Shown in pieces: positions 1 through 64,000 of a stretch of DNA of 64,000 bases (position 1 is its first letter; the number at the start of each line of letters is the position of its first letter). The translations under genes were made by a program, and so were the position numbers. The stretch lies in the sequence record NC_041974.1; one strand, 5' to 3'. Below the pieces are notes generated by a model. The model searched no databases. It saw only the letters and a list, made by a program, of their open reading frames with translations, and was not told where the DNA came from.

Positions 1-2
1 TG

Positions 3-224
3 CCCGTCACCACCCTTGATCCGGTGTTCAACGATTTATTGATTACCGGTACTGAGCGGGAAGATGTTGAGGAAGGGGTCTTTGTGTCGTTTTATTTGGG
101 TGAACAGCGTAATGATGTGGTTAGGCATTTTATACCCGACCGGTCGTTACAGGCCTTTATCACCCAAACGCGTGCCTTCAGTGCTTACCTGCGACAGGCT
201 GCGAATACAAAACCACCACAATGA
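3..224 (+). CDS. Hypothetical protein, 3' part (frame open to the window start)
   Basis: Frame of ORF 24..224 has no stop back to position 3; next gene starts at 233. Confidence 0.6.
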   Translation, partial: PVTTLDPVFNDLLITGTEREDVEEGVFVSFYLGEQRNDVVRHFIPDRSLQAFITQTRAFSAYLRQAANTKPPQ

Positions 225-232
225 GGTGACAC

Positions 233-763
233 ATGACCAATTATGGTTTTCTGCTGAACACAGTACTTCTGGCTTTTCTTATTTGGTTTGGTTACCGACT
301 GCACACGTTGGTAAACAACAGCGAGAAAGCCACCCTCGCCGCTGATCATAACGCCAAGCTGCGCTTCCTGACCTATGCGGCCCGGCAGATAATGAGTGAC
401 TTGTATACGTCGCTCAATCTTCCGACGCTCACCGGGTGTGCGAAGATGTATCTACGCGATGACGGCAAGCTTGATAATATTGAAGTCATTATGCGACTCT
501 TCATGAAAACCCATAATGAGATTATTACCAAGCTCTCCGAGGGATTGGTGTCAGACCATTTGAAGATCACCGATGTTAAAGTTACCCATGATCTGGTGAC
601 CAACGAAGTGCTCATCACACTCTTGTATCCGAATAAAGTCACTGACATCCTGGTCTTCCATCATAACCACCTGGCGCAGGCGATCTACCAGCTGGATCGA
701 TTGCAGCATCGGCTCTCAACGTTCCACAAAGCGGTGCCGAACCGCGACCTGTACCAACTCTAA
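233..763 (+). CDS. Hypothetical protein with N-terminal transmembrane anchor
   Basis: GAGG RBS; hydrophobic FLLNTVLLAFLIWFGY; followed by terminator hairpin. Confidence 0.8.
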   Translation: MTNYGFLLNTVLLAFLIWFGYRLHTLVNNSEKATLAADHNAKLRFLTYAARQIMSDLYTSLNLPTLTGCAKMYLRDDGKLDNIEVIMRLFMKTHNEIITKLSEGLVSDHLKITDVKVTHDLVTNEVLITLLYPNKVTDILVFHHNHLAQAIYQLDRLQHRLSTFHKAVPNRDLYQL

Positions 764-766
764 ACC

Positions 767-795
767 AAGGGAGGGCTTCGGCTCTCCCTTATGCC
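767..795 (+). terminator. Hairpin followed by TTATGCC motif
   Basis: AAGGGAGGGC-TTCG-GCTCTCCCTT then ATGCC; T-rich tract about 10 nt later. Confidence 0.8.
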
Positions 796-883
796 ACCCG
801 TTCTTCTTTTTTGGTTATTACTATGAATTGCAAGATTCACCACGTAGTTCGTTTCACTTATTAACCCCTAAAGAGGAATAGTC

Positions 884-2806
884 ATGACAGATAGCACTAC
901 AGCGCAGAGCCCGACCGTGACGTTAGACCAAGTCATCGCGTCAGGCGGCCAGATTGTCTTCCTGGACAATGGGCAACTGAAAAGCTTTCCTGTCTCTCAG
1001 ATCACTGACTTACTGAAAAGCGGCATGTCTACTGATGTGTTGGGTCAGGCTGATTCTCTGAGTATGTTTGGTCAGGTGGAGTCGTTCGAGGCTCTACGTA
1101 AGCTTAAGCCACAGAAAGAAGGTGCACGCATCTCTCTTCGTGGTTGGAACAAAGGCAGTTGTCTGGGTGGTGGTGAGTTCATTGGTCATCTCGTAACCAA
1201 AGAGCTTAAAGCCCGTCCAGACGATGGCGGCATGATTGCAGCCGGTAGCGGGTTCTTCTGGGAACGTGTGTGCTCAGATTGCGGGCAAATGAATGTCACT
1301 CACTTCGGTGCGCTTCCTGGCGCAACTGCAGCGACTGATTGCGTGCCAGCAATGACCGCCATGCTGAACTGGAGTAATGCCAACGCTGTTGGTTTAGGAA
1401 TTCAATTCCCAGCCGGTACTTTCTTCGCTTCCAGTTTAAAGTTCACCAAAGAGATCGGGTATTTCCGTATCGCCGGTAACCACATCAACTTTGGTTATTT
1501 TGCTAACACGGTATTGGTGAGTGACGCTACTGAAAACTTTATGTTGGATGTTGCGGCCCGTCGGGTTGAGTTGGCAAACATCATCTTCCGCGGTGTGAGT
1601 ACTACTGAGAAGCCGAATAAGAAAGGGATCTTTAATAACATCGTCATTGGTGGTCAGTACTTCAACATGACCTGTGTGCGGTTTGAGAAAATCGGCGGGA
1701 CCTGTGTTAATCTGATCGATACTCTCGATACCAAGATGACACAATGGTACGCGTCACAATGTACTGGTGATGTGATCGTTAACAAATGGTCCGATCGTCA
1801 GGCAGGTGGCTGGAACCATACCACTGCTGTTGAAATGACCAACTTTAACATCCAGAAGTGTGTTGGTGGTAAAGTGTTTGACATGCAGCGCTGCGCTCAG
1901 TCGTTTATCACTAATGGCTGGATCGAGCACTGTGATGATCCAGGCGACCTGTCTAATGGTCAATGGACGGTAAATGGCCTGAGTATCGAAGATTGTAAGA
2001 AACCATTAAAGGCCTCTTACGCTCGCTTTATTGAGATCCAGCGTAACCTGCAGTCCGGGTCACGGATCGACTACTCCATTGACCCAGAGCTCGAAGAGTG
2101 GCTGAGTGAATGGGAACGCGGTCGTCTGGATATCGCCAACCACGGCATCTTCATCGACGGTACCTTAGAGCCGGGTACGATCATGTCTCGCAACAAGCTG
2201 AGCAACAGCAGCGACAAAGCGAAATGGTTCCGGGTCGGTACCTGGTACAGCCCATCTGAAGGCGATTCCATTGACATCAACTTGGTCGGCACCGGTAACT
2301 TCCTGTCGGTCGCACCAAAGCTTGATGATATCGATGGTGTGCGTCAAGGTGGCGGTAACACCCTGATCCGTGTGCAGTTGAAGAAAGACTCCGTAGGTGC
2401 GACCTTAGAACCACATGGTTCAAGCCCCCTGCAAGCGGCGAAGATTGCCAAAGTCGGTGCCGGTAAGTTTGTGATCTACGCCCAGCTGAAACCGTATACC
2501 CGTAATGTGATCCCGGTGATTGTTGCAACCGGCGCCACGCACTACGAAGCCGGTGTCTCTTATTACTTCCGTCCGGCGATTGCCTCGATGAGTGATGAAG
2601 AGATCGCAGCAGTGCCGGATGCGGTGGTGATTGCTGAACAGTGGTCGCTCGGTCAAATGGCCGGTGTGGGTGCCACTAACGAAGGTAACCTGATGCTGAA
2701 GAGTAAGATCGTTAACGATCACTTGCAGGTACAGGTCATGGTTAGCCAAGCACAATGGGCGAAACCAGAACTTCGTTATATCGAGCTGAAGAAAGAAGCC
2801 AAGTAA
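884..2806 (+). CDS. Tailspike-fold (beta-helix) protein, AmsF/WceF-like, putative exopolysaccharide depolymerase or receptor-binding protein
   Basis: GQVESFEALRKLKP..GGGEF..DDGG..WER head motif; NVTHFGA..DCVPA..FPAGTF pectate-lyase-3-like entry; C/Q/T-rich parallel beta-helix pattern; AGAGG RBS. Confidence 0.65.
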   Translation: MTDSTTAQSPTVTLDQVIASGGQIVFLDNGQLKSFPVSQITDLLKSGMSTDVLGQADSLSMFGQVESFEALRKLKPQKEGARISLRGWNKGSCLGGGEFIGHLVTKELKARPDDGGMIAAGSGFFWERVCSDCGQMNVTHFGALPGATAATDCVPAMTAMLNWSNANAVGLGIQFPAGTFFASSLKFTKEIGYFRIAGNHINFGYFANTVLVSDATENFMLDVAARRVELANIIFRGVSTTEKPNKKGIFNNIVIGGQYFNMTCVRFEKIGGTCVNLIDTLDTKMTQWYASQCTGDVIVNKWSDRQAGGWNHTTAVEMTNFNIQKCVGGKVFDMQRCAQSFITNGWIEHCDDPGDLSNGQWTVNGLSIEDCKKPLKASYARFIEIQRNLQSGSRIDYSIDPELEEWLSEWERGRLDIANHGIFIDGTLEPGTIMSRNKLSNSSDKAKWFRVGTWYSPSEGDSIDINLVGTGNFLSVAPKLDDIDGVRQGGGNTLIRVQLKKDSVGATLEPHGSSPLQAAKIAKVGAGKFVIYAQLKPYTRNVIPVIVATGATHYEAGVSYYFRPAIASMSDEEIAAVPDAVVIAEQWSLGQMAGVGATNEGNLMLKSKIVNDHLQVQVMVSQAQWAKPELRYIELKKEAK

Positions 2807-2831
2807 GGCAAGCGCGTTATACCGCTAACTG

Positions 2832-2860
2832 GAGGAGGGGATTCCCCTCCTCTTTATGCC
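2832..2860 (+). terminator. Hairpin followed by TTTATGCC
   Basis: GAGGAGGGG-ATT-CCCCTCCTC-TTTATGCC. Confidence 0.8.
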
Positions 2861-2878
2861 GCCCTAGATTTTACCAGA

Positions 2879-2897
2879 CCTATATTACCCTTGTGAT
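2879..2897 (+). promoter_or_regulatory. Putative phage early promoter
   Basis: CCTATATTAC-cctt-GTGAT; one of 9 intergenic copies; contains the TATATTAC early consensus reported for phiKZ. Confidence 0.7.
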
Positions 2898-2980
2898 CTC
2901 TGTAGAAATAAACGGAATCACCCAGTCTTATAACCCGCTGACCAAACCGAGTGTCGGCTAAACAAAGAAGAGGAAATACC

Positions 2981-3682
2981 ATGACTACCCGTAAGATTGC
3001 TCGCTTAGACAAACTCGCTAAATTTGTAAACGACAATTTTGATCGTGATTACAACCTGCCATTTGCGATCGAGATCGAACAGCATGAAGATAAGTGGCAC
3101 GGTGTTCGATACAGCCTCAACCTGACTCAGCCAGAGTGTGACGGTAGTCCTGTAAAAACGTTATTCCGTTCGAAGATGTTACCGGCTGAATTCGTTGGTG
3201 ATCGATTTACACGGCTAGAAGGCAGTGTGGCCGGAATGGCATCTGGGATTGAACTCCTGGGACAAGTTGCCTGGTACTGGATGTTATCAGGGGTAAACGG
3301 CAGTGATCGCGAATTGGGTGTGCAGGTAGCGTCGATGGCCTGGGATGCCTGGACACTGGCAACCGCCATATTTGATGGCTCTAAAGCCCGTGATCTCTTC
3401 GAGCGTGACGATTTCCTTTGCCCTGGCGTAACACTGAATCAGCACGTCCTGTGCGAAAAGTTTGTCAGCATTGACCGCGAAGTATGGCTAAAGCGTCGCA
3501 CTAAACTGCTCGATAATGCGGTGGTTATTGAAAGTCGTTGGACCTTCGTAAAACAATATATCGGGGCAGGCGGTCTGGGTCATGAAGAGAAACACACTGT
3601 CGCCGAGGTCACCAAACGCAGGCAAGTACCCGCGCCTTTTGAAATTATCTTTAAGGCCAAATCGTCTCCTTTTAATCCATGA
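2981..3682 (+). CDS. Hypothetical protein
   Basis: AGAGGA RBS before ATG 2981; first gene after promoter motif. Confidence 0.8.
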   Translation: MTTRKIARLDKLAKFVNDNFDRDYNLPFAIEIEQHEDKWHGVRYSLNLTQPECDGSPVKTLFRSKMLPAEFVGDRFTRLEGSVAGMASGIELLGQVAWYWMLSGVNGSDRELGVQVASMAWDAWTLATAIFDGSKARDLFERDDFLCPGVTLNQHVLCEKFVSIDREVWLKRRTKLLDNAVVIESRWTFVKQYIGAGGLGHEEKHTVAEVTKRRQVPAPFEIIFKAKSSPFNP

Positions 3683-3686
3683 GAAT

Positions 3687-3709
3687 GAGGAGGGGGTTTC
3701 GACCTCCTC
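3687..3709 (+). terminator. Terminator-like hairpin
   Basis: GAGGAGG-loop-CCTCCTC directly after stop. Confidence 0.55.
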
Positions 3710-3744
3710 CAATATTGCTATTTTAAGTTGCAGAAAATCTAACG

Positions 3745-3763
3745 CCTACATTACTAATGGGAT
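3745..3763 (+). promoter_or_regulatory. Putative phage early promoter
   Basis: CCTACATTAC-taat-GGGAT. Confidence 0.65.
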
Positions 3764-3799
3764 AGGCCTGATCAACAATTCTAATTAAGGGAATTTGTA

Positions 3800-4270
3800 A
3801 TGAGTGAAATCACGTTTAAAGACGCGCGGTATTACGACCTGATTACCAAAGAACAATTGCAACCTGGACACACCATCCTGCTGAGCCTCAAAGGTCAACC
3901 AGCGGGTGTCATGACCCCAGCAGTACAGTGGGCTAAAGACAACCTGGAAAACACGGTCGTGGTGTACGGCACGGTTGACGATCTGCAATCAATCCATAAA
4001 GAGATCAGTACTTGCGATCAACCGGTAGCTGTGGTCCTTACCGGCGGCTACCACGCAACGTATGAACTTACTCACTGGGCACGGGAAAACAACGTAGTGG
4101 TGTTCCTGGCTTCAGATACCAATGCACCGCGTCCACGTTATGCGGTACTGCTCGGTACCTGTCTGATCCAGCTGACTTATGACCAGACTGGTCGAGTGAG
4201 TTCTGCTACCGCCATTCGTAATCAAGCAACCGCATCAGGCTGGGTGATCGACTTCACCGCTGACGCATAA
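3800..4270 (+). CDS. Hypothetical protein (alpha/beta pattern)
   Basis: AAGGG RBS; 156 aa ORF. Confidence 0.75.
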   Translation: MSEITFKDARYYDLITKEQLQPGHTILLSLKGQPAGVMTPAVQWAKDNLENTVVVYGTVDDLQSIHKEISTCDQPVAVVLTGGYHATYELTHWARENNVVVFLASDTNAPRPRYAVLLGTCLIQLTYDQTGRVSSATAIRNQATASGWVIDFTADA

Positions 4271-4309
4271 TCCTTTATTCATCCAATTAATTTAACCTGA
4301 GGTAATATC

Positions 4310-4915
4310 ATGCAACTTCATCAATACGTCGCCCTCTTACTCGGTGTGGGTTTAATCACGATCATTCTCGTTATGCTGGTCGGTTGGCTCGTGCTTGAAA
4401 ACCAACGCAAATACGCCGCATTCCAACGGGTGCGTTACGAAAACATGCTGCGCTATCGCCTGACTGATTTCAGCAACCAGGTGACGGCAGATCTCTCAGC
4501 CATGTTCCTGCGCTATTTACTCTCCCCGCGGGTTGGTGGTACTGAGCGGGTGAGTGTAGAGGCAATAGCCGGTACCGTCCAGGGTATGCTGCAAGCGATC
4601 GCTGCTCACCACAACCATGAGTTTAAAAGCTCAGAGGTCGGTGATACGTTACTGGGTCTGTTGATTAAAGAGGTCTCTTATGAAACACAGAGCGACCGCA
4701 TCATCTTTACCTTGACACGTCCAGGTGCCACGAACCTCACTTATACCCTGACACACCCCGAAGCGTACGGTTCGATGCTCTGCTGTGAGCTGGAAGACTA
4801 TCGCATGCGTCTGCGTGACCGCGCAACCCTGCAGATCAAGCGTGAGTTCGATCAGGTACCGCAAACGTATAAAGCCGCCTTCCCTAACTCGGAGCGGATT
4901 AACACAACCGCGTAA
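4310..4915 (+). CDS. Hypothetical protein with N-terminal transmembrane anchor
   Basis: GAGG RBS; YVALLLGVGLITIILVMLVGWLVL. Confidence 0.8.
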   Translation: MQLHQYVALLLGVGLITIILVMLVGWLVLENQRKYAAFQRVRYENMLRYRLTDFSNQVTADLSAMFLRYLLSPRVGGTERVSVEAIAGTVQGMLQAIAAHHNHEFKSSEVGDTLLGLLIKEVSYETQSDRIIFTLTRPGATNLTYTLTHPEAYGSMLCCELEDYRMRLRDRATLQIKREFDQVPQTYKAAFPNSERINTTA

Positions 4916-4920
4916 TAAAT

Positions 4921-4947
4921 GGGAGGCCTTGCCTCCCTTTATTTTTT
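4921..4947 (+). terminator. Intrinsic terminator
   Basis: GGGAGGC-CTT-GCCTCCC plus T tract. Confidence 0.75.
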
Positions 4948-5014
4948 GTCATTGTAGTAAATGTGTACAACTTAACTAAATCATTTAGTAAACGTAAAAA
5001 GGAAAGTCAGCATC

Positions 5015-5311
5015 ATGTCAAACGAAGCCATTCTGAAAGCCCTGGAAACCATTGCCACCACATACCCAAAAGTTGAGGTGGTGTCGATTGGTGGGATTAT
5101 CGCCTGCTTCGGCACGATGAAAGATGGGAAGGTAGAAACCACGGTGTTTGGTAATCTGCCCGAGTTCACTGTCGCCAATGTGAAGAAGCTTTACAACGCG
5201 AAGTGGTCACAACGTCAATTGGGTTATATGTACGGTACATCACAGGCCCAGATCGCTAACTTCATGAAGAACCGTGAGGTTAACGTTCCCAATACGGTAA
5301 AAGGTTATTAG
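5015..5311 (+). CDS. Small protein with probable C-terminal helix-turn-helix
   Basis: WSQRQLGYMYGTSQAQIANFM resembles an HTH. Confidence 0.6.
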   Translation: MSNEAILKALETIATTYPKVEVVSIGGIIACFGTMKDGKVETTVFGNLPEFTVANVKKLYNAKWSQRQLGYMYGTSQAQIANFMKNREVNVPNTVKGY

Positions 5312-5312
5312 C

Positions 5313-5603
5313 ATGAAATGGTACGAACGACTGGTCGAGAGCACGGTGCTGCGGTTTATGGCAACCTTCCTCTTAGCCTGCTTGTGGTCCCTGCTCCTTT
5401 TAAGCCAATGCTCGTTAGCGCTCGATCTCACCTTAAGCGTGATCTCTCTGGTGATCGTGTATAACCTGCGGGATTTCTTAAAGGACCTGCACCACGGTGT
5501 TTCAACCCGTCATGACTTCGCAGGCTGGTTTGTGCTGAACGCTGCTGGTATGGCATTGCTCTCGGCAATCATTAACGCCCTGTTCATCTTACATAGACTC
5601 TAG
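5313..5603 (+). CDS. Small multi-pass membrane protein
   Basis: Three hydrophobic segments; WFVLNAAG motif. Confidence 0.75.
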   Translation: MKWYERLVESTVLRFMATFLLACLWSLLLLSQCSLALDLTLSVISLVIVYNLRDFLKDLHHGVSTRHDFAGWFVLNAAGMALLSAIINALFILHRL

Positions 5604-5611
5604 GAGCTCTC

Positions 5612-6193
5612 ATGTCAAAGAAACTCGATACCCGTAAAAGTATGTTCCTGGCCTTGGTGTTACGCCACCGTCCTGAGGAGATCGGAATTACCCTGGATGA
5701 GAACGGCTGGGCTAAAGTCAGCGAAGTGATCACCGGGTTTACCTTTACCGGGCGTGGGCTCTCATTACCTGAGCTTGAGATCATCGTTGAGACGGATGAG
5801 AAGAAGCGTTACCAGCTCTCTGACGATAAGTGCTATATCCGCGCTGTGCAGGGGCATTCTCACGAAAGCGTGATGAACATGCAGCTGGAAGTGGCGACAC
5901 CGCCAAAGTACTTGTATCACGGCACCCAACAGATCTCCTGTGAGTCGATCGAGCGACAAGGGATCTTGCGCCTTAAACGTTTATATGTCCACCTAACGGA
6001 TGACATCGAAGCGGCTTGGCGCGCAGCAACTCGTAAACGAACAGCCGGTGCAGTCTACCGAATCGACACCGAGAAGATGACGCGGATGGGCCATGTGTTC
6101 TATCGCGCTGAGAACGGGGTTTGGCTGGCGAAGCGCATTCCTTTCTCAGTCATTGAGATGGTTGATGCACATGACGAAGAAACAAGTACCTGA
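5612..6193 (+). CDS. kptA: RNA 2'-phosphotransferase, KptA/Tpt1 family
   Basis: VLRHRP, KKRY, IRAVQGHS, LYHGT and RLYVHL motifs; Arg-His-Arg-Arg catalytic set present. Confidence 0.93.
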   Translation: MSKKLDTRKSMFLALVLRHRPEEIGITLDENGWAKVSEVITGFTFTGRGLSLPELEIIVETDEKKRYQLSDDKCYIRAVQGHSHESVMNMQLEVATPPKYLYHGTQQISCESIERQGILRLKRLYVHLTDDIEAAWRAATRKRTAGAVYRIDTEKMTRMGHVFYRAENGVWLAKRIPFSVIEMVDAHDEETST

Positions 6194-6455
6194 GTGGTGG
6201 CACGTCCCCATGTTACCCATTGGGTTCATGATGATTTGGGTAGGATATGTAATAGGTGGGCAGTTCCTCAGTTTCTGGGGGTGTATCTGTGTCACGTTGA
6301 TTTGTGGTGGGGTTTCGTACCAGCACTGCATGCGCTCAACCAAGTATCGCAAAAATTCCGTAAGCTGGTTTATCTGTTGGAATGCTTACGGTATCATCGC
6401 GTGTTTGGGTATTGGGTTTATGGTAGCGGCAATTTATCTAGGCGGAGTCAAATAA
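6171..6455 (+). CDS. Small multi-pass membrane protein
   Basis: Three hydrophobic segments; WFICWNAYG motif; start reassigned to ATG 6171. Confidence 0.65.
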   Translation: MTKKQVPEWWHVPMLPIGFMMIWVGYVIGGQFLSFWGCICVTLICGGVSYQHCMRSTKYRKNSVSWFICWNAYGIIACLGIGFMVAAIYLGGVK

Positions 6456-6728
6456 GTGAAAAGTAAAACAGGCAGTAAGTTAACACGCACGTTGTTGTTT
6501 TGTTTTGGTGCTTACATCACGGGGATGTTTGCCTTGATGATGATCCTGTCATCACAAAGCACTGCAGGCATCACTGCAGGGAACTATGACAAAATGAGCG
6601 TGGATGACTCGCCTGAGTTTATTTTAACAGATCGCAGTAATGGATGTAGATACGTCTATGACTCGGTTACCAAAACAGCCCACACTGCAACAGGCTTCGA
6701 TTACTGCCTGTCGCTAAGGAAAGAATAA
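6456..6728 (+). CDS. Signal-anchored small protein
   Basis: GGAG RBS; N-terminal hydrophobic helix; LTDRSNGCRY and a second Cys near the C-terminus. Confidence 0.7.
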   Translation: MKSKTGSKLTRTLLFCFGAYITGMFALMMILSSQSTAGITAGNYDKMSVDDSPEFILTDRSNGCRYVYDSVTKTAHTATGFDYCLSLRKE

Positions 6729-6800
6729 TGGTTCGTGCTTATCGACACTCTGAGCTGCTACGATGGCCGCATCCCGCGGCCTGCACCCGGAGTTCGTTCT

Positions 6801-7028
6801 ATGTCTATTGCAGTCAACCGTCATCACGCTAAACGTTTAAAGGCCAAACGTAAACATTACTGGAACGTCGGCGGGAAACGCCAGAACAACAAGGCGGTGG
6901 GAATTATCTTCCATACCCCGTGCAAATGCAGCTGCACTATGTGCGGTAACCAACGCAAGCATTGGGGTCGCCCGATCCAGGAAGTGAAACAAGCGGCCCG
7001 TTTTAGTGATACGGTCACTGACATTTAA
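6801..7028 (+). CDS. Small basic Cys-rich protein, possibly Zn-binding
   Basis: GGAG RBS before ATG 6801; CKCSCTMCGNQRK. Confidence 0.65.
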   Translation: MSIAVNRHHAKRLKAKRKHYWNVGGKRQNNKAVGIIFHTPCKCSCTMCGNQRKHWGRPIQEVKQAARFSDTVTDI

Positions 7029-7076
7029 CCATGCAAGGGGGGTTGTTGGCTCCCCTTCTTTATTTGAGGAATCCGC

Positions 7077-7442
7077 ATGAAACGCGGCTACCCATCAGGC
7101 CAACCGATTGAAGTCGAAGTCGGTGGAGTCATGTACCAATTTAACCCCCTTGAAAACATGCTGGCTGATCTGCGTGCCAATAAGTTGATCATCGTGTGTT
7201 GTAGTAATAAGAAGCGCGCCATTACCGATATCTGGATGTGCGATGCCGAGATCGACTACTCGACGCAGTCACGCATGGAACACATCCTGGTCAGTGATCG
7301 TTGCAAGCAGTTCACCAAAGACTACGCCTTAACGCGAGTAGTGGATGTTGATAGCCGGTCATTGACGATAGCCGGTCCAGATAAAAAGATGCTGTCGATG
7401 GTGATTATGGGGGATACCCTCTACGCCGTTAAGCCAAGTTAA
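7077..7442 (+). CDS. Hypothetical protein
   Basis: GAGGA RBS; 121 aa. Confidence 0.75.
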   Translation: MKRGYPSGQPIEVEVGGVMYQFNPLENMLADLRANKLIIVCCSNKKRAITDIWMCDAEIDYSTQSRMEHILVSDRCKQFTKDYALTRVVDVDSRSLTIAGPDKKMLSMVIMGDTLYAVKPS

Positions 7443-7465
7443 CAGAACAGCGGTTGGGTGCCTCT

Positions 7466-7567
7466 ATGAACAATGTTTGGCTTTTAGTAATGGCCCTTAT
7501 TTATACAGCAGGGCTTATTGCCGCATGTGTGGTTGCACGCATGGCAGTCTTTCATCATGTGATCTAA
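7466..7567 (+). CDS. Small membrane peptide, 33 aa (not in ORF track)
   Basis: MNNVWLLVMALIYTAGLIAACVVARMAVFHHVI fills the gap between flanking genes. Confidence 0.5.
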   Translation: MNNVWLLVMALIYTAGLIAACVVARMAVFHHVI

Positions 7568-7576
7568 AGGGCAATT

Positions 7577-7855
7577 ATGAGTAAAGGTACTTTGAAAGGC
7601 CTTGGTGTGGTGTTGGCGTGTCTTGTGATTGGCGTATTGCTGTTTGTTTTTGCAACCGCTGTTCAAGCTGCCGATACACCCGTTAACCCCCACTGTGTTG
7701 CCATTACTAACGACAGTACAATTACCACCCAGTGTGACGACGGTACCGTGGTCATTACCAACACCGCAACCTCGACGGTGATGGTGTGTCATGTAAGTAA
7801 AGAAACAAAAGGTCTTCCGCAATGCGTGAAAGACCGGGTTGTCATTTCTAATTAA
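7577..7855 (+). CDS. Predicted secreted Cys-containing small protein
   Basis: Signal peptide ending AVQA; four Cys in the mature part. Confidence 0.7.
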
Positions 7856-7878
7856 CGTTATTCTTCGGAGCTACACAC

Positions 7879-9012
7879 ATGCAGTACAGTACCTTTAATA
7901 CCACTAAAAACGATCAGATGGCTGAACCGATGTTCCTGGGTCAGTCGGTTAACGTCTCACGTTATGATCAGCAGAAGTACCCCGCGTTCGAAAAGCTGAT
8001 TGAGAAACAACTTTCATTCTTCTGGCGCCCTGAAGAGGTGGATGTTTCGCAAGACCGTATCGACTTCCAGGGGTTACCGGATCATGAGAAACACATCTTC
8101 GTGTCTAACCTGAAATACCAAACCCTGCTGGACTCGATTCAGGGTCGTAGTCCGAACGTGGCCCTGCTGCCGATCTGTTCTATCCCGGAACTCGAAACCT
8201 GGATTGAAACCTGGGCGTTCTCTGAAACGATCCACTCGCGCTCATACACCCACATCATCCGTAATATCTTTACTGACCCCTCCATCGTGTTTGATGACAT
8301 CGTGACCAACGAACACATCAAAGCGCGTGCTGAGTCCGTCACGGAGTATTACGACCAGCTGATCGAAATGACCATGTACCTCAACTTACTGGGTGAGGGT
8401 AGCCATGTAATCAATGGTAAGAAAGTCGTGGTGTCGATGCGCGCTATCAAACGTCTGGTCTACCTGTGCATCGTGTCGGTCAACGTGCTGGAAGCCATCC
8501 GCTTCTATGTCTCGTTTGCCTGCTCGTTTGCCTTTGCTGAACGCGAGCTGATGGAAGGTAATGCCAAGATCATTAAACTGATCGCCCGTGATGAAGCCCT
8601 GCATCTGACCGGCACCCAGCACATGATCATGTTGATGAAGTCCGGTGCTGACGATGCTGAGATGGCGGAAATCGTTAAAGAGTGTGAAGCAGAAACATAC
8701 GCACTCTTTAAGGACGCTGCAGAGCAGGAGAAAGACTGGGCGAACTATCTATTCCAGGATGGGTCGATGATCGGTCTGAACAAAGAGATCGTGTGTCAGT
8801 ACATCGAATACATCACCAACATCCGTATTCGCGCCATCGGTTACGATGACATCTACGCCGGTGTCAAAGCTAACCCAATCCCATGGATCAACTCCTGGTT
8901 GGTTTCTGACAACGTGCAAGTCGCTCCACAGGAGTCAGAAATTACCTCCTATTTAGTAGGTCAGATCGATTCAACTGTCGATGCAGATGCGTTTGATAAC
9001 TTCGAACTTTAA
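7879..9012 (+). CDS. nrdB: Ribonucleotide reductase class Ia beta subunit
   Basis: [26 protein letters not shown] (radical Tyr), [16 protein letters not shown] and VQVAPQE; E. coli-like. Confidence 0.98.
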
Positions 9013-9069
9013 TACGTGATCAGCTTCACTCACGTAGAGGGCTGATCGCTAGCCCTTTATGGAGAGTGT

Positions 9070-9903
9070 ATGTCTGTGATAAAAGATAACCCGGATAACT
9101 GGAAAGTGATTCCGGGTTACTCACGTTATGAAATCAATGAAGTCGGCGTTGTAAGAAAGATACATAACAAGAAGGTGATGAAACAATGGCTGCGTGGTAA
9201 TTATACCGCCACTGCTATCACTTCTGATAATAAGTCAACTAGTAGAATAGAATCTATTCATATTTTACTGTGCCTTACATTTATTGGTCCAAAGCCCTTA
9301 CCTGAACCTGGGCACAAACTTGTTACCGCTAACCACAAGGACGGTAACAAACTTAACAATGTGAGGTCTAATGTAGAATGGTTATCCAATTCTGGTAATA
9401 TTCTGCATGCTTACAAGAACCGGCTAAATAAATCATCACAGCACCTGCGTCTAACCAATGTGGTCTCTGGTGAAGTTGTCGACCTACATTCTTACCGCGA
9501 ATTATCCAAATGGATGGGTAATCCTAATCTGCGCGGACGAATGGAGTATCTGAAGTATCGTAACAAGCTTTATCAAGGCCAGTGGCGAATAGAACTTCTT
9601 GGCGAATCAGAGAAGTCTTCAGGGTCTCGTACCAGTAAACAAGTATGCGTAATGGATGTGGCTAAACGACTTGGATTGAGGGAGGGTGAGTTTGATACTT
9701 TCATCTTTAATTCCATGCATGACGCCGCAGCGGCATTAGGCGTAAGTCGCAAAGGTATTGGTCGATCGATCAGTACCAAAGGACGCCATGTTGTAAATGG
9801 GTACGCTATATCGCTATCATTTGACGATATGGCTAATATCACTTATGACAAAGCGTATGTGGAGATTAGTCTTAAATGGGCGAAACTCAGGGGTCAGAAG
9901 TAA
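9070..9903 (+). mobile_element. Free-standing HNH homing endonuclease gene (NUMOD4-HNH-NUMOD1-like)
   Basis: WKVIPGYSRYEINEVG; HILLCLTF..NHKDGNKLNN..NVEW; FNSMHDAAAALGVS; AT-richer than neighbours. Confidence 0.88.
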
Positions 9904-9971
9904 GTTCTTATCTGGTCGGTCAGATCGACTCGAAAGTGGACGCCAACGATTTCGACGATTTCCAACTGTAA
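9888..9971 (+). pseudogene. Displaced second copy of the nrdB 3' end (27 codons)
   Basis: Reads [27 protein letters not shown]-stop versus [27 protein letters not shown]-stop at 8929..9012; both 84 nt. Confidence 0.9.
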
Positions 9972-9978
9972 CTGCCAG

Positions 9979-10002
9979 GCACCCATGCTTCGGTGTGGGT
10001 GC
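9979..10002 (+). terminator. Hairpin behind the displaced nrdB end
   Basis: GCACCCATGC-TTCG-GTGTGGGTGC. Confidence 0.6.
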
Positions 10003-10019
10003 TGTATAAAGGAGGATGT

Positions 10020-10616
10020 ATGGATGTAGGGCAACGCAATGTCCAGATCTCAGATCAGTATGAGATTATCGGCATGGCGGGTGTAAACTACCTGCCTTTA
10101 AAGAAGTCTTCCTCCGATACATACCGCGTGGTGTTGTGTCGGTTGGATGGGTTAGGGCGTGACAACACTAACTTGCATTATGACATCGATGATGCTTTTA
10201 CTGACCACTACCGCTTTATCACCCAGCAACTCCCCTTTGCCGAATTTGATGGTAGGGATCGTGTCACCACACTCATGCAGAACTGGCAAGGCAAAGCAAC
10301 CACCGAGATCATTGACAACATCTTTAGTTCAATTGATCCCGACGCAGGTGCCTTTACGCTAGAAAGCATCAGTGTGGAAAACGGTTACCTTTATGGCGAG
10401 GTCAGATTAGCCAATAGCATTGTGGGAACGAATCTCTCCATGATGCTGAACCATCCACGTCCCGATCAGGCGGCCATGATCTTTGGTGTTCGCTATCTGT
10501 CCGTCAATACCAGGCTTGACGGCCTGCAGTATGCTGACGTCAAGAAGATCTGTGCGTATGACGTGAATATCGTCAGCGAAACCGAATTAACCCAACGTCG
10601 TAACGGCGTGAAATAA
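10020..10616 (+). CDS. Hypothetical protein, weak resemblance to prohead protease fold
   Basis: AGGAGG RBS before ATG 10020; LYGEVRL..FGVRY..KKICAYDV. Confidence 0.7.
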   Translation: MDVGQRNVQISDQYEIIGMAGVNYLPLKKSSSDTYRVVLCRLDGLGRDNTNLHYDIDDAFTDHYRFITQQLPFAEFDGRDRVTTLMQNWQGKATTEIIDNIFSSIDPDAGAFTLESISVENGYLYGEVRLANSIVGTNLSMMLNHPRPDQAAMIFGVRYLSVNTRLDGLQYADVKKICAYDVNIVSETELTQRRNGVK

Positions 10617-10650
10617 TGAACCGTTTAAAAGGTGCTGTGAGAGCCTATAA

Positions 10651-11268
10651 ATGAAAAGAACAAAAAATATAAAGCTTGATCGTTTTCGTAAGGCATGGAA
10701 ATTTAAGAAGGTTACGCTGGCATTGATGGTGGTAACCGGATCGTTTTACCTGGTGGCGTGCGATGAGCCGCGGGACCAGCAAGTGCAGATGTATCAGAAT
10801 GCGGATGATTGTGGTCGTGCGCGCCCGCAAGACAAGCAGCACTGTTCTGATGCGTACAATAACGCCCTGCGTGAATCTGAGCGTACTGCCCCGCGTTACG
10901 GATCGAAAGGAGATTGTGATGCCGAGTTTGGCTCTGACAACTGCTACCAATCCACGGCCCATAGCCCGACCTGGATGCCTTACATGGGCGGGTACATGTA
11001 CGGACGCAACGGGAGTTACGCACAACCGTTGTATTCCTCACGGGTAACGTCAAGTCCTGCCTATCACCGCTACGTTGATGCTGGCGGGCATAACTACGGT
11101 AGCGCTATCTCTGGACGCTCGATTAATACCACACGCAGCGCGTTAGCGCCCAAGCCTGCAGTCACTTCAACCATTACCCGTGGCGGATTCGGTGCAACTG
11201 TGGCACACATGAGTAGTTCCCATTCTTCGTCCAGTCACAGCAGTGGCGGACATTCATCTGGCGGTTAA
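10651..11268 (+). CDS. ygiB: DUF1190/UPF0441 lipoprotein, YgiB-like
   Basis: MKRTK..FRK.W N-terminus; lipobox LVAC; YQNADDC, AYNNAL.E.ERTAP.Y, DC.AEFG; TITRGGFG and Ser/Gly tail. Confidence 0.9.
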   Translation: MKRTKNIKLDRFRKAWKFKKVTLALMVVTGSFYLVACDEPRDQQVQMYQNADDCGRARPQDKQHCSDAYNNALRESERTAPRYGSKGDCDAEFGSDNCYQSTAHSPTWMPYMGGYMYGRNGSYAQPLYSSRVTSSPAYHRYVDAGGHNYGSAISGRSINTTRSALAPKPAVTSTITRGGFGATVAHMSSSHSSSSHSSGGHSSGG

Positions 11269-11277
11269 GGAGCAGTA

Positions 11278-11799
11278 ATGCAAATCCCCGGTATGCCAAC
11301 TTCATTTGAAGAGCTGTGCAGTATCGTTGTTAAACTCGGGTTAGTTGACGCCTCGGTTGAAAAGACCACTGAACTTTTGTGGCAGTCTGTCGAAGACCAT
11401 GGTTACACCCATCGGTGGGATGATCCAGATCAAGAGATGACGTCAACAGAACGTTGGTTCAGCCGAGCAGAAGAGTTGAAAATGACGTTCCATGGTGATG
11501 TTGTCGCCATGCTAGTTGATTGGTCAATCATGACGGGTCGTATGGATCAGTACCATAATGACATTGATTATCAGCAACATTGTCGCAACTGGCTGGCTTC
11601 GCACATCAGTGTTAAGCTGCAGCTCGATGATGAAGGCGTCACTGAAACAACTCTACATCCGCCAACCTATCGCTACCTTCAAGGCGGCAAGATCTTTGTC
11701 ATCAATGCAGCGACTTCTGGTAACGGCGGCGGCATCAACTATTACACCATGTCATTAGAGGAGTACGTGAAGTACATTAAAACGCAACCGGTTATTTAA
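11278..11799 (+). CDS. Hypothetical protein
   Basis: AAGGAG RBS. Confidence 0.8.
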   Translation: MQIPGMPTSFEELCSIVVKLGLVDASVEKTTELLWQSVEDHGYTHRWDDPDQEMTSTERWFSRAEELKMTFHGDVVAMLVDWSIMTGRMDQYHNDIDYQQHCRNWLASHISVKLQLDDEGVTETTLHPPTYRYLQGGKIFVINAATSGNGGGINYYTMSLEEYVKYIKTQPVI

Positions 11800-11832
11800 T
11801 GTAAGAGCCCGCTATCAGTAGGAGAGTTACGT

Positions 11833-12135
11833 ATGGCGAACAAAAGTGTTATCGGCGTGATCAAATACAGTCGGGTGGACAGCAAAGACACCTGGACCGT
11901 CTACCAGCACGGTAAACACGTTGAGCTTTTCCAGAAAGCTTTCCAGCATCCCATCGAGGCGTTTAAGCTTCGGGATATTTCCAAAGTAGGTCGGCCTGAA
12001 GTCAGTCATGTCTCGGGTCATTATCCGATCGTTGATAACCCCAGTATCCGCGTCTTCTACGAAGATGGCAGTATCGGCGTGGGTGCTGGCGCGTTAATCA
12101 ATATCATGTTGCAGCAGTACCAATTAACGGAGTAA
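11833..12135 (+). CDS. Hypothetical protein
   Basis: AGGAG RBS; 4 nt upstream of higA-like gene. Confidence 0.75.
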   Translation: MANKSVIGVIKYSRVDSKDTWTVYQHGKHVELFQKAFQHPIEAFKLRDISKVGRPEVSHVSGHYPIVDNPSIRVFYEDGSIGVGAGALINIMLQQYQLTE

Positions 12136-12139
12136 CGTC

Positions 12140-12430
12140 ATGGGTAAAGTCAAAGAGATTTTGTATGGTCGTCGCGGTAGCACGGCCGGTGAGATTCTTA
12201 AGTTAGAATACATGGAGCCGTTAAACCTCACCGTCGATGAAACAGCAAAGAAGCTGAAAGTTGCAAAGTCTACCATCAGCCGGATTATTAATGGCCGTTG
12301 CCGCTTGAGCAAGCCCCTTGCCACCAAACTTGCCAAAGCGTTCGCCACTACGCCGGAATACTGGATGAACTTTGCCGACAACTGCACCAACCCCTATCCA
12401 AACTTACGGGCCAAGGGCTGGTACAGATGA
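12140..12430 (+). CDS. higA: HigA-family XRE helix-turn-helix protein (antitoxin-like)
   Basis: GEILKLEYMEPLNLT..AKKLKVAKSTISRIING..LATKLAKAFATTPEYWMN. Confidence 0.8.
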   Translation: MGKVKEILYGRRGSTAGEILKLEYMEPLNLTVDETAKKLKVAKSTISRIINGRCRLSKPLATKLAKAFATTPEYWMNFADNCTNPYPNLRAKGWYR

Positions 12431-12648
12431 ACATCGCTGAACCCATCTATGAGGTGGAAGTCGGCAAAACATATCTGTCACCTTCGGGCTTGCCGTTCGA
12501 AGTGTTGTTCTTGGCCGCCCATGGTCAGGACTGCACGGTACCGATGGTGGTATACCGCAACCTCACCCCGACGTACGACAAACCTGCAGGGCAGATCTGG
12601 ACCACATCGGAGTCACTCTTTCTAACACAATTCCGCGTGCCTGCGTGA
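12427..12648 (+). CDS. DUF1653-like small protein
   Basis: ATGA overlap with the higA stop; GKTY..FEVLFLAAH..PMVVYRNL..IW..F. Confidence 0.65.
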   Translation: MNIAEPIYEVEVGKTYLSPSGLPFEVLFLAAHGQDCTVPMVVYRNLTPTYDKPAGQIWTTSESLFLTQFRVPA

Positions 12649-12692
12649 TGCTATGGCGGTAACTGACCGTCTATCACTACAGAGGCAAGCGC

Positions 12693-12998
12693 ATGTCTAC
12701 GAACGAGAACTTTCATGTATCCGATCAGGCGATTATCGATGCCATCCTGGAATACACCCGTAACGGGAAAGAGCCAGCTGTAGTCAAGTACGACCCCGAT
12801 GGCCCTGAAGCAGAACGCATGAGTCAGGAGCATCGGATTGTCACCTGGTTTCAAGACATCCGTACCATTGTTGACGCGGTATGTCAACGTCCAGGTTTCT
12901 CCGGGCTTAACGTGCTGAAGATCGCAACCCGTGCTATGGAACAGGATATCATAGCACAGTCAGCGGGACCGGCATCGCCTATTAACCCTGAACTGTAG
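12693..12998 (+). CDS. Hypothetical protein
   Basis: AGAGG RBS. Confidence 0.7.
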   Translation: MSTNENFHVSDQAIIDAILEYTRNGKEPAVVKYDPDGPEAERMSQEHRIVTWFQDIRTIVDAVCQRPGFSGLNVLKIATRAMEQDIIAQSAGPASPINPEL

Positions 12999-13019
12999 AA
13001 AATAAGAAGACTTTCACAC

Positions 13020-13277
13020 ATGCAATTAAAAGACCTGCTTACCTGCATTCGCCCTGGTGATGTTATCACCAATACCGCCTGGCCACAGGGACGGACCTTT
13101 ACCGTCTCAACGGAGTTCATGAAGTTTCATACCGGTCGTGGTATGGATGTTCATGAACGCAATTCATGCCCAGATGGCGCGTGGCACGGTTGGTCGGTAG
13201 CAAACAAATATGCCACCGTACTTAACCGTCGTGCAGTAGCGCAATCCCACAACCCGATCAAAGAGGACGTTTCATGA
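13020..13277 (+). CDS. Hypothetical protein
   Basis: ATGA overlap with next gene. Confidence 0.7.
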   Translation: MQLKDLLTCIRPGDVITNTAWPQGRTFTVSTEFMKFHTGRGMDVHERNSCPDGAWHGWSVANKYATVLNRRAVAQSHNPIKEDVS

Positions 13278-13675
13278 TTACCATTACGGACATGCACGAT
13301 GAAGAAGGGTTCACTGACGAAAAGAAAGATGCGTTAGTGAAGCTTCTGCCAGAAGACAACAACGGTCTTGCACACACCTATCGTTTTACTGATGGTGCTG
13401 AAGAGAACCCGTTTGAAGGCTTCCTGATCATCGGCGCACCAACGCTGGTTTATCACTTTATCCGCACCGGTAAGAATGACGCGGGTGAAGCGGAAGAGGC
13501 CTACCTGGGTCAATACGTCCCAACGGTCGATGGCGGCGTTATGCCAGAGAACGGTCTGGGCCAGAACCTGAGCGACAACGTGGGTACCCGCGTGGCAGAG
13601 TTCGAATCTGTTATCCGTGGCTTCCACCGTAAAGTGCTCGAGCGTCTGGGTCAGCCAGTGCCTGGCGCACGGTAA
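13274..13675 (+). CDS. Hypothetical protein, paralogue of 14690..15088
   Basis: AGAGGA RBS; shared YxFxDG..FxGFL.I..P.L.Y, PEN and RVAxF motifs. Confidence 0.8.
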   Translation: MITITDMHDEEGFTDEKKDALVKLLPEDNNGLAHTYRFTDGAEENPFEGFLIIGAPTLVYHFIRTGKNDAGEAEEAYLGQYVPTVDGGVMPENGLGQNLSDNVGTRVAEFESVIRGFHRKVLERLGQPVPGAR

Positions 13676-13681
13676 GATGAC

Positions 13682-13723
13682 ACCCGGGGGTTCTCCCCGG
13701 GTTTTATGCCGTCTTTTTTTTTT
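13682..13723 (+). terminator. Hairpin, TTTATGCC, then T10
   Basis: ACCCGGGG-GTTCT-CCCCGGGT-TTTATGCCGTC-T10. Confidence 0.8.
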
Positions 13724-13779
13724 GTTACAGATTACATAGATGGTACTTATTATACACCACTACTGAAAAGGAATACATC

Positions 13780-14685
13780 ATGTCTGAGCAAGCCGCTGTA
13801 AAACCGAAGAATTATACCAACCTGACTGTCACCATCGCCGGTAATGATCCGGTTGCCGCCACTGCTGTTGCCAGTGCGTTATCAACGTACCTGAACGAAA
13901 AGGGTCTGGCCGGTCGTCGTCTGGGTGAGAATGCTATCGCTCCTGACTTCGCCGTGCAATCTGTTGAAGGTCTGGCTGCTGACCAGAACAACAGTGTAAA
14001 CGTTTCTGTTGATATCCTGACTATGGAATCCCTGCAGGGCAGAACGCAGGTCTGGGATTGGCCAACCTGGGGTGACAGCGAACAACCCTGGACCGCGCTG
14101 GTCGGTGACGAACTGCGTAACCTCTGGTCAACGTTCTCCGGTGTGCAGAAACGCGCTATCTATAAAAGCCTGTCGGCACTGAACATCGTGGTGGATGGCG
14201 ATGAGATGACCGAAGAGAAAGCACAGGAGATCATCAACAACTCTGAAGTTTATGTTGATCTGCGTGATGTGCGTAACGACGGCAGTTATAACCGTGTGCT
14301 GATTGACGGCGCTGCGACCATTGAAGAGCTTGATGCCATCAAGTTCATCTTCCAGACCGCACGTGAAGGCAACCCAGTCACGCACGAAGACATCACACTG
14401 CAACAGCAGCAGGATGCCAGCAACGGCGCGCATGCAGCACCTGAACTGCCGGATGGTCGTGAGACACCAGAGATGCCGGATACTCTCGAACCGCTGGCCA
14501 GTCCGGAATACAACCCGGAAGACTTAGAGCCGGGCACAGGCATTCCTGCTGTAAACCCAACCGACCCTTCGCTGGCGCCACAAACCAAACAGCAGGCTGT
14601 GTCGTTTGATAACAGCGACAAAGCTACCCTGGCTGCTGCACCTACTTCAGGAACCGTCCGTCCATCCGACGACATGGGAGACTAA
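13780..14685 (+). CDS. Acidic hypothetical protein with Pro-rich disordered C-terminus
   Basis: AAGGA RBS; 301 aa. Confidence 0.8.
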   Translation: MSEQAAVKPKNYTNLTVTIAGNDPVAATAVASALSTYLNEKGLAGRRLGENAIAPDFAVQSVEGLAADQNNSVNVSVDILTMESLQGRTQVWDWPTWGDSEQPWTALVGDELRNLWSTFSGVQKRAIYKSLSALNIVVDGDEMTEEKAQEIINNSEVYVDLRDVRNDGSYNRVLIDGAATIEELDAIKFIFQTAREGNPVTHEDITLQQQQDASNGAHAAPELPDGRETPEMPDTLEPLASPEYNPEDLEPGTGIPAVNPTDPSLAPQTKQQAVSFDNSDKATLAAAPTSGTVRPSDDMGD

Positions 14686-14689
14686 GTCA

Positions 14690-15088
14690 ATGCTACCGAA
14701 GTCTGAACCAATCTCCATCTTCAGCGTCTCGAGTGTTCAACTGACCGAAGCGTCAGAAGCGCACTTTCGTAAAGAGCTGAACGAGGCAGATACCATTCAC
14801 TCTGTCTACGCCTTTAAAGATGGCTCGCAATTCGGTGCCCGCTTTAATGGCTTTCTGGTGATTACCGGCCCTATCCTGGCGTACCAGCTGTTCCGGGGCA
14901 GTGAACTGGAGTCGTCTGAGTTTGTCGGCACCTTTATGTACGGTGAAGGCGGGGAGGCGATTATCCCAGAGAACGTTAAAACGGTGTTCAGTCAATATGA
15001 CCGTAACCGAGTGGCCCAGTTTAAGGCATTAGCCCAAGCACTGCACTCAGCGGTCACTGACCACATCAAAGGGGTACGGCGTGACTGA
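14690..15088 (+). CDS. Hypothetical protein, paralogue of 13274..13675
   Basis: GGGAG RBS before ATG 14690. Confidence 0.75.
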   Translation: MLPKSEPISIFSVSSVQLTEASEAHFRKELNEADTIHSVYAFKDGSQFGARFNGFLVITGPILAYQLFRGSELESSEFVGTFMYGEGGEAIIPENVKTVFSQYDRNRVAQFKALAQALHSAVTDHIKGVRRD

Positions 15089-15785
15089 CAGCACTTCAAC
15101 ACCAGAAGTAGCGACGGCACTGCCGGCGTTTAAAGGGGTGTTGGGTGAACAGGTAAAAGGCTTCGGAGCAAGCCAGCTTACCGGCTGGCACATTGTGGTC
15201 GCTGATCCGACTGACCTGCCAAAGGGGGCGCAAGAAGGCCTCAGTGCTTTGGTGGGTCGCTCCAGCATCTTTACCTATCTCGGTGCCCGCTGGGTATTTG
15301 ACAGTATCGGCACCGGTTACCTGCAACGCACCCGTATGGTCATTGACCCTGATACGGTTAACATCGAACAGATTGAAGACCGGTCTGCTCAACACGGTAT
15401 CGTCCGGGGAAGTGAAGATCGTCGAGAGTGGAACCTGGGTAACTGGGTCGCACACCTCGGGGGTCGCATCAACCGGGATAGCTACCTGGAGTTCGGTAGT
15501 CTGTATGCATTAGATCAGATGATCAATCAGATGCATAAATTGATGTTTCGCACCAAAGATGATGAGCTGAAGATTCACATCGTGGGCGGGTCACCTGATG
15601 ATCAAAAAGTTATTGCCCTGCTGATTGGCGGTGTCTTGGACGACTACGATGTCACCCCGAGCACCAGTCTTGGTAAACTCATTGAAGAGGCGTCAGTTAA
15701 TCCCCCTTCAATGGATAGCCTGAATGACACAGCGGACCATTCGTTGCGTCTTAAAATTGAAATTAATATCGTGCCTCGTAACTGA
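15081..15785 (+). CDS. Hypothetical protein
   Basis: Overlaps upstream stop; WVAHLGGR..YLEFGS motif. Confidence 0.8.
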   Translation: MTDSTSTPEVATALPAFKGVLGEQVKGFGASQLTGWHIVVADPTDLPKGAQEGLSALVGRSSIFTYLGARWVFDSIGTGYLQRTRMVIDPDTVNIEQIEDRSAQHGIVRGSEDRREWNLGNWVAHLGGRINRDSYLEFGSLYALDQMINQMHKLMFRTKDDELKIHIVGGSPDDQKVIALLIGGVLDDYDVTPSTSLGKLIEEASVNPPSMDSLNDTADHSLRLKIEINIVPRN

Positions 15786-15814
15786 GGCATTATTTCTCGT
15801 CGAAGGAAAAAGAG

Positions 15815-16462
15815 ATGGCTGACATTAACTATTACGAACTGATTCGCAACTGGGGTAAAGCCCGTAACATCATCGGTGGTGGCTCTACCCCGATCGATCA
15901 GTTCATCAAAGGTACCACGGAAGCGGCAGAGCTCTGGGCCAATGTATTGGGTAAAGAACCCGCTAAGCTGAAAGATGACATCGGCGACACCCTGGTCTGT
16001 CTGACGCAGTCTTACGGTATTGCTGGCAGTGTGGTGATTGAAGATGCAGCATCTCATGCTGACCAGTACCTGGCATCGCTGCGTAAAGATTACGAAGCCT
16101 ACGGCGAATGGGCACTGAAACGTTTTGCCCTGAAAGTGCTGCGTAGCATGTCTGATATCTCGACGCAGATTGAACACGCCCAGTTCGAAGCTGACCGCCA
16201 TTGCCCGGATCGTCTGTTTGATGAAACTGCAGAGCTGGTAGCCGTCCTGACGGTGATTGCAGAGAACCAGGGCTGGACGCTGGAAGAGTGTCTGGAAGAA
16301 GCGTACAACGACATCAAAGACCGTAAAGGTGTGATGTTCAACGGTGGCTTCGTAAAAGAAGCGAGCCTGTCAGTTGAGCGCGCGCAAGAGATGCTGGCCT
16401 CTGGTACCGTCGGTGGCGTGGGTGCAGAATACCTGAACGGTTATATCAGCGCAAACAGCTAA
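15815..16462 (+). CDS. MazG-like nucleotide pyrophosphohydrolase
   Basis: IRNWGKARNI, EAAEL..LKDDIGDTLV and ECLEEAYNDIKDRKG..NGGFVKE. Confidence 0.85.
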   Translation: MADINYYELIRNWGKARNIIGGGSTPIDQFIKGTTEAAELWANVLGKEPAKLKDDIGDTLVCLTQSYGIAGSVVIEDAASHADQYLASLRKDYEAYGEWALKRFALKVLRSMSDISTQIEHAQFEADRHCPDRLFDETAELVAVLTVIAENQGWTLEECLEEAYNDIKDRKGVMFNGGFVKEASLSVERAQEMLASGTVGGVGAEYLNGYISANS

Positions 16463-16479
16463 CTGTAAATAAAGCTAAA

Positions 16480-16498
16480 CCTACATTACCTAAGGGAT
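16480..16498 (+). promoter_or_regulatory. Putative phage early promoter overlapping a hairpin
   Basis: CCTACATTAC-ctaa-GGGAT. Confidence 0.55.
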
Positions 16499-16522
16499 AG
16501 TGAAAGCTATCCCTTTTATGCC
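16492..16522 (+). terminator. Hairpin followed by TTATGCC
   Basis: AAGGGATAG-TGAAAG-CTATCCCTT-TTATGCC. Confidence 0.7.
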
Positions 16523-16543
16523 AATTATAATTGAGGAGTAAAA

Positions 16544-16924
16544 ATGAAACAGGTTGCTGCTAACGTAAATGTTCTTTCTGTTGATTATCGTTTCGGTGCT
16601 AAACAGATGGAGACCTACGCCAAGTTTATCACTGATGCGTTAACGGCGGGTCGGAAAGTCTTTATCTATGCGGATAAAGAAGCGCGGGCAAAAGTTAACG
16701 AGCTCTTTCCTAACGTCCTCGGTCAGGAGGTGATGGAGAAGGTACTTGTTCGTGCGTACCCTATTAGTGAACTGACTGCGGTTAACGTCGGGCGGGGTAT
16801 GTCCAACATGTCGGCTATCTTCATCAGCGAAACCGGGCGTTATACCGATCTGATCACGAAAACGTTTTCAGTCGTCACCGGTCATGACGCACTGATTGTT
16901 GAATGCAGCGAAGTGGTGGCGTGA
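16544..16924 (+). CDS. Hypothetical protein
   Basis: GAGGAG RBS. Confidence 0.8.
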   Translation: MKQVAANVNVLSVDYRFGAKQMETYAKFITDALTAGRKVFIYADKEARAKVNELFPNVLGQEVMEKVLVRAYPISELTAVNVGRGMSNMSAIFISETGRYTDLITKTFSVVTGHDALIVECSEVVA

Positions 16925-17274
16925 TGTCAAAGGCTAAAGCGGTCTGGGATGATCTCTCATACACCCTGCTCATTCTGGGCGCATGGCTTCTGTATATTGT
17001 CTTTGTTGGCTGGTGTGCTTATCTCTTCCCAGAGAAAACTATCATCAAGAACGACGAGGATTTGCTGGCGTATCAGGAAGGCGACGGGCGTTTCAATCGG
17101 TTTGTTAACGAAGCATTAGAAACGGTGATTGCTGACACGGAATGTTTATATCCCATCACAATCACTAAACGCGGGCATTGGTTCTTTGCCGCAGATATGT
17201 TTACTGTCCAGAATGCCAAATGCATAAGTCAGGTTAGTCTCAATAATAACGTGACGACTACCCCGATCATTTAA
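16924..17274 (+). CDS. Membrane-anchored hypothetical protein
   Basis: Start overlaps upstream TGA; TLLILGAWLLYIVFVGWCAYLF. Confidence 0.7.
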   Translation: MSKAKAVWDDLSYTLLILGAWLLYIVFVGWCAYLFPEKTIIKNDEDLLAYQEGDGRFNRFVNEALETVIADTECLYPITITKRGHWFFAADMFTVQNAKCISQVSLNNNVTTTPII

Positions 17275-17331
17275 CCCTCAAGGGAGGTAATCCCTCCCTA
17301 TCACTCATTAACCTACTTGTGGAGATTTGCC

Positions 17332-17748
17332 ATGACAACGTCGCGTACTGACTTGATTACTAGCCGGATCAAAGAAGCATTGAATGGGGTCCGGGTACAA
17401 ACCAGTGAGCTGTATCATGAATCGACTGATGTCGCATCGTTCGGTGCGGTAAAAACGGTGATGTTCTTTTGGAACGTAGCTGACAATGATTTAACTGCTG
17501 AGATGGTTGAGCGTGAAATCCTGGTCCGACTACAGACCGAGAACATTTACGTGGCCTTTCACAAAACCCGCCGGCGTGAAGGGGAGCGCTTAATCGCAGC
17601 CAGTATTGCCTGTAATCCGAATAACCCGAATTACACCTACGGCAACCTGCGGGGCTTCACCCAGATGTGGCTACAGAAAAGCTTCGGGGCAACGAAAGAA
17701 CGTCTGCAGCAAAAGCAACGTGACAGCAATTTGTTTATTCGTCGTTAA
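17332..17748 (+). CDS. Hypothetical protein
   Basis: GGAG RBS before ATG 17332. Confidence 0.75.
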   Translation: MTTSRTDLITSRIKEALNGVRVQTSELYHESTDVASFGAVKTVMFFWNVADNDLTAEMVEREILVRLQTENIYVAFHKTRRREGERLIAASIACNPNNPNYTYGNLRGFTQMWLQKSFGATKERLQQKQRDSNLFIRR

Positions 17749-17759
17749 TTAAGGAACGC

Positions 17760-18488
17760 GTGATGGATATTGATAATAAAAAGATCTTGGGTTTGGTGTT
17801 GAATGACTTTGTGGACATGTACATGCTACAGCTCAACAACAAGAACCGTGATGCCTGCATCAATGAGTTAAACTCGGGGCTGTGTGGTGTAGCGGCCATG
17901 TGCGTTGGGAATGTCATGCGTGAGCGCTACGGGGCAACTGACATCGACTGGGAGTCACACTGTTTGCACATGTGGCTGGTATTGGACGGCAAACGCTACG
18001 ACACTCTTTATCCGGAAGGTTATGACGTCCCAGTGGTAGATGCCTGGTTACTGAAAGAACAGAAATACAACAGTCATGTCATGGCCGGGGAAAGTGTCAT
18101 CGATATTGAAGATAACAGCGGTTATGTGGCGGGCGGTTGGTGGGATTGTCTCTATCTCATCAAAGGCTGGTATGAACGCTACGGTATGACTCCTCCTGCT
18201 TACGTTAAGCGCATGATGACCAATCTACGCGGTAATCATCTCCATCGCCGAGAGCGTCGTGCAGCACGTCGTTACCAGCTCGTGTTGAAAGCCCCACTTC
18301 CCTCCTTTACCGATGAAGTGCGCACCAATACCGTATTGCCAATGACCCACTATTGGCATGGTGAGTTCGAAGGCAGCCAAGAGCGTGTTCTGGCACGTAA
18401 GCCGGGCATGCCGTCCGTGAAGACCTATAAAAGCTTATTGAAGTATTACCGTGAGAAAGGTGTGCCTGTCACGCAGTACTTCTGTTAA
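17760..18488 (+). CDS. Hypothetical protein with predicted Cys-His-Asp (papain/transglutaminase-like) motif
   Basis: LNSGLCGVAA..HMWLVLDGKRYD; paralogue of 25915..26454. Confidence 0.7.
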   Translation: MMDIDNKKILGLVLNDFVDMYMLQLNNKNRDACINELNSGLCGVAAMCVGNVMRERYGATDIDWESHCLHMWLVLDGKRYDTLYPEGYDVPVVDAWLLKEQKYNSHVMAGESVIDIEDNSGYVAGGWWDCLYLIKGWYERYGMTPPAYVKRMMTNLRGNHLHRRERRAARRYQLVLKAPLPSFTDEVRTNTVLPMTHYWHGEFEGSQERVLARKPGMPSVKTYKSLLKYYREKGVPVTQYFC

Positions 18489-18517
18489 TCAATCATTTAC
18501 TAAGAAGGAAACGATTC

Positions 18518-19066
18518 ATGACGCTGAAGAGTAATGAACAATTAAATGCCGAGACCCCTGAACTGCGTGACCTGGTTATTGTCATTGACGGTTTGAACGT
18601 CCTGGACTTGAATCTGGCACCAGGGGCCCGTGCACCGCGTTACAGTGTTCAACTGTCAGGCGACATGGGGTTGACCGCAACCAATAAACGTGCAGTCTAT
18701 GGTCATGCCGCACAATTGCTAAACGCACTCCTGGAGAGAGGGTTCTCTGCCCATGCAAACGTGTCACGTGATGATCTGGACAACGACACCGCACGTGCAA
18801 CTGAACTCATGCAGCAAGCGATCACTTTACTGGTTGAGACGGGTGAAGATGTTATCGTACGTTGCCATTCGTTATCCATTTCAGTCACCACGGTTAATTT
18901 CGACCTGACTGAACTGCGTGTTATCAGCGATGAAGCAATGGCGAAGGTCGAGTTCCTGCTAGCCCAACCCGGTGAACCGTCTGAGGCGTTAACTAAGTTG
19001 ATGACCGGTAAGCGTAAGAACCTGATCCGTGAAGACCTGGGTAATGATGACCAGTCACCAATCTAG
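18518..19066 (+). CDS. Hypothetical protein
   Basis: AAGGA RBS. Confidence 0.8.
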   Translation: MTLKSNEQLNAETPELRDLVIVIDGLNVLDLNLAPGARAPRYSVQLSGDMGLTATNKRAVYGHAAQLLNALLERGFSAHANVSRDDLDNDTARATELMQQAITLLVETGEDVIVRCHSLSISVTTVNFDLTELRVISDEAMAKVEFLLAQPGEPSEALTKLMTGKRKNLIREDLGNDDQSPI

Positions 19067-19237
19067 TAATTAAATACTAGACAGTGTAATCATATACGTA
19101 AAGGGGTCTGGTGAAAGCCATATCCCTTTTGGTTATGCTGTCTTTTTTTTTTTGGTTAAGAAATACTAGCCTTCTCCATTATATGCAATTTACACGATAC
19201 ACTTTTCTATTTATTACATCAGCAAGAGAGATAAGAC

Positions 19238-19381
19238 ATGAGCGCACCTGAAGAATTTGATATGGACGGCCTGGAATCACTGGATCTGGAAGGCGCTGAG
19301 AAAGCGGCAGAAGAGAAAGCAGCCGGCGGTGGCGAAGCCCTGTCTGATGGCGAAGCAGATTGCGAAGGCTGCAAGATCTAA
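19238..19381 (+). CDS. 47-aa acidic peptide resembling the NrdA C-terminal redox tail (not in ORF track)
   Basis: MSAPEEFDMDGLESLDLEGAEKAAEEKAAGGGEALSDGEADCEGCKI-stop; GAGAG RBS; codon usage like neighbouring genes. Confidence 0.75.
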   Translation: MSAPEEFDMDGLESLDLEGAEKAAEEKAAGGGEALSDGEADCEGCKI

Positions 19382-19434
19382 ATACCGTGATGTGAATCGG
19401 GTCTGATATGGGATCAGTTAACCGAGGAAACATC

Positions 19435-19734
19435 ATGAACATTTATCTTGTCCAACGCAAATCAGAGCCCCGTTACACACCGGATTCATTTATCGCTGTT
19501 GCAACATCGACCGAAGAGGTGCTGATGATTCACCCTAGCTACTTTCAGGGAAAGAACACACCTGTGAAGTTCGACGAGGCAATGGCCGCCCTCTGGGCGA
19601 ATGAGTTATCCGATAGTCCAATGGATCATAACTGGGTCACCGATAAGAACGAGCTCGAGGTCACCTATCTGGGTGAGGCTGCGATGGAGTTCACCGACCC
19701 CACGATCATTGAGATGTGGTACGGGTACGCCTGA
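19435..19734 (+). CDS. Hypothetical protein
   Basis: GAGGA RBS before ATG 19435. Confidence 0.75.
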   Translation: MNIYLVQRKSEPRYTPDSFIAVATSTEEVLMIHPSYFQGKNTPVKFDEAMAALWANELSDSPMDHNWVTDKNELEVTYLGEAAMEFTDPTIIEMWYGYA

Positions 19735-19741
19735 TCATACG

Positions 19742-19767
19742 GGGAGGCTTCGGCCTCCCTTTATGCC
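19742..19767 (+). terminator. Hairpin followed by TTTATGCC
   Basis: GGGAGGC-TTCG-GCCTCCC-TTTATGCC. Confidence 0.8.
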
Positions 19768-19811
19768 GGTCGTTATCCTATGACTTGTATTTGGCAGGTC
19801 TGAGGTGACGT

Positions 19812-20423
19812 ATGTTTAAACGTTTCATGTTCTATCTGTTCAGTAAGTTATTTGACCATAAAGGGGAGTACACCATGTCCGAAGCAGTGAAAGATCAGCA
19901 AAGTAATGATGTTAATGCAACCAACGATGTTGAGGTGCAGCCAACACCTGCTGAGACCTCTGCACCGGAACTGGCATCTAACGATGTGGTTGCCGCACCT
20001 GAAGCCGCAGGCGATGCCCGTCCTGAAGTCCAGGACACGGTAGAGTCGACGCCAGTGGTGATTGAACCGGTTGCAGTTGTTGAACCATCCGCACCTGTCG
20101 TGGCACCTGCCCCTGTTGTTGTACCTGCGGCTGAGCCAGCTCCCGCACCTGTAGCACCGACCACCCCGACCGACAGCGATAAGACTGAAGGCGAACCCGA
20201 TACCAATCGCTTCGACCATCTGGCCAGCACCTTGAAGAGTTTACTTCAGGTAGCCGGTCATGAGCTCGACGAAGCATTTGACGATGCAGTACCTTTGGCA
20301 AAACAGATCGCTTCCAGTGACGAAGAGTTCGGTGACAAGCTGAAAGACATCCTTGTGGTTGTCGGTCGTGAATACGGCGAAGCTTTCCATCATTTCTTCA
20401 GCTATGCGAAGAAGCACATCTAA
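19812..20423 (+). CDS. Pro/Ala/Val-rich acidic protein; alternative start at 19875
   Basis: GAGGTG RBS for 19812 and GGGGAG RBS for 19875. Confidence 0.8.
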   Translation: MFKRFMFYLFSKLFDHKGEYTMSEAVKDQQSNDVNATNDVEVQPTPAETSAPELASNDVVAAPEAAGDARPEVQDTVESTPVVIEPVAVVEPSAPVVAPAPVVVPAAEPAPAPVAPTTPTDSDKTEGEPDTNRFDHLASTLKSLLQVAGHELDEAFDDAVPLAKQIASSDEEFGDKLKDILVVVGREYGEAFHHFFSYAKKHI

Positions 20424-20431
20424 GAAAACAG

Positions 20432-20460
20432 GGGGCGGGATTTCCTGCCCCTTTTATGCC
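20432..20460 (+). terminator. Hairpin followed by TTTTATGCC
   Basis: GGGGCGGG-ATTT-CCTGCCCC-TTTTATGCC. Confidence 0.8.
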
Positions 20461-20501
20461 GATTATCCTATAACTGACTTACATCATTAAAGGGTTTTAC
20501 C

Positions 20502-21467
20502 ATGACAGTTATTCAGCACGAGGCTATTGGTTATTGCGGGCATGCCATGATGGTGCACCAAATGGAAAAAGATCAAGCAACCATTAAGCAATACGCAAAG
20601 CAGTTGGAAGGTGCCGGGCTGGAGGCGTTTGATACTCCTTCGCACAAACTGGTACTGCAGGGCATGTCTGCTCGCTACGGCGATTACATGAAGCTTGGTT
20701 CTGGTCAGGAAGGACTGGGAACAATGGTTCTGTTGGGAGTGGCTATCGGTGGTGGGGTAGCAGCATATAAGAAATTGATGCTGGCGAAAAACTCCCCGAT
20801 TACAAAAGATATCAGTGATGTATTGAGTAAGGTCACTGAAACCTATACCCCGAAATGGCTCGAAGGTAAAACATCGGTTAATAAAGATGTGACTTGCGGA
20901 AAACTGAATAAGTTATTCGGTGGGTCGGAGTTGTCAGTACTTGATACTGCAGCCATCAAATACGCCACACAAGCTGAACGTGAAACAAAAGCAGCCGGCG
21001 TATATTTGACAGGTGCGTGGGATAAAATAAAACCTCTGTTAGAGCGGTGGAAGAAAGCTGGTGAAGGGGAGGAGGATGAAGTCATCGAGCTAATGACTGA
21101 TCTATACCCAGAGCCGCCTTACTCTACTATGCCTGCTATTCATGCCAATACCCCTGGGGGTAAAGGTGAAAAAGTTAAAGCTCTCTCAGAGGCTGAATAC
21201 CCTAAAGCGGTTGCGTTATTGAAAGCACTCCTGAAAGCCGCCGAAGAAGTCGACGGGATGTCTTACGATATTGCCAATAACGTTGGCTTTAAAGATCACT
21301 GGTACGATGGTATCCCGGCCGATAAACGTGGTGAGGAACACGCATTCCAATACGGACACTACCGCTACTACCTTGACCATTGTGGCGTAAAGACATGGAA
21401 CCAACACGAAACATTGATCAATGCAGCGCGCGGTGTCGAGGAATGGATCACCAAGTCATTTAAGTAA
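20502..21467 (+). CDS. Putative internal head protein
   Basis: N-terminal propeptide-like region with AGLE and SGQE, then a hydrophobic segment; resembles phiKZ-type head proteins. Confidence 0.6.
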   Translation: MTVIQHEAIGYCGHAMMVHQMEKDQATIKQYAKQLEGAGLEAFDTPSHKLVLQGMSARYGDYMKLGSGQEGLGTMVLLGVAIGGGVAAYKKLMLAKNSPITKDISDVLSKVTETYTPKWLEGKTSVNKDVTCGKLNKLFGGSELSVLDTAAIKYATQAERETKAAGVYLTGAWDKIKPLLERWKKAGEGEEDEVIELMTDLYPEPPYSTMPAIHANTPGGKGEKVKALSEAEYPKAVALLKALLKAAEEVDGMSYDIANNVGFKDHWYDGIPADKRGEEHAFQYGHYRYYLDHCGVKTWNQHETLINAARGVEEWITKSFK

Positions 21468-21476
21468 TCGCTACGA

Positions 21477-21506
21477 GGGGAGGGATAACACCTCCCCTTT
21501 TATGCC
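21477..21506 (+). terminator. Hairpin followed by TTTTATGCC
   Basis: GGGGAGG-GATAACA-CCTCCCC-TTTTATGCC. Confidence 0.8.
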
Positions 21507-21551
21507 GGACGAGGAATCGTATAGGTGCTTTTGCCAACGAGGAATCTTATC

Positions 21552-22334
21552 GTGTTTGAAATGCTTTTAGGCGGTAGTCCGAACGGGAACTTGCCATTTG
21601 GGCAGTTGTTAGCCAAAACAACAACAGACTTTACAGTCCCTGCTGGAGTGACCGATATTTCCGGTGTTGCTATCGGTGGTGGGGGTGGGAACTCACGCGG
21701 CAATACCATTGGTGGGTCAGGGGGTGATTTGCGCTGGCGGAATCACATTGCCGTTATTCCAGGTGAAGTGCTGTCACTTATTACCGGTGTGGTAACAGCG
21801 GCTGGGAAACCGGGCACCTCCAGTAAGATCATCCGTAAGTCAACCGGCGAAGTATTACTGATCGCTAAAGGCGGTGACTCCACTGATGTATCAACACCGA
21901 TCAATGGAGCTGATATAGGTGGCGGGAACGGTGGTGCTGGTACCAATCCATCAGGTGGTGGTGCTGGCGGGTATACCGGCAATGGTGGTAAAGGTGGTTC
22001 AGCTGCCGATGTTGATTCTGGTGGTGGCGGTGGTGGTGGTTCTTATACCTTCAGCGGAAACAGTTTTGGTTGTGGCGGTGGTGGTGTCTACCCTAACGGT
22101 AAAGGCGCTGATGGTGGCGCACCCCCTGTCAATACCGGCAGTCAGGCGTTTGGTGGTAAAGGGGGTTCTGGTGGTAATCCTGGTCAAAACACGAATGGGG
22201 GCTTATACGGCGGCGGCGCTGGCGCACCCATTAGGATAACCTTTGCAACAACAGGGACTGCCGGCTGCATCAGACTCATCTGGGGTTCGGGTCGTGCTTT
22301 CCCAGCTACGAAGACCGCAGATATTACAGCATAA
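21552..22334 (+). CDS. Glycine-rich virion or tail-fibre-associated protein
   Basis: GTG start with GAGGA RBS gives MFEMLL; FTVPAGV..AIGGGG; GGGAGGYTG repeats; IRLIWG..RAFP; paralogue of 33831..34670. Confidence 0.75.
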   Translation: MFEMLLGGSPNGNLPFGQLLAKTTTDFTVPAGVTDISGVAIGGGGGNSRGNTIGGSGGDLRWRNHIAVIPGEVLSLITGVVTAAGKPGTSSKIIRKSTGEVLLIAKGGDSTDVSTPINGADIGGGNGGAGTNPSGGGAGGYTGNGGKGGSAADVDSGGGGGGGSYTFSGNSFGCGGGGVYPNGKGADGGAPPVNTGSQAFGGKGGSGGNPGQNTNGGLYGGGAGAPIRITFATTGTAGCIRLIWGSGRAFPATKTADITA

Positions 22335-22393
22335 ATGTTAAGGGATAAATAGGTTATAAATATATGAAACCCTCCCCTCATTGAGATTGAATT

Positions 22394-22972
22394 ATGGCCA
22401 AGATGACTTTCTATTACGCTTCGATGAACGCCGGCAAATCCACTGCGTGCATTCAAGCGGGTTACAACTATTTAGAACGCGGACTGCGGGCCTTGATGAT
22501 CAAGCCTGAAGTTGATAACCGTGATGCCACAGAGAAGGTCAGCTCGCGCGTCGGTCTCAGTGCAAAGGCGGTTGTTTTTGACAGTGAGGTTAATCTAACC
22601 GAACTGGTATTACACCAGATGAAGACTTCCAAGGTCTCGGTGGTGCTGGTTGATGAAGCGCAGTTCCTGACACCGGATCAAGTCAAAGAGCTCAGTGACA
22701 TCGCCGACTTCGAAGACATCCCCGTGGTCTGTTATGGTTTGCGTACCGATTTCCAAGGTGAACTCTTTCCTGGGTCTGCAGCCTTGATGGCTCGCTCAGA
22801 TCGCCTTAAAGAACTGATCGGTGTTTGCCACTGTGGTAAGACAGCTCACTTCGTACTGCGTCGTGATGACAAAGGTCAGGTGGTGAAAGAAGGCGAGCAA
22901 ATCCTGATTGGCGGGAATGACCGCTATGAAGCAGTGTGTCGCAAGCACCATCGCGTTGCTATGCTGAGTTAA
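22394..22972 (+). CDS. tdk: Thymidine kinase
   Basis: YASMNAGKST, VSSRVG, VLVDEAQFL, YGLRTDFQGELFPGS, CHCG and YEAVCRKH. Confidence 0.97.
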   Translation: MAKMTFYYASMNAGKSTACIQAGYNYLERGLRALMIKPEVDNRDATEKVSSRVGLSAKAVVFDSEVNLTELVLHQMKTSKVSVVLVDEAQFLTPDQVKELSDIADFEDIPVVCYGLRTDFQGELFPGSAALMARSDRLKELIGVCHCGKTAHFVLRRDDKGQVVKEGEQILIGGNDRYEAVCRKHHRVAMLS

Positions 22973-22987
22973 GCCTAAGAGGTAGGT

Positions 22988-23704
22988 ATGTTAGAAATGA
23001 TAATGGCGATGCCAAAGGCGCTGATACCTAAAGCCGGTCAGCCGCTGATGGGGTTTAACTTTGATCAGGGTAAAAGTATTAGTGCGCCTAGTGCAACCGC
23101 GTACTCCGGCGGGACGATTGAAACACTTAGCGCCAGTAACGCCCTTGCGGGATATGGTCGTAGCTTGCGTTGTAATGGCACGGTCACCAACGTTACCCCG
23201 CTGAGCGCATTATCAACCCTCGGGCTGGGTGATTTCACTTTAGAGTGTTACGCCTGGATGACCACGATTCCTAGTGCCTATTTCCAGCTCTTCCTGCTCC
23301 AGTTCGCTAACGGCAAATACCTCACCATCCGTGTGGGTGATGGCGGGTACGGCCAGCGCATGCAGGTAGGGATCGATTTAGGCAATGGCGGTAACTACTG
23401 CAGTAGCAAGACTGGTCCTTCATTGCGTAACGGCTGGCACCATTATGCTTTTGTGCGTAAAGCCGGGAAGTGTCGCTTCTTCATTGATGGGCAGCTTCAG
23501 TTACTGGCGCTGGGCACTAGCACCACCTTTAACCTCACTGAGTTTAACGGGAACTTTGATCTGTCGGGTAATTTGAGTTCGTTCGCTATTGGTAAAGCCA
23601 ACTCCGGTGTAGGTGATATGTACATGCCTGAATTCCTCTTGTCCAATACCGCACGCTATCAAGAAACCTTTACACCACCTCCCGGTCCTATCTACCGCCC
23701 GTGA
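22988..23704 (+). CDS. LamG/concanavalin A-like jelly-roll protein, likely virion fibre component
   Basis: DFTLECYAW, GWHHYAFVR..RFFIDG and SNTARY..FTPP; MLEMIM N-terminus. Confidence 0.75.
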   Translation: MLEMIMAMPKALIPKAGQPLMGFNFDQGKSISAPSATAYSGGTIETLSASNALAGYGRSLRCNGTVTNVTPLSALSTLGLGDFTLECYAWMTTIPSAYFQLFLLQFANGKYLTIRVGDGGYGQRMQVGIDLGNGGNYCSSKTGPSLRNGWHHYAFVRKAGKCRFFIDGQLQLLALGTSTTFNLTEFNGNFDLSGNLSSFAIGKANSGVGDMYMPEFLLSNTARYQETFTPPPGPIYRP

Positions 23705-23710
23705 CATTCT

Positions 23711-23737
23711 GCCAGGGTTTGTCCCTGGCTTTATGCC
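23711..23737 (+). terminator. Hairpin followed by TTTATGCC
   Basis: GCCAGGG-TTTGT-CCCTGGC-TTTATGCC. Confidence 0.8.
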
Positions 23738-23754
23738 GCCCAAAGTATCTCAGT

Positions 23755-23773
23755 CCTACATTACCCTTGTGTA
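23755..23773 (+). promoter_or_regulatory. Putative phage early promoter
   Basis: CCTACATTAC-cctt-GTGTA. Confidence 0.7.
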
Positions 23774-23827
23774 GAAAACAACATTGTTAACTTAACCTAT
23801 AGTGTTTTAGCTGGGAGGTTTCTTAAG

Positions 23828-24190
23828 ATGAATCACTTATTATTGGATGTGACCGAGAATGTCACCCCGATCACGCGCCAATTTACCAATACCGATTGGG
23901 ATGGCATCCTGCGCGATGTTAGCTTGTACATCATGCGCCTTTACTGTGCCTCCCGAGTACTTGGCGAACATATTCCCCATAACCCTGCGGCGCACTTAAA
24001 GGACATTCAGTGGCGCTATGGCTTTGACCCAAATGACGGGCCGGTCTCGGTAGAGTTTGTGAAACTGTATAAATGCCTGAGTGATACCATCGGGCTTTAT
24101 GTGACACAGACCAACCCCACTAAACTGTTAACCGTAGTACGTGTTTCAACGGCTAACAACATTTTTCAACTGCACTTAGGATATGCCTGA
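23828..24190 (+). CDS. Hypothetical protein
   Basis: GGGAGG RBS; stop overlaps the hslU start. Confidence 0.8.
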   Translation: MNHLLLDVTENVTPITRQFTNTDWDGILRDVSLYIMRLYCASRVLGEHIPHNPAAHLKDIQWRYGFDPNDGPVSVEFVKLYKCLSDTIGLYVTQTNPTKLLTVVRVSTANNIFQLHLGYA

Positions 24191-25899
24191 TGTCATCATT
24201 AACCACCAATGAAGTTGTTGAGCATTTAGACCAGTACGTAATTGGACAGGTAAATGCCAAACGGGCGATCGCATTGGCGTATCGTGAACGAAGCTTGAAA
24301 GCGGAGAACAGCGGAGAAGGCTGGCGTTATATCACCCCGTCTAACATCATGATGGTCGGGCCGTCAGGCAGCGGTAAGACGGAACTGGCTAAGCAGTTAG
24401 CGGACATGACCAACTCACCTTTTGTGAAGTGCGAGATCACCGAGTTCACACAAGTCGGTTACTACGGGCGCGACGTTAAAACCATTCTGACTGATCTGTT
24501 GAAAGAAGCCATTCGGATTGCCCCGGAGATCTGGCGGAAAGAAAACAAACCAAAACTCAGTAAAGCGAACCGTGACCTGTTGGCACTGATGCTCAAAGAC
24601 CCAGAGACGTTGGATGCCTTTGCTAAAGCACTGAACATCACTGCTGATAAATGCACCGTGCCGTTTGTGGAAGAGAAGCTCCTCAACGGCACTACCCTGC
24701 GCAAACTCAATGTGCGTTATGGTTGGCGAGCGAATCCTTTATTGGCCGCCATCGATAAGCGGGCGGATAAACCGGAGAAGGGAGAAGAAGAGCCCCCAAT
24801 GGAAGATGCGGCGGCGTGGACGCAGTGGTATGTCCGCACCAAGATGAACTTTAGCAAGCTCGGGTATTCAGGCACTGAAGACAGTCTGGTGAAAGAAGCT
24901 GCCCGCGTGTTAGAAGCGATTCCTATTAAGGATAAGATGGAACCGGTGCTGATTGAGGTGATTGGCGAAACCCTTAATGAGAAACGCAAAAAGATCATCG
25001 CTGCCCGCGGCGCCAGTCAACCGAAACTGATTCGTCTGCTGCTGGATGAGAAAGACTACAAAGCCCTGTGCCGTAAGCTACTGGAAACAATGGGTTCCCG
25101 ACTGTGGATGAAGCTTGACACCATCATCGATATCGGTGATGCGCTGAATCAAAGCAAGAACCCACCGCCGGACTTCATTGTTAAACTGGTTGAAGAACGC
25201 GGCATTGTCTTCATTGATGAGTTCGACAAGATCTTCCTCGACAGCCGGGGCGAGAACGTCGGTAACATGGGTGTAGTGCGTGACCTGATGCCTTACCTTG
25301 ATGGGGTCGTGACTGAAGTCTCTACGGTCAATGAACGTGAACGGGGTGGTGGGTTATTTGGTGAACGGAACGAGAAGTACATCATCAATACCGCTAATAT
25401 CCTCTGGATCGCATCAGGTGCGTTTCATCTCGCTAAGGTGAGTGATGTGCCCGCTGAGATCTTAGGACGTCTCCCTGTGCATGTGAAGCTCAATCGCTTG
25501 ACTGCAGACGATCTGGAAAAGGTACTCATCAAACCCCACGGGTCGATCATTGCGGGTGTCACGCTGCTGATGTCAGCGGAAGGAGCTGAGTTCGTTATTG
25601 ATGCTGCTGCGATTCGTGCCATTGCTGATCTGGCCTATGAGTGCAATACCGTCGGCGAGGACACCGGAGCACGTCGTCTGAAAGGCGTCTGCTTCGAGCT
25701 GTTCCGCGACATGCTCTATGGCGCATCCAACCTATTACCTGACCAAAAGAAAGTGCACTTCACCGCAGAGCAAGTGATGGCTGAGCGTGAACGCATTCTG
25801 GCGACTGTTGAGCGCCGTAAAGAAAAACCCAAAGAAACCGACCCTGCTCAGCGCTTTGCAAAAGCCATGAAAGAGCTCGGGACTTTGGTTAACAATTAA
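24190..25899 (+). CDS. hslU: HslU/ClpY-like AAA+ ATPase
   Basis: LDQYVIGQ..AKRAIA; NIMMVGPSGSGKTE; TEFTQVGYYGRDV; GIVFIDEFDK; LWIASGAF; EILGRLP; TGARRL. Confidence 0.92.
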   Translation: MSSLTTNEVVEHLDQYVIGQVNAKRAIALAYRERSLKAENSGEGWRYITPSNIMMVGPSGSGKTELAKQLADMTNSPFVKCEITEFTQVGYYGRDVKTILTDLLKEAIRIAPEIWRKENKPKLSKANRDLLALMLKDPETLDAFAKALNITADKCTVPFVEEKLLNGTTLRKLNVRYGWRANPLLAAIDKRADKPEKGEEEPPMEDAAAWTQWYVRTKMNFSKLGYSGTEDSLVKEAARVLEAIPIKDKMEPVLIEVIGETLNEKRKKIIAARGASQPKLIRLLLDEKDYKALCRKLLETMGSRLWMKLDTIIDIGDALNQSKNPPPDFIVKLVEERGIVFIDEFDKIFLDSRGENVGNMGVVRDLMPYLDGVVTEVSTVNERERGGGLFGERNEKYIINTANILWIASGAFHLAKVSDVPAEILGRLPVHVKLNRLTADDLEKVLIKPHGSIIAGVTLLMSAEGAEFVIDAAAIRAIADLAYECNTVGEDTGARRLKGVCFELFRDMLYGASNLLPDQKKVHFTAEQVMAERERILATVERRKEKPKETDPAQRFAKAMKELGTLVNN

Positions 25900-25914
25900 C
25901 CCTCTGGAGTTGTC

Positions 25915-26454
25915 ATGGACCACAATACCGCTCTTTGTACGTTAAACCCGAAAGTCTTGATTCAGAATGAGTTGTATCGCTTCATTCGTCTGTATGCTTT
26001 GTTTAATGACTTGGATGTCCACGATGTGAACGCAATAACCAAGAAGATCAATTCTGGGGATTGTGGTCTGGCGGCAATTACTGTGCACCACCTGCTAAAG
26101 GAAAAGTACAAACTGGATACGGATATCCTGATGTGCCGTAATCACTGTTGGCTGGCTTATCATGAAGGTGAATACGATACGGCCTTTCCCGGCGGGTACA
26201 CGAAACGGGTGGTGGAGGTCTGGGACGGAAGCCCGGATGAATCCGTCCACTATTTAACCTTTCAGGAAGCGTGTGATGAATGGATGCCGATGGATGTCAA
26301 AGGGGCTTACATTGTAAAAGCCTTCTGCGCTATCACATGGACACAGTTTCCCAAAGAGCTTCAGCATTGCTTAGACAATGCGGACGAATATGAGATGCCG
26401 GGTATTGCAGCGCAGTACGAGGCGAAATGTAAATTTGTCACTGACAAGATGTAG
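25915..26454 (+). CDS. Hypothetical protein with predicted Cys-His-Asp motif
   Basis: INSGDCGLAA..HCWLAYHEGEYD; paralogue of 17760..18488. Confidence 0.7.
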   Translation: MDHNTALCTLNPKVLIQNELYRFIRLYALFNDLDVHDVNAITKKINSGDCGLAAITVHHLLKEKYKLDTDILMCRNHCWLAYHEGEYDTAFPGGYTKRVVEVWDGSPDESVHYLTFQEACDEWMPMDVKGAYIVKAFCAITWTQFPKELQHCLDNADEYEMPGIAAQYEAKCKFVTDKM

Positions 26455-26461
26455 GTGGATT

Positions 26462-27001
26462 ATGTCTGACGTTATCGTTATTCCTCGTTTAAGTGTAGTA
26501 AAAGGCGGATCGTATCAGCAGGTCAGTGGTGGTGTGTTAGCACAACTGCGACTTATCCTTGGTCCGGATATCCGCAACGTTGTGTTGCATGGTGCCCAGC
26601 GCAGTCATGCTAAGTTGTTAGTGGATGCCCTGCGGGCTGAGTACGAGCCCTTTGGTGTGACGCTGCAGTTCAACGCCAAGCCGTTGTATGACACGTTGGA
26701 CATCAGCTGGCCAGACAGTGACGCGGTGACGATCCTCACCCTTCGCCCTGAAGAGTTTGATATCGAAGCGCCGTTACGTCTGAGTCACGATACCCACATC
26801 GTGGTTATCAGCACCAAACCGATCCTGACCACCCAATTGCTCAATCTCTACGACCATGCCGTTATGAGCGGTGTGCACGTTACCCTGTTCACCACTGGGT
26901 ATGTCCCAGCTGGGATCGTGTTGCTCGAGCCGTTGGAAGGGTTTGTTTATCAGCCGATGATTGACAACGTTATCAAGACACGGGCGATGGCACACGTGTA
27001 A
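26462..27001 (+). CDS. Hypothetical protein
   Basis: AGGTGG RBS before ATG 26462. Confidence 0.7.
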   Translation: MSDVIVIPRLSVVKGGSYQQVSGGVLAQLRLILGPDIRNVVLHGAQRSHAKLLVDALRAEYEPFGVTLQFNAKPLYDTLDISWPDSDAVTILTLRPEEFDIEAPLRLSHDTHIVVISTKPILTTQLLNLYDHAVMSGVHVTLFTTGYVPAGIVLLEPLEGFVYQPMIDNVIKTRAMAHV

Positions 27002-27095
27002 TTGGCGACATAATCTGCTGTTTATATGTTAACCGGCCTCCTGGTTATTCCGGGAGGCTTTTATAGCAGCATTCATTTTTTTATCGAGGTTGGGT

Positions 27096-27446
27096 ATGGT
27101 TGGTATTGGCTTATCTGTCTGCTTTCGTTTACGTGCAGAAGAAGTCGACCCTTTCTTGGTGGGGGTGTGTAATTACGATGTCCTGATCACCGAGGAACGG
27201 GTGCCCAGTTTATTGAAAGAGCTGGAGGGGATGTATAAGCGGGTGATGTATCGTTACGATCATCAGTGTGATTTCAAACTGGAAGGTAACCTGCTGGAGA
27301 TCGTGTTGCCGTTTCACCCTAACCCGTTCGAAGGAAAGCTTGCACCGGCAATCACCGTGCGCATCCCTAAAGATGTGAACTATGCGGTGAACGGCTGTAT
27401 GAAAGAAACCCATGAAGTGTTGTATCCGCTGACCAAAGCAGCTTAA
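27096..27446 (+). CDS. Hypothetical protein
   Basis: GAGG RBS. Confidence 0.7.
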   Translation: MVGIGLSVCFRLRAEEVDPFLVGVCNYDVLITEERVPSLLKELEGMYKRVMYRYDHQCDFKLEGNLLEIVLPFHPNPFEGKLAPAITVRIPKDVNYAVNGCMKETHEVLYPLTKAA

Positions 27447-27458
27447 AGAATTTATAAA

Positions 27459-27477
27459 CCTACATTACTCTCGTGAT
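27459..27477 (+). promoter_or_regulatory. Putative phage early promoter
   Basis: CCTACATTAC-tctc-GTGAT. Confidence 0.7.
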
Positions 27478-27505
27478 GTAAGATAATTAACTAAGTGGGT
27501 GCATT

Positions 27506-28123
27506 ATGGCCTGGAATGGGTATGTCCTGGAATTCTTGGGCAATGACCTCGGGAAGTATTACCTGGGAATCAGTAACATCGATGCTAAGCAGCAAGATGA
27601 GTTGATGCTTGCAGCATTACGTGCCGGTGGTCCTGCGTTACCAGTAGAAATCCAAACAGCCTATAAACAGATGGCTGAGAAAGAAGTCTTGCTGTTTACT
27701 CATGTTCCGTTTAATGCGGAGTATGCGGTTGTGGAAGCCTGGCAGAATGATCACATTCATGCACAGTCTCTGAAAGCACGTCGGTTTCGATTCCCGAGTC
27801 ATCGACGAGAGACACTGTTCCAATGTATCAATGCTGAACAGATTGTCAGTAAGATAAAGCAATTGCGCAGTCGAGTGACCGTGCAAGCCGGTATCCGTTT
27901 TGATGGCTTTTATCATCCACAGCTGATGATGACAGACCAGCAATGGGTACAGGAGCTGGAGATGCTCAATCAGCTGCAATCGCTTTATTATTATCTGGGC
28001 GATTTCATTGAGTTCTTTGATGAAGAGTTCAAGGAGTTCAAAGGCACCGAAAGTGTCAAGGCGTTACCGTACCGCAATCCTTATTTCATCAACTTAGGAT
28101 TGCAGTTAAGTCAGATGTGTTAA
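27506..28123 (+). CDS. Hypothetical protein
   Basis: First gene after promoter motif. Confidence 0.8.
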   Translation: MAWNGYVLEFLGNDLGKYYLGISNIDAKQQDELMLAALRAGGPALPVEIQTAYKQMAEKEVLLFTHVPFNAEYAVVEAWQNDHIHAQSLKARRFRFPSHRRETLFQCINAEQIVSKIKQLRSRVTVQAGIRFDGFYHPQLMMTDQQWVQELEMLNQLQSLYYYLGDFIEFFDEEFKEFKGTESVKALPYRNPYFINLGLQLSQMC

Positions 28124-28175
28124 CCCTCCTACCTTGGCCTATCATGGCCGCTTACTAAAGCAAAGAGAGATTACC

Positions 28176-28805
28176 ATGAATATCATCAATACCGTATGTG
28201 AACTGACCAACATCTCCATCGCCATCACCATCACCCATGATGAGGAGGTGAACTCCACCCTGGTGGCATTGGATATTAACAATGTCCCGTTCTTCAGCTA
28301 CCAGTGGGGTCAGGTAACCAAAGGTCAGCGTAAAGTCCAGCTGGGTGCTACAAGCCACGGGCTGAGTGCGTTGTATCTGCACCTGCATCACAATGTCATC
28401 GACAGCCGTAACACCGACATCGCCCAGTGCTATCTCACCAACCGGGATGAGATCTTAGCCGTAGTGCGAGACCTGGGTGTGATCTTTAATGGCACTGAGT
28501 GGATTGAGAAACTCGATATCTCGCATTACCGTCTGGCAATCGAAGAGCAGTTCCCAGGGGAAACCAAAGCAGTGATGGTGCTGACCAGCAAGGGTGATGA
28601 ACACCGCGCGGCGTACACTTTCACTGCTAACAATTTAGGTGACCTTATGGGGACCGGGATCAAGCGGGGTGAGACGGTGGTGTTGAGCGGGCACAACAGC
28701 CGGTTTGTTCACGACTACGCATCCACTGTAGTGCCGCCTCAGATCAGCGATGTTATTAGCAGTCATGCCGATACATTGAAAGCCCGTTTTCCGGCGTTAG
28801 TTTAA
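28176..28805 (+). CDS. Hypothetical protein
   Basis: GAGAG RBS before ATG 28176. Confidence 0.75.
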   Translation: MNIINTVCELTNISIAITITHDEEVNSTLVALDINNVPFFSYQWGQVTKGQRKVQLGATSHGLSALYLHLHHNVIDSRNTDIAQCYLTNRDEILAVVRDLGVIFNGTEWIEKLDISHYRLAIEEQFPGETKAVMVLTSKGDEHRAAYTFTANNLGDLMGTGIKRGETVVLSGHNSRFVHDYASTVVPPQISDVISSHADTLKARFPALV

Positions 28806-28838
28806 TCTCCCCTTTTCCTTCTATTTAGAGAAACCGTT

Positions 28839-30479
28839 ATGCACATTCAAGATATGACCTTTCACCTTCGCGTAGACACTCACGTTAACCCCGGGCCAAC
28901 TTACAATACCCTGCGTCTTGTTAACCAGGATGAAGCTGTGGTGATTGAGCACCCGATCACCATTGGTGCCCTGAACGACATGAGTAATGGCGGGGATTAC
29001 GATAGCGATGAGTTTAAGAAAGCAGCAGCAGCTTTTCTGTATACCGCTTATCTCTACACTCGTGATTACCCAGAAGGTAAAGGCGCGGCAAGTTACGACT
29101 TCCATCGTACAGCTGGTATTATTCTGGCGCAATATCTGGATGAAGAGCATCTGGGTGAGTTTGAGCCCGATGACTGGAACCGGGAAGAAATCAGGGTGCC
29201 TGGAAACCCAGCTGGTGTCAGTGCCTTTGTGTTCAGCAACGATGGCTCCGATATCAACATCCGTATCTATCGCCAAGACCGCGGTCTGGTGAATGAGCGT
29301 CTGTTTACCTACAGTGATGAAGAGACGGTTCCTTCTATTGAAGAGATGCTTGCGCAATGGGATGCTGATGTCGCTCCTACCGCCGATCCGGTACAGGAAA
29401 ACGCAGCCAGCATCTCGTTTGGCGACGTCTCCTTTATTTACACCCTGGACATGAGCAAGGAAGGACGCGAGCAACGTAAAGCTATCATGCAGGTAGTGAT
29501 CGGTGATCGCCTGGTCGCTCAGCAGAAAGTCCATGAGAACACCCAACCGCTCATGTATTACATGATGGAAGTGTTCAACATGTTGGCGCTGCGCATGACC
29601 GTGGGTCCGGTAGAAGGCATTAACGCGCAAGACCGGGTAACCTTACTGACAGCTATCAGCGGGTTTGTGGGCGGGCATTTAGCGATGCCAGATCAGGTGC
29701 AGATCGCAGAAGGTATGCAGTACATGCACGAAGGTGCGATCAGTGACGAAGTAACCTACATGGTTTCACATCAGCTGATTGCCGACAACCATCTGCGGGC
29801 GACCTACCAGTTCAATACCGTGGTCGATGAAACGATGCGTCGTTCAATCACCATGTGTGATGAAGTGAGCTACCTGGAAAACCCGATGAGTCCACAGGCG
29901 TTCTTCACTGCGTATCAGGCAGACCTCAGCCGTGAGCTGAAACTGTCTCGGATGTTTGACATTGCAATGATTGCGGCCATCGATCGCGGTCAGGGTCTCG
30001 GTAAAGATAACGAACTGCTGTATCGTATCAAAGAAGACATGAAGTACTTCAAAGAGATGACACTGCATTCACCGGTGATCATGGGACGGAAAACGTATGA
30101 GTCGTTACCGAACCCGTTGGTAGATCGCCTGAACATCGTTATCACTACTGCTCCGACCAACACCTACACCACCCGCTCAGGTGTGGTGTTCGTCAACAGC
30201 AAAGAAGAAGCCCTGTTGCACGCGAAAGGTTATCTGGCTGAACACGGCGGTGATAAGATCTGGATCATCGGAGGCGCGAGTATCTATGCTGCATTCCTGC
30301 CAGATGCCAAAGAGATCCATCTGACCACCATCGGCACTGAGCGTGAAGATGCTGATACGTTCTTCCCGGAAGTTGATCTGCGTCAGTTTAACGCTGCACG
30401 TCAGTTTGAGGAAGACCAGGTGTTCGAGCGTGAAGGTGAAACCTTTGGCTACAACCGCGTCATCCTGACTCGTAAGTAA
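28839..30479 (+). CDS. folA: Dihydrofolate reductase fused to a ~370 aa N-terminal region of unknown function
   Basis: C-terminal IAAID..LGKDNEL..EDMKYFKEMT..VIMGRKTYESL, WIIGGASIY, IHLT and DTFFP; no stop before it and no clear internal RBS. Confidence 0.9.
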   Translation: MHIQDMTFHLRVDTHVNPGPTYNTLRLVNQDEAVVIEHPITIGALNDMSNGGDYDSDEFKKAAAAFLYTAYLYTRDYPEGKGAASYDFHRTAGIILAQYLDEEHLGEFEPDDWNREEIRVPGNPAGVSAFVFSNDGSDINIRIYRQDRGLVNERLFTYSDEETVPSIEEMLAQWDADVAPTADPVQENAASISFGDVSFIYTLDMSKEGREQRKAIMQVVIGDRLVAQQKVHENTQPLMYYMMEVFNMLALRMTVGPVEGINAQDRVTLLTAISGFVGGHLAMPDQVQIAEGMQYMHEGAISDEVTYMVSHQLIADNHLRATYQFNTVVDETMRRSITMCDEVSYLENPMSPQAFFTAYQADLSRELKLSRMFDIAMIAAIDRGQGLGKDNELLYRIKEDMKYFKEMTLHSPVIMGRKTYESLPNPLVDRLNIVITTAPTNTYTTRSGVVFVNSKEEALLHAKGYLAEHGGDKIWIIGGASIYAAFLPDAKEIHLTTIGTEREDADTFFPEVDLRQFNAARQFEEDQVFEREGETFGYNRVILTRK

Positions 30480-30491
30480 TTTAACCCCCTG

Positions 30492-30506
30492 GGGAGGCAA
30501 CTCCCC
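30492..30506 (+). terminator. Short hairpin
   Basis: GGGGAG-GCAA-CTCCCC. Confidence 0.45.
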
Positions 30507-30534
30507 ATTCTTGTCTATAAAGGAAACATTTCTC

Positions 30535-31167
30535 ATGGCGATTGAAAAAGCAGCAGTACCGGCAAACGTAGTTGAAATCACTGGCAAGACCCTGGAACAA
30601 GCTCGTGGTGATATCCCGAACGCCATCATGTTACTGGACAGCAATACGGTCGATGTGCGCTACACCCCGGCATTCAATAAACTACCTGCTGATCTGCAAC
30701 ACGTCATCCTGGTTGCACAGACCGGTAACCCAGTGATCTCATTAGAGCGCCCACTGGATGCGACCGGAAAGGTTGACGCGACCAACCCGAACATGGTGAT
30801 TGCCGCAGCAGTACAAAAAGATGGCCAGCCATTAGGGATCTACCACCCTGCTCTGATGGGTCGTCTGCGTCAAATTCCAAACGGCTATCTGCTTTATACC
30901 CACTACCACACCAGTAGTAAAGCAGACTTCTCTTATCCGGCGTTTGAGAAAGCCTTGGCGGAATATTGCATGCTGGCGTTTGCGTTAGGTACGAAAGAGC
31001 AACCGGTGGTAATTAACATGCCCGGTCTGCAATGTGCCAATAGCTTCGTCTGGGAAGAGATCAACGGTGAGCGTGTACCGGTACTGAGCCCGCGTCATCT
31101 TGAGCGTGTGAAAGAAGTGATTGCTAACACCATGTTCGCCGGGTCAACGGTTTATCTGGTGCTGTGA
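30535..31167 (+). CDS. Divergent macrodomain-like protein
   Basis: AAGGA RBS before ATG 30535; LLYTHY..DFSYPAFEKAL..INMPGL pattern of phage macrodomains; Gly loops eroded. Confidence 0.45.
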   Translation: MAIEKAAVPANVVEITGKTLEQARGDIPNAIMLLDSNTVDVRYTPAFNKLPADLQHVILVAQTGNPVISLERPLDATGKVDATNPNMVIAAAVQKDGQPLGIYHPALMGRLRQIPNGYLLYTHYHTSSKADFSYPAFEKALAEYCMLAFALGTKEQPVVINMPGLQCANSFVWEEINGERVPVLSPRHLERVKEVIANTMFAGSTVYLVL

Positions 31168-31358
31168 TGAAAGCGTGTCCCCTCTGTGCTTCATCGGCTA
31201 AGACCTACAAATACGCGTTAGTGTTCTGGGGTGTGCGTTGTACCAGCTGTATGTTGTTCCTCAAAGATATGAACACCTCTGAGGCGGCGGCTATTCGTCA
31301 GTGGGATACGCGCATTACCCCCGAAGAGAAAGCAGCAAAGAAACGCAAGAAAGCTTAA
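31164..31358 (+). CDS. Lar-family restriction-alleviation-like Zn-ribbon protein
   Basis: CPLC..VRCTSC..EAAAIRQWDTR. Confidence 0.65.
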   Translation: MMKACPLCASSAKTYKYALVFWGVRCTSCMLFLKDMNTSEAAAIRQWDTRITPEEKAAKKRKKA

Positions 31359-31379
31359 CCCCTGGATAAAGGAGTCGTC

Positions 31380-31694
31380 GTGCTGAAAAGAACAGTACTG
31401 AGTTTGGTCACCTGCTTTATGCTATCGGGCTGTGGAATGGCAGAATCCGAAGATGTGCCGGTCAAATCGGTTGAGGGCGTTGTGATCAGCGATGAGGTCT
31501 GTCAAGTCGGTCAAAAGTGCGAGGCAGTGATTGCCCGCGATCAAACCGCCTGGACATACCAGATTGCAGAAGGGCCTTTTAAGAAAGGCACGGTGCTTTA
31601 TAAAGCGTGTGCATATCACCGCACACACGAGCGCTGCAGTTCGGTCTGGTCGCCCACTCCCGATCGGTTTATTCCGCCGGAGTCAAAGAACTAA
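31380..31694 (+). CDS. Predicted lipoprotein
   Basis: AAGGAG RBS; lipobox LSGC. Confidence 0.75.
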   Translation: MLKRTVLSLVTCFMLSGCGMAESEDVPVKSVEGVVISDEVCQVGQKCEAVIARDQTAWTYQIAEGPFKKGTVLYKACAYHRTHERCSSVWSPTPDRFIPPESKN

Positions 31695-31754
31695 GTTGTA
31701 ACCACGGCGTGTCATGCGCCGTTTTAATTTAACCCTGCTGTAAGGTAACTCACC

Positions 31755-32843
31755 ATGAAAGACTCAGAACACCAAGATACTACAATTGATAATGTCTCTC
31801 CGTATGCGGGGGAACTGGCGGACCTGATTGAAGAGTTTGTGGCAGACCGATTTACCTTAATGGATGATGCGGTTCTTGAATCGCTTTATGCCGACTTACC
31901 GGATGTCACCTATTTGAAAGGTGTGGTGAAAGGCTTACGTCGAAACCTGATGCGACAGGCAGCGTCGATCAATGTCGAAGACGCATACCCGAAAGTTATG
32001 GCGTTTAAAGAACAGCCGCTAACCGCTGAGGATATCAAAGAGATTATCCAGACTGATTGTCCGGACATGCCGGCGGATGAAGTTACACAAACCGTAACAG
32101 AAGTCATGACGGCAACTGATGAAGAAGAAGACGACGATAACAGCGAAGCGCTGCGTCTACGGGAAAGCAACAAACTCGAACATATCCCAAGCCTTGATGA
32201 ACTCATGCAAGCGGATGGGAAAGGCTGGGGTTCGGTGAGTGCGGTGATCACACCCCCGCCAGTCATTGAACCTGCTCGTCCTGCAAGACCCTCACGCGCT
32301 GAACGCTTTGGCACCTCAAATGTTGAGTTAGCTGAATTACTGAGCCAGGCCAAGCCAGGCAGTGTGTTCTCTGTTGACACCATTAAATCTGCAAAAGATA
32401 AAAGCCTGGTGTTGGTGAAATCCCCCGAGACAAAACACTTTGAACCCCTGCGTCTGTTAGAGCGTTCTGATCCGCAATATTACCAATACATGTGGCCAGC
32501 ATTATTCGAAGCCCTGGAGGCTGTGTTGAATGACACAAGCTTAACGGTGAATCGGATGCGTCGTCTGGATGAAGAGATGCTTGAGCGCTTTGGTGATACC
32601 TTAGCTGCCGCGGTCACGACCATCCTGAGTATTGGTAATCACGATCTGTTGATTAAAGAGAACGTCAACTATTTCATGCAGCAGTGTAATGACCGTGGAC
32701 TGGATATCAAGCTCTATATGGGCGCTAAGGTTTATAAGCAAGGTCGCTGGATTAACACCTGGATCGACGCAGCATTACAAACCCCTAAAGGCAAGTTTAT
32801 CTTTGGTACCCCGGAGGTGGATGTGGTATGGCAAGCGAAATGA
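31755..32843 (+). CDS. Acidic hypothetical protein
   Basis: AAGG RBS; C-terminal GRW..LQTPKGKFIFG. Confidence 0.8.
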   Translation: MKDSEHQDTTIDNVSPYAGELADLIEEFVADRFTLMDDAVLESLYADLPDVTYLKGVVKGLRRNLMRQAASINVEDAYPKVMAFKEQPLTAEDIKEIIQTDCPDMPADEVTQTVTEVMTATDEEEDDDNSEALRLRESNKLEHIPSLDELMQADGKGWGSVSAVITPPPVIEPARPARPSRAERFGTSNVELAELLSQAKPGSVFSVDTIKSAKDKSLVLVKSPETKHFEPLRLLERSDPQYYQYMWPALFEALEAVLNDTSLTVNRMRRLDEEMLERFGDTLAAAVTTILSIGNHDLLIKENVNYFMQQCNDRGLDIKLYMGAKVYKQGRWINTWIDAALQTPKGKFIFGTPEVDVVWQAK

Positions 32844-33145
32844 TTGAATGGGAAAAGCTCTTTAACTCGCTAAAGGCGATTGAACAAAGCGACCAGGTCT
32901 GTGATTTACCGACGCGCAATCTGTCGGTCATGATGGCACAGCGGCGCCTCAAGGCTGGATTGCAACGCTCAGTGAAACGGGTGGACGCGATCATGAGCGC
33001 ACAGGTACAAACTGATGAAGCGTACGATGAACTGATGCATCGCCTGCAAGTGCTGGCATTGCCTGTCACTGTGACGCGCTTTACCGGTGGGAAGTGGAAT
33101 CATGGAGTGATCAGAACCAAGAAAGGTACGATCATGTATGGTTAG
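32840..33145 (+). CDS. Hypothetical protein
   Basis: ATGA overlap; C-terminal GKW..IRTKKGTIMYG. Confidence 0.7.
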   Translation: MIEWEKLFNSLKAIEQSDQVCDLPTRNLSVMMAQRRLKAGLQRSVKRVDAIMSAQVQTDEAYDELMHRLQVLALPVTVTRFTGGKWNHGVIRTKKGTIMYG

Positions 33146-33458
33146 AAATAACGTTGTCTCTATTTATAAACCGACGTTTCGTAAACGTCTCGCTGTCGAC
33201 CCGATGGTACTCATCACCGAGTTGCAGCATGTCTTTACAGTGATCGAACTGTGTAAAGCATCTAACAAATATGACCATCGCGTGTATGGTAAATTGCTGA
33301 AAGATGAGGTACAATTAGTTCGTGACTGTGCAGCGGTGCTTGTACGACATGTGCAGACACCATCCATCGTGCAGATGTTGCAAACCGCAATTACCCACGA
33401 GAAGCCGGTTGAGTTGATTGCAGCCCGACACGGTGAGTTTTTACAATTGATAAATTAA
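33138..33458 (+). CDS. Hypothetical protein
   Basis: Overlaps upstream stop. Confidence 0.7.
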   Translation: MVRNNVVSIYKPTFRKRLAVDPMVLITELQHVFTVIELCKASNKYDHRVYGKLLKDEVQLVRDCAAVLVRHVQTPSIVQMLQTAITHEKPVELIAARHGEFLQLIN

Positions 33459-33485
33459 CCCCTGAGTATAAGGAAAATAAAAAAT

Positions 33486-33776
33486 ATGGCTAAGAAGATT
33501 ACCGCAGCAGCTTTAGAGAAAGACATCTTTGATCACGAAGGCATCCGTGTCATCTTCCGTGTACCAACTGGTAAGCGCATTGCTGAACAGAAATACACTG
33601 AAGTCTTCACGAATCGTTCGCCAAAGAACTACACGTTAAAAACCTTACGCGAACGCATCGTCCGTGTGGTGGGCGAGAACATTGAGTTCTCCATCATCAC
33701 AGGCGGCGGTGAGATCGCAAACGGCAATTACAAGATCGGTAACTTACGCACCACCTACGAAGTAATCGAAGAGTAA
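33486..33776 (+). CDS. Small hypothetical protein
   Basis: AAGGA RBS; EGIRVIFR..TGGG..GN..IGNLRTTY. Confidence 0.8.
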   Translation: MAKKITAAALEKDIFDHEGIRVIFRVPTGKRIAEQKYTEVFTNRSPKNYTLKTLRERIVRVVGENIEFSIITGGGEIANGNYKIGNLRTTYEVIEE

Positions 33777-33781
33777 TAGAC

Positions 33782-33832
33782 GGCATAAGAGGAGGAGCAA
33801 ACGCTCCTCCTCTGTTTATGCTGCTTTTTTTT
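33782..33832. terminator. Bidirectional terminator with TTATGCY on both strands
   Basis: GGCATAA-GAGGAGGAGC-AAAC-GCTCCTCCTCT-GTTTATGCTGC-T8 between convergent genes. Confidence 0.85.
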
Positions 33833-34670
33833 ATCCTGCGACCACAGTCTGGTCGGCAGTTAATGCAGAAGGGAAGCTTCGACCTTTACCCCAGATGATA
33901 CGAATCCCGCCTGTACCTGGCGTGTAACCAGAACCCATCCCGGCACCACCACCGTATCGTCCACCGGTGCCGCCATTTGCGGCGGTGCCTGCAGACCCGG
34001 CTTTACCAAACTGCGTAATTGTACCGCCTGCTCCGGACGTGCTACCGATTGAGATATCCCCACTGGCACCTTCACCGTAGAGGCCAACACCCCCACCACC
34101 GGCGCCATAACGGTTACCGTTGTAAGACCAACCAGCACCACCGCCACCGCCACCTCCTTTACCGGCCTGACCATCCACTGTAGGGCAACCACCCATTCCG
34201 CCATCACCGGAGTAGCCACCTGCGCCACCACCACCGTTATTGGTGCCGGCAGTCTGTCCACCCAACCCACCGTTTCCACCACCGAGAAGAGGTAGACTAA
34301 TGGGGGTACTGGTGCTGGTCGAATCACCACCCCTGGCTAGCAACAAGACCGTATTGCCCCTTAAGAGTTTACTGTCGTTGCCGGTCATGTCACCAACGAC
34401 CAGGGTCAGAACTTCACCCGGGGTCACTTTCAAACGGTTGACATAACGTAGATCACCACCACGCGCACCGATATGAGGTGTACCGGTAAGTCCTTTGCCA
34501 CCCGAGCCAACAGCCACAGCACAGATATCAAACACACCGGCAGGTACCGTCCAAGAGGTGGTTCCGCTGGTTGCAAATATCTGCTGACCTACCGCAGTGG
34601 TGTCACTATCCGGTAACGGACCTCCTCCGGATACTGGCCGGTAACTTGAGTTCAGTAACAGTTCAAACAC
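33831..34670 (-). CDS. Glycine-rich virion or tail-fibre-associated protein
   Basis: GTG start with AGGAG RBS, MFELLL; WTVPAGV; IRIIWG..RSFP; paralogue of 21552..22334. Confidence 0.8.
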   Translation of the reverse strand: MFELLLNSSYRPVSGGGPLPDSDTTAVGQQIFATSGTTSWTVPAGVFDICAVAVGSGGKGLTGTPHIGARGGDLRYVNRLKVTPGEVLTLVVGDMTGNDSKLLRGNTVLLLARGGDSTSTSTPISLPLLGGGNGGLGGQTAGTNNGGGGAGGYSGDGGMGGCPTVDGQAGKGGGGGGGAGWSYNGNRYGAGGGGVGLYGEGASGDISIGSTSGAGGTITQFGKAGSAGTAANGGTGGRYGGGAGMGSGYTPGTGGIRIIWGKGRSFPSALTADQTVVAG

Positions 34671-34679
34671 GGTAACTCC

Positions 34680-36803
34680 TTACCAGCTAAATGCTTTATT
34701 GGCACGTGGCATAGTCACTTCCATTGGGATATCTTCCGTGACGAGCTCTTGGCTTTCCAGATCGTCTAACCACGCTTCCATTCCTGCTGAGAGGAACTGG
34801 TGCTCGTGTGCACTTTCTTCAAACGATTCCAACCCTACTGCTTCAGCGATCTCTTCAACTTCAACGTTCGAACCATAACGGTCCAAGCCCATCAATGCAT
34901 CAACCTGAGACTTCGACCAAGCCATGATGTCTTCTGAGCGTGTTGAGATGTTCGGCATGGCGCCAGTATCCAATACGAAGTTAAAGATATACACTTCGTC
35001 TTCCTGACCAATACGGTGCATACGTGAGACAGCCTGCTCGTAGTGGTGGAAGCGGAAAGGTTTGTTCAACATCAATCCACAGTTCGCTTCAGTCAGGGGC
35101 ACGGCCTCTGCCAGTGAGCGGAAGGTGGCGATCCCGGGGTTAACGTCTTCAGAAGCACGGAACGACTTCACCATCTCAACCAGGTCTTTGTTGGTATCGC
35201 CGTAAACCACAACTGGCTTATACCCCAGACCCCGACAGATCAACGCCATGGTTTCCAGCGCAGGCACAAAGTCAGTGAAGATCAGGGTCTTCTTCTTGGC
35301 GTTGTCAATGTAGGTGCCGAACGGAATCGCTTCAGCAAGCTCTACGTGACACATGGTGCGTTCTTTACCCAACACCCTACCCAGACACTCCCCTTTGATC
35401 TTCAAGTCCACATACTTGATTACAGAGCGGGCATCTTTGAACGGCTTACGCATGTGGTCCGGGATCACCGGGATGATACGCTTGAGTTCGTACTCATTAC
35501 AATACTGACTCATGTAGGCCATCGAGTAGGGATCAAACCCCTGGGTGACAAACGTGTTCACATATTGGTTGTAGAGTTTGAAGTCCTCTTTCTCTTTGGG
35601 GGAGTGCAAGGTCTTCTCATACCACCCCAGTGCATCGTCGTAGATTTTCTGGTAGGCCGGCTTGTTGTCGGTATAGAACTTAAACCGCTCTTGAATGAAC
35701 GCCATCATGATCCGTTGGATGTTATCCAGAGTATAATGCGCACCATTCTTAATCTTGATCTTCACCGTCATCTCGATCGGCTTGGTGGTCATGAACTTCG
35801 ACTTCGGTACTGAGAAGCTCACAATCCCCAATCGGTTCGCCAGGATGTCGTTGGCTTTGGTGGCGGTTTTGCCCCAGATCTTACGCATCGCTAATTCAAC
35901 ATCATTAGTGAAACCGGGGATCAGGGTACGGAACAACGGCACCGCCTCAGTACCCATGGCGGTCAATGCTGTGCCGGAGGCCCAGACGATATCCTGCGAC
36001 CCTGAGGCCTGGCAGAGTTCCACAAACAGGTTGGTGCGAATCGACTCTTTGGTTTTCTGGTTTAAGTTGTGTGACTCATCGAGGATAATCCCGACGTTGG
36101 GCAGGCGCAGTTCTTTTACCATCTTCACCACTTCGTCCAGACGCTCGTAGTGCGCAACGATCCATTTGGTGCCTTTACGGTATGGCTGGTCATACTCCGC
36201 AACCCAGACCGACTCCTCTGTCGTAAGTTCTGTGGTGATCGTGCGTTCCCAAACATCGCGTGTGGCTTTCTTGGGGGCAATGACAATCACGTAATCTTTC
36301 TTACGACAGAGCATGGTCATGATACTGCAGAGCGTCTTACCGGCACCGGGTGCGGCAGAGAGTAAAGCACCGCGCAGACCGTAACGTGGGATCACGGTGT
36401 TATAGTAGTTCAGCCAGTTACGCTGTTCAGGTAGTGGGGTCTTCTTAACATACTTCAGTTGGCCCAGGTCGATGATATCTTCATACTGCTCCTCGAGGTT
36501 GCGCATCCAGGTGTTCTTGCGCAGCAGCTCCAGGATCTTACCCAGACCCCGACGATCTGACCAGGTCTTATCGTGCTCGTAGAGTTGCTTTAAGATGTAC
36601 TCGACTTCGATGGCAAAGAAGCTGTTAAAGCTGATCTTGTTCTGGGTTACCTCTCGAAAGAGATAGCCAGCAATTTTACTGGTCTTCCAGACCTTAAGGA
36701 TGTCGCGCGTTGCCAGTGGGGCATTAAAGCCAGTGATGGTGATGATATCGTTTTTCTCTTCGACGTTAATGAACCCTAACGCCCGACGCAGGTAGTCAAA
36801 CAT
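34680..36803 (-). CDS. SF2 (SNF2/DExH-like) helicase
   Basis: SAAPGAGKT (I), ILDESH (II), ASGT (III), EQAVSRMHRIGQ (VI). Confidence 0.9.
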   Translation of the reverse strand: MFDYLRRALGFINVEEKNDIITITGFNAPLATRDILKVWKTSKIAGYLFREVTQNKISFNSFFAIEVEYILKQLYEHDKTWSDRRGLGKILELLRKNTWMRNLEEQYEDIIDLGQLKYVKKTPLPEQRNWLNYYNTVIPRYGLRGALLSAAPGAGKTLCSIMTMLCRKKDYVIVIAPKKATRDVWERTITTELTTEESVWVAEYDQPYRKGTKWIVAHYERLDEVVKMVKELRLPNVGIILDESHNLNQKTKESIRTNLFVELCQASGSQDIVWASGTALTAMGTEAVPLFRTLIPGFTNDVELAMRKIWGKTATKANDILANRLGIVSFSVPKSKFMTTKPIEMTVKIKIKNGAHYTLDNIQRIMMAFIQERFKFYTDNKPAYQKIYDDALGWYEKTLHSPKEKEDFKLYNQYVNTFVTQGFDPYSMAYMSQYCNEYELKRIIPVIPDHMRKPFKDARSVIKYVDLKIKGECLGRVLGKERTMCHVELAEAIPFGTYIDNAKKKTLIFTDFVPALETMALICRGLGYKPVVVYGDTNKDLVEMVKSFRASEDVNPGIATFRSLAEAVPLTEANCGLMLNKPFRFHHYEQAVSRMHRIGQEDEVYIFNFVLDTGAMPNISTRSEDIMAWSKSQVDALMGLDRYGSNVEVEEIAEAVGLESFEESAHEHQFLSAGMEAWLDDLESQELVTEDIPMEVTMPRANKAFSW

Positions 36804-36882
36804 AAATGCCCCTTAGGAAAGTTAAATCATACTAATGTGATCTATAAAATAACGTGCGATATAGAATCTATATTTTTACATA

Positions 36883-36901
36883 CCTACATTACGGTAGTGA
36901 T
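36883..36901 (+). promoter_or_regulatory. Putative phage early promoter
   Basis: CCTACATTAC-ggta-GTGAT. Confidence 0.7.
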
Positions 36902-36926
36902 ATGTTGTACAACATAAAACATATTA

Positions 36927-36992
36927 GTTGGGTATACTAAAGTTTTATTAGATCCACTACACTTTCGAATAGTGTTTTAGTATACAACCAAC
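36927..36992 (+). promoter_or_regulatory. Long stem-loop in 5' leader
   Basis: GTTGGGTATACTAAA (36927-36941) pairs with TTTAGTATACAACCAAC (36976-36992); inner ACACT/AGTGT hairpin. Confidence 0.5.
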
Positions 36993-37008
36993 AACTTGGA
37001 GGTCCACT

Positions 37009-37080
37009 ATGGATCGTTTAATCATTTTCACCGGGGTAATCGTTACATTCGTCATTAGCATTGCGATGACTGTGACGTAA
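37009..37080 (+). CDS. 23-aa single-helix membrane peptide (not in ORF track)
   Basis: GGAGG RBS; MDRLIIFTGVIVTFVISIAMTVT. Confidence 0.6.
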   Translation: MDRLIIFTGVIVTFVISIAMTVT

Positions 37081-37096
37081 CACAAAGGAGAGGGTT

Positions 37097-37510
37097 ATGA
37101 ATCGCCCTACATTGACCGTTCGCGGCATGATCGATGAGCTATTAGCCGCTGCAAAAGCGCAACACCCAGATATAACTCGACTGGCAATAAAGGTCGCATA
37201 TATTCAGAATGAAAAAATTAAGTACATTGTGAATATCACCACCGCTACAGGAGTGATACCATTCACGGATGAAAGTCAGATGGATGTTATGGGAGTTGTC
37301 GAGCATGAGGTGGCAAAGATCACCGAACGCGAACGCAATAGACCCAACGTAGGCGAATTAGACATAGCCAGTAACACCACAATAAACCTGTATACGAAGT
37401 TTAGGCGCATCTTTGGGCCTCGACCCATTATCACAGTGAAATTGGGTTATCTTGATCCCGTCACCCCTAACGTCAACAGGGTTACCGTGGAATTAGACTA
37501 CACTTACTAA
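37097..37510 (+). CDS. Hypothetical protein
   Basis: AAGGAGAGG RBS. Confidence 0.8.
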   Translation: MNRPTLTVRGMIDELLAAAKAQHPDITRLAIKVAYIQNEKIKYIVNITTATGVIPFTDESQMDVMGVVEHEVAKITERERNRPNVGELDIASNTTINLYTKFRRIFGPRPIITVKLGYLDPVTPNVNRVTVELDYTY

Positions 37511-37524
37511 AGGGTTTGACAATA

Positions 37525-38100
37525 ATGTTAAACAAAATCATTACTGAGAATGTTGGACGCATCTCACTGAAGGTCTGGGATAACTGCGAAGATTATTTGC
37601 TTCGCGTTACTCAGGGGATTAAACGTGACATCATGCGGGAAATCAAAACGCATGGTGGTCGCACGCAATTCCGCGTCACTGTCCGTAACTCTCTCGGCTA
37701 TAACAAGGCCGAGGGGATCTTTCACGATCTGCAAGTGGTAGTCACCTGTCTGGCCACTTCCAAAGAACTGAAAGAAACCGTGCGCCTGCCCGTCAGCAAA
37801 GACAACCCCCTGGCCATTATCCAGGGTACGTTAATGCATGCGGCGATCAAAGCCAATGCAGTGCGCAGCTATACCTCGATGAACTCACGAGCTGATGAAG
37901 TCCGTAAGACACTGAAGAGCAACCTGGATGACATGCTGAAAACGCACTCCACGGTCATCTCAGTGCATCAACACAAATCTGGCCATCCTGAAATTGCTGC
38001 GGAATTCATTCAAACTGACGGTCCTTCCATGGCCGCCTTATTTGAGAAACTTGCGCAGCACTCCCCATTGGGTGGTCTCTCAACACAACCTTCCATGTAA
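37525..38100 (+). CDS. Hypothetical protein
   Basis: AAGGG RBS. Confidence 0.75.
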   Translation: MLNKIITENVGRISLKVWDNCEDYLLRVTQGIKRDIMREIKTHGGRTQFRVTVRNSLGYNKAEGIFHDLQVVVTCLATSKELKETVRLPVSKDNPLAIIQGTLMHAAIKANAVRSYTSMNSRADEVRKTLKSNLDDMLKTHSTVISVHQHKSGHPEIAAEFIQTDGPSMAALFEKLAQHSPLGGLSTQPSM

Positions 38101-38157
38101 GTTCTCGTAATTGGCTGGGCGGGTGAGTATCACCGCCTGGCTTTCCAGGAGTCTATT

Positions 38158-38658
38158 ATGAGCGCCTTGCTTACAGAACTCCTCTCTGGACCCGCAATTC
38201 CTTTCGGGTTGGTAATTGGTATACTCGTTTGGTTATTGCATGTGAAGCTGTCAAACAAATCACATCAGCATGTTTACGATGTGGTCGGTCATCAATTGGT
38301 TAATGATATCGAACACCTGTGCCGGGAGCTAGCCAGCCCATCGGATCATCGGCGTTACATCAAAACCGATCTTCCACCACAAGGTGATCAGATTAACTAC
38401 CTGCGTAAGCACATCGAATCGCACCTTAAAGCGCGTGTAACTAAATACATCGATGCTGCTTGTTATAACGACAGGACAGCCCGCAGACCACGGGCGAAGT
38501 TACACGTCAAGGTGGTTAACCTGGCGCATATGGGGCAGGGGCTTGAGATAAGTTTTAAACTAGGCCGAGGGATCTTCACCGATCACCGTACCTATTTTAA
38601 ACCATCCACCTATGCCCATGTCAGTCTCTTCTTTAAAGATGAAGTTCTTTCCAAATAA
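38158..38658 (+). CDS. Hypothetical protein with N-terminal transmembrane anchor
   Basis: AGGAG RBS; AIPFGLVIGILVWLL. Confidence 0.8.
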   Translation: MSALLTELLSGPAIPFGLVIGILVWLLHVKLSNKSHQHVYDVVGHQLVNDIEHLCRELASPSDHRRYIKTDLPPQGDQINYLRKHIESHLKARVTKYIDAACYNDRTARRPRAKLHVKVVNLAHMGQGLEISFKLGRGIFTDHRTYFKPSTYAHVSLFFKDEVLSK

Positions 38659-38670
38659 AGGAATCAGTAG

Positions 38671-39987
38671 ATGTCAAGCAAAAAAGCAGCCAAAGTCAAT
38701 CCAAAGAAACAACACAAACAAGCTGTTGCGCAGCAGACGCAGCAGGTTAACGGTGACCTGGAATGGGCCCGTGGTATCTTTAGCCATATCGACAGCTATT
38801 TTGTTCAGCAGGTGAATAACCTGGTGCACCGTCGTTATAAAGGCAGCGACAACTATCCGAAACATTTCGGTGCCCGTGTTGAGATCAATGAAAAGCACGG
38901 TCGCTACGACATCCTGAAATTCCTGAGCTGGGATGAAGCCGGTGTGCTGGATGACTTCGGTAACCAGACCGGTGAGTTCGAACTCGGCTATGTGCATTTC
39001 CATCGCCTGAAAGAGATCTCGCAGGATGCACACAAAAACAACCGTCCGGTGGATATCGGCTGGGCGTATGTACCGCATGTTGATTTCGAACACTCCGTTG
39101 ATGCAGCCATGAAAGCGGCAGCAAAACATGATCACTTCGAAGCGGCGGTGCGCGCACATCTGCAAGGCGCACTGGATGTCTATGCGACACTGGTCGATGA
39201 ACTCAAAGCTGAATACCAGCCTGAGAACGCAGACGGCCAATACGTTGGCGTGTGTTTCTACTTCAACCCAGAAACCAACGTATTGGAATACGTGATGCAG
39301 AAACACGGCGTAACCGATCTGATCGACGGCAAAGCCTCTGAGCGTGACTTCCGTGATCTACCGGCTGGCGCAGAAGTTACTGGTCCAATCGTGGTGGATG
39401 GCGATACGGACTTCCGTAACTACAACTCCTGCATGCTGCGTCTGGTCAGTGAAGTGGCACGTTGGGAACGTATCAGTAAACCAAACAAAGAGTGCATGGA
39501 AACCGCAGCAACGGATCTGGTTGGTCGCATGATCACCAATGCCGAAGCGGCGTTTGAGAAAGCCAAAGAGAAAGCCGCTGCTGAAGGTATCACAGCAGAT
39601 CTCTCTCTGCGTTACAATGGTCTGCGTGGTCTGCTGGAAGTGGTCTACAAAGATGAGCTGGGTAATACCGCGCTGGTTGATATCGGTATGGACGCAGCCG
39701 CTGTGCTGTTGATCATGACCCGTATCGAACCGGATCTGCAGATGTACGTCACCCCACGTTTCAATAAAGCCTTTGTTGAGCGTTTCGGTGCAGGTGACCA
39801 GCACGTCAAAAATGACAACGGTGATGTGATTGCCACCGAAGTCCCGGCGCGTGGCCTGACTGCTGACTTCCTCGCTTTTGATGAACTCGCTGTCACTGGT
39901 CAGGCGTCACCGGTACAGGAGCTGGATGATGCGTTTGATAAAGACGACGAACCGGCTGCTGATGAAAACTACGCCCTGAAGGCGTAA
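38671..39987 (+). CDS. Hypothetical protein, 438 aa
   Basis: AAGGA RBS; long ORF with strong codon bias. Confidence 0.85.
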   Translation: MSSKKAAKVNPKKQHKQAVAQQTQQVNGDLEWARGIFSHIDSYFVQQVNNLVHRRYKGSDNYPKHFGARVEINEKHGRYDILKFLSWDEAGVLDDFGNQTGEFELGYVHFHRLKEISQDAHKNNRPVDIGWAYVPHVDFEHSVDAAMKAAAKHDHFEAAVRAHLQGALDVYATLVDELKAEYQPENADGQYVGVCFYFNPETNVLEYVMQKHGVTDLIDGKASERDFRDLPAGAEVTGPIVVDGDTDFRNYNSCMLRLVSEVARWERISKPNKECMETAATDLVGRMITNAEAAFEKAKEKAAAEGITADLSLRYNGLRGLLEVVYKDELGNTALVDIGMDAAAVLLIMTRIEPDLQMYVTPRFNKAFVERFGAGDQHVKNDNGDVIATEVPARGLTADFLAFDELAVTGQASPVQELDDAFDKDDEPAADENYALKA

Positions 39988-39999
39988 GTTCGGTTATGG

Positions 40000-40023
40000 G
40001 GGAGGGCTTAGGCTCTCCCTTTT
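40000..40023 (+). terminator. Intrinsic terminator
   Basis: GGGAGGGC-TTAG-GCTCTCCC-TTTT. Confidence 0.75.
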
Positions 40024-40075
40024 AACAGTTATCTTTCTTTTTTATTTGATTTTTTACAATGCAGATTTTTTCAGA

Positions 40076-40094
40076 CCTATATGACGGAAGTGAA
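40076..40094 (+). promoter_or_regulatory. Putative phage early promoter (variant)
   Basis: CCTATATGAC-ggaa-GTGAA. Confidence 0.55.
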
Positions 40095-40148
40095 TAGAGC
40101 CAGTAGTCACTGACTCGACAATCTTAATTCACTTACGAGGTATAGATT

Positions 40149-40586
40149 ATGAAACTGAATAAACTGCGTTATGTTCTTTCTAAGGGATTCATTTCTCTTT
40201 GTGCCGACAACATCGAAGCCATGGGCATGGAAAGAGTTATCCGTATGGCCGAACGTCGTTACATGTTCGCTAACCCAAAAGCTGACGAAGTCGAAATTGA
40301 CGAGTCTGATGTTAACCGTGCCCTTAGCATCGCTAAGAACAAAGATGCACGCTATGACCGTATTGCTAACCTGTACTCTTGGTTGGCACGTAACATCTCT
40401 GGTGTTCGTAACACTGCGGCGTTAAACCGTGATGTAATGAAAAGCCTGTGGATGAGCTACCGCGGTTATATCACTGCAAACGCTCTGGAAGAACTGTGGG
40501 TGGTTACTAAGGTGTATGACAATGGTACTGACCTCGAAGTTGAGTTCAGTGAAGTTTGTGCCCTGATTGCCAACAGCGAAGTATAA
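40149..40586 (+). CDS. Hypothetical protein, codon usage suggests high expression
   Basis: GAGG RBS; GCT/AAC/CGT/GAA-rich codons. Confidence 0.85.
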   Translation: MKLNKLRYVLSKGFISLCADNIEAMGMERVIRMAERRYMFANPKADEVEIDESDVNRALSIAKNKDARYDRIANLYSWLARNISGVRNTAALNRDVMKSLWMSYRGYITANALEELWVVTKVYDNGTDLEVEFSEVCALIANSEV

Positions 40587-40596
40587 GGAGCACATT

Positions 40597-41082
40597 ATGT
40601 CAAACGGGGTAATGTGGATGATGCTAGCGGCCTGTATCGCTATCGGCTTCAAGATTATCGGTACGGCCTTATCTTCCCCGGCCTCGACCGTTGCAGATCT
40701 AAAACGCTGGGCTTCTATTAAGACACCAGATTTCATTGATGCGGCTTTCACCGGGGAAACGATGTATTGCATTACTGAGCGTACTGCGAAACGCCATTTG
40801 GAACTTTATGGACCAGACGGTATCGTGGGAATGTACAGTGATGTGTTTGATGAACTTAGGCAATGTACCACTATGGACGGGTGGTTAATCGACGGTAGGA
40901 TTGTCGACAATAAAAACGGAGCAGTACAGATCGCCTTGACCATGACCCGCAACGAAGTGGTTCTCAATAAAGCATACGTTGTCCCATACTTGCAAATCCT
41001 GCGAGTCACCGACACGTTCTCTCCTGAGATTCTCCGTCGTTCTGTTCGTGATGTTCAGGTTATTAATGCAAATGTTGTTTGA
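40597..41082 (+). CDS. Signal-anchored hypothetical protein
   Basis: AAGGAG RBS before ATG 40597; VMWMMLAACIAIGFKII. Confidence 0.75.
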   Translation: MSNGVMWMMLAACIAIGFKIIGTALSSPASTVADLKRWASIKTPDFIDAAFTGETMYCITERTAKRHLELYGPDGIVGMYSDVFDELRQCTTMDGWLIDGRIVDNKNGAVQIALTMTRNEVVLNKAYVVPYLQILRVTDTFSPEILRRSVRDVQVINANVV

Positions 41083-41096
41083 TCCCTCCGAATTTT

Positions 41097-41125
41097 AGGC
41101 CAGGTGCAAACCTGGCCTTTATGCC
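41097..41125 (+). terminator. Hairpin followed by TTATGCC
   Basis: AGGCCAGG-TGCAAA-CCTGGCCT-TTATGCC. Confidence 0.8.
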
Positions 41126-41178
41126 GGCCTGGGAATGGTACCCGTTATGCCACTATCAATTAACCAAAATGTAGAAAT

Positions 41179-41249
41179 GGTAGATTGGCCTAACCAAGGG
41201 CCAACTACCTAGCCGTCATACTGCGCTGGGGGTTCGATGTAACCCCCAG
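41179..41249. ncRNA. Candidate structured RNA (two stem-loops)
   Basis: GGTAGaTTGGCC/GGCCAACTACC and CTGGGGGTT/AACCCCCAG in an ORF-free gap. Confidence 0.3.
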
Positions 41250-41297
41250 GCAACCCTTATCTATTTAACCTAATTTAACACCAGGGAATTTACTAAA

Positions 41298-41462
41298 ATG
41301 GCTTTTATCAAATCACTGTTCCACAAAGCGTCTTCTACTACCCCTGTTAACATCAGCGTAATCGAAGCCCAGCTGGAAGAGACCCAACGTATCCTGAACC
41401 GTTTAAACAAACATCAGGCATCAGCCGTCCGTGGCGAACGTACTCGCCACAATCACCACTGA
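41298..41462 (+). CDS. 54-aa hypothetical protein (not in ORF track)
   Basis: AGGGA RBS; MAFIKSLFHKASSTTPVNISVIEAQLEETQRILNRLNKHQ... Confidence 0.5.
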   Translation: MAFIKSLFHKASSTTPVNISVIEAQLEETQRILNRLNKHQASAVRGERTRHNHH

Positions 41463-41508
41463 GTGGTGTGTACGAAAGCAAGAAAAGTGTAGTGCAGAAA
41501 ATCTCACA

Positions 41509-41527
41509 CCTATATAACCTGGGTGAT
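41509..41527 (+). promoter_or_regulatory. Putative phage early promoter (variant)
   Basis: CCTATATAAC-ctgg-GTGAT. Confidence 0.6.
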
Positions 41528-41587
41528 ATACAGTAGTAAATCAATTGCAGTAACCAACTTAACCTAATTGTCTTGTGAGGTATTATC

Positions 41588-42217
41588 ATGTCAAACGTAC
41601 TCGAACTGAACACAACTCCTTCTAACCCGGCAATGGCTGAAGCTTTCCGTAAAGCAGCAACCAAGGATCTCTCGCCGGAACTGGGCGGTGATACCTTACA
41701 AGCCGAATTAGCGAACATGGAACGTGCAAAAACTGAGCCTGAATCAAACACTGCACGTCTGGCCAAAACCTTAGCGGGCATGACTTCTTCTGTGAAGGAC
41801 ATGAACGAGACGCTGCACGAAGCAGCAGGAGTGAACACCATGCATCACACTGATGGCGCTGATAACATGTTCAGCGAAGTAGAAGAAATGATCGAGCCTG
41901 AATTCACTGGCAGTCATGGTCGTGTCAAAGCCATGGCGCTGCTGTCAGCGGGTTCATTGATTGCGACTACTGCTACTGCTGCGTTATTCACACGTAACAG
42001 CAAGACTGTCAAATCAGTCGCAGTAACGGGTCTGTTAACCAGCAGCATGCTGATCGGCATGGAAGCGATTCAGGCTAAACGTAATCCGTCTGTGGCGGAT
42101 CGTCTGGTCATGGGCAAGAAACGTGCCGCCAAGTTACTGGGCGGTGGTCTGGCAATCGGTGCGGCAACCATGTCAATCGGTTTAACTGTAGGTCGTATCT
42201 TTAACTCCGGAGAGTAA
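41588..42217 (+). CDS. Ala/Gly-rich membrane protein
   Basis: GAGG RBS; polar N-half and three hydrophobic segments. Confidence 0.8.
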   Translation: MSNVLELNTTPSNPAMAEAFRKAATKDLSPELGGDTLQAELANMERAKTEPESNTARLAKTLAGMTSSVKDMNETLHEAAGVNTMHHTDGADNMFSEVEEMIEPEFTGSHGRVKAMALLSAGSLIATTATAALFTRNSKTVKSVAVTGLLTSSMLIGMEAIQAKRNPSVADRLVMGKKRAAKLLGGGLAIGAATMSIGLTVGRIFNSGE

Positions 42218-42218
42218 C

Positions 42219-42599
42219 ATGAGCCAGTTATTCGAGAACATCGATGACGTCATCGAACCAGTAGTCGATCTGAATGTGGCGAAACGTACCCTGATGTTAG
42301 CATCCGGGGTACGAGCTGTAGCACTGGCAGTGGGTGTCGGTGTCGGCGCAGCTGCCATGAAGATCAAACCTTCAACTGCGGTGAAAGCCGCAGTGATCCC
42401 AGCGGTGATCGAACTCGGTGCAACTTACCTCGGGGTGAGTCGTGCCAGCGAAGTCGAGATCCTGGATAAAGAAGCAACTGTCAGCAACAAATCACACCTC
42501 AACGATGCAGCCGTCAATTTCATTGCCGGTGCCGTTGCCATTGTAGGCGGTGCAGTCATTGCCCGTGTACTCAAAGGGCCGGAAACACCGGCTGAATAA
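42219..42599 (+). CDS. Ala/Val/Gly-rich membrane protein
   Basis: GGAGAG RBS; AKRTLM then hydrophobic segments. Confidence 0.8.
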   Translation: MSQLFENIDDVIEPVVDLNVAKRTLMLASGVRAVALAVGVGVGAAAMKIKPSTAVKAAVIPAVIELGATYLGVSRASEVEILDKEATVSNKSHLNDAAVNFIAGAVAIVGGAVIARVLKGPETPAE

Positions 42600-42614
42600 T
42601 CCCAGTAAAGGAAC

Positions 42615-42809
42615 ATGACCATGTTTAACAAAACCTGCGAACAGAAAGAGCCAGCTTGTGAAGTCACCATCAATCTTAACGTACAGATCGTAGGCATGGC
42701 CGTGGGTTGTGTTCTTGCGCAGAGTGAGAACACCATGGTCAAAGCCGGCGGCGTGGGCTTGGTAGCCGCGTCCTTCCTGGGCATGATTAAGAAACTGTCT
42801 AAACTGTAA
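42615..42809 (+). CDS. Small membrane protein
   Basis: AAGGA RBS; two hydrophobic segments. Confidence 0.7.
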   Translation: MTMFNKTCEQKEPACEVTINLNVQIVGMAVGCVLAQSENTMVKAGGVGLVAASFLGMIKKLSKL

Positions 42810-42875
42810 TTCCTTGTAGTAACCAAACCCAATCAAACTCACTGTAATTAACCTAACTGTAAAAGAGAGAATATC

Positions 42876-43175
42876 ATGGAAAACATCAACGCATCTGCAA
42901 TCAACGAAACTGCTAAAACTGCTGGCGCTACTGTTGAAGGTATCGTAAAAGAAACCATGTTCGCGAAAGTGGCAGAAGCTGTCGAACCAACTGTTGCGAA
43001 GAAGATCGCCAAACGCACCCTGATGGCAGGCGGCGTGTTAGCGCTCTGTGGTCTGGGTTACTTCGGCTACCGTGCACTGAAGAAAACCAAAGCAGTCGTA
43101 ATCATCACCGAAGGCGATGCAGCTAACGAAACCACCACTGACACCACCGTGGTAGCAGACGACACTGCTGCGTAA
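42876..43175 (+). CDS. Single-pass membrane protein
   Basis: AGAGAG RBS; AKRTLMAGGVLALCGLGYFGY. Confidence 0.8.
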   Translation: MENINASAINETAKTAGATVEGIVKETMFAKVAEAVEPTVAKKIAKRTLMAGGVLALCGLGYFGYRALKKTKAVVIITEGDAANETTTDTTVVADDTAA

Positions 43176-43182
43176 TTTTGTG

Positions 43183-43207
43183 AGGGCTAGGATATCCTAG
43201 CCCTTTC
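43183..43207 (+). terminator. Intrinsic terminator
   Basis: AGGGCTAGG-ATAT-CCTAGCCCT-TT. Confidence 0.75.
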
Positions 43208-43244
43208 CTTTCTCACTCTTTTTTTTGTTAAAGTAGGGACGCCC

Positions 43245-43715
43245 ATGCATGCAATCACAACCGGTACCGTCGCTATTCTGATCTTCATCACCTTCTTGTT
43301 TATTTCAGAATGGCGATTAAAGGTAAGTAAGAACCTTATCTTCAAAGAAGTCACCCGAATCGCGTACTCGATTATTCGCTATACCGACGTCAAGCAGATC
43401 ACCCCGGAGATCTACCTTATTGCGGCTGAACTACAAAACCGCATGGTAAAGGTAGGGAACTTCAGCGTGACCGAGAAGGACCGGGAAGTCGCCATGACGA
43501 TTGCCAAGTACATTTCAATCTTTGGCAACCAGCGGGTGCGTGATCCGGTTATCCTGTTGCACGTGATCGCCAGACGGCTAAATGAGTTCGATGGGATATC
43601 CGCTAAATCGCTGGTCTCCACCAATGGCCGCCTGGAGCTCGTTATAGGGCGTGATGACGCCACAGACTATGATCGGGTCATCTATCGCTTCAACTCCCCG
43701 CAGACGCTCTTCTAG
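43245..43715 (+). CDS. Hypothetical protein with N-terminal transmembrane anchor
   Basis: AGGGA RBS; TVAILIFITFLFI. Confidence 0.75.
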   Translation: MHAITTGTVAILIFITFLFISEWRLKVSKNLIFKEVTRIAYSIIRYTDVKQITPEIYLIAAELQNRMVKVGNFSVTEKDREVAMTIAKYISIFGNQRVRDPVILLHVIARRLNEFDGISAKSLVSTNGRLELVIGRDDATDYDRVIYRFNSPQTLF

Positions 43716-43718
43716 GCC

Positions 43719-43746
43719 GGCATAAGGGGCAGGGTTTCCCCCGCCC
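43719..43746 (-). terminator. Hairpin followed by TTATGCC on the minus strand
   Basis: Reverse complement GGGCGGGG-GAAA-CCCTGCCC-C-TTATGCC. Confidence 0.7.
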
Positions 43747-43751
43747 ACTTA

Positions 43752-44390
43752 TTAACTGGTTAACCGTGCTTCGTAATCCGCAATGATCGTGCGTAACTGG
43801 GCAATGGTGTTGTTGGCTTCCAGCAATTGTGCATGTTCCGTTGTCCGGCGCTTAATGGCGTTCAAACGGTTCTGCTCGGCCAATCGATATTGCTCAGCCG
43901 TCACGGCATTAGTAGAAGGAGCCACCGCAATCGCAATGGTAGGTTCTATCCCGATCAAATCACTGATCGCTGCTTTAATCACATCTTGTGTTTGTTGCAA
44001 TTGATCAATGATCGCCGACGGCACTGCACCCAGCGACATCGACATGACAATGTACTGATATTGAATTGCCGAGTCATCAGGGAACTGGGTGATGTACGTA
44101 CTGGGGATGTAGATCGGGGTACGGCCTACCGCGCTTAAGGTGATGATGTTCGCCGCCACCAATACATCCGCATCCATGTCCGCTTGCTTTAACCCCACCG
44201 GGGTATAGACACGCGCCAGAATGTCCACGCCTAAAGCCTGGAGCTCCTGGAAGGTACGAATGGCTTGCACGGTATAGATCACACCTGGATCAACCCGAGC
44301 AAAATCCGTGACGTTGGCCGCACCCATATACGGGGTGGCGACTTTGAACAACCCCTTCGTTAGAATGGGTGGGGTTAATGACGTTGCCAT
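43752..44390 (-). CDS. Putative virion structural protein (phiKZ-like core)
   Basis: AGGAG RBS; co-oriented with a long structural-type gene; coiled-coil C-terminus. Confidence 0.65.
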   Translation of the reverse strand: MATSLTPPILTKGLFKVATPYMGAANVTDFARVDPGVIYTVQAIRTFQELQALGVDILARVYTPVGLKQADMDADVLVAANIITLSAVGRTPIYIPSTYITQFPDDSAIQYQYIVMSMSLGAVPSAIIDQLQQTQDVIKAAISDLIGIEPTIAIAVAPSTNAVTAEQYRLAEQNRLNAIKRRTTEHAQLLEANNTIAQLRTIIADYEARLTS

Positions 44391-44400
44391 GGACTACTCC

Positions 44401-45714
44401 TTATGTATACAGTGACTCAACATAAGGTTTCGCCACGACTAAAAACTTAATGCCATTAACAGACTTCGCTGCACAGATTACACCGTCACGCACCACGCGG
44501 GAGATCTCTGATGGCAACTCACTGAACTCCGACATGGTCTCAGCGGCAATCAGCATCTGTTGCATGGCAAAGATAAACGCCTGGGTGTCTGGCGAGATAC
44601 GGTCAAACTCCACATCGTCAGACGGTAGTAAGGCATAATCCGGGTAGAGCTCTTTCAGCTTGATCTGACCGCCGCGGTTAGTCGGTTTCGCCACGCTGTA
44701 GAGTGCCAGGGATTTGTGCAATGCCGGGAAGACCTGCAGTGACGCTTTGATGTGATCGGCCGGATACCACTTCATTACCTTGGTCGGCATCTCCAGCATT
44801 GTTTCATAATCCACAACCGGCGAGTTGGTACCCGTTTCGGTGGTTTTGTTAGGAATGCTATAGGAGCGCCAGTCAGGTGCAATGACATACTCGATCGGGT
44901 TAAAAAGATCAGGGATGACCAACGCCCACTCATCTTCACCGAACTTTGAGTTCGCCAGGATATCGGCTTTCAGCAACTCATAGATCGCATCATCGTTGTT
45001 ACCGTTCTTACCGTAACCGACGATGGTGAAATATCCCGTCTGCCATTTACTGGTATTCTCTTTGTCGTAGATCTTGAATTCAATATCACGGACAAAGGTC
45101 GGCGGATTAATGCCCATGATGGCATTAATGTTCTTGGCGATATCGCCTTTCGTTACCGAATCGATTGCAGTTTTTGCTGTTGCGTAATCTTCGTGCAACA
45201 CATCAATTTGGCTCAATGGGACAGGATAGTCAGCAAAGAGTTCATAGCGCGGGTAGCTCAGCTCGAACGACTCATCAGATAACCAAATCTTGATGGTGTT
45301 GTCATCGCTGCCGCTCAGTTTACCTGAGACCCATTCAGGCGCCCAGTACTTACCGTCAGTGATCATGTCACCGATTGCTAAGTTTTCCCATGACGTATCG
45401 AAGTCTGCTTTGATCTGCTGCAGCGCAATCGTCTTGTCATTGGTGAAACGACCATCAGCAATACGTACGAGCATCCACGCCTGCAAACTAAGGATTGCCA
45501 GACTGTAAGTATTTGCTAATTGGAACGCTACGTTATTCTCATCAACTGCTGTGAAAACAAGTAGAGCAGTACCTGGTTTATCCGTGTTAGTGTACGTCCC
45601 AATATCCCGTGAAAAAGACATTGAGAGTTGCGATATTTCGCCAATGGGGTTAGTAACACCTTTCTGGTTGTTATTCAGTGACGGATACACCGAAAACCCT
45701 AAGATCGTTTTCAT
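44401..45714 (-). CDS. Putative virion structural protein (phiKZ-like core)
   Basis: AAGGG RBS before ATG 45714; NNQKGVTNPIGEISQLS N-terminus recalled from phiKZ-like structural proteins. Confidence 0.6.
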   Translation of the reverse strand: MKTILGFSVYPSLNNNQKGVTNPIGEISQLSMSFSRDIGTYTNTDKPGTALLVFTAVDENNVAFQLANTYSLAILSLQAWMLVRIADGRFTNDKTIALQQIKADFDTSWENLAIGDMITDGKYWAPEWVSGKLSGSDDNTIKIWLSDESFELSYPRYELFADYPVPLSQIDVLHEDYATAKTAIDSVTKGDIAKNINAIMGINPPTFVRDIEFKIYDKENTSKWQTGYFTIVGYGKNGNNDDAIYELLKADILANSKFGEDEWALVIPDLFNPIEYVIAPDWRSYSIPNKTTETGTNSPVVDYETMLEMPTKVMKWYPADHIKASLQVFPALHKSLALYSVAKPTNRGGQIKLKELYPDYALLPSDDVEFDRISPDTQAFIFAMQQMLIAAETMSEFSELPSEISRVVRDGVICAAKSVNGIKFLVVAKPYVESLYT

Positions 45715-45792
45715 AGCTCGCCCTTTACATGGGATGGGATTAAGATACATAACATTTAACACAGTGTACGAGGGCCTGTAGGGAGACGAGAC

Positions 45793-46200
45793 GTGTTGTG
45801 GTTAAAGCTATTCTTTTGGAGTCTTCCTTTCATAAAAAAGCGGTCAAAGACTTTCATGGCCGATGGAGCGACTCGTTATAATGCATCGAAAAAAGCACGG
45901 GGTTGGTTCTACGCTATTTCGATGTCATTCTTTCTATTCCTTGGCATCCTTACCTGGGGCTACCGCCAGTATGACTACCTGTCCAAACAGAACCGTCATA
46001 TGACTGAAGAGATCTCCCAGCTTAAAGGTCGCATCAACATCTACCCTACTCTTTCTGATACAATTGAACAGAACCGTTTGTTATTGACACAAAACCATGA
46101 TCTTGCAGAGGAACTCATTAAAACTCGTCAAAACAATAACGAGTTATATAAAGAGAACCAAAAACTGCAAAGTCAGCTTGAAAAAGCATTAGGTAAATGA
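45793..46200 (+). CDS. Membrane protein with coiled-coil C-terminus (possible inner spanin or lysis-related)
   Basis: GGGAG RBS; TM WFYAISMSFFLFLGILTWGY then heptad-rich helix. Confidence 0.6.
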   Translation: MLWLKLFFWSLPFIKKRSKTFMADGATRYNASKKARGWFYAISMSFFLFLGILTWGYRQYDYLSKQNRHMTEEISQLKGRINIYPTLSDTIEQNRLLLTQNHDLAEELIKTRQNNNELYKENQKLQSQLEKALGK

Positions 46201-46274
46201 TGAACACCCGTTTTGGTAATTTATTACGTAGTTGATCAATTATAAGAGAGATATTGTTTATTCGAGGGTGTTTC

Positions 46275-47795
46275 ATGGACAAGTTACCAAGTACCGCACT
46301 GCCAAAGGTGTCAATGGTTTTATACACCGATGGCGGTTGTCGTCAAAACATCGGAGGCTGGGGAATACATGGTTATTCCTGGCTGGTTGAAGACGATGAC
46401 AAAAAGAAAAAGAAAAAGCCGGCGCGTGACGTCCCGTCAACGACTGGCTACATTGTAAAAGACGATCCGAAACTCGACAGTCGTGAAGTGGTCAGGCCCC
46501 ACGAAGTGATTGAAGGGTTCGGTGGGATTTTACCTAACACCACAAATAACGTTGCGGAACTTACGGCAACTATTAATGGTATTGACTTAGCACTGCAGCA
46601 GAACACAGAAAAGCTCCTCGTCATCTCCGATTCCAAATATGTCGGCGACAATGCAAAGAACCAATTGCATCGTTGGATGAAAGCCGGCTGGAAGAAAGCG
46701 GATGGCGGGGATGTTGCCAACAAAGAGCTGTGGGAAACCCTCAGCAGCAAACTTGATGAGCTGAAATACCGCGGCATCTCGTTTGACATCGAATGGTTGA
46801 AAGGGCATGCGGGTCACCGTGGAAATCAGTTCGCTGACTACATGGCAACCCGTGGTGTCTTTAAAGGCCGTGTTGGTGACGCTACCCCGTATTATCAGAT
46901 CCAGGATGCTGGTGAGTACGATAAGTACAAAACCGAACGTCCGCGCTTTGTCACGCACTCGCGCTGGTACTTCACGTTACAGACTGAAAAGTTGATGAAC
47001 AAGAATGAACAGGGCTTGTACGAGTATTGCTTTGGCCACCCAAGTAAAGGGGACGCTGATCAGCAGTACTTAGGCAAAGCGTTAGCCGACACCGCCTTTA
47101 GCGTGGTGTGGTTGAAAGCACCTGAAGAGTGTTTGGATCTGGTTTATTCACGCACCAAAGAGATCGCTACCGACGTTTACGGTAACGCCTTCATTGGTCG
47201 CCTGGATAACATTTACAACTCATTCATTCACAAAGAGATCATGGACTACGGCGGGTCGTTATTGCAACGTGCGAATAAGTACAACAATGACATCACCAAC
47301 TGTACCGATGCTCAAGTGGTGCGTGAGTGTAACCCGCCAGGTATCTCTTACCGGGCACTGTCGAATTTAGGACAGCTTAGTAAGATCCTGAATGAATTTG
47401 TCAGCGACAGTTTACCTGCGACAACCAGGGTGGTAGAGATTACTGACAAAATCTACCAGACCGTGAAAGGTAAGAAAGAAGATAAGCTGGCATTGCTCGG
47501 TTCGATTCGTCAAACCGACAAAGCGCTCAAGTTCGATGTACCGTGTGATGTACTCGACAAAGCGATCTCCGTCGAAGTTACAGCCACGCTTGGATTGACC
47601 TTACCCAACCGTAATACGTTAAACGGTCTTACGGAACTCAATCCAAAGGTATACCTGTTCTTGACAAAAGAGTCCGACATTGCATTTCGCTACGGATCGA
47701 TTGTGGTATGCGATGAAGGGTATTGCATCATGGCCAACGTATACGCTGACCTGCGTACGCTGTCAAAAAAGGATCTGGAGCGTTGCGGGCAGTAA
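46275..47795 (+). CDS. rnhA: Ribonuclease H with long C-terminal extension (phiKZ-type)
   Basis: LYTDGGC, TNNVAELTA, VISDSKYV, VANKELW, WLKGHAGHRGNQFAD. Confidence 0.93.
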   Translation: MDKLPSTALPKVSMVLYTDGGCRQNIGGWGIHGYSWLVEDDDKKKKKKPARDVPSTTGYIVKDDPKLDSREVVRPHEVIEGFGGILPNTTNNVAELTATINGIDLALQQNTEKLLVISDSKYVGDNAKNQLHRWMKAGWKKADGGDVANKELWETLSSKLDELKYRGISFDIEWLKGHAGHRGNQFADYMATRGVFKGRVGDATPYYQIQDAGEYDKYKTERPRFVTHSRWYFTLQTEKLMNKNEQGLYEYCFGHPSKGDADQQYLGKALADTAFSVVWLKAPEECLDLVYSRTKEIATDVYGNAFIGRLDNIYNSFIHKEIMDYGGSLLQRANKYNNDITNCTDAQVVRECNPPGISYRALSNLGQLSKILNEFVSDSLPATTRVVEITDKIYQTVKGKKEDKLALLGSIRQTDKALKFDVPCDVLDKAISVEVTATLGLTLPNRNTLNGLTELNPKVYLFLTKESDIAFRYGSIVVCDEGYCIMANVYADLRTLSKKDLERCGQ

Positions 47796-47805
47796 AGGGT
47801 GACTT

Positions 47806-48162
47806 GTGACCACGTTATTCGCCGGTGCACCAACCAAGCTTCCGATGATGGACCTGTCTGCGATCATTGATCCAGATAAGGATATCGAGTCTCGGCTTAA
47901 ACGGAAACTGTTATTAACTTTCGTTTGTCATTGTCGTCGTCCTCGTGCGAGTGCAGATGAGCTTAACCGCACACATGCACTATGCGAGGACTCGGCAGAC
48001 GTTGAGCAGTGTCTTGATTACATCTCGCGCATGGGTCCTGAGTTCAGTGAAGCTTACGATGGTGTTGATCTTGAATGTGTGATGGATATCATCGGGCGTA
48101 CGCCTGAATGGCTCCGTTACGGATCTGCTATTGAAATGTGGACAGACCTCAAGCAGTTGTAG
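47806..48162 (+). CDS. Hypothetical protein
   Basis: AAGGGTG RBS; GTG start. Confidence 0.7.
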   Translation: MTTLFAGAPTKLPMMDLSAIIDPDKDIESRLKRKLLLTFVCHCRRPRASADELNRTHALCEDSADVEQCLDYISRMGPEFSEAYDGVDLECVMDIIGRTPEWLRYGSAIEMWTDLKQL

Positions 48163-48214
48163 GGCATAAGAGGAGGGCTCACGCCCTCCTCTACTTTATG
48201 CTGCTTTTTTTTTT
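48163..48214. terminator. Bidirectional terminator with TTATGCY on both strands
   Basis: GGCATAA-GAGGAGGGC-TCAC-GCCCTCCTCT-ACTTTATGCTGC-T10. Confidence 0.85.
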
Positions 48215-49010
48215 ATTTGACTTCTTTTGCCAACTTCACTGCAGTGTTGTTCAGTGCCGTTCCTGTTGAAATGAACAGGGTATGACAAACACTATAGAGA
48301 TCAGCCGCACGGGCCGTAGACAGCAGCGTCTTCGCCAGGTTGTCGATATCAGCCTTACTGAGTACCAGTTCGCCAGACTCAATCTGACTGAAGACCAGAT
48401 CAGACAGTTCCGCCACGCGTTTCACCGCCAGGTTGAAATTGTAGATCTGCCCACGCTTTAACATCGCCACGAGCTTATTAAAGTCCGTGTAGACGTTGGT
48501 GAATTCCGTCAGGTTTGGGAAGCGGGCGGCGAAGCTGATATCGGTGACATCCTTTCCACCCAGCGATTTACCTAACATTGCTTCCACTTTACCCAGGATA
48601 GCCTTGTCCACGTTCGGGGCGTACGCCACACTGGCATTACCCGCAGAGACACCCGCGAGCCAAGAGTGCAGCTTACTGATGTGGGTCGACTCCAGCATGG
48701 TGCAGAAAGCCCGGGCAGTGGCCAGGTTCTCAACCCATTCCTGATAGCTGACATTCAGACGCGCCGGTTGATAGATCGTGCGATCCATGAAGTCGGTGTA
48801 GTTGTGCGATGCCAGCGCTTTGGATAACGGGCTGAGGTCAGCGGTGATCAGATCCTGTGCAGTACCATACGCACGATCGCTGAAGAACTTCTTAATACCA
48901 TCAAAGAAGTTGCGGATGGGGGCAATAATGTTTAATGCTTCGAGGCCGGCACCGGTTGACTCACGCAGTTCCTGGTAGTCGGCTTCGAGGTTTTCAATGT
49001 TGTACGACAT
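48213..49010 (-). CDS. Putative internal head protein
   Basis: GGAG RBS; short acidic N-terminus ending STGAGLE, then amphipathic ALNIIAPIRNFFDGIKKFF. Confidence 0.6.
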   Translation of the reverse strand: MSYNIENLEADYQELRESTGAGLEALNIIAPIRNFFDGIKKFFSDRAYGTAQDLITADLSPLSKALASHNYTDFMDRTIYQPARLNVSYQEWVENLATARAFCTMLESTHISKLHSWLAGVSAGNASVAYAPNVDKAILGKVEAMLGKSLGGKDVTDISFAARFPNLTEFTNVYTDFNKLVAMLKRGQIYNFNLAVKRVAELSDLVFSQIESGELVLSKADIDNLAKTLLSTARAADLYSVCHTLFISTGTALNNTAVKLAKEVK

Positions 49011-49091
49011 ATGTACTCCGTGAGATAAAAGTAATCTGTTACATAAGATGACTTATTATGAAGGTATTATTAATTAAAAGGACCGCACACA

Positions 49092-50477
49092 ATGTTGTCA
49101 TTCGGTGAATTTGTTGAGAAGTCACGCCCTATTCGACCTTTCTTGAATATCGGCGCGGGCTTTGATATCCCAACCGGTAGCTATCGTTTCGGTAAGCACG
49201 GTGAATCTATTCTTAATGGTGGTCTGGCGCCATTCATTGCGATTGTTGGTAAAGGCAACACCTTTAAAACAGCGATCGGTTGTTTCATGATGACCCGCGT
49301 GCTGGAGCGCTACAATAACTCTAACGGCTTGCACTACGATACCGAGTGTACGTTCAGTGCTGATCGTCTTACCAGTCTTACCAGTCGTCTGGGTCCGAAT
49401 GCTGCTGCAGAGTGGCTGGCCAACGAACGTATCTACCTGACTGATGACTCCATCATTAAAGGTAACCAGTGGTTTAAGAAATCGGTGCAGGAATACTCCG
49501 AAGCGAAGAAGAAAGCCAAAATGGGCACGCTGCCGTTTGTGGATAAAGATGGGAACCTGATCCCGTATCCATACCCGACAGTCAACTTTGGCGATTCCAT
49601 GTCTGAGATGAAATTCGACGACCTGGAAAAGAACTACGCCAAGATGGAAATCGGCCAGGGTGAAATGCAAACGGAAGCCATGCGTGTGTCGAATGCCAAA
49701 CGCATGTTAATCGAAAAGACCCAGGGTTACGCCAACGCCGGCGGCATGTATGTCATCATGACAGCGCACTTAGGTAAAGAGCTGAACATGGATGGTAAAC
49801 CACAAGAGAAGAAAACCACCTTTATGAAACAAGGTGACAAAATCTCTAAGGTGCCTTCACAGATCCTCTCTCTGCCAAACAACGCCTGGGAGATCTCTAC
49901 CGGTACGGTGTTGATTGATAAGAACACCAAAGAGTGGATGTACCCGAAACAGGGTCGCAATGACGTGGATACCAACGGTAACCCGGACATGATCACTCTG
50001 GTGGCGAAGAACCTGCGCGGGAAGAATGGTCCGTCTGGTGTGCCGTGGGAATTCGTGATGTCACAGTCTGAAGGTCTGCTGCCGTCCCTGACTGAGTTCC
50101 ATTACATTAAGAACAACGGTCGTTATGGCCTGGGTGGCAATGACCGTAATTATTATGTTGAATTGTGCCCAGATATCAAGCTGCAGCGCACCACCGTGCG
50201 TGATCGCATCGACGACAACCCTGAGTTACGTCGGGCATTAGAGATCACCATGGAGATGTGTCAGATGCGTTTCCTGTGGCACACCCGCGATCCAAAGTAC
50301 AACATGACTCCTCAGGAACTGCGTGAAGGCCTGGAGAAGAAAGGGTACAAATGGGATCAGCTGCTCAACACCCGTGGGTTCTGGACGTTTGAAGAAGACA
50401 ACCATCCATTACCATTCTTAAGCACAATGGATCTACTCCGCATGTATCATGATGAGTATCGCCCATACTGGCTGTAA
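49092..50477 (+). CDS. uvsX: UvsX/RecA-like recombinase (phiKZ-type)
   Basis: LNIGAGFDIPTG; GKGNTFKT Walker A; HYDTE; NFGDSMSE; NLRGKNGPSG. Confidence 0.85.
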   Translation: MLSFGEFVEKSRPIRPFLNIGAGFDIPTGSYRFGKHGESILNGGLAPFIAIVGKGNTFKTAIGCFMMTRVLERYNNSNGLHYDTECTFSADRLTSLTSRLGPNAAAEWLANERIYLTDDSIIKGNQWFKKSVQEYSEAKKKAKMGTLPFVDKDGNLIPYPYPTVNFGDSMSEMKFDDLEKNYAKMEIGQGEMQTEAMRVSNAKRMLIEKTQGYANAGGMYVIMTAHLGKELNMDGKPQEKKTTFMKQGDKISKVPSQILSLPNNAWEISTGTVLIDKNTKEWMYPKQGRNDVDTNGNPDMITLVAKNLRGKNGPSGVPWEFVMSQSEGLLPSLTEFHYIKNNGRYGLGGNDRNYYVELCPDIKLQRTTVRDRIDDNPELRRALEITMEMCQMRFLWHTRDPKYNMTPQELREGLEKKGYKWDQLLNTRGFWTFEEDNHPLPFLSTMDLLRMYHDEYRPYWL

Positions 50478-50491
50478 GTGTACCCACTGTG

Positions 50492-50520
50492 GGAGAGGGT
50501 TATCCCTCTCCTTCTTATAC
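50492..50520 (+). terminator. Hairpin with variant TTATACC motif
   Basis: GGAGAGGG-TTAT-CCCTCTCC-TTCTTATACCG. Confidence 0.7.
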
Positions 50521-50557
50521 CGTCAGTAGAGGGAAATAAGCTAATAGGAAGCAGTAT

Positions 50558-50977
50558 ATGCTTAACAAAGAAATACGCATTGTCGTTGCGTCGACTAAAG
50601 GTTTCAACGACGCAGAGCGTTTAAAACTGACTATTGACGGCCTCCTGGAAGATATCTACTACCTCAACGAAGGGGTAGGTGATGAGGACGAGGAGTTGAT
50701 CACTGATGCCAAGATCGTTTTCATCACCAATGGCGAACACAAAACAGCGGCTGAGTTGCTGCCTGGTGTGTTGGGTGATCGGAACATCGACATCGAAGTG
50801 ATCAAGGTTGATTGGTCAAAAGGTAAGAAAGCGTTTTTTGATAACTGCGCTGTATTGGGTGCGAAGTCGACCCACGGCGTCATTTTTACGGACAGCAAAG
50901 ATGACGGGATGCAGACACTGCTGAAAGCATGTCTCGATGCCGGCTCACGCGTTCGTACTTATAGCTCTGCTATTTGA
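50558..50977 (+). CDS. Divergent SLOG (YspA-like) domain protein
   Basis: IVVASTKGFND..IVFITNG..IKVDWSKGKKAFFDN..VIFTD..GMQTLL pattern parallels the YspA SLOG motifs. Confidence 0.6.
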   Translation: MLNKEIRIVVASTKGFNDAERLKLTIDGLLEDIYYLNEGVGDEDEELITDAKIVFITNGEHKTAAELLPGVLGDRNIDIEVIKVDWSKGKKAFFDNCAVLGAKSTHGVIFTDSKDDGMQTLLKACLDAGSRVRTYSSAI

Positions 50978-50991
50978 GAAAGGTAACCCCC

Positions 50992-51438
50992 ATGATAACC
51001 TCAGAAGCTCACGTTAGTATACTTGACGTTAATGTCACCCACGTTATATGCACAGTTAATTGCGAAGGGCATATGGGTCGTGGCATAGCCTTGTATCTGC
51101 GTAAGTGTATTCCGGGGCTATATGAGCGGTATAAACACCTGTGCAGTTTAGGGATCATCACGGTAGACAAACTCTGGATCTACCCATCACACCCCCGTCA
51201 GATTCTCTGCTTTCCAACCAAAGATAAAACCTGGGAAGACAGCAAGCTTGAATGGATCGAAGCCAATCTCATAAAGCTTCGTGACAACTACAAAACAAAA
51301 GGCATTGTCTCTGTGGCGATGCCTCCTCTTGGATGTGGAAACGGTAACCTAAAGTGGGATGAGGTGCGGAGCCTCATTTATGCCATCTTGGGTGATTGTG
51401 ACCTTGAAGTCCACATCTGTTTAGGTAAACCGAAGTGA
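50992..51438 (+). CDS. Macrodomain protein, DarG/Poa1p-like
   Basis: TVNCEGHMGRGIA, CFPTK (DarG catalytic Lys position) and SVAMPPLGCGNGNLKW; AAAGG RBS before ATG 50992. Confidence 0.88.
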   Translation: MITSEAHVSILDVNVTHVICTVNCEGHMGRGIALYLRKCIPGLYERYKHLCSLGIITVDKLWIYPSHPRQILCFPTKDKTWEDSKLEWIEANLIKLRDNYKTKGIVSVAMPPLGCGNGNLKWDEVRSLIYAILGDCDLEVHICLGKPK

Positions 51439-51467
51439 GGGAAACACCCTGAATAGGAGCCAGTATT

Positions 51468-52349
51468 ATGTCTGATAACGCACGCGTTTTACCCGATCCA
51501 CGCGAAGATGGCAAGACGCACATCAACGTCTATAGCCGTGGCGCTTCCTGGCTAGGACAGCAACTTTCTAATATGTCCTACTACGACTTCGCACATCCAC
51601 GCTACGGCGTGTTCGCCTCGTTGGAGGGCTTCTGGTATTGGTTGTCTACGGGCAAGCAACACGAGGAGTTACGGAAGCTTGCCGGGGTCAAAGCGAAAAT
51701 GACCGGCCGGGAGTTCGAGACGATCCCAAATGAAAACTTTGAAGAAGAGTTCAAAGAAGCCATGCGTCTGCGTCTGGAGCAACACCCGATCATCGCCAAT
51801 GCCCTGGCTGAATCGTTACTGCCGTTAAAGCACTACTATTGTTACGGCGGGAAAGTGATCGACTTGTATGACCGCCACAAATGGCAAATGGACTTCTACG
51901 AGGAGTGGCGTAAAGCCAATGCCCCCGAAGACACCACCTTGGTATTGTTGATCTCTGGCTCACGTAAAGAGAAAGACTACGACGCCTTTAAGCACATCGT
52001 GATGACCTACCTGCAACCGTATATCGACAAGATAAAGGACACGTACAAAATCACCCTGCTTTCGGGGCTCGCCTGGGAAGGTCCCGATGACATGGCAATT
52101 CGTCTGTGTCGGGAAGAAGGCTTCATGTTGATTGGTCTGCCGGCGAAGTGGAAAGAGCAAGGCAAAGCCGCGGGCATGATCCGCAATGGTGCCATGGGGC
52201 GGTTGTGTAACAAGGCTTTGGTGTTCTGGGATGGTGAGTCACCGGGGACAAAAGGGATGATTGATTACCTGAAGAAAAATACTATAGACCATCTTGTGTA
52301 TTTACACGGTAAACATGAACCTGACTGGAAAGCCCCGGAGACATCATGA
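51468..52349 (+). CDS. NADAR (T4 gp30.3-like) domain fused to a SLOG/YspA domain
   Basis: N-half LSNM..F..G.FASLEGF, G..AK..GR, QH..ANAL..LKH; C-half LISGSRK, LSGLAWEGPD, PAKW..GKAAGMIRNG and FWDGESPGTKGMI. Confidence 0.78.
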   Translation: MSDNARVLPDPREDGKTHINVYSRGASWLGQQLSNMSYYDFAHPRYGVFASLEGFWYWLSTGKQHEELRKLAGVKAKMTGREFETIPNENFEEEFKEAMRLRLEQHPIIANALAESLLPLKHYYCYGGKVIDLYDRHKWQMDFYEEWRKANAPEDTTLVLLISGSRKEKDYDAFKHIVMTYLQPYIDKIKDTYKITLLSGLAWEGPDDMAIRLCREEGFMLIGLPAKWKEQGKAAGMIRNGAMGRLCNKALVFWDGESPGTKGMIDYLKKNTIDHLVYLHGKHEPDWKAPETS

Positions 52350-53020
52350 CCCCAGCACGCGAACAGACCCAGCAATTTGTGATCGAGGCTATTGCTGAGA
52401 TTCTACCCGGTTCTAAGAACCGGGATATCTATATCGACTTCTTCTCGCGGTTGAGCGATGAGGCGTTTGATGCCCTGATGCAGCGGATGGATGAAGACCA
52501 GGAGATCTTCCCCTTCTACCATCCGAACTTTACCGGTACGGTAATTGATGTTGAACGTGTGATCAAGTTAATTGAAAAGCACGGCGACACCATCATGGAG
52601 CAGCTCTGGGATATCGACCCGGAAACCGGACTGCAGTACCTGACCCCGTTGAAGTATCCGGTGCTGTTACTTCCGCTGCGTATTCAGCAGCAGAAGCTGC
52701 AGAAGAAGATGTCGATTCCAAAAGACAACAACCACATCGACGATCTGACTAACCAGCCCACCACCGAATCCAAAGGGGCTTCCTTGTCTTACCCGGAAGT
52801 GCAGATCATCTATGCCATGGGTGGCGACAAGATCCTGGAAGAGACCATGAAGGTTCGTGGTGGTGATGAGAAGGCGTTTCGTGATTACAATAACGAAATC
52901 ATTGCAAGCGGCGGTGTCACCATTGGTGCAATCAGCAGCAGCAAGACCAAGGTGAAGTCCACCAAAACCGTGCAAGTGATTCTTGAGGCCATGCACCTGA
53001 GCAACAACCTGGCCAGTTAA
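52346..53020 (+). CDS. Virion RNA polymerase beta subunit, C-terminal fragment (phiKZ gp149-like)
   Basis: KYPVLLLPLRIQQQKLQKK..IDDLTNQP..KGASLSYPEVQIIYAMG..EETMKVRGGD aligns with the RpoB C-terminal GQRFGEME..QEMLTVKSDD region. Confidence 0.85.
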   Translation: MTPAREQTQQFVIEAIAEILPGSKNRDIYIDFFSRLSDEAFDALMQRMDEDQEIFPFYHPNFTGTVIDVERVIKLIEKHGDTIMEQLWDIDPETGLQYLTPLKYPVLLLPLRIQQQKLQKKMSIPKDNNHIDDLTNQPTTESKGASLSYPEVQIIYAMGGDKILEETMKVRGGDEKAFRDYNNEIIASGGVTIGAISSSKTKVKSTKTVQVILEAMHLSNNLAS

Positions 53021-53029
53021 GGATGCAAC

Positions 53030-53590
53030 ATGAGTAGCTTGATAAACAACCTGACCGGTAAAAACAAAGTTGAGTTCAGCCCGATTGATCTTGACAGTGA
53101 AGTCGAGCGGGTTGTCTCTGAGTATGTCGGTACATACTTACGCAACCGTATCTTTCTGGCAGCACAATCGAAGATACCGGTGAATGAAGACCCAGGGTAT
53201 CTGCAGATTGTAAACTTCTTGGCTTTGGTGAACATGGAGTTCAACCATATGCGCATGTGGTCTACGTCCGACATGACCAATACCGTCTGGCCGCAGATCG
53301 TTGAAGATGAGTATGTGTTGCGCTTTGTGTTTAAAGGCACTACCCATGTCAGTGTGCGGTGCTTTGATGGCGATGTGCCCTTTCAGAAACTGGTCGACCA
53401 TGTGGCCGGTTCTCTAAGCTGTATGTCACACGGCGGAAATGAAATCATCGCAGCAGCGTTAACCCAGGTCCTGCCACGCAATGACGAACTGGTTGAGCTC
53501 TTTACCGGTAACCAGTGGTCGTTGTTCATTTATTACCTGACGCGCATTAACATCATTGAGATTGTGACCAATTCGGGAGGTAGTGTATAA
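53030..53590 (+). CDS. Hypothetical protein (core region)
   Basis: AAGGA RBS. Confidence 0.8.
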   Translation: MSSLINNLTGKNKVEFSPIDLDSEVERVVSEYVGTYLRNRIFLAAQSKIPVNEDPGYLQIVNFLALVNMEFNHMRMWSTSDMTNTVWPQIVEDEYVLRFVFKGTTHVSVRCFDGDVPFQKLVDHVAGSLSCMSHGGNEIIAAALTQVLPRNDELVELFTGNQWSLFIYYLTRINIIEIVTNSGGSV

Positions 53591-54318
53591 TGGTGGGCGG
53601 TGATCGTATTGGGTGTTACGTCCCCCTGGATGCTTTGTTGGATACCCGTATCGGGGTCATTGATCAAGTGGCCGGGGAAGTAGGATTGGAGTTGGTTAAG
53701 TCATGGTACCATACTCGCACGGCTGATCGCTTTGACCGAAAAGGCACACCGTTGACGCAGGCGGCATATCAGGCAGCCTGGGCCGCCCGCAGTGAAGAGA
53801 CCTTAAAGCGTACACGCATGACCTTTGTGCCGATGTACCTGATGAACCTGATCAGTCGCTTTAACACCTCACACGGCATGCCGATCATGGCCGCAACCTA
53901 CAACATCACGGTGAACACGTATCCGTATCGGTTATCCGATGAGCGCAAAGAGCAGCTGCAGAAGATCATCGAAACGTACACGTCAGGCATTGCTGAAATC
54001 ACCATTGACTATATCAGTCCAGCAGACCTGACTGTCGAGTACGTGAAGGCGAACTACTCCGTGTGCATCATGTATGAGTTTGATGAGTGGTTGATGTTGC
54101 ATAAAGACGAGTTCAGCCAGACCCAGATGCCCGGGACCGTAATCCTGGCACCTAAGTTGTATCTGGCGGATGTGGGGGAAGATGTGATTAAGCGGGCAGA
54201 GCAGACCGATGGCTTTGCAGGCCTGAGCCTGGCACTCTGTGCATTGGTGACAGTGGTGTTCCTGGATGTAAGGTTGTTCTCTTATGTCACAGACACACCA
54301 CCGAATCTGGATGAGTGA
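53590..54318 (+). CDS. Hypothetical protein (core region)
   Basis: GGAGG RBS; YVPLDALLDTRIG. Confidence 0.8.
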   Translation: MVGGDRIGCYVPLDALLDTRIGVIDQVAGEVGLELVKSWYHTRTADRFDRKGTPLTQAAYQAAWAARSEETLKRTRMTFVPMYLMNLISRFNTSHGMPIMAATYNITVNTYPYRLSDERKEQLQKIIETYTSGIAEITIDYISPADLTVEYVKANYSVCIMYEFDEWLMLHKDEFSQTQMPGTVILAPKLYLADVGEDVIKRAEQTDGFAGLSLALCALVTVVFLDVRLFSYVTDTPPNLDE

Positions 54319-54777
54319 TTACTTCTTTTCGCCGCCTGGGTTCATGATATCATCGTACTCGATGTGCTCACTGCCTTGACGGGTCTCACCTGCTTTAAAC
54401 TCCGGGACCGGTAACTGACTGGCATCCGGGGTTGGAGCAGGGACGGCGGCAATCGAGGTGTCTGCGCCTTCACCACGCAGGGCAAAACCACCGGCAGCCA
54501 ACACTTGCTTAACTGCACCGATGATAACAGCACCTTGCGCTTCGTCGTTCTCTTGGGCTTTCTGCTCAAGGTCAAGACGTTGACGGTTAATGATTGATTT
54601 GTCGATATCGCCCATCGCGGTCAGGGCGATCTTCAGCATCTTCGGGTCTTGTCGGGAGGCCTTGATGGGAGCACCGGACTCAGAGTCCTTCTCATCAAGG
54701 ATATCTTCGACAATCCCTAACCGTCGCATTTGCATACGACGCATCAAGGCCGCATCGTCTAATTCATAATCAGCCAT
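54319..54777 (-). CDS. Hypothetical protein (core region)
   Basis: GGAGG RBS before ATG 54777. Confidence 0.75.
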   Translation of the reverse strand: MADYELDDAALMRRMQMRRLGIVEDILDEKDSESGAPIKASRQDPKMLKIALTAMGDIDKSIINRQRLDLEQKAQENDEAQGAVIIGAVKQVLAAGGFALRGEGADTSIAAVPAPTPDASQLPVPEFKAGETRQGSEHIEYDDIMNPGGEKK

Positions 54778-54799
54778 GAGGCCTCCAGAATAATTCACA

Positions 54800-54818
54800 C
54801 CTACATTATCTAGGTGAT
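54800..54818 (+). promoter_or_regulatory. Putative phage early promoter (variant)
   Basis: CCTACATTAT-ctag-GTGAT. Confidence 0.6.
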
Positions 54819-54842
54819 CGTAGTGTATTAAAAGGAATCGTT

Positions 54843-55373
54843 ATGCGCTTTTTTAAAAAGCTTGCACTCAAACGATGCATGGCGATGTTGCGTGATGCGA
54901 AGCACGATACCTTCACCGCGCAAGAAAGCATGAACGTTCTACATGTGCTTGATACCGTGATTTCCACGGACGGCATCATAAAATATTTCGATGTTCGGGT
55001 TTCGCTCTCCATATTGATGGAAACACAACTCCCCAATGCGATGGCGATGCTGGACTTGATCACCGAAATAAACAAACACATTCAAAAGGATTTGGATGCC
55101 ACGTTACCGGATCACGGGACACTATTTGCTGAGTTTCGTGATCTGCGAGTCTTAAGCTTATATGACTGGTTATCTGATAGCGCGGGTCGAGTAGTAGATG
55201 CACCACACTTTTACCAACTGTTCATTGATCAGTTGAACCAATTAATTACCGTTATAGTGAACTGTGAAGACCAGGCAACCCAACAGTATTATCTGCGTAG
55301 ATTGCAACCGCTCTACAACGAATTACTGGGAACAGTGTATGCGGCGTTACACTGCGGAATGCTGAGTCTCTAA
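54843..55373 (+). CDS. Hypothetical protein
   Basis: AAGGA RBS. Confidence 0.8.
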   Translation: MRFFKKLALKRCMAMLRDAKHDTFTAQESMNVLHVLDTVISTDGIIKYFDVRVSLSILMETQLPNAMAMLDLITEINKHIQKDLDATLPDHGTLFAEFRDLRVLSLYDWLSDSAGRVVDAPHFYQLFIDQLNQLITVIVNCEDQATQQYYLRRLQPLYNELLGTVYAALHCGMLSL

Positions 55374-55384
55374 GGAGTTATCAG

Positions 55385-55849
55385 GTGTCTGACAAGAAAA
55401 AACCAAGGGATCAATTGACGGAGATGTTAACCGATCCGACAAAGCGGTCACGGCAGACCGCGCATCCGTTGGTGAGGCTCTGGCGACAATTCATGGCACG
55501 GGAGCTCATCACTCCTTCCAAATGGGGTGCCTTGATTGCCGAGCACATCACTCGATTGCGACAATACAAAGAAATGGATGTCCAGGCTGTTGGTACCGAA
55601 CGGGGTAATTTAAAGAAAGCGTTTATTGAAAAGAACACCATGTCTTTTTCGGCGTTTCAACGTGGCTTACGTTTCCTGGGTTTTGCCAAGGTCACGATCA
55701 TCGTCATTGCAGAGCGACCTAATGGTGAGAAGGTTGAAGAGCGTGTCGAGATTGAATTAATTAAGCGTATGTTTACAGCAGGAACACCGCCAGCCACACC
55801 GCCAACAGAGAAAGATAAACCCGATTCTGATAAACCGCCTGAGAAGTAA
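55385..55849 (+). CDS. Hypothetical protein, possibly HTH-like
   Basis: AAGGAG RBS; GTG start; MSFSAFQRGLRFLG. Confidence 0.75.
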   Translation: MSDKKKPRDQLTEMLTDPTKRSRQTAHPLVRLWRQFMARELITPSKWGALIAEHITRLRQYKEMDVQAVGTERGNLKKAFIEKNTMSFSAFQRGLRFLGFAKVTIIVIAERPNGEKVEERVEIELIKRMFTAGTPPATPPTEKDKPDSDKPPEK

Positions 55850-55865
55850 AGACGATACTATAGAA

Positions 55866-55906
55866 GATGGGACTTCGGTCCCATCGCTATTCCCTTCTTT
55901 TTTTTT
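55866..55906 (+). terminator. Hairpin with displaced T tract
   Basis: GATGGGAC-TTCG-GTCCCATC then T9 about 12 nt later. Confidence 0.65.
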
Positions 55907-55920
55907 GTTGAGGTTTGATC

Positions 55921-56991
55921 ATGGCTGGAGTGGATATTGGGCAATCGATTCAAAACTCGATTAAGGCAGCAGGTTCAGTAACAACCAACGCCGTGAACAA
56001 AGTTCAATCAACTTTTGTCGGAGGCGTGAAAGAAGACCTGGCATTAATCGATGCCAAAGCGAAGTCAGCGGTACAAACCCTGAACTCGTTTAAAGATACC
56101 CAGATTGGTGCTATCGATGGCTTTATTAAGAAAGTCTCCGGGGGTGCGCTCAGCATCTCTGAACTCTCGAGCATCATCGATGTACGTAATGGCATCAGCA
56201 TTGACTACCAGCGCCTCTATCGTCGCTTAGGGGACGCGGCGGGTTTCCCGATGGATTCAATCATTGGGATGACGGCTGATCTTAAAATGGAAGTGGCGAA
56301 TCTCCTTGATGCCTATTCCAGCAAGAACTACACCTACCTGCTTAATAAAGCCGGGGTGAAGATCGGGGTCAATGACTCGAGCTATCAAGCGGCACAGTTG
56401 ATTGCTGGTGTGATCAGTAAGATGTCCAAGTCGGACTCTGACTTTAATACCATGGTGGATGAAGCAGCGCAACTGGCGTTGTTAAATGTCATGGTGCGTA
56501 ATGCGGTGCAGGTCGGACTCTGGTCGGGGATTGATACCTTACTGGGTCAGTACACCGATAAAGCAGCTGGGATCACCAATCTGGCGACCTGTGCCCAGAT
56601 CTCAATTCGGGGTGGGGATGTCTTTACCACCAAGTACATCATTGACACCGTCGGGATTGCGCGGGTCACTGCACTGAACACCGATTTCCTGACTGACATG
56701 TTGCGTTACTTTAAGTTCAAGAGTGATGTGACTGCGGACCAGTACGCGAACTACCTGGCGACGTTGACTTACTGTTTACAGCAGGCCGAAGCGGATTGGG
56801 CGTATATGCAGTTCGGTACAGTGCGGGCATTACGGTTAAAGCCGTTCACCAATGCATCTACCGATGCAATTACCTTGTTTCAGCATACTGACGAATACCG
56901 TCAACACGTCATGATTGCCCGGACTTATCCACCTCGTGATCTGATGGATTTACTGAAACAGAATTACCCGTACATGGCTGTCGTGCAATAA
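55921..56991 (+). CDS. Putative virion structural protein
   Basis: GAGG RBS; 356 aa; next to the tail module. Confidence 0.6.
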   Translation: MAGVDIGQSIQNSIKAAGSVTTNAVNKVQSTFVGGVKEDLALIDAKAKSAVQTLNSFKDTQIGAIDGFIKKVSGGALSISELSSIIDVRNGISIDYQRLYRRLGDAAGFPMDSIIGMTADLKMEVANLLDAYSSKNYTYLLNKAGVKIGVNDSSYQAAQLIAGVISKMSKSDSDFNTMVDEAAQLALLNVMVRNAVQVGLWSGIDTLLGQYTDKAAGITNLATCAQISIRGGDVFTTKYIIDTVGIARVTALNTDFLTDMLRYFKFKSDVTADQYANYLATLTYCLQQAEADWAYMQFGTVRALRLKPFTNASTDAITLFQHTDEYRQHVMIARTYPPRDLMDLLKQNYPYMAVVQ

Positions 56992-56994
56992 CCA

Positions 56995-57043
56995 ACATAA
57001 GGAGAGGGCGTTTGCCCTCTCCTCTATGCCGTCTTTTTTTTTT
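56995..57043. terminator. Bidirectional terminator with TATGCC motif
   Basis: ACATA-AGGAGAGGGC-GTTT-GCCCTCTCCT-CTATGCCGTC-T10. Confidence 0.8.
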
Positions 57044-57073
57044 GGTTCTAAATTAACTTAAGTGTTACCTTCT

Positions 57074-59062
57074 TCAATTTCTGTAGGTACCCTCGACAAA
57101 TGCGCTGATTGCCTGCCCGACCAGCGAGGACGAGAAGGTTGCAGCCATTTGGGTTGGAGACACCCACTGTTTCACATCGAGCTGGGTCTTGGCTAACACG
57201 CGTGCCAATTTGTCTGAACGGTAGATCTGTTCATTCAATCCCATGCCAGACAGCACCGCCAGGTAGTCGGAGTAGTTGTTGTCATCGGTCATGAGCTTAG
57301 CCGCTGCACGTGCCGGGTTGGTTAAGTCACCCGGGTTCAACGCAGGATCGATCGGTGCATGCAGCATTGGTGACATATCGGCCACCGAGAACGTCACGTC
57401 AATCCCCAAAGGATGTTTGTCTTTGTTCCAGCCCACGTTACCCACACCACGTTGAATACTCATTGAGTCGATCATCCCTAAACGGGTTTGTGAGCGACCT
57501 TTTGAATACGCTTCGACTAAGAACGGTGAGGTATAGGCCTGAGCGCCCACAGAACGCGGTAGGACCATGTTTAACAAACAAACCAAGGGAATGATCAGGT
57601 TCTGGATGCGTGCCACTGGGTGACCGTACGGAGAGCGTAGATTGATGGTGTACGTTTCCCGGGGTAAGGATGCCGTCGAACCTGTCCAGTGTTGTGGGAT
57701 CTCAATGTACCCTTGACCCAGCATCAGGTTAACAATCCCACCAAGACTGGTGCCCGATGCATAACCTTGGACTACCTGCATACTGGAGTCAATCAAGGCA
57801 TCGATCGGTGCAAAGCCAGTCTTACCACCGCCAGCCATGAAGCGAGCATCCTGTGCTGCAGTAGACGCACCGTTCAGTATCCCGGTTAACTGGTTCTCGC
57901 CAAACGAACTCTGGAAGGATTCCCCGATCGCCCCGTTATGGTTGACCTTAAAACCAATAAAGGAACCGCCATCACGTAACTCCGATTCCATGTGGTCGAG
58001 CACACTGTTAAAGAACCCAGTGGATTTCTCCACATCAGTGACCGACGCAGCATCACCTGTGGCAGTTGGTGCAGTTACTCCGGTATCACCATCAGCATCC
58101 GTGGTGTAGTTCCCCGCCCCTTCCATCCCGGTACCAGACGGATCTTTCACTTGACCCAATCCCGAACTGAAGTAGGACTGCAGATACGTGGTCAGATTAG
58201 ACTCTGGGCTGTCGCCAGCCGGATCGGTCCATTCGTTACCGTGTTTGTTAATCGCCCGGATCGCACTGTTACGTTCAGTTACCGAAGAGGACTCGATACG
58301 CTGGGCCAGTGCTTTCTGCCAACGAATGTGTTTACGGTTTGCACGGTTAGCAAGATAGAAAAGGTCAACAGAACCATCAGCACGCCACAAACCAGGCAAC
58401 ATGTTCGCAAGCAGTTTACGCTCGTTCGGTGTGTAAGCAGAGAAGTCAAACGTTTGTTCCTTAGCCTGAGCATGACGTGTACGGAATGCCGGTGGGATAA
58501 TCCCCATGTTGATCATGATGGCGTTCAACATATTGGTACAGGATTTCCAATAGAGCGGCATTGCGTTCTTGGAGTAATAGAACTTGGATTTCGGAATCCC
58601 CATCAACCAGGTAACCGTGGTATAGGTGACCGAGATGGCCTGCAGTGGCCAGTGCACAATCGCTGACGCCGCTTCGGCAAAGTGGAACAACCAACCCGGA
58701 GCACGGCCAGTACGCGCCAGGTAGGCGGCATTGGCATCAAACATGTTGGCCAGGAAACTGAAGATCCCGTTGAACTCCGGCACCCCCATACGGAAATAGA
58801 CCACATCGGCATTGTCATCAATGTTAGCACTATAGTCCGACCCCATTCCACCAAACTGATCATTCCACCAACGACTGGCACGAATGTCACAGCTCGGCGA
58901 CCACTGAGGCGGTGGGTTAATCCAGAAGTTACCACCCGGGGTTGTGTCTGTGAATTTGTTTCGGGCCTTCTGATATTGCCTACGGTCTTTTAACCCGTCA
59001 TCAATATTTACACCAGAAAGCATAAATGCCTGTTGTAAATAATCATGGTCTTTAATGTTCAT
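57074..59062 (-). CDS. Putative tail or baseplate structural protein (phiKZ-like core)
   Basis: GGAG RBS; directly downstream of the giant lytic tail gene; YTSPFLVEAYSKGR..GMIDSMSIQRG. Confidence 0.65.
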   Translation of the reverse strand: MNIKDHDYLQQAFMLSGVNIDDGLKDRRQYQKARNKFTDTTPGGNFWINPPPQWSPSCDIRASRWWNDQFGGMGSDYSANIDDNADVVYFRMGVPEFNGIFSFLANMFDANAAYLARTGRAPGWLFHFAEAASAIVHWPLQAISVTYTTVTWLMGIPKSKFYYSKNAMPLYWKSCTNMLNAIMINMGIIPPAFRTRHAQAKEQTFDFSAYTPNERKLLANMLPGLWRADGSVDLFYLANRANRKHIRWQKALAQRIESSSVTERNSAIRAINKHGNEWTDPAGDSPESNLTTYLQSYFSSGLGQVKDPSGTGMEGAGNYTTDADGDTGVTAPTATGDAASVTDVEKSTGFFNSVLDHMESELRDGGSFIGFKVNHNGAIGESFQSSFGENQLTGILNGASTAAQDARFMAGGGKTGFAPIDALIDSSMQVVQGYASGTSLGGIVNLMLGQGYIEIPQHWTGSTASLPRETYTINLRSPYGHPVARIQNLIIPLVCLLNMVLPRSVGAQAYTSPFLVEAYSKGRSQTRLGMIDSMSIQRGVGNVGWNKDKHPLGIDVTFSVADMSPMLHAPIDPALNPGDLTNPARAAAKLMTDDNNYSDYLAVLSGMGLNEQIYRSDKLARVLAKTQLDVKQWVSPTQMAATFSSSLVGQAISAFVEGTYRN

Positions 59063-59091
59063 TCACCAACTCCGAATGATTAAGAATAAGA

Positions 59092-59113
59092 AGGCGGGGT
59101 ATGATCCCCGCCT
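59092..59113 (-). terminator. Hairpin between the tail genes
   Basis: AGGCGGGG-TATGAT-CCCCGCCT. Confidence 0.55.
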
Positions 59114-59124
59114 GATGTTACTGA

Positions 59125-62100
59125 CTAGCCATTACCGTACTTGCGAGCAAAGCTCACCGGTGGTGTACCGGCACCACTGGCAGGTGCTTGCGGTGCCGCC
59201 GGTGCAGGTTTGTTCAACATCTGGGTTTGCACCGCAATGAACTGCTTCATGATCTCAACCAACGAGTTCATGTTATTGTCGATGTTCGCCAGGTGGTCTT
59301 TACTGCCAGAGATCGCCGCAGCAGACTCTTTCGGTAAGACCGGTACGGGTGCCGGTGCAGGGGTAACTGTCGTGACCTGCGGGGCATTAGGAACCTGCCC
59401 TTGGGTCGGTTGCATGCGAGGAGGTGTGTTAAGGGTTGGGGTGGTTGGTGTTGGCGTAGACGCATCAGCGGCTGCTTGCTTATCGATAGCCGATGCCGTG
59501 GAGTCTTTGGCATTCGGTGTCGATGAACCTGCAGAAACGGCTGCGGCTACACTTGGTCCACTTGTTGACTTCAATGCTGGCGCATCACCCTGGCCCGGAG
59601 GTGGTGCTACGGCATTAGCCGCAGATGCACCCGGTGCAGTCAGCTCAGCTGCCGTCTTCGCGCCCGACAATGCCGGAGTAGAAGGCCCGCTCTGTGCTTG
59701 ACCGGATGCCAAGGTTTGTGCCTGGTTATCCTCAGCTGCATCACCTTGTGGGCCAGCAGACTGATCTTTACCCGAGAGAATGTCATCAAACTTCCCAGTC
59801 CCCATTAGATCCGTATACTGTTTGAACAACTGACCACGTTCAGCTAAACCGTGTGTCCCGCCGTTAACCAATTTGGTAACAGTATTCAGATCCCCTTTCT
59901 TCGCAGCTTCCTCAATCCCATTACGCGACTTCCAATACCACAGTGCTGACTTCGCAGCCATGGTTGGGTCAGTCGAGAGTTTATCGGGATCGGACACCAG
60001 GTCAACGCCAAGGCCTTTACTGGCGGCTGCGTAGTTGGCTTTACCGGTCAGCTGCATGAAGCCACGTCCACGGTACTTCCAACCATCTCCCGGTTTGTCG
60101 TTCCCCATACGACCGCCGTAGATCGAGTTGGCAATCGCCACTGGACCCGCTGTCGCTAACTGCTGCGCAGCTGCCAGGGTGGGGAAGCGGTTAGGCCAGA
60201 GCCTCATCAGAGTCTCTGCTTTATAACGCAGGTTCTCTTCGAGTTTGCTAAAGCCTCCGGACTCCAGGTGAGTCTGGGCCAAGAGCATGGCGAGTTCTTG
60301 TTTATCCGTAATGCCGGACTTCATGGCTTCACGAATCAAGATACGCGCACCCTCTTCAGCACCTGGACCTAACTTAATCGGCCCAACCTTCCCGGTGTTG
60401 TCAATCCCCCCGCCTGCACCTGCCGCACCACCTGCCGCACCGCCACCATAGGCTGTCTCGATACGTCCCGTTTCCGGGTTGTATGTTGTTACCTGACGCT
60501 GAGAGGTATAGACTTGACCGGTACTCGTCTTCACCTGGTTGTTCACCATGTTACCGGACGAGTCCTTACGCCAATCTTTCTCAGTAGTGCCATCGGCCCG
60601 TTGTTGCACACCGCCTTTTACCGCTTCAGCAGAATACTGCGCTTGTTTGACTTGTGCCTTCAGGTTATTCAGGTGGTTTTGAACAACAGAGGCATCATCA
60701 TTAAGTTCACCGGTTGACCACGGCGAGGTCTTAATGGTCCAAACAGAGATCGCATTCACGCCATCGCTGTATTTGGCATTGGTTATCGCTGTCGCTGCAG
60801 CGAACTTCAACTCAGGTGGCATCTTCGGTACAGCAAGCGTCGGTCGACTGTCTCCGGTCTGGGTATATACCGTGCTGGCAAACGCTAAGTACGCTGGTAA
60901 GAAGCGACGAGTAAACCACGGCTCCCATGATTTGTAAGACCACTGGTTGGATGGACTCAAGCCAAAGCTTGCAGCAACAACCCGGTAGATGTCTGAGGCT
61001 TTACCGTCAAACGTCGCACCATTATCTGCAAACTTGATCTTGTTCGCCATCACCAGTTCCAACTGCAGGAGTGTCGACACACGATCAACATCCAACGTTG
61101 GCAGGCCATACACTTTCATACGCAGCGCAGTGAGATCATCCATCGGCTGACCGGCTTTAGGTAGTAAGCCACCTAAGAGATCCCCGGCACTGACCACAGT
61201 ACGATCACCGGTAAACCACGACGACTCTTTATGCCCAACCGTTTTCAGCTCAGGGATATCACCATTTGGATTAATGGCTTTGACCATGTCACTGCTGAGT
61301 TCACGGCTGGAGGCAACCTTATCCATCCCGGTTGCAAAGACCGACGCTGATTTCCCCGTGGTCATCTTCTGAGCTTTGTTGCGCAGACGATCCAGCACAT
61401 CTTTTACCAGCGCTTCGGTCTGTTTGCGATCAGTTGCATTCAGATCCGGGAAGATACGACCAGTAAACATGTACGGGTGATCAGATGACTCATCGAACTG
61501 TTGTGCGCGTTTGGCGATCTCGTACTTTGCCGCTTCATCCGTCGACTTATCCAGATCCATGAAGGCCTGGCTTGGGAGGACTTGTTTCGCCACGGCTTTG
61601 TGGGTCAGGTAAACCGGTTTGAAGCGATGCAGGAACCAACCCGCGAATTGCTCCACTTGCTCACGGTCATTCGGGTCATCAACAAACAATGAACCGAGTT
61701 GGGCGATTGGGGCTTTCGGGTCGAGTGAGGCATAGCCATCATCGGTGGTTTTGACATACGGCTCTAACGCTGCTTCCAACTTCAGGATGGCTGAGACATG
61801 ACTGGAGTCATTATCCGGAACACCATACTGACGCAGGCGCATCTGCTGCAGTAAGCCCGGGTCATTAAACCAGGTGTATAAAGAACGACCGATAGCACCG
61901 CCCCCTAATGCACCAATGGCACCGCCAGCAATAGCACCGATGGCTGTACCGACAACTGGCACGACTGAACCGATAGCGGCACCCATCGCCGCACCACCCA
62001 GAATACCACCAACACCGGAGCCAGCTGCTTCTGCCACACCTGCGTTATCACCTGCCTTGTACGAATCCCACGCTTCCAGTGCTGAAACCCCGGCTGTGAC

Positions 62101-64000
62101 AATCCCGCCACCTTTAACCAGTAGTTTCAGGTTACCGGCAACACCACGACCCAACATACCGCCTGTACGACCAACGATACCTCGGCCGAGACCACGAACA
62201 CCCCGGGCGGCTTTGCCGGCTAAGCGACGGATCAATCCGCCACGTGGACGTGGACCGCCGCCGCCAGCACCGCCGCGGTTACGACGACCACCCCGACGCC
62301 TGCGACCGCCATCCTCTTCACCGCCCTCATCATCATCACCGAGCGCATCGCTGAGTTCATCCATGACGCCTTTGCCGCCGGAGATCACACTACCGATCCC
62401 TTTGACAATATCACCGATCCAACCCAGCCCTAAGAACTTGGCCAGCCCACCGAGGATACCGAACTCCTTGATACCGGAGACCAGACCAGTAACGGAGGAG
62501 AACAACCCTGCCACCAATCCAAACAATGTGGTGGGTTTCTCCTTGTCTTTGGCGTGGTCATCAGAGTCATGTGCGTGTTGGGCTTCTTCACGTTCTTTCT
62601 TCTGTTGAGCACGGCGACGAATCAGATCAGCAACCGAGTTATTGCGCACCCCATCGTGATCCGGGTCACTGGCATCTTCTCGTTTCTTATCACGCAGCAT
62701 CCGCCATAAGCCACGAGTCGCTTTGAAGCCTAGAACCGCCGGCATGACGGTAGTCCACTTCGCAACGGTCAAAACGGGACTGTTGATGTTCGGTAAGCTT
62801 TTGAAGACTTTACGAATCAACCCAGATGACTTGCCTTGGTTACTCATCCGACCCGACAGTTTACGCAACCACCCCTGACGCTCATTCACCGAATCCTTCA
62901 TAATGTCAGGATCACCGGTCACTTGCGCAATGGTGGCATCTTTGGTCGCTGTTACGCTATCACGCACAGAGGCCAGGACACCGATGGTTTCACGCAGCAA
63001 GGCATTGTTATCAAGTTGGGCCTGTACAATCGCTGCCGTCTCTGAGGCACTGCCCGCATCCGGTGCAGTAATCCCTTCAGAAGGTAAGCGAGTGCGTGAA
63101 GCCCGATCCGCCGTACCGTCATTGAACACCCCAGAGGAGCGTACGACTTCTGCTTCCTGAGCAATCTCTGAAGCCGCCTCTTCTACAGCCTGACGACCAA
63201 AGCGACGTTGCAGTTCGGTGGTGGCATTACGCAACGCTTCCTTACCACTGGATGCAGCATTCAACAGCGCTTGTTTCACCGCACTGGTGTCCGGACGAAC
63301 TGAGTTGATCTTGCCAAACAAGTTACTGGCACTTTCACCCATGTTACGCAATGAATCACCCAGACCGCCACTGCCGCCTGCAGCGCCTGCCGCACCCGCA
63401 CCACCAAAGCCGTTTACTCGATCGCGCAGACTTTGGCCAAGGCTGTTATCCAAACGACGAGCAATACGATTAACAGCAGCCTCCCCATATCGCGCACGAA
63501 GCTGCTGAAGCACCACTTGATAATATTCCGGGCTGTTAGCTCGGGCTTGGGAAAGTTGTGCACGGATCTCCTCCTCTTGTTCACGGGTGAGTCGACCCCG
63601 CAGGTTGCCCAGACTGTCTGTCACGCCACGACGCAGGTTATCCAGCGTCTCACGCCCCATCTCACCGAGTTCTGCTCCAGGGTTAACATTACTGCCGCGT
63701 TCATTGGAATCTTCCCCTTCACGATCAGGACGATAGTTCGGGTTAGCAATGAACTTCTGCATCATCTCCCAGTACATCTCGTGGTTAAAGACATCCTGGC
63801 CATTAACCCGTTTGATGACACCCATGTCTTTGAGCTGTGCCCGACTACCACTGTTAGCCATGGTATTCAGTGACTGCTCGACATTCGGCATATACTGCGA
63901 CTGGGCCTGCATAACGTTAGACAGGTTATTACGCATCTGTGCCAGTTCGGGTGCATCGCCAATCTGATAATCACCAAAGGCTTTGGCCCGACCGGTTGCT
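59125..64000 (-). CDS. Giant tail (tape-measure-like) protein with GH19 peptidoglycan hydrolase domain; N-terminus outside window
   Basis: LLAQTHLESGGF..EENL..YGGRMGN..GDGWKYRGRGFMQLTGKANY; Gly-rich hydrophobic tape-measure segments; frame stays open from 63936 to the window edge. Confidence 0.85.
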   Translation of the reverse strand, partial: ATGRAKAFGDYQIGDAPELAQMRNNLSNVMQAQSQYMPNVEQSLNTMANSGSRAQLKDMGVIKRVNGQDVFNHEMYWEMMQKFIANPNYRPDREGEDSNERGSNVNPGAELGEMGRETLDNLRRGVTDSLGNLRGRLTREQEEEIRAQLSQARANSPEYYQVVLQQLRARYGEAAVNRIARRLDNSLGQSLRDRVNGFGGAGAAGAAGGSGGLGDSLRNMGESASNLFGKINSVRPDTSAVKQALLNAASSGKEALRNATTELQRRFGRQAVEEAASEIAQEAEVVRSSGVFNDGTADRASRTRLPSEGITAPDAGSASETAAIVQAQLDNNALLRETIGVLASVRDSVTATKDATIAQVTGDPDIMKDSVNERQGWLRKLSGRMSNQGKSSGLIRKVFKSLPNINSPVLTVAKWTTVMPAVLGFKATRGLWRMLRDKKREDASDPDHDGVRNNSVADLIRRRAQQKKEREEAQHAHDSDDHAKDKEKPTTLFGLVAGLFSSVTGLVSGIKEFGILGGLAKFLGLGWIGDIVKGIGSVISGGKGVMDELSDALGDDDEGGEEDGGRRRRGGRRNRGGAGGGGPRPRGGLIRRLAGKAARGVRGLGRGIVGRTGGMLGRGVAGNLKLLVKGGGIVTAGVSALEAWDSYKAGDNAGVAEAAGSGVGGILGGAAMGAAIGSVVPVVGTAIGAIAGGAIGALGGGAIGRSLYTWFNDPGLLQQMRLRQYGVPDNDSSHVSAILKLEAALEPYVKTTDDGYASLDPKAPIAQLGSLFVDDPNDREQVEQFAGWFLHRFKPVYLTHKAVAKQVLPSQAFMDLDKSTDEAAKYEIAKRAQQFDESSDHPYMFTGRIFPDLNATDRKQTEALVKDVLDRLRNKAQKMTTGKSASVFATGMDKVASSRELSSDMVKAINPNGDIPELKTVGHKESSWFTGDRTVVSAGDLLGGLLPKAGQPMDDLTALRMKVYGLPTLDVDRVSTLLQLELVMANKIKFADNGATFDGKASDIYRVVAASFGLSPSNQWSYKSWEPWFTRRFLPAYLAFASTVYTQTGDSRPTLAVPKMPPELKFAAATAITNAKYSDGVNAISVWTIKTSPWSTGELNDDASVVQNHLNNLKAQVKQAQYSAEAVKGGVQQRADGTTEKDWRKDSSGNMVNNQVKTSTGQVYTSQRQVTTYNPETGRIETAYGGGAAGGAAGAGGGIDNTGKVGPIKLGPGAEEGARILIREAMKSGITDKQELAMLLAQTHLESGGFSKLEENLRYKAETLMRLWPNRFPTLAAAQQLATAGPVAIANSIYGGRMGNDKPGDGWKYRGRGFMQLTGKANYAAASKGLGVDLVSDPDKLSTDPTMAAKSALWYWKSRNGIEEAAKKGDLNTVTKLVNGGTHGLAERGQLFKQYTDLMGTGKFDDILSGKDQSAGPQGDAAEDNQAQTLASGQAQSGPSTPALSGAKTAAELTAPGASAANAVAPPPGQGDAPALKSTSGPSVAAAVSAGSSTPNAKDSTASAIDKQAAADASTPTPTTPTLNTPPRMQPTQGQVPNAPQVTTVTPAPAPVPVLPKESAAAISGSKDHLANIDNNMNSLVEIMKQFIAVQTQMLNKPAPAAPQAPASGAGTPPVSFARKYGNG

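Follow-up and report, generated by a model that had tools for sequence, protein, structure and literature searches.

Which task do three adjoining genes of a nucleus-forming phage perform between its recombinase gene and a fragment of its RNA polymerase, and do their products act on ADP-ribose attached to DNA, on soluble derivatives of it, or on the recombination machinery next door? The window analysed here, a stretch of 64,000 nucleotides, corresponds to genome positions 62001-126000 of the Erwinia phage vB_EamM_Simmy50, a nucleus-forming jumbo phage that belongs to Agricanvirus and is a relative of phage RAY. The three open reading frames on the plus strand are Simmy50 gp154, gp155 and gp156, the counterparts of RAY gp151, gp152 and gp153.

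The locus and its conservation

The initial annotation had described three consecutive genes between uvsX and an RNA polymerase beta fragment, and this arrangement is confirmed at the following coordinates:

49092-50477, plus strand: UvsX-like recombinase, upstream flank (PHROG 97, 1.8e-56)
50558-50977, plus strand: gp154 (RAY gp151), 139 aa, probable SLOG paralogue, acidic and diverged, SLOG1 (hhalign, PHROG 289)
50992-51438, plus strand: gp155 (RAY gp152), 148 aa, DarG2-type macrodomain, AdfM-like (Pfam, NCBIfam, PADLOC, PDB)
51468-52349, plus strand: gp156 (RAY gp153), 293 aa, NADAR-like domain plus SLOG (AlphaFold2 model, Foldseek against PDB and BFVD)
51495-51917, plus strand: gp156 residues ~10-150, NADAR-like domain of a family related to T4 gp30.3/AdfN (profiles, Foldseek, hhalign)
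51939-52307, plus strand: gp156 residues ~158-280, YAcAr/DUF2493 SLOG with DprA-type motifs, SLOG2 (Pfam, profile, Foldseek)
52346-53020, plus strand: RNA polymerase beta subunit fragment of the virion RNA polymerase, downstream flank (PHROG 3233, 1.7e-99; synteny)

The start of the polymerase fragment overlaps the stop of gp156. For gp155 the annotated ATG at 50992 is given, while the mechanical open reading frame begins at a TTG at 50974. In comparison with phage AH06, dN/dS lies between 0.04 and 0.12 across all parts of gp154 to gp156, indicating purifying selection, and thus these are real and constrained genes. A search for sigma-70 promoters returned matches at chance level only.

Synteny of the UvsX flank extends to AH06, pEa_SNUABM_48, SA002, Proteus phage 10 and Ralstonia phage RSL2. 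A synteny survey, which the initial annotation had proposed, showed that the locus is kept between UvsX and the polymerase fragment in all compared relatives and that the domains inside it are shuffled. In pEa_SNUABM_48, Macro, NADAR and SLOG2 are joined in one protein; Proteus phage 10 has a Macro-SLOG2 protein and no NADAR; in SA002 the Macro-NADAR unit is duplicated; and the distant phage RSL2 has SLOG2 alone. A SLOG gene lies immediately 3' of UvsX in six of the six phage lineages compared. In phiEco32 a SLOG is linked to a macrodomain, with no UvsX nearby. These shuffled fusions at one and the same position make SLOG2 the common partner of either candidate eraser domain.

The fusion of NADAR to SLOG had been taken as an uncharacterised architecture, which turned out to be catalogued already: Iyer et al. 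(2021, 2022; PMC7824862, PMC9503650) described computationally, for jumbo phages, SLOG domains that are joined by fusion or linkage to Macro, NADAR and DUF4326. The domain combinations are those of Simmy50, found both as fusions and as conserved neighbourhoods. The predicted targets in both papers are soluble signals; the work contains no experiments and is older than the data on AdfM, AdfN and RAY protein localisation.

The macrodomain and the NADAR-like domain

The macrodomain of gp155 is found by Pfam (Macro, 1.2e-9), by NCBIfam (DarG, 1.2e-37, on the macro part) and by PADLOC (DarG, 7.4e-41). Its best sequence matches in the PDB are the DarG2 macrodomains of M. tuberculosis (5m3i, 1e-22) and Thermus aquaticus (5m31, 8e-21), against 3e-6 for TARG1 and 0.14 for Appr-1''-p phosphatase. 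K77 (codon 51220-51222) aligns with the lysine of the DarG FPTK motif, whose context gp155 shares with DarG2, and the initial call of a macrodomain carrying this lysine holds. The NCBIfam match spans 8-145 of the 338 positions in the DarG model and scores 130, below the cut-off of 250. Unlike cellular DarG2, gp155 lacks the C-terminal DarT-binding domain and has no DarT among its neighbours, which are UvsX, SLOG and the polymerase fragment; it is not a DarG antitoxin proper. In the databases gp155 is labelled 'phosphatase' and gp156 'DprA-like' or 'hypothetical'.

A closer relative is known from other nucleus-forming phages. gp155 aligns with PhiKZ gp104 (AdfM) at 34% identity (E 6e-19), and N23 (codon 51058-51060), F74-P-T-K77 and the P111-P-L-G-C loop (PPLGC-NG) are invariant between the two proteins. 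It also matches the AdfM gene of Asesino, and it is nearer to the phiEco32-type macrodomain (43%) than to that of PhiKZ. AdfM, which is PhiKZ gp104 and is also present in PhiPA3 and in the Erwinia phage Asesino, was described by Morgan et al. 2026 as an enzyme of chimalliviruses that acts in the nucleus against DarT2 (PMC13309987). A nuclear location and the removal of ADP-ribose from thymidine in ssDNA were shown only for the proteins of these three phages, the mutation N23A reduces the activity, and the DarG class of macrodomains is described as acting on DNA only (PMC13309987). Judged by its sequence, gp155 relates to AdfM at the level of an orthologue: each is an orphan macrodomain of the DarG2 type, about 150 aa long, from a nucleus-forming phage, and the Asn, the Lys of FPTK and the glycine loop are kept. 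This part of the locus is therefore already known from related phages. What differs is the setting. The AdfM gene of PhiKZ is solitary, with no SLOG or NADAR in the 13 kb inspected, whereas gp155 belongs to a SLOG-Macro-NADAR-SLOG cluster and its counterparts in sister phages of Simmy50 are fused to SLOG or NADAR.

The AlphaFold2 model of gp156 has a pLDDT of 90.6 and consists of two domains. The protein is 100% identical to RAY gp153, which was reported to be in the phage nucleus in the RAY localisation study. Searches of gp156 with Pfam and NCBIfam gave no NADAR match, and the isolated N-terminal domain did not reach any Pfam family at E<=10; in particular, it matches neither PF08719 (NADAR) nor PF08010 (Phage_30_3). 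Single-sequence PDB searches with gp154 and gp156 returned nothing useful, and in a Foldseek search of BFVD with gp156 SLOG matches dominate, with T4 gp30.3 absent among the best 50 matches. Family profiles and isolated-domain comparisons are more informative. The sole PDB match of the NADAR-like family profiles is the NADAR structure 8bau, at 0.072 and then at 8.5e-4 with a 61-sequence profile. Foldseek aligns the N-terminal domain with 8bau at probability 1.0 (TM 0.52 on the target, 174 columns), and hhalign aligns it with T4 gp30.3 at 90.2% (E 1.5e-6). Pfam Phage_30_3 is reached by 4 of the 61 standalone and 3 of the 91 multidomain relatives, and Pfam NADAR by a single relative, possibly via a second domain. 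The described NADAR domain fused to a second SLOG, and its likeness to T4 gp30.3, the published AdfN, thus both stand.

E53 of gp156 (codon 51624-51626) is conserved in at least 90% of the family and aligns in three independent alignments with the catalytic Glu (T4 E36, PnNADAR E43). H122 (codon 51831-51833) is likewise conserved in at least 90% and lies in the terminal beta-hairpin of the model. The charged residue of the last strand is Glu in YbiA, Asp in BC4488 and His in the phage gp30.3 type; MAFFT aligns H122 with a His of T4 gp30.3, and the hhalign alignment ends before this region. The fold found by Foldseek and the catalytic Glu are common to AdfN, PnNADAR (8bau) and the gp156 domain, and the hairpin His, a hallmark of phage NADARs, may be shared with AdfN. 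On the other hand, the position of the NADAR lysine (PnNADAR K50, T4 K43) is occupied by S60 in gp156, in a variable column, and the nearby K63 is not conserved. This lysine is conserved across NADARs, and in AdfN K43 is required for full activity. In addition, the family has an extra N-terminal segment with an invariant His18 and Asn20. AdfN is free-standing, unlike the gp156 domain, which is fused to SLOG, lacks the lysine and carries the extra segment.

Hydrolysis of guanine-linked ADP-ribose on DNA is known only for the NADARs of T4, Bas32 and Bas60. AdfN reached full activity only with an additional factor from the phage, and two studies saw no rescue by it from DarT1 toxicity when cells were uninfected. 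The N-terminal domain of gp156 is probably a distant NADAR relative of T4 gp30.3; with the conserved lysine of the tested NADARs missing at the aligned position, activity on guanine-linked ADP-ribose is a prediction for it. The earlier proposal of erasers for both DarT chemistries is supported by homology and, for the macrodomain half, by the published AdfM (PMC13309987).

The NADAR-like family is large, with 1959 representatives at E<=1e-3, or about 2000 clusters at 50% identity, and occurs in 535 phage records. Its commonest fusion partners are DUF4326 (21 of 91) and DUF488 (DUF488-N3a); Pyr_excise, BRCT and an exonuclease are also found. A scan of 185,579 species genomes detected only 19 loci, mostly phage-like, and a DarT gene adjoins none of these 19 copies in cellular genomes, so that the scan yielded no toxin-antitoxin linkage for this family. 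Two metagenomic contexts of relatives were uninformative.

A SLOG domain and a probable SLOG paralogue

The C-terminal domain of gp156, SLOG2, matches Pfam YAcAr (PF10686) at 1.9e-5, although its 24.8 bits fall short of the gathering score (28.2). The same Pfam family is carried by all four of the nearest standalone relatives and by 18 of the 91 fusion relatives, and YAcAr/DUF2493 SLOG domains are present in 526 phage records. Foldseek matches this half of the protein to ShosA, DprA, ThsA, LOG and TRPM2. The sole PDB match of the SLOG2 profile is DprA (3uqz, 1.9e-3), and DprA and ShosA are the closest solved relatives.

The ssDNA-binding motifs of DprA are G-S/T/A-R and F/L/Y-x-x-R-N/D, with the variant A-M-x-R-N/D (PMC3950713). 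As defined there, both are present in SLOG2, as G164-S-R166 (51957-51965) and A235-G-M-I-R239-N240 (52170-52187), and the motif residues G, R, A, G, R and N are invariant in our alignment. SLOG2 thus shares with DprA (3uqz and the HpDprA-ssDNA complex) the Rossmannoid SLOG fold and the motifs that hold the bases of ssDNA. Unlike DprA, it has no match to the Pfam DprA family (PF02481) and no SAM or C-terminal winged-helix flanking domain; the N-terminus of gp156 is the NADAR-like domain. PF02481 is weakly cross-matched by 8 of the 91 relatives. An assignment of gp156 as DprA was rejected, given the missing family match and flanking domains. SLOG2 is neutral (pI 7.1), so that its net charge does not indicate a strongly basic DNA-binding surface.

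In LOG and ThsA, the same glycine-rich pocket of the SLOG fold is a binding site for free nucleotides. The ThsA SLOG of Thoeris (6lhx, 7uxs) has the superfamily fold in common with SLOG2 (Foldseek E ~1e-2 to 7e-2), but the likeness is weaker than that of DprA and ShosA and has no counterpart at sequence level. The PADLOC and Thoeris models gave no match for SLOG2, and no effector domain was detected.

For gp154 the initial call of a divergent SLOG probably holds, through the hhalign alignment with SLOG2 (95.6%, E 1e-8). PHROG 289 is matched at 1.6e-6 and Pfam YAcAr only at 0.19, and two gp154 relatives carry PF10686. The fold check by AlphaFold, clear for the two domains of gp156, is weak here: the model (pLDDT 66) shows a Rossmannoid beta-alpha order, and Foldseek finds generic Rossmann folds only, with YpsA at rank 17. 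The residues of the YAcAr/DprA motifs are replaced by another set, which is invariant in the gp154 family; from the first motif no more than a basic residue is kept and in the second the Arg is lost. The protein is acidic (pI 4.8) with a dN/dS of 0.12. Its occurrence is restricted to Agricanvirus, pEa_SNUABM_37/48, SA002 and Proteus phage 10, and in every case the gene follows UvsX directly. A diverged SLOG paralogue that acts as partner or regulator of gp155 and gp156 would be our guess.

Proposed erasure of ADP-ribose from phage DNA and its alternatives

We consider it somewhat probable, at roughly 0.55, that the gp154-156 module strips ADP-ribose from the bases of phage ssDNA within the phage nucleus. 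By homology to the tested enzyme, gp155 would be the local AdfM and remove ADP-ribose from thymidine following attack by DarT2. The NADAR-like domain of gp156 may hydrolyse the N-glycosidic link of ADP-ribose to guanine and perhaps to further bases. Through its DprA-type motifs, SLOG2 may keep the eraser attached to ssDNA or to the modified nucleotide, and a substrate-binding domain would then take the place of the toxin-binding domain of cellular DarG. For gp154, with its ssDNA motifs lost, a role as partner or regulator is a guess. A more specific and less probable version is put forward tentatively: a DprA-like SLOG would read ssDNA or the modified nucleotide, and interchangeable Macro and NADAR heads would free replication and recombination intermediates beside UvsX from ADP-ribose linked to thymine, guanine and possibly cytosine, with the motif-less acidic SLOG paralogue as a regulator or nucleic-acid mimic.

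Several observations speak against an eraser. These are the missing Pfam NADAR and Phage_30_3 matches of gp156 and the non-conserved Ser in the lysine column; the preferred fusion of its family to DUF4326 and DUF488, domains that Iyer et al. interpret as phosphoesterases for soluble ADP-ribose products (PMC7824862, PMC9503650); the neutral charge of SLOG2, its lack of DprA flanks and a pocket that in LOG and ThsA binds free nucleotides; the dependence of the T4 NADAR on a phage factor and its failure to rescue uninfected cells from DarT1; and the absence of DarT beside the 19 cellular copies. The presence of DarTG in the E. amylovora pangenome speaks for an eraser, its apparent rarity there against one.

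Part of this evidence belongs to the soluble-derivative model of Iyer, Burroughs, Anantharaman and Aravind, in which the module processes or captures immune signals, for example cyclic ADP-ribose isomers, or toxic ADP-ribose phosphates: SLOG would be a sensor or N-glycosidase, Macro and NADAR would cut different bonds and DUF4326 would remove phosphates. It is the published prediction for exactly these domain combinations, and it fits the DUF4326 and DUF488-N3a partners as well as the presence of ThsA and LOG among the fold matches of SLOG2. The missing NADAR lysine also favours it, because the substrate of gp156 may then differ from DNA. Nevertheless we regard it as unlikely. By its class, DarG, gp155 belongs to macrodomains described as acting on DNA only (PMC13309987), DprA and ShosA outrank ThsA in sequence and fold searches, both DprA ssDNA motifs are retained, and neither PADLOC nor any Thoeris-type model was matched. 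Moreover, RAY gp153, the orthologue of gp156, is nuclear like the AdfM proteins, whereas the known signals are produced and sensed in the cytoplasm. On the same grounds of PADLOC, DprA/ShosA proximity, motifs and the nuclear RAY gp153, a SLOG that soaks up Thoeris-type signals, as the initial annotation had suggested, was dropped as the lead reading. The AdfM, AdfN and RAY localisation data shift the balance for architectures of the Iyer type toward DNA.

DNA would also be the substrate if the SLOG proteins served, like DprA, as mediators of recombination, loading UvsX from the adjoining gene onto ssDNA or assisting it there, in phages from which UvsY is absent, a role proposed for jumbo-phage DprA-like proteins by Iyer et al. 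2021. RAY gp153 is annotated as DprA-like and is nuclear together with UvsX, and the SLOG position directly after UvsX extends to the distant RSL2 with its solitary SLOG. The ssDNA motifs of SLOG2 suit this role, and on ssDNA binding it overlaps with base erasure. Against it stand YAcAr rather than DprA as the best family, the absent SAM and C-terminal domains, the position of RAY gp153 outside the chimallivirus core genome, the covalent fusion of SLOG to ADP-ribose erasers in several lineages and the UvsX-free linkage in phiEco32, which together make it quite improbable. Least credible, in our view, is RNA-repair housekeeping, also raised initially, with the module clearing ADP-ribose 1''-2'' cyclic phosphate and Appr-1''-p produced by a phage KptA/Tpt1. 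An RNA 2'-phosphotransferase is indeed encoded in the window (5612-6193), the old 'phosphatase' label of gp155 points the same way, and one neighbour of the NADAR-like family is an RNA-repair RlaP protein. The phosphotransferase gene is, though, 45 kb distant and not syntenic, the RNA ligase RtcB of RAY is cytoplasmic whereas gp153 is nuclear, and gp155 matches the DarG/TARG1 class at up to 1e-22, compared with only 0.14 for Appr-1''-p phosphatases.

To our knowledge, from the papers we found, no YAcAr member has been tested, and the locus would give a first functional handle on this SLOG family and on a Pfam-unrecognised NADAR-like family, both very common in phages. The labels 'phosphatase' for gp155 and 'DprA-like' or 'hypothetical' for gp156 are corrected by our analysis. 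The series of separate genes, Macro-NADAR-SLOG, Macro-SLOG and SLOG alone forms a data set on what SLOG contributes to an eraser. DarT toxins act on ssDNA and are excluded incompletely by the phage nucleus (PMC13309987), and from the locus one would learn how more than one DarT chemistry can be covered by a chimallivirus. If the SLOG domain does anchor the eraser on its substrate, then the YAcAr/DUF2493 domains of more than 500 phage genomes would be general DNA-binding modules and not small-molecule sensors.

Gene layout and variation of the locus

The window comprises bases 62001-126000 of the 271 kb genome of Erwinia phage vB_EamM_Simmy50 (genus Agricanvirus), as placed by 100% identity of positions 50000-53000 with 112000-115000 of that genome. 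RAY, Deimos-Minion, Special G and Ea35-70 are its nearest relatives. Of these, RAY has been characterised as a nucleus-forming chimallivirus, and its gp151, gp152 and gp153 are the counterparts of Simmy50 gp154, gp155 and gp156, respectively. These three genes and their flanks are:

49092-50477, UvsX, upstream flank
50558-50977 (+), gp154 (RAY gp151), 139 aa, putative diverged SLOG domain (SLOG1)
50992-51438 (+), gp155 (RAY gp152), 148 aa counted from the annotated ATG, predicted macrodomain
51468-52349 (+), gp156 (RAY gp153), 293 aa, NADAR-like domain and second SLOG domain (SLOG2)
52346-53020, virion RNA polymerase beta fragment, downstream flank

Spacers of 14 and 29 bases separate the three genes, and gp156 ends in an overlap between its stop and the start of the polymerase fragment. 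All parts of gp154-gp156 are in the purifying range, with dN/dS of 0.04-0.12 against phage AH06. The 80-base gap 3' of the UvsX stop contains a hairpin of 9 pairs with a T-rich stretch after it (50491-50512, +). This element is kept in Simmy50, AH06, pEa_SNUABM_48, SA002 and Proteus phage 10, and three of its pairs show compensatory changes on both sides among these five phages. A possible role is that of a terminator or RNA stability element dividing UvsX from the module. Other annotated genes in the window are:

5612-6193 (+), RNA 2'-phosphotransferase (KptA/Tpt1), not syntenic with the module
9070-9903, homing endonuclease adjoining the ribonucleotide reductase small subunit, host-conflict or selfish candidate
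12140-12430, HTH antitoxin-like gene, likewise a candidate
15815-16462, MazG-like pyrophosphatase, likewise a candidate
31167-31358, Lar-like restriction alleviation gene, likewise a candidate
46275-47795 (+), 'ribonuclease' upstream of the block, about 506 aa, of which Pfam RNase H covers residues 93-202 only

Synteny of RNase H, UvsX, the module and the polymerase fragment extends to distant phages, with a module whose own content differs among them.

Content between UvsX and the polymerase fragment
Simmy50, RAY: SLOG1, Macro, NADAR-SLOG2
AH06: SLOG1, Macro, NADAR-SLOG2 and two small inserted genes
pEa_SNUABM_48: SLOG1, then a single 429 aa Macro-NADAR-SLOG2 protein
Salmonella phage SA002: SLOG1, Macro-NADAR, partial Macro-NADAR-SLOG2
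Proteus phage 10: SLOG1, Macro-SLOG2, without NADAR
Ralstonia phage RSL2: SLOG2-like gene only, with a NADAR-like gene 4 kb downstream

The AH06 insertions, absent in Simmy50 (L001:5445-5792 and L001:6677-6961), encode a 115 aa hypothetical protein and a 94 aa protein annotated 'RNA binding protein'. In SA002 (L011:5427-7303) the eraser unit, that is, the predicted ADP-ribose removers, is tandemly duplicated: a Macro-NADAR gene precedes one that encodes part of a macrodomain, another NADAR-like domain and SLOG2. The lone SLOG2-like gene of RSL2 (ORF049, L013:5941-6429) occupies the place that the module has in the window, with UvsX on one side and the polymerase beta fragment on the other, and the NADAR-like gene is separate (ORF042, L013:10097-10624). 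In the unrelated podophage phiEco32 of Escherichia, a gene for a DarG-type macrodomain (43% identical) and a YAcAr SLOG gene flank an ECF sigma factor gene (gp35-gp37, L014:4778-6274), so that here too an eraser and a SLOG are paired next to a gene for transcription. Because of the shuffled locus contents and this phiEco32 pair, SLOG2 is the partner common to either eraser. Divergence is faster in the module than in its flanks: UvsX is 85% identical to that of pEa_SNUABM_48, the SLOGs and NADAR 44-57%.

Domains of gp155, gp156 and gp154

By sequence comparison, gp155 is a macrodomain with DarG proteins as its best relatives. It matched Pfam Macro (1.2e-9), the NCBIfam DarG equivalog (1.2e-37, confined to the macro part), PADLOC DarG (7.4e-41) and the PDB DarG macrodomains 5m3i (1e-22) and 5m31 (8e-21), compared with 3e-6 for TARG1 and 0.14 for Appr-1''-p phosphatases. 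The DarG FPTK lysine described in the initial annotation is K77, which aligned with the DarG FPTK. PhiKZ gp104 is 34% identical to gp155 (E 6e-19) and has N23, FPTK and the PPLGC-NG loop in common with it; the Asesino AdfM gene was also matched. AdfM is the name given to the chimallivirus macrodomain by Morgan et al. 2026, who reported that PhiKZ gp104 takes DarT2-made ADP-ribose off DNA, that N23A reduces this activity, and that the AdfM proteins of PhiKZ, PhiPA3 and Erwinia phage Asesino are located in the phage nucleus (PMC13309987).

The AlphaFold2 model of gp156 is confident and has two domains (pLDDT 90.6). No Pfam family matched its N-terminal half. The PnNADAR structure 8bau was the sole match of the 7-sequence family profile (0.072) and again of the 61-sequence profile (8.5e-4), and was found by Foldseek with probability 1.0 and TM 0.52. 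T4 gp30.3 matched the family by hhalign (90.2%, E 1.5e-6), and Pfam Phage_30_3 was reached by 4 of 61 standalone and 3 of 91 multidomain members. T4 gp30.3, called AdfN, is a NADAR removing DarT1-made guanine-linked ADP-ribose (PMC11825919, PMC11125620). E53 and H122 are both at least 90% conserved in the family. E53 aligned with the Glu that is catalytic in PnNADAR and T4, and H122, which the model places at the terminal hairpin, with a His of gp30.3, a putative equivalence resting on the MAFFT alignment; the last strand carries His in phage gp30.3-type NADARs and Glu or Asp in others. Unlike T4 gp30.3, the family has a variable Ser in place of the important K43 and an N-terminal segment bearing invariant H18 and N20. 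On these alignments, the domain is a NADAR superfamily member near the gp30.3 branch, with an altered site. We infer that it may hydrolyse guanine-linked ADP-ribose.

The C-terminal half of gp156 matched Pfam YAcAr SLOG at 1.9e-5, slightly below the gathering score, and ShosA, DprA, ThsA, LOG and TRPM2 by Foldseek; DprA was the only PDB sequence match of the SLOG2 profile. Two DprA motifs hold an ssDNA base, G-S/T/A-R and F/L/Y-x-x-R-N/D with the variant A-M-x-R-N/D (Wang et al., PMC3950713). SLOG2 carries G164-S-R166 and A235-G-M-I-R239-N240, and these residues are invariant across an alignment of SLOG2 from six phages and five standalone YAcAr proteins. In RAY, the 100% identical counterpart of gp156 (gp153) was tagged by Prichard et al. 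2023; it was seen with phage DNA in the nucleus and named DprA.

The acidic gp154 (pI 4.8) matched the gp156 SLOG profile (95.6%, E 1e-8), and the SLOG2 motif residues are swapped for another set, invariant within its own family. The AlphaFold model of gp154 is weak (pLDDT 66) and found only generic Rossmann folds. The initial domain calls (SLOG, macrodomain, NADAR-SLOG) are thus correct for all three genes, that of gp154 as a diverged SLOG with less certainty.

Distribution and proposed role of the module

At 50% identity the NADAR-like family comprises 1959 representatives. Its members were found in 535 phage records (Ackermannviridae, giant rak2-like phages, Vibrio and Ralstonia phages) and at only 19 loci in 185,579 species genomes of cellular organisms, none of these loci having an adjoining DarT. 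DUF4326 and DUF488-N3a are recurring partners, and single fusions with Pyr_excise, BRCT and an exonuclease were found. A SLOG2-like domain is present in 526 phage records, one example being the HelB helicase of ICP1. DarTG is present in the E. amylovora pangenome, where it is apparently rare.

The initial annotation did not recognise the NADAR-SLOG fusion as a characterised architecture. Iyer et al. 2021, 2022 had already catalogued YAcAr SLOG domains of jumbo phages that are joined with Macro, NADAR and DUF4326, by fusion or by linkage, and predicted soluble ADP-ribose signals as targets. Action of the module on such signals is unlikely on balance, and retains some weight because of the DUF4326 and DUF488 links and the missing NADAR lysine. 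A SLOG role purely as a DprA-like mediator is less probable again; its weight comes from the fixed place after UvsX. The by-product housekeeping for KptA considered in the initial annotation is the most doubtful, since the gp155 macrodomain is of the DarG class and not an Appr-1''-p phosphatase, KptA lies 45 kb from the module and the RtcB of RAY is cytoplasmic.

We favour, with a probability of about 0.55, a DNA ADP-ribose eraser module at work in the phage nucleus. It would comprise gp154, assigned as a diverged SLOG, gp155 as AdfM, which is the firm part, and gp156 as a possible second eraser that its DprA-like SLOG would anchor to ssDNA.
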